From the IMG/VR virus record IMGVR_UViG_2541047882_000002, positions 1 to 11,987 of that record: a DNA stretch of 11,987 nucleotides; one strand, written 5' to 3'. The translations under genes were made by a program, and so were the position numbers. The notes below the pieces were generated by a model. That model was not told where the DNA came from. It did not search any database and worked only from the letters and a program-made list of their open reading frames with translations. Shown here piece after piece: positions 1 to 11,987 of the stretch (positions are counted from its first letter, which is position 1; every line of letters starts with the position of its first letter). This stretch comes from a virus (Duplodnaviria; Heunggongvirae; Uroviricota; Caudoviricetes).

Positions 1-510
1 ATGAGCAATAAAACTATTTTCACAGGCACCGACACCAGAGCCGGCACACCAGAAAACAACCCATTCGGCTGGCGGGGAGCGATGAACAGGATTGCGAACA
101 GTGGCTACACGCCGACGTTCTGCGCCGGAATTGCACAGGAACTGGAAGAGCGTGCGCCTGTAAGGTATGTGGTCGCTATGCCCGACGAACAGGGCGGACT
201 GGAAGCGGCTTACTTCTCCACTCTCGACGGAGCTAAGCGTTTCTGCCAGAAGTTTGACTTCCCGTGCTTCTTTGAGTTAAAGCGGCGTGGTGATGCTGAG
301 GACTTCGCATGGATCGCATGTGGTGATGCGTCACCAAAGCAATTTAGCTTTAGCGAGGGGCTGTCAGAGTTCAGCCAGCGCATTCCACTAAGCCAGCTCA
401 GGACATTGCTTGAAGCAGAAGCATCGCCGCTAAAATCAGCCATGACTCAGGCAGCTGCCAGCTTTGCCAGCAACGACGAATCGACCGCAAATGACTACGG
501 TCTGGTCTGA
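1..510 (+). CDS. Hypothetical protein, 169 aa, function not recognised
   Basis: Uninterrupted ORF from ATG at 1 to TGA at 508-510; followed by a hairpin plus T-run at 555-585. Upstream region is outside the window, so the true start and RBS cannot be checked. Confidence 0.55.
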   Translation: MSNKTIFTGTDTRAGTPENNPFGWRGAMNRIANSGYTPTFCAGIAQELEERAPVRYVVAMPDEQGGLEAAYFSTLDGAKRFCQKFDFPCFFELKRRGDAEDFAWIACGDASPKQFSFSEGLSEFSQRIPLSQLRTLLEAEASPLKSAMTQAAASFASNDESTANDYGLV

Positions 511-554
511 ATAAACGCCCCGCATAAAACCGCGTAAAACGCGCTCTGATTAAC

Positions 555-585
555 GCACGGTTCAGGCCGTGCATTTTCATATCTT
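555..585 (+). terminator. Putative rho-independent terminator downstream of the 169 aa gene
   Basis: Stem GCACGG (555-560) / CCGTGC (567-572), 6 nt loop, then ATTTTCATATCTTCT. Confidence 0.4.
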
Positions 586-1140
586 CTCCCGAATCAGCTT
601 TCTGCGTGCCGTTCTGGCGCTGCGTGCACACGCCGCGTAAACGGCGTGACGTAAAACGTGAGGTGACGTAAACCGCGCTACCCCCTCCAACCCGCGGGTT
701 TCGTGTCGAAATGATTTTTCAGTTTTCTGGTGTGAAAAAATGGCGGGCAGGGTGCGCCAGTACTGGGGATTCACACAAATGCAAAATTTCATTCAGTGAA
801 ATTTTTTGCAATTTTTCTTCCCGATTTTCAGTTCTGTTTTTGTGCTGCGCGTGAGTATTTTCATGATATTTAAGGCTTTTTAATACTTTACGTGAGGCTG
901 TTTTCCCTGATGGCAGAATTTCACGCCCGGCAGCATTTCGCGAAAATCCAGACGTGACGCGCCCTGACGGCAGACAGTGAACAAAATGAAACTGAAAAAA
1001 ACTTCACAACAGGGAGAAGCAGAACGGCGGAAGGGGCGAATAAAACGCAGTGCGATGAGGTGACGTAAAATGCCAGACATGGCGACGTAAAGTAGCGTTG
1101 TGTTGCGGATTTGCGAGTGGTAAAGCGGCGTAGCGGGTGA

Positions 1141-1170
1141 TTGATGCAGGTATGGCAACCAGGCTAGAAT
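1141..1170 (+). promoter_or_regulatory. Candidate sigma70 promoter for the hok-like mRNA
   Basis: TTGATG (1141-1146), 18 bp spacer, TAGAAT (1165-1170). Would give a ~420 nt transcript ending at the 1562-1597 terminator, a typical hok mRNA length. Weak -35 match. Confidence 0.2.
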
Positions 1171-1325
1171 CGCCGCGGGTGCCTTTCGGCTGATGGTCGG
1201 AGGGAATACCCGAAGGCCGGATGTGGAAAGGCCCCGAGTCAACAATTACGTTAACCCGAGGCCCTAACACTTCTTACCTTAGCAAGTAGAAAGGTTAGCG
1301 CCTCCCCGACAAAGGAGCAAGCGCT

Positions 1326-1472
1326 ATGACGCAAATTCCGTTAAAAACCCTGCTACTGTGTTTAACCGCAGTAGCGATAATCTGGATCCTCCACACATCA
1401 CCTTGTGAGTTGCGATTCAGGTTTGCAGGAACGGAAATTGCGGCATTCTTACAATGTAAGTCTACACAGTAA
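1326..1472 (+). CDS. hok: Hok/Gef-family type I toxin, 48 aa small membrane peptide
   Basis: ATG at 1326 preceded by AAGGAG (1312-1317) at 8 nt spacing. Translation MTQIPLKTLLLCLTAVAIIWILHTSPCELRFRFAGTEIAAFLQCKSTQ: hydrophobic N-terminal helix followed by C-E-L-R-F-R...E-I-A-A-F, matching the conserved Hok/HokB C-terminal block as recalled. Below the ORF-track size cutoff. Confidence 0.7.
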   Translation: MTQIPLKTLLLCLTAVAIIWILHTSPCELRFRFAGTEIAAFLQCKSTQ

Positions 1473-1561
1473 GGAACCGCGACGGGGAAGTCAACTTCCC
1501 CGTCAATCGGTTGCCAGGGTAAAGGCCGGAACGGCACCCTATCTGCAGTCATGAACATCAC

Positions 1562-1597
1562 AAACCCGCCGTGTAAAAGCTGCGGGTTTTCTTTTGG
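1562..1597. terminator. Intrinsic terminator ending the hok-like transcript; may also serve the convergent ogr-like gene
   Basis: Stem AAACCCGC (1562-1569) / GCGGGTTT (1582-1589), 12 nt loop, then TCTTTTGG on the plus strand. Lies 10 nt beyond the ogr-like stop on the minus strand. Confidence 0.55.
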
Positions 1598-1606
1598 CTG
1601 GTATCC

Positions 1607-1861
1607 TCAGGCCTGCAGTAGTTCCAGCGCCATTTGCTTTTCCTCCGGGCGCATTCGTTCGATCAACAGCTTCAACACGCCGTTCTCCAGTCCGCTGGGG
1701 GTCAGCGTGTGCGAGTAGGTCAGATTCATTACCCAGGTATGCCCGCACTCAAGACGCTTGCAACGGTAATAAACATCTGCAAAGCGATCATCTTTCCAGA
1801 AGGTCTTCTCAATCACTGCGCGTTCGCCGCAACAAAAACACCGCGCTTTCTGTCTGCGCAC
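1607..1861 (-). CDS. ogr: Ogr/Delta-family zinc-finger late-gene transcriptional activator, 84 aa
   Basis: GTG start at 1861 with AGGAGG 6 nt upstream. Cys spacing C-X2-C-X22-C-X4-C (RCFCCGERA...YYRCKRLEC), the P2 Ogr / P4 Delta zinc-finger pattern. Confidence 0.8.
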   Translation of the reverse strand: MRRQKARCFCCGERAVIEKTFWKDDRFADVYYRCKRLECGHTWVMNLTYSHTLTPSGLENGVLKLLIERMRPEEKQMALELLQA

Positions 1862-2004
1862 TCTGACACCTCCTGAATAAACACGGTTTGCCTGACCTGA
1901 TTTTACCCGTCATCACGGGGGGGTAACAGTCATTTCATTCAGTTTTATTGTGTTGATTTTATGTTGCTGGTCGTACCAGTGATTTTAAGGCTCTCTCTCA
2001 TAAT

Positions 2005-2329
2005 CCGGTGGGGGGTGCGCAAAGCGGTTACAACGGTTACAACCCCAAAAAACGCCACATAACAATATGATTTTAATGGATATTGTTTGTAACCGCTTTG
2101 CGGTTACACTGCGGTTACAACGGTTACAGGTTTCAGAAAGTTATTTATTATCAATCAGTTAAAAACTTAACTTGTAACCGCCTGTAACCTAACAAAACGG
2201 TTACATGTAACCGCGTTGTAACCGCTTTTGTAACTCATCGGACCAGTTGTAATGTGTTGATATATAATATAAAAATAAGTGATTTTAAATTTGTAACCGT
2301 TGTAACCGCTTTGCGCACCCCCCCCCCGG
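2005..2329. repeat. Array of at least 13 GTAACC/GGTTAC hexamers bounded by near-perfect ~38 bp inverted repeats, with an AT-rich segment; candidate attP-like site or replication origin
   Basis: IR-L 2005-2044 (CCGGTGGGGGGTGCGCAAAGCGGTTACAACGGTTACAACC) is the reverse complement of IR-R 2291-2329 except in the G/C run. Further GGTTAC at 2102, 2113, 2122, 2199 and GTAACC at 2089, 2174, 2184, 2207, 2218. AT-rich stretch 2236-2292. Confidence 0.8.
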
Positions 2330-2526
2330 ACTTTAGCGCGACCCTTTAAAATGTTAATTAAACTCACTTACTCTGTATCACTCTCATTAACACTCTGTAA
2401 TTTAAATGTGCCTCGCCACTGTTTGACCCTTTCTGATAATCAGGGGAGGGAGAGCAAAAAAATTGATGACGACACCGCTGCAATATGGCCACCATTGCAT
2501 TGCTGTTACCGTTGGTTCTGGCCAAC

Positions 2527-2551
2527 AAAAAAGGCCAGTGGAAAACTGACC
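2527..2551 (-). terminator. Putative intrinsic terminator after the primase-integrase operon
   Basis: Minus-strand RNA: GGUCAGU / ACUGGCC stem (one G-U pair), 5 nt loop, then UUUUUUGUUGG; about 30 nt downstream of the integrase stop (2582-2584). Confidence 0.45.
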
Positions 2552-2581
2552 TCTTTTGCTGTGAATGTAGCGTTCTGTGGG

Positions 2582-3586
2582 TTACTCTGCTGGCTCTTTT
2601 TCTTCGGTGATCACTATGTTGGCTACCGGGTTAAATCTCATAGCATCTGCCAGATAATCCGGTGCAAAATGTGCGTATGCCATAGTCTGCTGAATTGTCG
2701 CATGCCCAAGGATTTTTTGTAGCGCAAGAATGTTGCCACCGTTCATCACAAAGTGACTGGCGAATGTATGCCGCAATACATGCGCAGCCTGCCCCCTCGG
2801 TAAATCGGGTTTTATTTTTTTTAATGCCCGGCAAAACTCTCTGTACTTCACATCAAACAGTCGCCCGGTTTCTTTTGTTTTTACGGCAGCACATATTTCC
2901 TGCGACACAGGCACCGTTCTTTTTCTACCGTTTTTGGTTTCCAGAAACGTTATTCTATTATGAACTATTTGCTCTCCATACAATCTGCTGGCCTCACTCC
3001 AGCGGGCTCCGGTACAAAGACACAAGAGCGCAACCCTTCGTTGATCTCCATTCAGTCTGTCAAGCAACAATGTGACCTCGTTTTTTGATAAAAAGGCCAT
3101 CTCCCGCTGCTTTACGTAAAGAACAGGAATACCGCGAACAGGATGTTCTGCATCCCACAAACCGATCTTTTTCAGGGCTGTAAACATCCCTGATAATCTG
3201 TTCATATATCTGTTTGCTGAGGACGGCTTTAGCCCTTCCGCAATTTTCTGTGATCGCCATGCAATGATTTTTAATTTGTCGAGCTCTACCGCAAACATGT
3301 CAGCCCCAAGCTCATTAATAATTTTGCCAAGCTGCTGTTTATCCGTATTTGCCTTCCGCCTGTGCTGGCCGTGATAGACCCACCACAATTCCAGTAAATC
3401 GCTAAGCGTTCTCCGGTCGCGATAGCCCTGTATAAACTCGCGCTTTTCGGCGTTCGCTATGATGTACCGTTCAGTTGCTGCAGCTATCGATTTTTTGTCA
3501 AATATTCTTCTGATGCGCTTCCCTTTACGTCCGCATGGCCTGATATCGAGCAGCCACCGCCCATCATGCATCTTTCTGATCGGCAT
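2582..3586 (-). CDS. int: Tyrosine recombinase, P2/186-type phage integrase family, ~334 aa
   Basis: Start refined to ATG at 3586 (MPIRKMHDGRWLLDIRP...) with AAGGAGGGG 8 nt upstream. Contains HVLRHTFAS and LGHATIQQTMAYAHF (catalytic Tyr) and LCLCTGARWSEA. Block-wise resemblance to P2 Int as recalled (DIRPxGRxGKRIRRxFDKK, IKPSSxNR, KAIKPDLPxGQA). Track ORF begins 12 codons earlier at 3622. Confidence 0.85.
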   Translation of the reverse strand: MPIRKMHDGRWLLDIRPCGRKGKRIRRIFDKKSIAAATERYIIANAEKREFIQGYRDRRTLSDLLELWWVYHGQHRRKANTDKQQLGKIINELGADMFAVELDKLKIIAWRSQKIAEGLKPSSANRYMNRLSGMFTALKKIGLWDAEHPVRGIPVLYVKQREMAFLSKNEVTLLLDRLNGDQRRVALLCLCTGARWSEASRLYGEQIVHNRITFLETKNGRKRTVPVSQEICAAVKTKETGRLFDVKYREFCRALKKIKPDLPRGQAAHVLRHTFASHFVMNGGNILALQKILGHATIQQTMAYAHFAPDYLADAMRFNPVANIVITEEKEPAE

Positions 3587-3588
3587 GT

Positions 3589-6258
3589 TTAACGCCCCTC
3601 CTTGTAACTGAATATCCGGCATTTCAGTACTTCCGGCTCTCTGGCCTCGGCGACCCCTCTTCCGGCGTTTGCCTGTCTGGAGACCTCACTACGAATGGTT
3701 TTGCGGCCTGTCAAAGGTCGGGAACGTCCGGCTCCGAGCAACTCAATCATTTCGCGGTCAGTTCGGATCTCCACGCGGTGAATGGCGGCTGCCTGTGCCA
3801 GTTGCGGAATACTGATAGCAATCCCTTCGCGGCATCCCTTGCCGTAGTGGTTTACGCCGTATTTTGTTATGCCGTCCAGGAAGTCGAACGCCTCCCAGAA
3901 CTCCATCATTTCCGGCAAGTCAGCCGCCGCCGCTTTAACCTGTGCTGTTGCCATTTGTTCCAGTTCCAGACATGTGGCATCAAGCCATTCAGCCGGGATA
4001 TCAATAACGCATTTAAGCGCCCTGACCAGCGCGATAAGTTGCGCGTGATTTTTGGCGATACGGGGATGGCGAATATTTTCGCATCCGCAAAGGCGTTCCG
4101 TTTCAGCTGGCGACACTTCCAGGAACGTTTGCATAATCGCCCGTTCCTGACTTACCGCCCGGTGAATAAACCCCGATACCTTCTCTACGGGGTAGAGTTC
4201 CAGCCGTCTCGCCGCCAGTCGGGTATCTGGTGAATGGCGTTTTTTATCGGTGTATATGCGTATCAGGCGCTCAATAATTGCTGGCGAGGCGTTTACCCGC
4301 GCATTCTGCGCAATTACGATAGCGCCCTTAAAATCCGGGTCATAAGTGTTGTTATTGTTGGCCTTAACACCTCGAACGCCGATACCACCGCCGTTATAGA
4401 GGCTTTTCAGGTTATCGAAGTCAAACGCACCTCTTTTTTGCGCATTGTCTCCCCGGTCTGCTTCAATCAGAACAACAGGTAATCCGGCGACCTGTCCAAA
4501 GGTGCGCTTCCAGCCCGCTTCTGATCCTTTGGTTGGATCAACGCCTTCGTAGTTGTCACGACCGCACAGCCGCCAGCAAAAATCAATCAATGTTGATTTG
4601 CCCGTTCCGGGCTCTCCGGTGACTTCAAGGAAAGGGAAGGATTCTTCTTTATCCCGGATTTGTTCACTGAACAGTGACCCAAGCCAGAAAGCCAGGGTAA
4701 TAACTCCTTTTTCACCAAAAGCCAGCCAGAGATCTTCCACCCATGACGCTGTAAATTCATCCGGTTTTTTGTAGTTAATCTGTAATGTGGGTTTTTCGCT
4801 TAATGGTTTTGCGGTTATGCCATCAATTTCAAAATAATCTTCGTCATTGATTTCATAAGTTTTACCCTTGTAAACAGCAATATCATTAAACAACCACGCC
4901 CCAATGGCCTTGTTGTATCCGATAAAATCCTGACCAATAACCTCTTTTATTGCGGGAAGGTCATTTTTTATTAATGCGTCAAGCTGCGTAGTCGTTCCGG
5001 TATAAATGCCGCCTTTTGCTACGTGCAACAGACGTTTTTTAAATTCAGATGAGGATGTTAATTGTCCTGATGTAAAGGTGTTTTTTACCGTAGTGCCATC
5101 CGGGAACGTAACACGGAAGTAATACCATGCTTCATCCGTGTCATTGTTTCGAATGTAATAAAGCGGCACCGGGTTACAGTTTGCGATTTCTTTTACTGCA
5201 CCGGATTCCTTAAGTGCAATTTTTCGCGCTTCATCTTCGTCAACATTTCGCTCATTAATGACACGCTCAACAGCCTTCATATGGCGCTCAATATCCAGCT
5301 TGAACCAGAAAATACGGTTATCAAAGGGAAAATGAAACTCCTTTCGCTCACGAAAGGAAAACATTATTAGTGCCTTATCTCTCGGAGATTTCGCCAGCAA
5401 TAAATCACCGTAATAACGGTATCTTTTCACATCATGGCCACGCAGCTTTCCGGCGATGTGTAAATCATTCCAGTCGCGTTTATTGTTGTTTTTACCTGGC
5501 AACGCCGCTGCCGTTCTCCAGCCGTCTTCGGCGCTGCGTTCTGCATGTTTTTTCGCGTAACGCTCACCTGCACGCCCGTTATCCAGCGCCCACACGATAA
5601 CCGGACGGGGATTATCCCCGCACAGCTTCGCCAGTTCTTCCAGCGCCTTATCAGGGTAGTTCACGGCAGACATGACAGAAACGGCCGCAATGCCATTCTG
5701 GTTAAGGCTGATGGCATCAAAGATACCCTCACAAATCCAGATTTCTTTGGCCTTGCTTAAATCCGCTCCCGGATAAGCCCACCACAGCCCCTTGTAGCTG
5801 CCGGAAAAATTCGCCTTCCGTTCGAAGCGTTCCGGTCGGTCTATGATGCGCTCCCACCACACGCCGTCAGCCAGCGTAAAACGCACAGTAGCAGCCTGTT
5901 CGCCGCTTTCCTTGTCCTGGTATCGCTCCTGAGTAAATGCCCCTTTCAGTGGCTCCACAGCAATATTGCGCGCCTCCTGAAGATAAGCTGCCGCCGCTGC
6001 GTATGGATCGTCTTTCGTGCTGATATAGCGATCTGACCATGACGAAAACACATCCGGGTAAAGTTCTTTGGTCAACAGGTCTGCACCGCATTTATTTTCG
6101 CGGCCACAGTGTACGATGTACGGCCTCTCAAGACTGGTAAACAGTTCCTTCTTTCCACATTGCGGACAAACACCATAGCGAAGATAGTTATTTTCTTCTT
6201 TAAAGTTGTAATCACGAATAAGACGGTTAATAATCTCTTTTCTGGTGTTATGTTTCAT
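3589..6258 (-). CDS. Primase-helicase replication protein (P4 alpha-like), ~889 aa
   Basis: N-terminal Cys cluster (CPQCG...HCGRENKC), TOPRIM-like WICEGIFDAISL, central Walker A GEPGTGKST. Track ORF starts at GTG 6276; ATG at 6258 (MKHNTRKEII) is the more likely start. Stop lies 2 nt before the integrase ATG. Confidence 0.85.
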   Translation of the reverse strand: MKHNTRKEIINRLIRDYNFKEENNYLRYGVCPQCGKKELFTSLERPYIVHCGRENKCGADLLTKELYPDVFSSWSDRYISTKDDPYAAAAAYLQEARNIAVEPLKGAFTQERYQDKESGEQAATVRFTLADGVWWERIIDRPERFERKANFSGSYKGLWWAYPGADLSKAKEIWICEGIFDAISLNQNGIAAVSVMSAVNYPDKALEELAKLCGDNPRPVIVWALDNGRAGERYAKKHAERSAEDGWRTAAALPGKNNNKRDWNDLHIAGKLRGHDVKRYRYYGDLLLAKSPRDKALIMFSFRERKEFHFPFDNRIFWFKLDIERHMKAVERVINERNVDEDEARKIALKESGAVKEIANCNPVPLYYIRNNDTDEAWYYFRVTFPDGTTVKNTFTSGQLTSSSEFKKRLLHVAKGGIYTGTTTQLDALIKNDLPAIKEVIGQDFIGYNKAIGAWLFNDIAVYKGKTYEINDEDYFEIDGITAKPLSEKPTLQINYKKPDEFTASWVEDLWLAFGEKGVITLAFWLGSLFSEQIRDKEESFPFLEVTGEPGTGKSTLIDFCWRLCGRDNYEGVDPTKGSEAGWKRTFGQVAGLPVVLIEADRGDNAQKRGAFDFDNLKSLYNGGGIGVRGVKANNNNTYDPDFKGAIVIAQNARVNASPAIIERLIRIYTDKKRHSPDTRLAARRLELYPVEKVSGFIHRAVSQERAIMQTFLEVSPAETERLCGCENIRHPRIAKNHAQLIALVRALKCVIDIPAEWLDATCLELEQMATAQVKAAAADLPEMMEFWEAFDFLDGITKYGVNHYGKGCREGIAISIPQLAQAAAIHRVEIRTDREMIELLGAGRSRPLTGRKTIRSEVSRQANAGRGVAEAREPEVLKCRIFSYKEGR

Positions 6259-6301
6259 ATATAAATCCCCCCCCACTGCACCTTTTGCAGTGGGGTTTTT
6301 A

Positions 6302-6607
6302 TTAATTACTCGTTACTTCTTGTTTCTGGGCAATCCCTGCGGCTTCAGCTTTGTGCCATGAAAAAATCCCGCCAGAAAGATGCATTCCTGATTTAATCGC
6401 TCGTAATTCCCGATAAAGAATGTTAGTTAATGATTCCATTTCATCGCTTTGTACAGCAATTCGCTCTTTGGTATTGATTTCACCTGTCAATGCTGAAAAA
6501 AGAGCAATAACATTTATTACATCCTCAAGACCGCCAATGGAATCTTCTGTGAAAAAGCCAGCGTATTCTTTTTTGTATATATTGCGGACATTCTGATTTT
6601 CAGACAT
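6302..6607 (-). CDS. Hypothetical small protein, 101 aa
   Basis: ATG at 6607 with GGGGAG about 6 nt upstream; last gene before the primase in a co-oriented cassette. No recognisable motif. Confidence 0.6.
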   Translation of the reverse strand: MSENQNVRNIYKKEYAGFFTEDSIGGLEDVINVIALFSALTGEINTKERIAVQSDEMESLTNILYRELRAIKSGMHLSGGIFSWHKAEAAGIAQKQEVTSN

Positions 6608-6674
6608 AAAAACTCCCCGACCCGTTAAGGCCGAAATATAAATTGAATTCAGTTATCAGTGGATAATTCGGGAA

Positions 6675-6893
6675 TCAGGCGGAAAGCTGTGTCACCTTCA
6701 ACGCCTTGAAATGCGTCATTCCCAGCGCTTCCAGCCCTTCGGCTGCGCGGCGTATGGCTTCGCCCGGCCCCGTTCCGTATACCGTTGCATGTGCATGTTT
6801 GGTTAACCCACGTTTATTAACGGCATAACCCAGCACAAAAAAACGTTTTTCACCACTGCCATTATTTTTACGGGATATTGAACGGCTTTTCAT
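6675..6893 (-). CDS. Hypothetical small protein, 72 aa
   Basis: ATG at 6893 overlaps the TGA stop of the upstream ORF (ATGA overlap), indicating translational coupling. Confidence 0.5.
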   Translation of the reverse strand: MKSRSISRKNNGSGEKRFFVLGYAVNKRGLTKHAHATVYGTGPGEAIRRAAEGLEALGMTHFKALKVTQLSA

Positions 6894-7078
6894 TTCTTCA
6901 CCTTTACCACTGATACTGTGAGTTCTTCTTCTGGCAATTGATATTCCGGCGCAATTTCTTCCGTATACCTGATAGCGTCCCTTGCCGCTTTTCCTTTTGA
7001 TTTATATTTACGTATCGTGTGGAAGTTTTCTTCTTCTCCCGTAATCACATTACGCAATTTAATATGAATCTCGTACAT
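6890..7078 (-). CDS. Hypothetical small protein, 62 aa (MYEIHIKLRNV...)
   Basis: Internal ATG at 7078 of track ORF 6890-7174, with GGAGG 7 nt upstream; abuts the stop of the preceding ORF. Confidence 0.55.
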   Translation of the reverse strand: MYEIHIKLRNVITGEEENFHTIRKYKSKGKAARDAIRYTEEIAPEYQLPEEELTVSVVKVKK

Positions 7079-7080
7079 CG

Positions 7081-7269
7081 TTACCCCTCCATCTCCATAA
7101 TGTTTACCGTGCATTTGTGGGTTAATTTCCCCTGTTTGTTGGCGCGGGTGTACTCCATGCGACGGGCAGCACACAAGGCATCGTCACAGGTCGGGTATTC
7201 CTCAGCATGAACAAACTGGCGAACGTCGCCGTTCTGGCAGTTAATCAGGGTGATAAGGAGCTTAAACAT
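7081..7269 (-). CDS. Hypothetical small protein, 62 aa (MFKLLITLINCQNGDV...)
   Basis: Internal ATG at 7269 of track ORF 7081-7347, with GGGAGG about 7 nt upstream; overlaps the upstream ORF stop by 8 nt. Same length and weak position-wise similarity to the 6890-7078 product. Confidence 0.55.
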   Translation of the reverse strand: MFKLLITLINCQNGDVRQFVHAEEYPTCDDALCAARRMEYTRANKQGKLTHKCTVNIMEMEG

Positions 7270-7435
7270 GGCACGCCTCCCGGACACGAATACGGGCAAC
7301 AAAGACCAGACGGGATGCCGGAAGCAGGGCGCGCGCTTCGCGCTCACTGGCAGCGGTAACGGTATGAAGGCGGATATTTTTACCGTGGCACTGCATAAAG
7401 CGCCAGATAAAATCAGGGCGTGTTGATATAGCCAT
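7262..7435 (-). CDS. Hypothetical small protein, 57 aa (MAISTRPDFIWRF...); may be the C-terminal part of a longer product
   Basis: ATG at 7435 with AAAGGAG at 8 nt spacing. The same frame stays open upstream to 7789 (175 codons), but none of the five upstream in-frame ATGs has a convincing RBS. Confidence 0.4.
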   Translation of the reverse strand: MAISTRPDFIWRFMQCHGKNIRLHTVTAASEREARALLPASRLVFVARIRVREACHV

Positions 7436-7830
7436 TTTGGCGGCTCCTTTGGTTAATTTACGGAGTCTCGCCAGCACGCTGCTAAACATGGTGGCGGGAC
7501 GTAACAGGGTTAGCAGACTGGCACCAAAGAAACCAGCAGGCCTTACGGCCTCCCCATTACGCCCCGCCATAATACGGGAAAGGGTGGTATTACGGGCACA
7601 AAAAAACCGCATTACGGAAATATAGCGGCTACCCGCTTTGGTATTCAGGCTGCTAAACCCGGCACCCGTTTTGTGAGGTGCGGGCAAACGATACGCCATG
7701 ACAAAAAAGCGAGTCAAGCAATATTGCAAATTATTTTTGCGCGATTGCGCTGAGTGATTGATTTCTGTACGTAAAAAGATCATAATCATTCCCGAACTGT
7801 AGATTCATAGCGTTTTCTTTTGCTGATAAG
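7436..7830 (-). promoter_or_regulatory. Leader/regulatory region of the small-gene and primase operon, carrying repeated (C)ATTACGG(A) motifs
   Basis: Motif copies at 7457 (TTTACGGA), 7556 (CATTACGCC), 7589 (ATTACGG), 7610 (CATTACGGA); the same 9-mer recurs at 7869 and 10155. Promoter elements not confidently placed. Confidence 0.3.
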
Positions 7831-7864
7831 CGGCCCGATTTTCCTGCGGGCCGTTTTTCTTATC
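7825..7864. terminator. Strong hairpin between the cargo operon and the small-gene operon; orientation of action ambiguous
   Basis: CGGCCCG (7831-7837) / CGGGCCG (7847-7853) with outer GATAAG / CTTATC. T-run (TTTTTCTT) follows on the plus strand; the minus-strand 3' side is not U-rich. Confidence 0.4.
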
Positions 7865-7870
7865 CAGTCA

Positions 7871-8923
7871 TTACGGATTAAACGTAATCACCCCTTCATC
7901 CACCGCCGCATAAAGATTAACATCCGCCAGTCCATAGCCCTGATGACGCCATGCTCGCATGTTCAGGCGTTTGGTGTTTTCGTTCATGTCGAACTCTGTG
8001 CGGTAAGACCCTTCAATGATGTTAATCAGCAGGTTCGGGAGTGTGGTCACAGCCAGACGTTTACCCGGCATAAACGGCGGCACAAAGGCAAAATGCCCGG
8101 CAATGGTGCTTCCCCATGCGCTGGCGGCTTCGGTATCTCCTGCGCCGTTTGCGGTGCTGAAAAGACGCAGACGTTCGGCAGCTGCAAGTTCTGATCCCAC
8201 CATCACCACAAGGCGTGGATCGTTCTGCCACTGTGCGGGAATTTTCGTTTTAATCAGGTGCTGTGCCAGTGCATCCACCCCCGGAAAATCACCACCTGCG
8301 CCCAGCGTGATGGCCTCGCTGATAATCTGTCGCCCTTCGCTGGCCTTCCTGGCAATTTCATGCCAGCCGGGCGCAACATCCTCGCCGTTCGGGCTGGTGT
8401 CCGGTGTGGTGAAGGTTGCCGCTGACTTGCCGTTAAAGCCAATCCGCAGATCATCCAAGTAAATTTTGCTGGTCAGATAGCCACACAAAATCCCCAGCAG
8501 TGCATCGCGGTTTTTATCGTCATTCGCCACATTGGCCATCACAACCAGGTTAATCCAGTCGAGATATTCGCATGAGTCCATCTCATAGCATTCAATCGGA
8601 GAGCCTTTAATATCCATGGCTCGGCTAAAGCGTCCTTCCTCTGCGCGTCCGGTGGATAAGCGCGCATCACCAATCAGATTAATGGCGGACTGATGCGGAT
8701 TAACTGACAGGTATTTTATTTGCCCGGAGAGCCAGTTAGAGGGTGAAATAAAATGCACAAACGGATTTTTTTGTGTGTATGCGCTGATGCGTGCGTAAAG
8801 CTCTTTTTCTGCAAGCGCGCTATTAATGTCAGTTTCATTTTCGTTCACCGCCGGAGATGAAATATTAATATTTTCAAGCACGCTTCCGGCTTTATCTTTC
8901 AGGTCATTAATATTAAAAAACAT
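7871..8923 (-). CDS. Hypothetical protein, ~350 aa, second gene of the cargo operon; no recognisable domain
   Basis: ATG at 8923 (MFFNINDLKDK...) preceded by AAGGGGAAA; the upstream gene's TAA stop is 10 nt before it. Track ORF starts at 8995 but that would overlap the upstream gene by 62 nt. No Walker A or obvious catalytic signature. Confidence 0.7.
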   Translation of the reverse strand: MFFNINDLKDKAGSVLENINISSPAVNENETDINSALAEKELYARISAYTQKNPFVHFISPSNWLSGQIKYLSVNPHQSAINLIGDARLSTGRAEEGRFSRAMDIKGSPIECYEMDSCEYLDWINLVVMANVANDDKNRDALLGILCGYLTSKIYLDDLRIGFNGKSAATFTTPDTSPNGEDVAPGWHEIARKASEGRQIISEAITLGAGGDFPGVDALAQHLIKTKIPAQWQNDPRLVVMVGSELAAAERLRLFSTANGAGDTEAASAWGSTIAGHFAFVPPFMPGKRLAVTTLPNLLINIIEGSYRTEFDMNENTKRLNMRAWRHQGYGLADVNLYAAVDEGVITFNP

Positions 8924-8933
8924 ACATTTCCCC

Positions 8934-9809
8934 TTAAACAATATCTTTCTTTTCGGTATGTGCAGACAGCAAAGCAGTCGCTGCATCCCGTTCAATTCGT
9001 GGCATACTTATTCCGGTGTATTCCTGTAGCGTCATCGCATGGCGGATGGTTTCACTGCCGTTGCTGTAATAATGCTTCGTCAGAGTACGTAGTGCATCAT
9101 TAATATATTCCTGCCGTAAATGGTTGTATTTAGTCATTACTGAATAAGGAATGTGCTTAATTTCTTCATTACGCAAAGTGACAATAGCACTGACTGCCGA
9201 AATAATCCCCTTATAAAGACTGATGCGGCGCTCTATTTCCCGCTCCAGTCCGTCAAACGAAGCGGCAAAAATCCACGCATTATCGCTATCATGAGAAAGA
9301 TTTTTCCCTGTACCAATAAGGCGTATAGCTTGTTCACAGGCAGCGCGCGTCTTTTCGCAATTCCGTTTCTCATTTTCAAGCAGACGCATTTCATGCTCGA
9401 TAACGTCTTTTACTGAATACCGATCACCATAAGGGTTATCAGCACCCGTGGGCTGTAACGGAGCGTTACGCAATTCGCTGATTTTATTTTCCTGAGCAGT
9501 CACTTTATTTTCTGCTTCGCGGATTTTTTGCCGGATGCGTGTAATGGCAATATCGCAACCTTCCGCAATATCCCGCATCTCTTCATCACTGATTTTATGC
9601 ACTAACGGCAGGCAATACCCTGTAATATCGCAATATTCCTCGGCGTGTCTGTGCATGTATTTTGATGCAATGATATCAATCAGACGAATAACCAAAGAGA
9701 CTTCAGATTGTCCCTTTTGATATACAAAACTACGGGGCCACGATGCAATCGTGGTCATTTCCGGGCAGTTTTTAAAAACCGGAGTAATGTTTTTGATTAA
9801 GGTATTCAT
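8934..9809 (-). CDS. Hypothetical protein, 291 aa, first gene of the cargo operon; no recognisable domain
   Basis: ORF from ATG 9809 with only a weak purine-rich RBS. Charged, probably coiled-coil-rich central region (ENKVTAQENKISELRN..., EHEMRLLENEKRNCEKTRAACEQ). AT-rich: three 60-nt samples gave 47, 32 and 48 percent GC. Confidence 0.7.
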   Translation of the reverse strand: MNTLIKNITPVFKNCPEMTTIASWPRSFVYQKGQSEVSLVIRLIDIIASKYMHRHAEEYCDITGYCLPLVHKISDEEMRDIAEGCDIAITRIRQKIREAENKVTAQENKISELRNAPLQPTGADNPYGDRYSVKDVIEHEMRLLENEKRNCEKTRAACEQAIRLIGTGKNLSHDSDNAWIFAASFDGLEREIERRISLYKGIISAVSAIVTLRNEEIKHIPYSVMTKYNHLRQEYINDALRTLTKHYYSNGSETIRHAMTLQEYTGISMPRIERDAATALLSAHTEKKDIV

Positions 9810-9835
9810 TTTCTATTCTGTGAAGTTCTTAATAT

Positions 9836-9862
9836 CTGAAATATTCAGGCGCGTAGCGCGCC
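9836..9862 (-). terminator. Possible terminator/attenuator between alpA and the cargo operon
   Basis: Perfect palindrome GGCGCGTAGCGCGCC (9848-9862) plus CTGAA/TTCAG hairpin (9836-9848); minus-strand RNA continues UGAAUAUUUCAGAUAUU. Only ~26 nt remain before the gene A start, too little for an independent promoter. Confidence 0.35.
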
Positions 9863-9883
9863 ATGCTGGCTTAATGAAAATAA

Positions 9884-10105
9884 TTAAGCCTGAAAACGTT
9901 GTTGTTTTCTTTCTTCTAACCAATCAATAATTTCCTGCTCTACCCATGCAATTGAGCGAGGGCCAATTCTGATTGGTTTTGGAAAGGCTTCTGATCTTAT
10001 ATCTGCGTAAATTCGCGTTCTTGATTTTCCCGTCATTTCAATAACTTTAGGAAATCGTATTAGCTTTTGTGTCGGCCTGCTGCTGGAATGTGCATGTATT
10101 GACAT
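9884..10105 (-). CDS. alpA: AlpA-family (prophage CP4-57 type) HTH transcriptional regulator, 73 aa
   Basis: ATG at 10105 with AGGAGGG 5 nt upstream. Core LIRFPKVIEMTGKSRTRIYADIRSEAFPKPIRIGPRSIAWVEQEIIDWL matches the AlpA/Vis-type helix-turn-helix as recalled. Confidence 0.85.
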   Translation of the reverse strand: MSIHAHSSSRPTQKLIRFPKVIEMTGKSRTRIYADIRSEAFPKPIRIGPRSIAWVEQEIIDWLEERKQQRFQA

Positions 10106-10634
10106 CTCACCCTCCTGTCTACTCTGATGAGTTTTTTGTGTTAACTATGCAACCCATTACGGAACCTTTTGGTACTTCCTGGTTGCTTACGGCACATCGA
10201 AAATCATAAACAACGAAAAACGGATTTGTAAATCAGGCGGATTTTTAACAGGGGTTGACATAGGCGGTGAGATTTGTTCCATGCGTGATATATCCATCTG
10301 GAACCACTTTAAACCATCTGGAAGCGACAAATAACAACAAGTCAGTGCCAGAAAGGTTTGCTGGCTTACCCCTTAGGCACTAGGAAAGTCCTTTCTGGAC
10401 GGTGTAATGGCTTGCGAACGCTGAAATAGTGGGCTCTGAAAACAAAAAAAATAGTTGGAAGCGTGACACGCGTCAAAAAAATATATCGGTAAAACTGTTT
10501 GATTTTCTAATTTTTATCAAAAGCACTGGTTGTTAATTGAAAATATATTAAAAATCAAATGGATATAGCTGTTTTTGAGGCTAAAAATCACTAGGTGCTT
10601 TTAGTGGTGTCTTATTCTATTGATTTTCAAAGGC
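10106..10634. promoter_or_regulatory. alpA upstream regulatory region: CATTACGGA box, CCATCTGGAA direct repeats, inverted repeats and an AT-rich tract
   Basis: CATTACGGA at 10155-10163 and CTTACGG at 10186; CCATCTGGAA at 10294-10303 and 10314-10323; CCAGAAAGG (10349) / CCTTTCTGG (10390) inverted repeat; AT-rich 10440-10620. No ORF with a credible start. Confidence 0.4.
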
Positions 10635-10668
10635 AAAAAAATCGGCGTGTCCACATATTGTCCACGCC
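10635..10668 (-). terminator. Putative intrinsic terminator downstream of the P4-type integrase
   Basis: Minus-strand RNA: stem GGCGUG / CACGCC (10663-10668 / 10644-10649), 13 nt loop, then GAUUUUUUU (plus-strand A-run 10635-10641). The loop holds a GTCCAC(A) direct repeat. Confidence 0.45.
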
Positions 10669-10724
10669 TTGAGTTTAATTCAGTTTCTTGGGTTAGTTTG
10701 GTTTGTCGAGTTAGCGCCGTTAGT

Positions 10725-11987
10725 TCAGTCTGTTTCGTTGATCCACTTAAAATCATAGGGCGCGACATATGCCGTCTGGCAGGAGTCGAGATAATCAGCC
10801 CACCACTGCAACATCTGGCGACGCTCCTGCATGTGTTCAGCCCTGTGAATGTAAGCAGCACGAACGGTGTTTCTTTCCCTGTGGCTCATCTGGAGCTCGA
10901 CAGCTTCCCTTGTCCATATGCCTGATTCTGTCAGAGCGGAGCAGGCCATAGCCCTGAATCCATGACCGCAAATGTCTTCTTTTGTATCGTATCCTATGTG
11001 GCGTAACGCCTTGTTAATGGTGTTTTCGCTCATGGGCTTTATCTGGTAGTGGTCGCCGGGAAAAATCAACAATTCATCACCTGATATATTCCTTATATCT
11101 TCAAGAAGCTGCATTGCCTGAGTGGATAAAGGGATGGCGTGAGGGGTTCCCATTTTCGTTCCACGATATGAATATTTAACGCCTTCTATTTTTTCGCGCT
11201 CTGCGGGTATTACCCACATTGATTTATCAAAATCAATTTCATTCCATCGGGCAAAACGCAATTCACTTGAGCGAATAAAGACTAATAAATTTAACTTTAG
11301 CGCAAATTGCGTTAATAGCCGCCCGTTCATCTTGTGATGATAATTATCAATTTTTCCCAGCAATTCAGGCAATCGCTCAAGAGGGAGGGCAGGGCGATGA
11401 CGGGTTTTATTGGTTTCTATCGCACCGCCCAACTCCTGCGCTGGGTTGTATTTAATCATTCCGTTCTGGACAGCGTAACGCATGATTGCATTCATTCGCT
11501 GCTTGTTTCGTGATGCCGTCTCAAGTATCCCTTTATCCTCCATTTTGCGTAGAGGTAACAACAGATCCATGGTTGTAATTTCGTTAATTGGCCTTTTGCC
11601 AAGAATGGGGAAGACATGATTCTCCAGGTCTTTTAAAACTTTTTGTGCGTGTAGTTCGCTCCAGCCCTTTTTCCTGCGATGCCATTCTCTGGCGACATCT
11701 TCAAAAAGCACTATTTGGGGTTTTTGTGTGTACAGGGGATCAATGCCTTTAGCCAGACTTGCCAGATATTCATCGCGGGCGTTCCTGGCTTCTGCAAGCG
11801 TGACGGCCGGGTAAATACCCAAAGCGCGAGTTGTTTCTTTGCCGTTGATAACTTTGCGAAAGCGCCAGTATTTTGAGCCATTGGGGTGAACGTAGAGATA
11901 CAGGCCTTTACCGTCACGAAGTTTTTTAATTTTGTTGCTGTCTTTGTCTGGTCTGGCGTTACGCACAGCTAAATCAGTTAGTTTCAT
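10725..11987 (-). CDS. int: P4-type (CP4-57 IntA-like) tyrosine integrase, 420 aa
   Basis: N-terminus MKLTDLAVRNARPDKDSNKIKKLRDGKGLYLYVHPNGSKYWRFR is the typical P4-family arm-binding start; C-terminal HGFRAMACSALTE and LQMSHRERNTVRAAYIHRAEHMQERRQMLQ (catalytic Tyr). Start codon is at the window's last bases. Confidence 0.9.
   Translation of the reverse strand: MKLTDLAVRNARPDKDSNKIKKLRDGKGLYLYVHPNGSKYWRFRKVINGKETTRALGIYPAVTLAEARNARDEYLASLAKGIDPLYTQKPQIVLFEDVAREWHRRKKGWSELHAQKVLKDLENHVFPILGKRPINEITTMDLLLPLRKMEDKGILETASRNKQRMNAIMRYAVQNGMIKYNPAQELGGAIETNKTRHRPALPLERLPELLGKIDNYHHKMNGRLLTQFALKLNLLVFIRSSELRFARWNEIDFDKSMWVIPAEREKIEGVKYSYRGTKMGTPHAIPLSTQAMQLLEDIRNISGDELLIFPGDHYQIKPMSENTINKALRHIGYDTKEDICGHGFRAMACSALTESGIWTREAVELQMSHRERNTVRAAYIHRAEHMQERRQMLQWWADYLDSCQTAYVAPYDFKWINETD

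What the first reader, a model, noticed from the sequence alone, without database searches (positions are those of the whole stretch)
1141..1597. Unannotated hok/sok-like type I toxin-antitoxin locus
A 48-codon ORF with a strong SD encodes a peptide with a hydrophobic helix and a Hok-family C-terminal block, followed by a canonical terminator ~90 nt downstream, as in hok mRNAs. The 5' leader (GGGTGCC near 1168) is complementary to a 3' segment (GGCACCC near 1523), consistent with fold-back inhibition. No mok-like overlapping ORF was found in any frame, and the antisense Sok-like RNA could not be placed.
Basis: partly seen in the sequence, partly recalled or inferred. Interest (0 to 1): 0.5.

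Follow-up and report, generated by a model that had tools for sequence, protein, structure and literature searches.

The report
Hok/Sok-type toxin-antitoxin locus, no mok
This is an intact member of the well-known hok/sok family of small membrane-toxin / antisense-RNA addiction modules, carried on a phage-satellite-like island of E. coli; it is ordinary and already labelled "Hok/Gef family protein" in public databases, except that it and its close relatives lack the usual mok leader reading frame.

Summary
Window 1141-1597 contains a complete hok-type module:
- a sigma-70-like promoter (1141-1170)
- a structured mRNA of about 420 nt (1177-1596)
- a 48-codon ORF (1326-1472) with an AAGGAG Shine-Dalgarno
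- an intrinsic terminator (1562-1595)

The peptide passes Pfam HOK_GEF (35.4 bits against a cut-off of 22). The identical protein is in NCBI as "Hok/Gef family protein" on 148 contigs.

The 5' GGGUGCC (really 1177-1183) and 3' GGCACCC (really 1533-1539) form part of a 15-bp end-pairing of -27.7 kcal/mol. None of 2000 shuffles reached it, and it is kept in all 25 relatives. It corresponds to tac/fbi of plasmid R1.

By homology to an R1-like locus I placed the missing Sok RNA on the minus strand, from about 1287/1283 to about 1222. Its promoter is TTGCTC-17-TAACCT.

The R1 mok AUG aligns to CCCUAAC, and relatives carry 1-nt indels in that stretch.

Folding suggests a direct relay: tac/ucb, then GAGGCCCUAAC/dcb, which overlaps the anti-SD, then the hok SD is freed. 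Sok would block this relay. That part is inferred only.

The mok-less regulation is a modest open point.

The parts
1141..1170 (+). hok promoter: -35 TTGATG (1141-1146), 18-nt spacer, -10 TAGAAT (1165-1170)
   Evidence: Consensus scan, 9/12 matches. The -10 T-A-.-A-.-T is invariant in 25 relatives. The predicted +1 at G1177 lies 7 nt downstream and coincides with the start of DNA homology.
1177..1596 (+). full-length hok mRNA (about 420 nt, predicted)
   Evidence: MFE -169.8 kcal/mol, z = -7.8 against shuffles. The homology block to more than 1700 E. coli genomes spans about 1174 to 1595.
1177..1191 (+). tac element (5' end GGGUGCCUUUCGGCU)
   Evidence: Pairs with 1524-1539 in the full-length fold and with 1223-1235 in the truncated fold. 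Column entropy is 0.0 across 25 relatives.
1223..1235 (+). ucb-like box (GUGGAAAGGCCCC), the alternative partner of tac
   Evidence: RNAalifold consensus helix. 99.7% of cells are paired in 25 sequences. It is the second-best duplex site for tac, -21.8 kcal/mol.
1222..1287 (-). predicted Sok antisense RNA (about 60-66 nt; start at about A1287 or G1283, 3' end at about 1222)
   Evidence: Collinear with Sok of an R1-like locus. Folds into a 5' tail, a 17-bp hairpin and a short U-containing tail: -35.5 kcal/mol, z = -6.4. The ends are inferred, not measured.
1292..1320 (-). predicted Sok promoter: -35 TTGCTC (complement of 1315-1320), 17-nt spacer, -10 TAACCT (complement of 1292-1297)
   Evidence: Same position and spacing as TTGCGC-17-TATCCT in the R1-like locus. 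AGGTTA is invariant and TTG is kept in all 25 relatives. It is weak (7/12) and was not picked up by the consensus scan.
1258..1268 (+). GAGGCCCUAAC: homologue of the R1 mok SD region, without a start codon; proposed activator strand
   Evidence: Aligns with R1 CGAGGCAUCCC-AUG. Pairs with 1293-1304 in the truncated fold. 100% of cells are paired in 25 sequences. Entropy 0.11.
1278..1285 (+). predicted Sok-target loop CUUAGCAA with a YUNR (U-turn) motif
   Evidence: Loop of the hairpin in the truncated fold. It is complementary to the predicted Sok 5' tail. It lies in one of the more variable leader segments (entropy 0.66, against 0.0-0.11 for the paired boxes), as expected for a specificity determinant.
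1292..1305 (+). dcb-like box that overlaps the anti-SD (AGGUUAGCGCCUCC)
   Evidence: Pairs with the SD and AUG region (1314-1326) in the full-length form and with 1258-1270 in the truncated form. Entropy 0.07.
1312..1317 (+). hok Shine-Dalgarno AAGGAG
   Evidence: Read directly from the sequence. GGAG 1314-1317 is paired to CCUC 1302-1305 in the full-length fold.
1326..1472 (+). hok CDS, 48 aa
   Evidence: ORF list. Pfam HOK_GEF 35.4 bits. Entropy by codon position 0.54/0.28/0.80. The exact protein is in NCBI as Hok/Gef family protein.
1475..1512 (+). post-stop stable hairpin, the likely 3' end protector of the processed mRNA
   Evidence: MFE folds. Covarying pairs in the RNAalifold consensus, for example columns 332/341 with GC:18 and AU:7. 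Its position matches the GGCGGGC...GCCCGCC hairpin of the R1-like locus.
1524..1539 (+). fbi element (…GGCCGGAACGGCACCC)
   Evidence: Pairs with tac: 15 bp, -27.7 kcal/mol, reached by 0 of 2000 shuffles. 97.6% of cells are paired in 25 relatives, with five pairs varying on one side only through G-C/G-U or U-A/U-G changes.
1562..1595 (+). intrinsic terminator (stem 1562-1589, U-run to 1595)
   Evidence: Terminator scan and MFE folds. Conserved in most relatives.

Best explanation
This is an intact hok/sok-type type I toxin-antitoxin module carried as cargo on a phage-satellite-like island of Escherichia coli.

Shown by sequence and tools:
- A promoter at 1141-1170 would drive a roughly 420-nt mRNA (1177-1596).
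- That mRNA encodes a 48-aa Hok/Gef-family membrane peptide (1326-1472).
- The extreme 5' end (tac, 1177-1191) can pair with a 3' UTR box (fbi, 1524-1539).
- In that full-length fold the hok SD and AUG are paired with an anti-SD (1296-1305).

Inferred from homology with plasmid R1:
- The full-length mRNA is a stable, untranslatable store that Sok cannot bind.
- Slow 3' trimming back to the post-stop hairpin (about 1510) removes fbi, so tac switches to the ucb-like box (1223-1235).
- A short, unstable antisense RNA, Sok (minus strand, about 1287 to 1222, promoter TTGCTC-17-TAACCT), pairs with the leader and triggers decay. The toxin is therefore made only when Sok is no longer replenished, that is, after loss of the element or after transcription shut-off.

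Inferred here, and less certain:
- This subfamily has no mok reading frame, so translation is probably controlled directly rather than by coupling.
- Freeing GAGGCCCUAAC (1258-1268) lets it pair with the dcb-like box, which overlaps the anti-SD. This would release the hok SD.
- Sok, by covering 1258-1268, would return the anti-SD to the SD.
For: Toxin:
- Pfam HOK_GEF 35.4 bits against a cut-off of 22; PHROG 251 56 bits.
- 35% identity to R1 Hok, E 4e-9 in the pairwise comparison.
- It keeps M1, the C-x-T motif, C-E and E of the published Hok logo (bioRxiv 10.1101/2025.08.07.668861).
- The codon-position variation pattern is that of a coding sequence.
- The identical protein is named Hok/Gef in NCBI.

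Module:
- DNA homology to more than 1700 E. coli genomes starts at the predicted +1 and ends at the terminator.
- The same module lies in different neighbourhoods: P2-like prophage ends next to ogr, Stx phages and IncI plasmids.

RNA switch:
- tac/fbi is in the MFE structure, is significant against shuffles, and is kept in 25/25 relatives.
- tac/ucb is found by RNAalifold.
- tac, ucb, GAGGCCCUAAC and dcb are more conserved (entropy 0-0.11) than the CDS (0.54).
- Rfam RF01794 gives a sub-threshold hit on the leader.

Sok:
- The promoter hexamers, spacing, hairpin and tail are collinear with the R1-like locus.

Relay:
- In the window, SD partners switch from the anti-SD (full-length) to free (truncated) and back to the anti-SD when 1222-1285 is blocked.
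- Across relatives, tac goes to ucb and the activator/dcb pairing appears in 21/25 truncated forms. SD-to-AUG accessibility rises in those 21 except L023 (0.32 to 0.31) and returns to about the full-length level with Sok.

The canonical mechanism is taken from PMC9841398 and PMC4147584.
Against: - There are no expression, toxicity or RNA-end data.
- The Sok promoter is weak by consensus (7/12) and was not reported by the scan.
- The Rfam sok hit is below the gathering score, 33.6 against 59.
- There is almost no two-sided covariation in the switch helices, because the elements are nearly invariant. The structure counts therefore show conservation, not proof of pairing, and the structure was derived from one of the counted sequences.
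- The predicted gain in SD accessibility is modest (0.28 to 0.50 in the window). In 13 of 25 relatives the SD stays mostly paired (3-4 of 4 pairs) in the truncated MFE.
- The same folding procedure did not reproduce the published tac/ucb refolding for an R1-like control.
- mok, a defining part of the canonical mechanism, is absent. Sok-mediated repression therefore has to work differently from R1, or mainly through RNA decay.
Confidence: 0.88

Rival explanations
1. The locus is a canonical, mok-dependent hok/sok system whose leader ORF is simply hard to see. One candidate is the 22-codon ORF that starts at the invariant AUG 1221-1223 and ends at UAG 1287-1289. Another is an ORF with a non-standard start. 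Its translation, blocked by Sok, would open the hok SD hairpin.
For: - The AUG at 1221-1223 is invariant in 25 relatives and lies inside the predicted Sok target.
- In about 11 of 25 relatives an upstream AUG (-103 or -130) is in frame with an ORF that overlaps hok.
- In the largest such group (the L024 type, -103 AUG) and in 13 of 25 relatives overall, the SD stays mostly paired in the predicted truncated form.
- In R1, mok translation is mandatory (PMC9841398).
Against: - Start position and reading frame are not conserved.
- Two relatives read AUG-UAG at that site.
- 1-nt indels occur between close relatives in the would-be coding stretch.
- In the window the ORF stops 37 nt before the hok AUG and before the SD, whereas in R1 translation up to the hok SD is required.
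- No canonical or near-cognate start follows the retained GAGG.
- The AUG's invariance is explained by its pairing with tac.
Confidence: 0.1
2. The locus is an inactive relic, like several chromosomal hok loci of E. coli K-12. The peptide or its expression would no longer be functional, and the loss of mok would be part of the decay.
For: - mok is absent.
- The match to the curated NCBIfam Hok models is far below their cut-offs: 30.4 against 73 and 28.5 against 89.
- The conserved Leu before the Cys-Glu motif is Pro in this allele (logo).
Against: - The promoter, SD, ORF, tac, fbi, ucb, dcb and terminator are all intact, and no IS element interrupts them.
- The regulatory boxes are nearly invariant across 25 diverged relatives, and the CDS shows a codon-position pattern typical of purifying selection.
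- The module is present in about 1750 of 5426 complete E. coli genomes.
- In a survey, 42 of 45 diverse Hok homologues tested were toxic (bioRxiv 10.1101/2025.08.07.668861).
- Pro-Cys-Glu also occurs in other subfamily members.
Confidence: 0.06
3. The region is really a protein-coding gene on the other strand (ORFs 880-1245, 1004-1270 or 1295-1561, 88-121 aa), and the hok-like ORF is incidental.
For: Three minus-strand ORFs of 88-121 aa overlap the region.
Against: - They are not annotated in any related genome.
- The conservation pattern follows RNA elements and the plus-strand hok frame.
- Relatives carry indels that break those frames.
- The plus-strand ORF has a significant family match.
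Confidence: 0.01

Closest known systems
hok/sok (parB) of plasmid R1 and IncF plasmids (compared here with the R1-like locus of pMTY1886_IncFII, L031)
   Same: - Toxin of the same Pfam family, 35% identical.
- Same order of parts: promoter, tac, structured leader, ucb, GAGG box, dcb overlapping the Sok -10, SD, hok, post-stop hairpin, fbi, terminator.
- tac/fbi end-pairing is predicted in both.
- The Sok promoter hexamers are at the same place with the same 17-nt spacer, and Sok has the same tail-hairpin-tail shape.
   Different: - No mok: the R1 mok AUG aligns to CCCUAAC.
- The tac/fbi sequence differs: GGGUGCC/GGCACCC here, GGCGCUU/AAGCGCC in R1.
- The leader is about 20 nt shorter, and the toxin is 48 aa instead of 52.
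- The dcb-like box overlaps the hok anti-SD, so refolding alone may open the hok SD. In the R1-like control the hok start stays paired in both forms.
- The carrier is a prophage or satellite rather than a conjugative plasmid.
Hok/Gef loci next to ogr at the ends of P2-like (Peduoviridae) prophages such as phage P88 and phage Chuche, and their copies in Stx phages and IncI plasmids
   Same: - Same subfamily at the DNA level, 73-86% identity over the whole mRNA module.
- tac, ucb, dcb and the fbi core are the same, and mok is likewise absent.
- The CDS is annotated Hok/Gef family protein or 'MokW-like host killing'.
   Different: - Those toxins are 45-47 aa, of the MSQKSL… or MTQIPL…LCNK type. 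The window allele is 48 aa and ends in QCKSTQ.
- In those loci the module follows ogr in the same orientation at the prophage end. Here it is convergent with a delta/ogr-like gene inside a satellite-like island.
hokW-sokW of Sakai prophage 5 (PMC8621323)
   Same: It is a prophage-borne hok/sok locus shown experimentally to be a type I TA system dependent on RNase III and Hfq. This shows that phage-borne hok loci can be functional.
   Different: It belongs to a different Hok subfamily. The published primers encode MKQQKAM…DYESEK, 51 aa. It is therefore not the direct relative that the PHROG label 'MokW-like' suggests.
Chromosomal hokA-E / gef loci of E. coli K-12
   Same: They belong to the same protein family and to the same general hok mRNA design (my own knowledge of the Gerdes laboratory work; not tested here).
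   Different: - The window peptide scores far below the curated HokA and PRK09738 cut-offs.
- From memory, several K-12 loci are reported to be inactivated by IS elements or rearrangements, whereas this locus is intact.

Membership tests
Hok/Gef toxin family (Pfam PF01848) | Profile match above the curated gathering score | tested here: met
   35.4 bits against a cut-off of 22, E 8.3e-9, residues 9-44 on profile positions 7-42 of 42. PHROG 251 gives 56.3 bits.
Hok/Gef toxin family (Pfam PF01848) | Peptide of about 45-55 aa with one N-terminal hydrophobic helix and a polar C-terminal part | tested here: met
   48 aa. Residues 8-22, TLLLCLTAVAIIWIL, are hydrophobic, followed by HTSPCELRFRFAGTEIAAFLQCKSTQ (read directly from the sequence).
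Hok/Gef toxin family (Pfam PF01848) | Conserved residues of the Hok logo (M1, C16, T18, L30, C31, E32, E41) | tested here: met
   C12-L-T14, C27-E28 and E37 correspond to C16/T18, C31/E32 and E41. L30 is Pro here, and is Leu or Pro in relatives (logo from bioRxiv 10.1101/2025.08.07.668861).
Hok/Gef toxin family (Pfam PF01848) | Membership of the curated NCBIfam HokA equivalog or the PRK09738 subfamily | tested here: not met
   28.5 bits against 89, and 30.4 bits against 73. The peptide belongs to the broad family, not to these curated subgroups.
Hok/Gef toxin family (Pfam PF01848) | Toxicity and membrane depolarisation on expression | not testable with these tools
   This needs induced expression. 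In a survey, 42 of 45 diverse homologues tested were toxic.
hok/sok-type type I TA locus (plasmid R1 paradigm) | Long-range pairing of the mRNA 5' end (tac) with a 3' box (fbi) | tested here: met
   15 bp, -27.7 kcal/mol, reached by 0 of 2000 shuffles. Present in the MFE structure. 97.6% of cells paired, and tac pairs with fbi in 25/25 relatives.
hok/sok-type type I TA locus (plasmid R1 paradigm) | Alternative local partner for tac (ucb) and a dcb box, allowing refolding after 3' trimming | tested here: met
   tac/ucb appears in the RNAalifold consensus and in the truncated MFE. 99.7% and 100% of cells are paired. The switch is seen in 21/25 relatives. This is thermodynamic prediction only.
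hok/sok-type type I TA locus (plasmid R1 paradigm) | mok leader reading frame that overlaps hok and is translationally coupled to it | tested here: not met
   The window has no ORF with a canonical or near-cognate start overlapping the hok start. The subfamily has no conserved start or frame, and 1-nt indels occur in the stretch. The R1 mok AUG aligns to CCCUAAC.
hok/sok-type type I TA locus (plasmid R1 paradigm) | Short cis-antisense RNA (Sok) complementary to the leader, with a 5' tail and a stem-loop | tested here: met
   The minus strand 1287-1219 folds into tail, 17-bp hairpin and tail, z = -6.4. It is collinear with R1-like Sok. A YUNR motif sits in the predicted target loop 1278-1285.
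hok/sok-type type I TA locus (plasmid R1 paradigm) | Active constitutive Sok promoter | tested here: inconclusive
   TTGCTC-17-TAACCT lies at the position homologous to R1 TTGCGC-17-TATCCT and is conserved. It matches only 7 of 12 consensus positions and was missed by the scan. There are no expression data.
hok/sok-type type I TA locus (plasmid R1 paradigm) | Match to the Rfam sok model RF01794 at gathering score | tested here: not met
   33.6 bits against a gathering score of 59, E 8.7e-6, over 1177-1331 on the plus strand, full model length. This is sub-threshold similarity only.
hok/sok-type type I TA locus (plasmid R1 paradigm) | 3' processing of the mRNA, RNase III cleavage of the duplex, and post-segregational killing | not testable with these tools
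   This needs Northern blots or RACE, an rnc mutant, and stability assays.

The most novel reading that the evidence does not exclude
The P2-prophage/satellite-borne Hok subfamily, present in about a third of complete E. coli genomes, may run the hok/sok switch without any mok leader peptide. After 3' trimming, a three-step strand exchange would open the hok ribosome-binding site directly: tac captures ucb, the freed GAGGCCCUAAC captures the dcb/anti-SD box, and the SD is released. Sok would repress by sequestering the activator strand, and by triggering decay, rather than by blocking translation of a leader ORF. This would be a mechanistic variant of the textbook hok/sok model.
Probability: 0.35. 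Interest if true: 0.45.

Novelty: already known. Interest (0 to 1): 0.2.

Why it matters
Practically, the result confirms that a reader working from raw sequence correctly recognised a type I toxin-antitoxin module. It adds the missing parts: the Sok RNA, its promoter, and the ucb and dcb boxes.

Biologically, the locus is one more copy of a very common addiction or abortive-infection cassette on a mobile element. Its likely role is to stabilise the island or to take part in phage-phage and phage-satellite conflict. The defence role of hok/sok is itself disputed (PMC13047441).

One point goes beyond the ordinary. This large phage-borne subfamily has no mok frame, although mok translation is considered obligatory in the R1 paradigm. 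If the direct SD-relay model is right, it would show how the same RNA switch can be rewired without translational coupling. It would also matter for automatic prediction of hok/Sok regulatory parts, which recent surveys explicitly left open (bioRxiv 10.1101/2025.08.07.668861).

Tried and rejected
- A scan of genome contigs with the 48-aa peptide confirmed no loci. 600 pattern hits were found, but none passed tblastn. I used E. coli, phage and plasmid BLAST hits and IMG/VR loci instead.
- I first assumed that hokW-sokW of Sp5 was the closest characterised relative, because phage records label the gene 'MokW-like'. I rejected this: the published primers encode a different Hok, MKQQKAM…DYESEK.
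- RNAalifold on the 25-sequence alignment did not return the long-range tac/fbi helix. It chose the mutually exclusive tac/ucb helix. I therefore tested tac/fbi with named-structure counts and a duplex-shuffle test.
- Covariation tests were uninformative, because the switch elements are nearly invariant: 0-1 pairs with two-sided change.
- The control fold of an R1-like locus reproduced tac/fbi but not the published truncated-form structure. MFE-based support for the relay is therefore weak evidence.
- A search for a P2/P4 cos core in the window gave nothing. The motif was recalled from memory and allowed up to 3 mismatches.
- A phage DNA search with the upstream gap 500-1180 gave nothing.
- No solved structure matches the peptide.
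- I examined a leader-ORF (mok-equivalent) hypothesis from the invariant AUG 1221 and rejected it as a family feature.
Full report
**1. What is there**

The plus strand of 1141-1597 holds a compact transcription unit.
- A sigma-70-like promoter, TTGATG-18-TAGAAT, lies at 1141-1170. It is the only hit in 1050-1700; 0.3 hits are expected by chance. It places a start at about G1177.
- An ATG ORF of 48 codons runs from 1326 to 1472. AAGGAG (1312-1317) precedes it at an 8-nt spacing.
- A stable hairpin follows the stop codon (1475-1512).
- An intrinsic terminator (stem 1562-1589, U-run to 1595) lies about 90 nt downstream.
GGGTGCC is at 1177-1183 and GGCACCC at 1533-1539.

**2. Is it more than chance?**

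- The RNA 1177-1597 folds to -169.8 kcal/mol, z = -7.8 against dinucleotide shuffles.
- In that fold the first 15 nt pair with 1524-1539. As an isolated duplex this is -27.7 kcal/mol. The mean for 2000 shuffled 3' UTRs is -15.9, the best is -26.0, and none reaches the observed value.
- The second-best site for the 5' end anywhere in the mRNA is 1223-1235, at -21.8 kcal/mol.

**3. Identity of the peptide**

- The ORF product passes Pfam HOK_GEF: 35.4 bits, cut-off 22, E 8.3e-9.
- It matches PHROG 251 at 56 bits.
- It is 35% identical to R1 Hok over 40 residues.
- It keeps the C-x-T, C-E and E positions that a recent survey found conserved in more than 80% of 1264 Hok peptides. The conserved Leu is Pro here.
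- It scores far below the curated NCBIfam HokA and PRK09738 cut-offs. It therefore belongs to the broad family but not to those subgroups.
- The identical 48-aa sequence is already in NCBI as "Hok/Gef family protein" on 148 contigs.
- PGAP annotates the CDS in the 95-97% identical E. coli islands.
- The gene is therefore not new, although its RNA partners are not annotated.

**4. A discrete, mobile module**

- BLAST against 5426 complete E. coli genomes finds the region in about 1750 of them. The homology begins at window 1174-1175 and ends at about 1595, which are the predicted mRNA limits.
- The same module lies in unrelated neighbourhoods:
  - directly after ogr at the ends of P2-like prophages (P88, Chuche, and prophages next to serS, ihfA or tRNA-Leu);
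  - in Stx phages;
  - on IncI plasmids.
- In the window it is convergent with an Ogr/Delta-like zinc-finger gene (1607-1861, minus strand).
- The surrounding island carries an integrase, a toprim primase, a C4-type antisense RNA, isrK, a P2-family capsid-like gene and a second integrase.
- In strain STEC313 the island sits beside hpt/can. This is a phage-satellite-like element.

**5. RNA anatomy by comparison**

I aligned the window with 24 distinct relatives of 73-97% identity.
- The regulatory boxes are more conserved than the coding sequence. Column entropy is 0.00 for 1177-1191, 0.05 for 1223-1235, 0.11 for 1258-1268 and 0.07 for 1292-1305. It is 0.54 for the CDS.
- The CDS shows the codon-position pattern of a translated gene: 0.54/0.28/0.80.
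- The tac/fbi helix is paired in 97.6% of cells. Five of its pairs vary on one side only, through G-C/G-U or U-A/U-G changes.
- The slid controls give 34-50% paired.
- RNAalifold independently returns the mutually exclusive local helix 1177-1190 with 1223-1235, and the helix 1258-1270 with 1293-1304. These are 99.7% and 100% paired.
- Two-sided covariation is almost absent, because these boxes hardly vary. The counts therefore show conservation of pairing potential, not proof. The tested structures came from one of the sequences.

**6. Comparison with the R1 paradigm**

I fetched an IncFII locus whose Hok is identical to the R1 Hok sequence I recalled from memory.
- The order of parts is the same: promoter, tac (GGCGCUU in R1), leader, ucb, CGAGGC box, dcb overlapping the Sok -10, SD, hok, post-stop hairpin, fbi (AAGCGCC in R1), terminator.
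- The Rfam sok/hok-leader model matches 1177-1331 over its full length, but below the gathering score: 33.6 against 59 bits, E 8.7e-6.
- The canonical mechanism is described in PMC9841398 and PMC4147584:
  - an inert full-length mRNA locked by tac/fbi;
  - slow 3' trimming;
  - refolding to tac/ucb;
  - Sok binding and RNase III decay;
  - hok translation coupled to mok.

**7. Placing Sok**

- In the R1-like locus the Sok promoter is TTGCGC-17-TATCCT on the minus strand. Its -10 lies inside dcb and its -35 abuts the hok SD.
- The window has TTGCTC (complement of 1315-1320), a 17-nt spacer, and TAACCT (complement of 1292-1297) at the homologous place.
- AGGTTA is invariant and the TTG is kept in all relatives.
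- A start at about 1283-1287 and an end near 1222 give a 60-66-nt RNA. It folds into a 5' tail, a 17-bp hairpin and a short tail: -35.5 kcal/mol, z = -6.4. This is the shape of R1 Sok.
- Its 5' tail is complementary to the loop CUUAGCAA (1278-1285) of the truncated-form hairpin, which contains a YUNR motif. YUNR is the known U-turn recognition feature, from my own knowledge of Franch et al. 1999.
- That loop lies in one of the more variable leader segments (entropy 0.66). This fits a role in keeping different hok/Sok pairs from cross-talking.
- The promoter is weak by consensus (7/12) and the scan missed it. Expression remains to be shown.

**8. The missing mok**

- In the window, the two frames other than hok's are open only from -71 to +4 and from -43 to +83 relative to the hok A. 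Neither contains ATG, GTG, TTG, CTG, ATT, ATC or ATA upstream of hok.
- The R1 mok AUG aligns to CCCUAAC. The GAGG that serves as the mok SD in R1 is retained, but no start codon follows it.
- Relatives differ by 1-nt indels in this stretch.
- Upstream AUGs fall in frame with an ORF that overlaps hok in only about 11 of 25 sequences, at two different positions.
- Two relatives read AUG-UAG at the invariant AUG.
- The stretch is therefore non-coding in this subfamily.
- The recent Hok survey did not attempt to predict Mok. I found no paper describing a mok-less hok subfamily, but the search covers open-access literature only.

**9. How it most likely works without mok (inference)**

Folding the window RNA in three states gives a coherent switch.
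- Full length: tac pairs with fbi, and the anti-SD 1296-1305 pairs with the SD and AUG region (1314-1326).
- Truncated at 1510: tac pairs with ucb, GAGGCCCUAAC (1258-1268) pairs with 1293-1304, the GGAG is no longer held by the anti-SD, and the AUG is open (P unpaired 0.79).
- Truncated with 1222-1285 blocked, mimicking bound Sok: the anti-SD returns to the SD.

Across the 25 sequences:
- The full-length state is the same in 25/25.
- tac goes to ucb and the activator/dcb pairing appears in 21/25 truncated forms.
- SD-to-AUG accessibility rises in those 21 except L023 (0.32 to 0.31). With Sok it returns to about the full-length level in all.

Caveats:
- The accessibility gain is modest.
- In 13/25 the SD remains mostly paired (3-4 of 4 pairs) in the truncated MFE.
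- The same procedure did not reproduce the published truncated structure for the R1-like control, where the hok start stays paired in both states.
- I therefore rate the direct-relay reading at about 0.35. Sok-triggered decay and a cryptic leader ORF remain open as alternatives.

**10. Biological role**

- For R1, hok/sok stabilises the plasmid by post-segregational killing.
- A prophage hok/sok of another subfamily (hokW-sokW) is a functional type I TA system that aids phage release (PMC8621323).
- The reported T4 exclusion by R1 hok/sok was not reproduced recently (PMC13047441).
- For this locus the most economical reading is stabilisation of the island, or a part in conflicts between mobile elements. 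This was not tested.

**11. Verdict**

- The peptide is a member of the Hok/Gef family.
- The locus works like R1 hok/sok in its tac/fbi lock and its antisense RNA. It fails one defining feature of the canonical regulatory scheme, mok. It should therefore be described as a hok/sok-type locus of a mok-less subfamily, not as a canonical R1-type system.
- The gene is already catalogued, so novelty and interest are low.
- The mok-less control is a modest lead that can be tested.

Noticed in passing
window 7487-7574 (-) and 7600-7681 (-): These are Rfam matches above gathering score to the C4 antisense RNA (79.9 bits) and to the isrK Hfq-binding RNA (53.2 bits), lying side by side. This is the P1/P7/P4-type immunity RNA arrangement, inside the island.
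   Followed up: no
window 1607-11987: The island looks like a phage satellite. It carries an Ogr/Delta-like zinc-finger gene (1607-1861, -), an integrase (2582-3622, -), a large toprim primase (3589-6276, -), a repressor-like ORF (7262-7789, -), a P2-family major-capsid-like gene (7871-8995, -) and a second, P4-type integrase (10725-11987, -). In STEC313 it lies next to hpt/can, and homology stops at about 9788, so the second integrase may belong to a neighbouring element.
   Followed up: partly
window 1-1140: The ORF at 1-510 (169 aa) has no Pfam or PHROG match. The 630 nt between it and the hok promoter have no called gene in related genomes and no DNA match in the phage collection. No P2/P4 cos core was found.
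   Followed up: partly
L023 (E. coli STEC316) 467-897, against window 1165-1602: This is a mosaic allele in the same island. The promoter, most of the 5' leader, the 3' UTR and the terminator are like the window's. The Sok-target segment and the Hok coding part are of the P2-prophage type (MSQKSL…, 47 aa). This suggests recombination inside the hok module.
   Followed up: no
phage records H16-H35; PMC8621323: The PHROG label 'MokW-like host killing' is attached to Hok toxin genes, not to Mok. The experimentally studied hokW of Sp5 encodes a different Hok subfamily (MKQQKAM…DYESEK). The label should not be read as homology to the characterised hokW-sokW pair.
   Followed up: yes
window 1562-1609: The hok terminator lies 12 nt from the stop codon (1607-1609) of the convergent delta-like gene. 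It has an A-run on its 5' side, so it may terminate both transcripts.
   Followed up: no
L024, L014, L010, L011, L006, L005, L012 (P2-like prophages, IMG/VR): In this group a 79-codon ORF starts at the invariant leader AUG (-103) and overlaps hok to +134. The SD stays paired in the predicted truncated form. This could be a lineage-specific mok-like frame or chance.
   Followed up: partly

Follow-up and report, generated by a model that had tools for sequence, protein, structure and literature searches.

What does a dense, symmetrical block of one short repeat do between a P2-type integrase gene and an ogr-like gene? This question is raised by positions 2005-2329 of the window, i.e., the whole 11,987-bp stretch of DNA analysed here, for which a sequence-only reading had offered three answers: arm-type sites of the neighbouring integrase, iterons of an origin for the adjacent primase-helicase, or an invertible segment. 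Judging from its sequence and from that of its relatives, the block very probably serves a P4-like satellite as its replication origin or, failing that, as its principal cis-acting array of iterons. The main new points are a rule that links one residue of the primase-helicase to one base of the repeat, and an orphan helper-type integrase beside the putative origin.

The repeat block and its genomic setting

The window covers nearly all of a chromosomal island of ~13 kb, which in E. coli 52F4 is located between hpt and gcd. On the minus strand it encodes a P4-type integrase (10725-11987), AlpA (9884-10105), a homologue of the P2-family capsid protein (7871-8995; Pfam E 5e-43), the C4 antisense RNA and isrK RNA (7487-7574 and 7600-7681; Rfam 79.9 and 53.2 bits), a primase-helicase of 889 aa (3589-6258), a P2-type integrase (2582-3586) whose 3' end lies 250 bp from the block, and, starting 140 bp beyond the block, an ogr-like gene of the Ogr/Delta type (1607-1861). 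Because of this gene set, the island is a P4-like satellite in its regulation and helper type. The position of the block had been likened to the int-attP-ogr arrangement of P2; the likeness holds for gene order and fails for orientation, since the integrase, the block and the ogr-like gene all run one way, on the minus strand. Rfam gave no match inside the block, no tRNA was found, and the P2/P4 cohesive-end sequence is absent from the window at up to 3 mismatches.

Two further features of the island deserve mention. The C4 and isrK matches overlap an ORF annotated as Icd-like, a region which resembles the RNA immunity region of P4-type elements. The satellite also encodes its P2-family major capsid homologue (7871-8995) without a Sid or Psu gene, and this capsid-like protein of its own may serve the satellite to assemble capsids or to change their size.

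The hexamer GGTTAC/GTAACC occurs 15 times in the window, with 13 of these copies at 2026-2307. None of 200 shuffles reached 15 copies (shuffle mean 3.8), and base composition predicts about 0.14-0.15 copies in 325 bp, which bears out the original observation of at least 13 copies in both orientations within ~325 bp against a chance expectation well under one. The true repeat unit is longer than the hexamer, an octamer present as CGGTTACA in 12 copies and as AGGTTACA in one, and a degenerate 14th iteron, TGTAACTC, is found at 2229-2236. Within clusters the iterons are found in both orientations, 8-15 bp apart from start to start, mostly 9-11.

The iterons form four groups, i.e., two tandem outer pairs, which close the block at its two ends and face each other, and two inner clusters (2088-2128 and 2173-2236), and these are separated by three AT-rich spacers (70-78% AT) where a single AT-rich stretch had been described. 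The left outer arm (2010-2042) opens with a G run (2010-2015), followed by a pair of CGGTTACA copies on the plus strand (2025-2032 and 2034-2041). After a spacer of 70% AT (2044-2087), whose position is kept in 19 arrays, inner cluster A (2088-2128) carries CGGTTACA at 2088-2095 (minus), 2101-2108, 2112-2119 and 2121-2128 (all plus), copies that are in register with those of diverged arrays when aligned. The central spacer (2129-2172; 77% AT) includes an IHF-consensus match, TATCAATCAGTTA, at 2149-2161. Inner cluster B (2173-2236) comprises copies at 2173-2180 (minus), 2183-2190 (minus, the AGGTTACA variant), 2198-2205 (plus), 2206-2213 (minus) and 2217-2224 (minus), together with the degenerate iteron, also on the minus strand. 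The last spacer (2237-2291; about 78% AT) holds a second IHF-consensus match (2250-2262, minus) and leads into the right outer arm (2291-2327), with an iteron pair on the minus strand (2292-2299 and 2301-2308) and a C run at 2318-2327. The IHF consensus WATCAANNNNTTR has only these two matches in the window, both in block spacers, and the central spacer is the likeliest site of bending or strand opening, where IHF would bind.

The bounding inverted repeats, with their G- and C-run ends, are stronger than first described: the perfect stretch is 33 bp (2010-2042 against 2291-2323), not 27 bp, and with mismatches it reaches about 60 bp. The single-strand fold of the block is very stable (z -11.9) because of this dyad symmetry, and as such it does not discriminate between any of the readings. 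Just outside the left arm, ~50 bp at 1940-1988 repeat the spacer just inside the right arm (2244-2288) as direct repeats of 18 nt and 11 nt, which suggests a partial duplication at the edge of the origin.

Long terminal inverted repeats beside a tyrosine recombinase are what an invertible segment flipped by that recombinase would look like, and this was the third answer proposed for the block. The comparison of related genomes gave a different picture: in E. coli, each of the 62-66 copies aligns collinearly with the window in one piece that includes its flanks, and none is inverted. The order of the repeats is asymmetric and has a single orientation relative to the primase gene in 19 arrays from many genera; this fixed orientation, together with the collinearity in 62-66 genomes, excludes inversion, a reading to which we attach next to no probability. 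Moreover, no gene and no convincing promoter lies inside the segment to change with its orientation, and the same structure is also found without the recombinase. RefSeq annotation under the block is empty in the 62-66 E. coli genomes.

Arrays beside primase homologues

The distribution of the repeats was surveyed in 80 genome loci with primase homologues and in 13 more obtained via ten exact-protein look-ups, with an array defined as at least 9 copies of T[TC]ACA per 350 bp (background 1-2). About 30 loci contain exactly one strong array (9-15 copies), beside primase homologues of 50-100% identity. These loci include both satellites and P2-like phages, share a common architecture of ~300 bp, and carry the array with or without integrase, Ogr or capsid genes nearby. 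In primase orientation, 19 arrays follow a common plan, i.e., outer pair, spacer, inner cluster, central spacer, inner cluster, spacer and outer pair, and 11 of the 19 related arrays have an IHF-consensus match at the central position. Among GGTTACA-type arrays of five genera the iteron columns are 85% conserved and the other columns 66%.

Most arrays also have a boundary motif outside the outermost iterons, a G run followed by 3-6 bases and CGGAAA or GCAAA, examples of which are found at 2010-2024 and 2309-2327 of the window, at L010:9825-9840 and at L013:10465-10480. The form with a G run, a few bases, CGGAAA and then two iterons was found in L005, L007, L009, L010, L013, L018 and L073. The motif stays constant while the iteron word changes, and the iteron-origin model leaves it without a role, which counts against that model.

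The neighbour of the arrays is the primase-helicase, which consists of an N-terminal zinc-finger-like motif, a Toprim domain, a Walker-A helicase core and a C-terminal domain, matches Toprim_2/Toprim_3/DUF5906 in Pfam, and matches phrog_1139 (DNA primase) over its full length. Among primases of P2-like phages, that of ESSI2_ev239 shares 51% identity with it, and those of Ralstonia and Pseudomonas phages share 41-45%. It aligns with P4 alpha at the Walker-A and Toprim motifs only (E 2e-4 and 0.004), and no P4 record was listed by tblastn against phages at E<=1e-5. A sequence search against solved structures returned only a chance match to a P-loop.

If the repeats were arm-type sites of the adjacent P2-type integrase, the block would be an attP-like recombination site, and several observations point in that direction. 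A catalytically intact integrase of this type adjoins the block in the window and in L001-L005, L009, L060, L089, L092, L095 and L101; in the window its gene starts 3 bp past the primase stop codon and its product matches the P2 integrase structure 5c6k (E 8e-80) with the catalytic residues conserved. The attP sites of P2, ESSI2_ev239 and P88_4B11 likewise lie next to a P2-type integrase gene and have, on each of two arms, 7-8-mers in tandem at a spacing of about 11 bp, with an IHF site in between. In different lineages the integrase gene was inserted on one or the other side of the array, e.g., E. coli Eco_24-2013 (L005) has the order primase-array-integrase, unlike the primase-integrase-array of the window. 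A natural comparison for this locus is Salmonella L093, whose primase is 97% identical over residues 1-800; relative to L093, the integrase of L005 is a 1.05-kb cassette in place of 455 bp between array and ogr.

Against arm sites stands first that arrays occur where no P2-type integrase was found in the fetched flanks, namely in Pectobacterium/Samsonia (L010-L012 and L075), Enterobacter (L013), Salmonella (L091 and L093/94) and L096, where the repeats of L091 and L093/94 are identical GGTTACA arrays and those of L096 read ATCACA. At these integrase-less loci the array begins about 150-850 bp past the primase stop. Similarly, the P2-like prophages L018, L097 and L098 have the integrase at the prophage end beside host genes, 5-6 kb from an array that lies downstream of the primase. 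In phage ESSI2_ev239 both elements are present, the array at L007:530-830 being separate from an attP with TGTGGAC pairs that abuts int (L007:2230-2470), with a gene between them.

The integrases themselves point the same way. Those of P2, ESSI2_ev239 and P88_4B11 (46%, 52% and 82% identical to that of the window) all use GTGGACA-type arm repeats, in 4-6 copies against 14 iterons in the block, and a repeat of this type is absent from the block. The attP of P88_4B11 has TGTCCAC-N4-TGTCCAC pairs on both arms, and the annotated integrase sites of P2 have the same word, TGTGGACA. With P88_4B11 the integrase of the window shares about 78% identity in its N-terminal domain. Conversely, the six integrases found beside GGTTACA arrays (window, L002, L005, L089, L092 and L101) are only about 50% identical to one another, with N-terminal domains at 38-52%, and those of satellites with about 90% identical primases are only 51-59% identical to that of the window and to one another. 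A P2-type attP also requires a core shared with the bacterial site, for which the block has no evident candidate, and integration splits it into two. The block, by contrast, remains whole and internal in every integrated (chromosomal) copy and is therefore not the crossover site. Arm-type sites thus did not survive the comparison, given integrase-less arrays, the GTGGACA arms of relatives and a block that is never split, and we regard this reading as very unlikely.

The reading of the repeats as iterons of an origin for the adjacent primase-helicase is, by comparison, supported by a block that follows the primase gene in about 30 loci and that covaries with a primase residue (see below). A counterpoint to this layout is that the window has the integrase gene between primase and array, unlike the classic position immediately downstream. 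No array was found within the fetched flanks of the ESSI2-like prophages L014-L017, L019 and L036, or in those of L099/L100. These loci are uninformative rather than contrary; the array of ESSI2_ev239 lies beyond attP and so would, in a prophage, be at the far end.

Two individual loci stand apart. The Providencia P2-like prophage L098 has two adjacent iteron arrays downstream of the primase, at 10700-11520 and about 800 bp in total. The Enterobacter kobei contigs L099/L100 hold a P2-like phage with a phrog_1139-type primase and ParM/StbA-type partition genes, with no integrase in the fetched 14 kb, and this phage may be a phage-plasmid.

Repeat word and primase residue

The repeat word differs by lineage (GGTTACA, GGTCACA, CGTTACA, CATTACA, CCTTACA, CATCACA and CCTTACC), and a change of word hits all copies of an array at once. 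TCACA, for instance, replaces TTACA in every copy in L004, L095, L096, L097 and L007, the iterons of ESSI2_ev239 being CATCACA/CGTCACA. Such concerted change is expected if one specific protein binds the repeats. The case of L004 is instructive, as its primase is 91% identical to that of the window, yet its iteron is GGTCACA.

When primases of GGTTACA loci were aligned against those of L004 and ESSI2_ev239, the difference was located in the last 12 residues, where the tails read EPEVLKCRIF in the window, EPDTLKCWIF in L004 and MPDTFRCWIF in ESSI2. Three residues ahead of the conserved C-terminal Cys, the five TCACA loci among 20 from Enterobacterales all encode Thr, and the fifteen TTACA loci all encode Val, Ile, Gln or Arg. 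In the window this residue is Val877 (codon 3628-3630, minus strand), three residues before Cys880. In a structure model of residues 690-889 (pLDDT 94), comprising a helical bundle and then a small alpha/beta domain, Val877 is the first residue of the last beta strand of the C-terminal domain. It is plausible that Val or Ile packs against the thymine methyl while Thr accommodates cytosine.

The rule was set after two cases, the tail position was then listed in 120 database homologues, and five proteins were picked by this residue alone as a blind test on new loci. All five fitted: Thr in P0024 (L095) with GTCACA in 12 copies, in P0028 (L096) with ATCACA in 11 copies and in P0035 (L097) with GTCACA in 12 copies, Val in P0036 (L098) with GTTACA, and Arg in P0014 (L101) with GGTTAC in 10 copies. 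Over residues 1-800, the nearest relative of every Thr/TCACA primase is a Val/TTACA primase (73-93% identity for four Thr primases and 60% for ESSI2), which therefore implies about five independent switches. Further afield, L027 fits the rule, with Thr and AGGTGA (complement of TCACCT), and L080 from Thiothrix (35% identity) breaks it, with Thr and CCTTACC.

Other products of the neighbourhood do not follow the switch. The N-terminal domains of the integrases do not track the change between TTACA and TCACA, and that of L004 is nearer to the window's than L002's is, though L002 has the iteron of the window. Whole-protein identities of primase and integrase in the window, L002 and L004 had not alone separated the readings; the residue-level analysis with more loci did so. 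The 250-bp flank at 2330-2581 is highly conserved between the window and L004 by eye.

The same comparison bears on the ogr-like gene, whose regulatory region, or whose activator's target, the block could in principle be. The distance from the block to the start of this gene is 140 bp, and many loci have an Ogr/Delta gene near the array. However, although their iterons differ, the window and L004 have Ogr proteins with no more than two residue differences, and one of the two L004 shares with L002, the locus with the iteron of the window. The target of Ogr/Delta proteins in P2 late promoters is a TGT-N12-ACA dyad, and this dyad is absent from the block. A promoter and terminator scan around the block stayed at chance level, and no Ogr gene was detected near the arrays of L091 and L010-L013. 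A role in ogr regulation is thus extremely improbable.

A candidate origin and a neighbouring integrase

The block and its surroundings combine the features of an iteron origin, namely a repeat array, AT-rich spacers between opposed repeats, linkage to an initiator gene, and covariation of repeat and initiator. On the model of P4 alpha and of the Rep proteins of SaPIs (staphylococcal phage-inducible islands), the primase-helicase would bind the ~14 copies of (C)GGTTACA through its C-terminal domain, with residue 877 reading the fourth base of GGTTACA. Given the inward orientation of the iterons at either end, initiator molecules would gather on each half of the block. Bending and opening of the DNA would follow in the AT-rich spacers, of which the central one has an IHF-like site. 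The primase-helicase would then self-load as a helicase and synthesise primers through its Toprim domain, allowing the host polymerase to copy the excised circle, presumably in both directions.

The array might instead be read by the primase-helicase while synthesis starts elsewhere, as a crr-like enhancer or an element of copy-number control or incompatibility. P4 itself depends on two sites, ori and crr, of which crr is the one downstream of alpha, and the window has a single array, so that the block could be one of two elements, the other lying unrecognised or outside the window. Nevertheless, neither the window nor complete elements such as L001 contain a second iteron cluster, and the parts of a complete origin are all present in the block, with inward-pointing iterons and AT-rich spacers. 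SaPI and PICI origins likewise consist of a single such block, in which an AT-rich region downstream of pri-rep has iterons on either side, two or more per side and in opposite directions (PMC9371898, PMC6092414), and in the PICIs of E. coli two iteron sets surround an AT-rich region, with a pri-rep-ori segment that drives replication (PMC6092414). We consider an accessory element of this sort unlikely, and a complete origin remains our preferred reading.

The block most likely works like P4 ori/crr or the SaPI/PICI origins. With the P4 system it shares octamer iterons (in P4, TGTTCACC) about 9-11 bp apart in both orientations, and a single reader protein with zinc-finger, Toprim primase, helicase and C-terminal origin-binding parts, the binding here being presumed. 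The crr iterons of P4 lie just downstream of the alpha gene. The elements that carry the two systems are also alike: both are satellites of P2-type phages and encode a P4-type integrase, AlpA, an Ogr/Delta protein and an antisense RNA of the C4/CI type. However, the primase belongs to another family (phrog_1139), with only the Walker-A and Toprim motifs in common with the PF03288-type alpha, and the iteron is CGGTTACA rather than TGTTCACC. Since enzyme family and repeat word differ, the block is not of the P4 system by descent. It is also one inverted-repeat-bounded unit without the 120-bp direct repeats of P4, whose two sites are 4.5 kb apart.

The SaPI and PICI systems, with Rep or Pri-Rep proteins as self-loading helicases, are alike in having the origin downstream of the initiator gene. 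They differ in that a sequence relationship is undetectable, that they have one spacer and two iteron groups where the block has three AT-rich spacers and four groups, and that the block has a conserved G-run/CGGAAA boundary. The phrog_1139 family, moreover, serves true P2-like phages and not only satellites. More distant parallels are found in plasmids. Theta-plasmid origins such as those of pSC101 and R6K have initiator-binding repeat arrays beside an AT-rich region and an IHF site (review PMC4980987). The block similarly places its array next to AT-rich DNA with an IHF-consensus match. Unlike these plasmids, whose small Rep initiators recruit host DnaB and DnaG, the initiator here itself has helicase and primase domains, and no DnaA box was seen.

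A literature search for the origin of P2-like primases, or for the repeat word with 'iteron', gave no relevant earlier description. Most likely this is a familiar kind of origin, for an enzyme family (phrog_1139) in which no earlier description was found. The reading would assign an origin to a widespread family of primase-helicases that replicates P2-like phages and a group of P4-like satellites. The rule of one residue to one base (Val/Ile with T, Thr with C) provides a handle on how such initiators read DNA, and may bear on how satellites and phages which share the enzyme family keep their replicons separate. For annotation, the block should not be labelled as an attachment site or a switch.

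This leaves the integrase as a separate puzzle, together with a GTGGACA pair elsewhere in the window. With its counterparts in true P2-like phages (P88_4B11, Chuche, PhiR44_2 and Shae_phiSM) the integrase shares 82% identity, the satellite copy is without the C-terminal tail of the phage proteins, i.e., the part overlapping the P' arm, and no cognate attP was found near it. The canonical pair GTGGACAatatGTGGACA (GTGGACA-N4-GTGGACA), a word that also weighs against arm sites in the block, is situated at 10649-10665 (minus), 60 bp past the stop of the P4-type integrase, inside a hairpin followed by a T run. By chance, the whole window would hold about 0.02 pairs of this kind. The interpretation of the pair as a terminator hairpin was dropped, since the motif recurs at the same place in unrelated flanking DNA in L089/90 (L089:730) and L093/94 (L093:375). 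The satellites with the pair include some without a P2-type integrase, and the pair may be a docking site for the integrase of the helper phage.

A possible explanation, to which we give a rather low probability, is that the P2-type integrase is an orphan helper-phage integrase in the replication operon of the satellite, acting in trans on the attachment sites of the helper or on the pair at 10649-10665. If so, satellite replication would be tied to the manipulation of excision or integration of the helper, or of the satellite itself, and the closeness of the integrase to the putative origin would be no accident.

On the other side of the block, the content of the stretch beyond the ogr-like gene (1-1600 in the window) varies between relatives (L003, L005, L093 and L095). 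In relatives it holds Hok/Gef (annotated in L001, L002, L004 and L089), MazEF, YoeB/YefM or HicAB modules, and has the look of a hotspot for cargo of the toxin-antitoxin or defence type.

Follow-up and report, generated by a model that had tools for sequence, protein, structure and literature searches.

A P4-like phage satellite with a second, P2-type integrase carrying an exchangeable specificity cassette at the end of its replication operon

Introduction

P4 makes use of a P2 prophage and leaves it unexcised, and the satellite PLE uses a directionality factor encoded by its phage. In P1 Cre/loxP and F ResD/rfsF, multimer resolution is linked to the origin and depends on an unchanging cis site to which the enzyme is matched. 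P2 Cox, an excision directionality factor, activates P4 PLL and represses Pc, the promoter of C and int (PMC3936717), and in P2-like integrases the core-binding domain determines integration specificity (PMC3448106). SatelliteFinder works on the explicit assumption that a satellite has a single integrase (PMC10085698), and in the literature searched no survey of P4-like satellites describes a further integrase, of P2 type, closing the replication operon.

Here we analyse such an integrase (Int2, gene int2) in a window of 11,987 nucleotides, the whole stretch of viral DNA studied (IMG/VR record IMGVR_UViG_2541047882_000002; Table 1). The element resembles P4 and the P4-like satellites of Enterobacterales in its tRNA-adjacent terminal P4-type integrase, with direct repeats that bound an element in the ~10-15 kb range (here ~12 kb), its AlpA-family protein, its large primase-helicase with an iteron origin, its Ogr/Delta-type activator and its C4/CI-type RNA immunity upstream of the replication operon.

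Results

Sequence comparison indicates that the window holds nearly all of a single P4-like phage satellite of ~12.4 kb at tRNA-Arg (argW). In the E. coli relative L001 (95.6% identical), a single pair of 20-nt direct repeats of the tRNA-Arg 3' end, 12.4 kb apart, encloses both integrases. Two tandem elements had been proposed as one source of the two recombinases, but the window contains no internal copy of the repeat, gene order is common to Escherichia and Yersinia relatives, and a search for two separately att-flanked elements found one. The terminal integrase adjoins tRNA-Arg (argW) in related genomes, including L001, and because relatives with the same core and another terminal integrase are inserted at hpt/gcd, it is the terminal integrase, not Int2, that sets the chromosomal site. 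At all ten loci with both chromosomal flanks read (L001-L003, L005-L007, L010 and L027-L029, from Escherichia, Yersinia and Salmonella), int2 is internal and the element's own terminal integrase lies at the end; L012-L014, with the far end unmapped, have the same end and gene order. The integrator of an element would be expected at its end, and at two different chromosomal sites the ends carry an integrase other than Int2.

Table 1. Features of the window and the evidence for each.
Feature	Position	Strand	Evidence or details
hok/sok-type toxin-antisense locus (hok CDS ~1326-1472)	1174-1609	plus	Hok/Gef annotation in relatives
Ogr/Delta-type zinc-finger late-gene activator	1607-1861	minus	Pfam Ogr_Delta, 2.5e-11
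Probable replication origin	1983-2350		12 RCGGTTACA copies in both orientations, AT-rich centre
Intrinsic-terminator-like hairpin, 17-bp stem and U tract	2523-2561	minus	Just 3' of int2
Int2, intact P2-family tyrosine integrase, 334 aa, last operon gene	2582-3586	minus	Pfam Int_N, Phage_integrase
Constant int2 3' part: HxxR..H..Y and satellite-specific tail ..DYLADAMRFNPVANIVITEEKEPAE	2582-2809	minus	Allele alignment
Exchangeable Int2 cassette, codons 1 to ~259	2810-3596	minus	Arm-binding, core-binding, first half of catalytic domain
Primase/Int2 junction	3584-3603	minus	AAGGAGG 3597-3603, TAA 3589-3591, 2-nt spacer, ATG 3584-3586
Primase-helicase, 889 aa: Zn ribbon, Toprim, P-loop	3589-6258	minus	Pfam Toprim_2/3, PHROG 1139
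Four small ORFs, 60-101 aa, between icd-like ORF and primase	6302-7263	minus	ORFs, annotated in relatives
'Icd-like' ORF, contains isrK/C4 RNAs	7262-7789	minus	NCBIfam phage_ICD_like
C4 antisense RNA	7487-7574	minus	Rfam, above gathering score
isrK-like RNA	7600-7681	minus	Rfam, above gathering score
Promoter-like site TTGACT-N18-TATCGT, upstream of isrK/C4	near 7700	minus	Read from sequence
P2-family major capsid homologue, 350 aa	7871-8923	minus	Pfam Phage_cap_P2 4.8e-43, PHROG 70
291-aa ORF with no assigned function, then capsid homologue	7871-9809	minus	ORF calling
AlpA-family regulator, probable excision factor for terminal integrase	9884-10105	minus	Pfam Phage_AlpA, E = 5e-16
Terminal P4-type integrase, 420 aa	10725-11987	minus	Pfam Arm-DNA-bind_3, Phage_int_M, Phage_integrase

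The satellite is a mosaic whose P2-like pieces are Int2 (82% amino acid and 74% nucleotide identity to Xuanwuvirus integrases), the hok/sok DNA (78% nucleotide identity to Xuanwuvirus and Stx phages), the Ogr/Delta activator and the capsid homologue, which is just 24% identical to P88 gpN. The primase-helicase matches PHROG 1139 ('DNA primase') end to end and has a weak DUF5906 P-loop match. The isrK-like and C4 RNAs (Rfam RF01695, 79.9 bits, and RF01394, 53.2 bits, over 7487-7681) are recognised as a P4/P1-type RNA immunity heading the replication operon. The four small ORFs that follow have zero Pfam or PHROG matches; in P4, epsilon and other helper-manipulating genes hold this place, a correspondence of position without homology.

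Int2 is under strong purifying selection and is predicted to be a functional enzyme. It is 51% identical to P2 Int across 96% of its length and combines a full-length Int_N arm- and core-binding region (PF24624, 84 bits) with a catalytic domain (PF00589, 69.5 bits). The second recombinase might have proved inactive or truncated on alignment; aligned with the Chuche and Shae phage integrases and the satellite alleles it is intact, retaining R..K..HxxR..H..Y within the motifs TGARW, TKNGRKR, HVLRH, LGH and AYAHF, so that the one ~12-kb island does contain two tyrosine recombinases from different families, both intact. The dN/dS ratio of int2 among satellites is 0.05-0.09. In satellites of Escherichia, Yersinia and Salmonella the gene adjoins that of the primase, and it is intact in nearly all relatives of these three genera; it is truncated in K_EC180, and the relative L022, whose primase is of the same family, has no Int2, so Int2 is accessory.

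The adjacency of primase and int2 is, judged by its conservation, no chance juxtaposition. The minus strand reads ...TAC AAG GAG GGG CGT TAA ac ATG CCG ATC, with the Shine-Dalgarno (SD) sequence AAGGAGG inside the last primase codons. At 12 Escherichia and Yersinia loci with five Int2 alleles (every relative of these genera with an intact int2 examined at the junction) the genes are separated by 2 nt or 7 nt or overlap by 4 nt, and a purine-rich SD is present at all 12. An in-frame ATG at 3622 would give a 346-aa ORF overlapping the primase, a longer form that some databases annotate; the canonical P2-Int N-terminus (M-x-I-R/K-K) begins at 3586. The primase 3' part contains no promoter-like site on the minus strand, and the hairpin after int2 (-25.2 kcal/mol, z = -3.4, 0/200 shuffles equally stable) has the form of a strong terminator, both of which further support co-transcription. 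A single minus-strand unit runs from the site near 7700 through isrK/C4, the icd-like ORF, the four small ORFs and the primase-helicase to Int2, and the hairpin ends it immediately ahead of the iterons of the origin. Int2 is very likely co-expressed with the primase-helicase, as had been suggested. The geometry of the pair (stop and start a few nucleotides apart or overlapping, SD in the upstream gene, no promoter or terminator between them) also points to translational coupling; with its ATG 2 nt past the primase stop, Int2 would be synthesised once the replication operon is switched on.

The repeats beyond the terminator read as the origin iterons of the primase, not as a recombination site. 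Imperfect inverted arms of 60 nt (1983-2042 and 2291-2350) flank a 248-bp segment in a region of 40% GC. RCGGTTACA matches the window 13 times, 12 of them in this region, against 2.8 expected (0/200 shuffles). The iterons co-occur with the primase (66 genomes versus 66-70) regardless of the Int2 allele, directly follow the primase both in L022, which has no Int2, and in Salmonella satellites whose primase is a different one, and do not change when the Int2 specificity cassette is swapped; Int2 precedes the origin in Escherichia and Yersinia and lies just after it in Salmonella. We assign them to the origin because they follow the primase type and were never seen inverted. The arrangement had been compared to the int-repeat-ogr layout of P2, and recruitment of a recombinase for resolution or inversion at these repeats had been offered as one option; the repeats are ~12 iterons tracking the primase and not an attP.

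A recombinase gene adjoining a segment flanked by inverted repeats could suggest a switch of the FimB/FimE kind, in which Int2 flips the 248-bp segment to control ogr or the origin. When both orientations were sought, only one was found: the segment is colinear in all 40 matches listed (66 E. coli genomes) and in six relatives compared with the window by direct alignment. Arms and segment are composed of the same iterons, and Salmonella satellites have a palindromic iteron block upstream of Int2. An inversion switch is unsupported and scarcely conceivable.

The DNA around int2 lacks the sites that accompany its phage relatives. Chuche, P88 and 569R5 carry pairs of TGTCCA-type arm sites in the int 3' end; in the satellite this end is replaced by the satellite-specific tail, and neither the int2 tail nor the downstream DNA contains such sites. 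The phage cores derived in this analysis, AAAATCCTTGTTGATGAAAA (pdxB) and CACCTTCGGGTGGC (ytfP/ppa), are both absent from the satellite, which also has no 12-mer in common with the Chuche attP. Paired arm sites, a core and second arm sites, the parts of a cognate attP, were not found directly downstream of int2; the window holds one P2-type arm-site pair only, and it is tied to the argW terminal module. The intactness of Int2, from a family that normally integrates phages, and an allelic diversity typical of integration modules would fit a second integration module, by which the satellite enters another site, such as the helper attB, if the primary one is absent or already taken. We find this quite improbable given the lack of a complete attP or phage-type core, the lone arm pair that goes with argW and the internal position of int2 in 10/10 fully flanked loci; among the matches listed, moreover, the intergenic DNA beside int2 occurs only inside these satellites.

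What distinguishes otherwise near-identical satellites is the integrase itself. L005 and L004 are 96-98% identical everywhere save ~790 bp of int2, the sole non-homologous segment between them. By alignment, this cassette comprises the specificity-determining three quarters of Int2 and has been cleanly swapped. At least three Int2 alleles exist, 47-54% identical to one another and ending in a common tail that is unlike every phage tail, and no DNA segment co-varying with the allele was found in the satellite. Multimer resolution, in which Int2 would resolve satellite replication dimers near the origin into monomer circles for maintenance or packaging, is at first sight in keeping with co-expression with the primase and the adjoining origin, and P2/P4 packaging uses monomer circles. 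Such a cis site would, however, need to change with the cassette, whereas satellites 96-98% identical differ in cassettes only 47-54% identical with no co-varying DNA; the cassette is collinear with phage int coding sequence and so leaves no room for a site within it; and L022, without Int2, has the same origin layout. No cis recombination site matched to Int2 was found, and we regard this role as rather unlikely.

The alleles have their nearest relatives in the integrases of different P2-like (Peduoviridae) phages, one for each allele, and two of them are classified as Xuanwuvirus (P88-like). The allele of the window is 82% identical to the Chuche, P884B11 and Shae_phiSM integrases, that of C25 is 77% identical to the P88 integrase and that of TOE17 is 87% identical to the vB_EcoM-569R5 integrase. 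A tree built from the first 258 residues places integrases with the satellite tail at eight or more positions among phage integrases. At the protein level the satellite alleles differ by 13-23% from the most similar phage integrases, and synonymous sites are saturated; given this divergence they may recognise sites other than those of these phages. The old alleles are kept as polymorphism on young backbones. An idle relic of a P2-like ancestor or of past phage recombination might be imagined in an element mosaic for P2-like pieces, with int2 truncated in K_EC180 and missing in L022. That Int2 is such a passenger is largely refuted, and very improbable, in view of a dN/dS of 0.05-0.09, a gene intact in nearly all relatives of three genera with a conserved primase junction, the persistence of old alleles and the single att-flanked element.

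The alleles also have some association with the matching prophages, in counts that are small and partly clonal. The P88-type prophage int is found in 30/5426 genomes overall, yet in 4/7 genomes with the P88-like satellite allele, one of which, E94, has the P88-type prophage at full length. At least 5 of 29 genomes with the window allele also carry a Chuche-type int (searched in the best 60 of 333 Chuche-type genomes). The co-occurrence has exceptions: the pdxB site is empty in STEC367 and GF60, both with the window allele, and in STEC308 the prophage at pdxB is a remnant. The P2 cos 19-mer is absent from the satellite at up to three mismatches, and no similarity was found between satellite DNA and phage cos regions.

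Discussion

The reading first made of this DNA holds for the two recombinases, their co-expression and the mosaicism with P2-like modules; tandem elements, a P2-like int-repeat-ogr layout and recombination at the adjacent repeats do not agree with our data. From the absence of a matching core and of allele-co-varying DNA, the swapped cassette and the phage-matched alleles, we infer that Int2 acts outside the satellite. The reading that we tentatively favour, at somewhat less than an even chance, is that Int2 acts in trans on the att sites of a P2-like helper, most likely helping to excise the resident helper; whether it excises, integrates or blocks is guesswork. When the satellite replication operon fires, Int2 would be produced with the primase and, together with the Cox of the helper, could supply the integrase for excision of the resident prophage, its targets being the att sites of the P2-like helper whose integrase type it mirrors. 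At that stage the phage's own int would be off, since Cox represses Pc. The need for helper excision is not self-evident, because P4 manages without it. Also weighing against this reading are the low identity of the capsid homologue to P88 gpN and the lack of cos similarity, the divergence of the alleles from the phage integrases, the empty or remnant pdxB sites and the Int2-less L022. In the literature searched we found no description of such a trans-acting, helper-type integrase in a satellite.

Satellites often interfere with their helpers, and the same alleles, cassette, co-occurrence and tree would be expected if Int2 bound helper arm or core sites or mixed with helper Int, blocking or misdirecting excision or integration. 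The helper genome might, for example, be kept in the chromosome with its late genes on, unpackageable, leaving its capsids to the satellite. The C-terminal tail, different from all phage tails, could be counted for interference as well; a simpler explanation of the difference is that the tail has lost the arm sites, which in phages constrain the coding sequence. Interference is nonetheless unlikely in our view: the full catalytic set is under purifying selection, whereas a plain DNA-binding decoy would not need catalysis, and with helper Cox present added Int should favour excision over integration (PMC3936717).

This satellite differs from each described system that it resembles. Unlike P4, it has a second, P2-type integrase ending the replication operon, a primase outside the family of the SatelliteFinder P4 alpha profile PF03288 (PMC8628076), and a P2-family capsid homologue; this homologue and the 291-aa ORF are present where the capsid-size factors Sid and Psu and the anti-repressor epsilon had no Pfam or PHROG match in the window, although remote homologues are possible. 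With the integration modules (Int, attP, C, Cox) of P2-like phages, especially the P88-like Xuanwuvirus, Int2 shares its domain architecture and catalytic residues; it is 77-87% identical to particular phage integrases and mirrors phage integrase diversity in its alleles. It differs from them in having no attP or core, a satellite-specific tail in place of the arm sites and no C or Cox neighbour, in being driven from the primase operon and not from Pc, and in lying away from the element end. Like Cre/loxP and ResD/rfsF, it is a tyrosine recombinase encoded beside a replication gene and origin; unlike them, its specificity domains are swapped while the neighbouring DNA stays constant. A further parallel is the cross-talk of P2 Cox with P4 and of PLE with its phage, where a recombination or regulatory protein of one partner acts on the DNA of the other. 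In those cases a helper protein acts on the satellite, whereas here a satellite integrase of the helper type would act on the helper.

A primase-integrase operon

Almost all genes of the window lie on the minus strand, and no tRNA gene was found in it.

Coordinates of the genes, RNAs, and repeat block of the window
Feature	Coordinates	Strand	Remark
P4-type integrase	10725-11987	-	first in transcription order
AlpA	9884-10105	-	
291-aa ORF	8934-9809	-	without family match
P2-family major capsid homologue, 350 aa	7871-8923	-	
isrK-like RNA	7600-7681	-	within 'Icd-like' ORF; Rfam 53.2 bits
C4 antisense RNA	7487-7574	-	within 'Icd-like' ORF; Rfam 79.9 bits
'Icd-like' ORF, 175 aa	7262-7789	-	'host cell division inhibitor Icd-like protein' in annotation pipelines
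Four small ORFs	6302-7263	-	
Primase-helicase, Toprim/P-loop	3589-6258	-	
Int2, P2-type integrase	2582-3586	-	
AT-rich, repeat-rich block	1983-2350		
Ogr/Delta	1607-1861	-	
hok/sok-like locus	1174-1609	+	
169-aa ORF	1-510	+	

The earlier note had described int2 as coupled to the primase gene, and the junction is indeed as it stated: on the minus strand it reads TAC AAG GAG GGG CGT TAA ac ATG, the primase stop (3589-3591) being separated by 2 nt from the Int2 ATG (3584-3586), with AAGGAGG (3597-3603) within the final primase codons. An in-frame ATG at 3622, used in some database entries (e.g. P0038, 345 aa), adds 12 codons to int2, reaching back into the 3' end of the primase gene, and obscures the 2-nt junction. 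Because a consensus scan detected no minus-strand promoter-like site in the 3' part of the primase gene and a hairpin of 17 bp with a U tract follows int2 (2523-2561; -25.2 kcal/mol, z = -3.4), we conclude that int2 closes a unit starting near 7700, where a promoter-like TTGACT-N18-TATCGT lies directly upstream of the isrK/C4 RNAs. This layout appears to resemble the immunity-controlled replication operon of P4. Since both RNAs lie inside the 'Icd-like' ORF, the first two thirds of this ORF may be RNA genes, perhaps not coding sequence.

Int2 carries the Int_N and Phage_integrase domains and all the catalytic residues (R, K, HxxR, H, Y), and dN/dS is 0.05-0.09 among satellites sharing one Int2 allele. 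Its best phage matches (81-82%) are the integrases of Escherichia phage Chuche, Xuanwuvirus P884B11, PhiR44_2, and Citrobacter phage Shae_phiSM, and it is 51% identical to P2 Int. We show that Int2 is intact, conserved, and selectively maintained as the last gene of the primase operon, which argues against its being a relic. The module can nevertheless decay: in E. coli K_EC180 (L006, 8299-8998) a deletion that takes out the origin block and extends into ogr cuts int2 to 208 codons.

A single satellite

Over its entire length the window matches a segment of E. coli STEC367 at 95.6% identity. The island is located there between the csc/dsdA region and tRNA-Arg/yfdC, and a repeat of 20 nt from the tRNA 3' end (TGGTGTCCCCTGCAGGAATC) delimits an element of 12.4 kb with both integrases inside. 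Two recombinases had been read as a sign of a P4/P2 mosaic, of two tandem elements, or of a recombinase acting on the adjacent repeats. The mosaic is partly borne out; tandem elements are rejected, since a single pair of 20-nt att repeats encloses both integrases and no internal copy exists in the window with up to 3 mismatches allowed. In other E. coli, a core of primase, Int2, repeats, and Ogr, 96.5% identical, lies between hpt and gcd with a terminal integrase and a regulator that differ from those of the window. The core thus occurs at two sites with different terminal integrases, which means that the terminal integrase follows the chromosomal site and Int2 does not: the satellite is placed by an enzyme other than Int2.

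The primase is present in about 66-70 of 5426 complete E. coli genomes; a search of contigs with one genome per species gave a single locus, and the breadth of the family comes from protein look-ups. In every Escherichia and Yersinia relative examined whose int2 is intact, this gene directly follows the primase gene, at a spacing of 2 nt, 7 nt, or a 4-nt overlap and always with a purine-rich SD. The Salmonella satellites (L010/L011) have a primase of another family (Zn_Ribbon_Prim/DUF927), yet they too have an Int2, whose tail is of a related satellite type (..ADAMKFNPVAG..). It lies 455 nt downstream of the primase, beyond an iteron block, and toxin-antitoxin pairs come after it. A distant IMG/VR relative (L022; primase 55% identical) lacks Int2, its iterons following the primase directly. 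From these differences in presence, position, and primase, we conclude that Int2 is a conserved accessory gene beside the replication origin, outside the replication machinery proper. In L010/L011 a second element with a P4-type integrase stands in tandem directly after the first.

The adjacent repeats fit origin iterons

Positions 2024-2309 contain 12 copies of RCGGTTACA, some in each orientation, out of 13 in the window. The number expected for the window is 2.8, and none of 200 shuffled versions had as many as 13. The repeats build 60-nt imperfect inverted arms flanking an AT-rich centre, in a region of 40% GC. Such an arrangement beside an integrase gene could suggest a site for dimer resolution or an inversion switch; the earlier note had named resolution or inversion at the repeats as one possibility. 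The comparison of satellites does not support this: the block is found in 66 E. coli genomes, in agreement with the primase count and irrespective of the Int2 allele; it is colinear, in a single alignment, in the matches listed of these 66 genomes and in all six relatives aligned directly to the window, no inverted copy being among the matches listed. Moreover, the iteron sequence follows the primase family (GTGTAACA in Salmonella, GGGTTACA or AGGTTACA in L012 and L022), and the position of the block relative to Int2 varies among satellites. We therefore reject the repeats as Int2 sites or attP, and inversion with them. The origin of P4 is bound by its primase, and the repeats fit a predicted primase-bound origin; they fit neither an attP nor a site of resolution or inversion. 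C6 and G10 runs (CCCCCCACCGG, CCGGGGGGGGGGTGCGC) lie at 2003-2017 and 2310-2335, symmetrically around the iteron block, and are kept in Yersinia and L012.

Cassette exchange in Int2

E. coli satellites have at least three Int2 alleles, L012 has a fourth, and Yersinia and Salmonella add further ones. Identity between alleles is only 47-54%, and all of them end in a common satellite-specific tail (DYLADAMRFNPVANIVITEEKEPAE and variants) which occurs in no phage integrase. Two satellites, L005 and L004, are 96-98% identical over their full length save for ~790 bp, corresponding to 2810-3596 of the window and to Int2 codons 1 to ~259, that is, the arm-binding domain, the core-binding domain, and the first half of the catalytic domain; no other satellite segment co-varies with this cassette in the comparison. 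In P2-like integrases, the core-binding domain sets integration specificity (PMC3448106).

Each allele has its own nearest phage integrase: Chuche-type for the window allele (82%), P88 for the C25 allele (77%), and vB_EcoM-569R5/705R2 for the TOE17 allele (87%). The records classify P88, P884B11, and Shae_phiSM as Xuanwuvirus and vB_EcoM-569R5 as Peduoviridae only, Chuche having no lineage. Satellite-tail integrases, recognized by a simple pattern that misassigns a few, branch at eight or more separate places among those of phages in a neighbour-joining tree built from residues 1-258. We show that Int2 has its specificity part in the form of a swappable cassette, and that the alleles of this cassette run parallel to the types of integrase in P2-like phages, several of which are P88-like (Xuanwuvirus). 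Synonymous sites are saturated in the comparison with the closest phage allele (dN 0.15), and a search of 5.8 billion proteins gave, among the matches listed, none between 82% and 95% identity to Int2. Hence the alleles are old and their shuffling among satellite backbones is recent; a recent capture of Int2 from known phages is rejected on the same grounds.

No matching att site in the satellite

In phages with Int2-like integrases (Chuche etc.), int stands in the usual C-int-attP context and its 3' end contains paired TGTCCA-type arm sites, which match the P2-type arm consensus tgTGGaCa (PMC3448106). Such pairs are absent from the 3' end of the satellite int2 and from the DNA downstream. The core derived from the pdxB prophage for the Chuche type (AAAATCCTTGTTGATGAAAA, the 5' end of pdxB) and that derived from the E94 prophage for the P88 type (CACCTTCGGGTGGC, between ytfP and ppa) are both absent from the matching satellites. 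Chuche attP shares no 12-mer with the satellite, and neither the repeat block nor the intergenic DNA matched phage records, so a phage attP in the satellite is rejected. The satellite has no matching att site for Int2. A second integration route, which an intact integrase of this family could in principle offer its own element, is disfavoured by this result and by the independence of Int2 from the chromosomal site.

The window does contain one perfect P2-type arm tandem, GTGTCCACATATTGTCCACG (TGTCCAC-N4-TGTCCAC, 11-bp spacing), at 10648-10665 on the plus strand, in the 620-nt non-coding stretch from the P4-type int stop to alpA, just downstream of int; TGTCCAC occurs nowhere else in the window, and a single cox-box-like TTAAACTCA (10670-10678) abuts the pair. 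All argW-type satellites keep the tandem, those of Yersinia included, where its flanks have diverged; hpt/gcd-type and Salmonella satellites lack it. As an Int2 arm site it is rejected: it tracks the argW-type terminal module irrespective of which Int2 allele is carried, L022 has it without having Int2, and the window has no second arm pair that would complete an attP. It could be a putative landing site for the N-domain of a helper-type or Int2-type integrase.

Matching prophages

A P88-type prophage integrase (at least 97% nucleotide identity) occurs in 30 of 5426 genomes, and in four of the seven with the P88-like satellite allele (E92, E94, PEC240, and N50), E92 and E94 being probably clonal. 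The E94 prophage is a full-length P88-like phage, and its satellite is C25-type. The Chuche-type integrase is found in 333 genomes; the 60 listed of these include five of the 29 genomes with the window allele, versus 0.3 expected, three of the five being clonal. A Chuche-type prophage at pdxB is not obligatory with the window allele: the pdxB site is empty in STEC367 and GF60, and in STEC308 the prophage is a remnant. This P2-like remnant of 18.7 kb (L017, ~24540-43280) retains int, C, cox, early genes, a frameshifted replication gene, ParM, and some tail genes, and lacks head genes. Remnants of this kind may account for many of the 333 integrase matches. K_EC180, with its truncated int2, has a P2-like prophage at pdxB.

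With P88 gpN the capsid homologue of the window shares only 24% identity. The 291-aa ORF and the capsid homologue follow the scaffold-then-capsid order of P2, and related satellites carry a 423-aa capsid homologue and a 236-aa ORF at the opposite element end, beside a MazEF pair. The capsid homologue and the 291-aa ORF may constitute a capsid-redirection module replacing Sid/Psu. The DNA of the hok/sok-like locus is 76-78% identical to the copies of the Xuanwuvirus phages Chuche, P88, and P884B11, in which it adjoins ogr, and 74% identical to a copy in many Stx phages. The 660 nt of non-coding DNA at 510-1170 hold four GGTGACGTAAA-like repeats in two pairs (645-672, 1059-1091) and other short repeats. 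This stretch has no similarity to phage records and lacks the P2 cos 19-mer; in the window as a whole, we found neither P2 cos nor cos-like similarity to phages or P88. The stretch at 510-1170 is a candidate packaging/cos region or regulatory region.

What Int2 may do

Since the specificity of Int2 changes while the DNA of its own element stays constant, we infer that it acts on DNA elsewhere. The att sites of a helper phage carrying a similar integrase are the obvious candidates, and action in trans on helper sites is a possibility that we place somewhat below even. The narrower proposal, that the satellite uses an orphan, helper-type Int2 in trans to excise the helper prophage or otherwise recombine helper att sites, we consider rather doubtful. 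If it holds, the specificity cassettes would be kept as an old balanced polymorphism copying the integrase type of the P2-like helper, and Int2 would be made together with the satellite replication functions when the replication operon fires. A derepressed helper prophage should at that point be short of its own integrase, because in P2 Cox represses Pc, the promoter of C and int, while directing excision (PMC3936717); satellite-supplied Int2 would then free the helper genome from the chromosome. The excision version of the reaction is a guess. Helper interference is a rival explanation that could draw on the same resemblance between satellite and phage alleles. Int2 has no match in PADLOC (defence systems).

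Satellites derepress helpers, redirect capsid size, and hijack packaging. If Int2 acts in trans as proposed, control of the site-specific recombination of the helper (excision/integration) would be added to this repertoire, and the Int2 allele would be a simple sequence marker predicting the prophage exploited by the satellite. Whatever its function, an internal 'phage integrase' in such satellites is not evidence of a second prophage, and tools that expect one integrase or delimit elements by integrases will split or mis-delimit them. SatelliteFinder assumes one integrase per satellite (PMC10085698). An internal second integrase is mentioned neither in the large surveys of P4-like satellites nor in the SatelliteFinder paper and the 2026 hotspot paper, and the open-access literature gave nothing relevant on a second or helper-type integrase in satellites. 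The internal Int2 is a real, conserved feature of a sub-family of P4-like satellites, apparently undescribed so far.

By sequence, Int2 is a member of the P2-family integrases; it differs from a phage integration module in having no attP and in not standing at the element end. The element itself shares most, not all, defining features of P4-like satellites: Sid, Psu, and epsilon were not detected, its primase belongs to a different family, and it carries a capsid homologue of its own.
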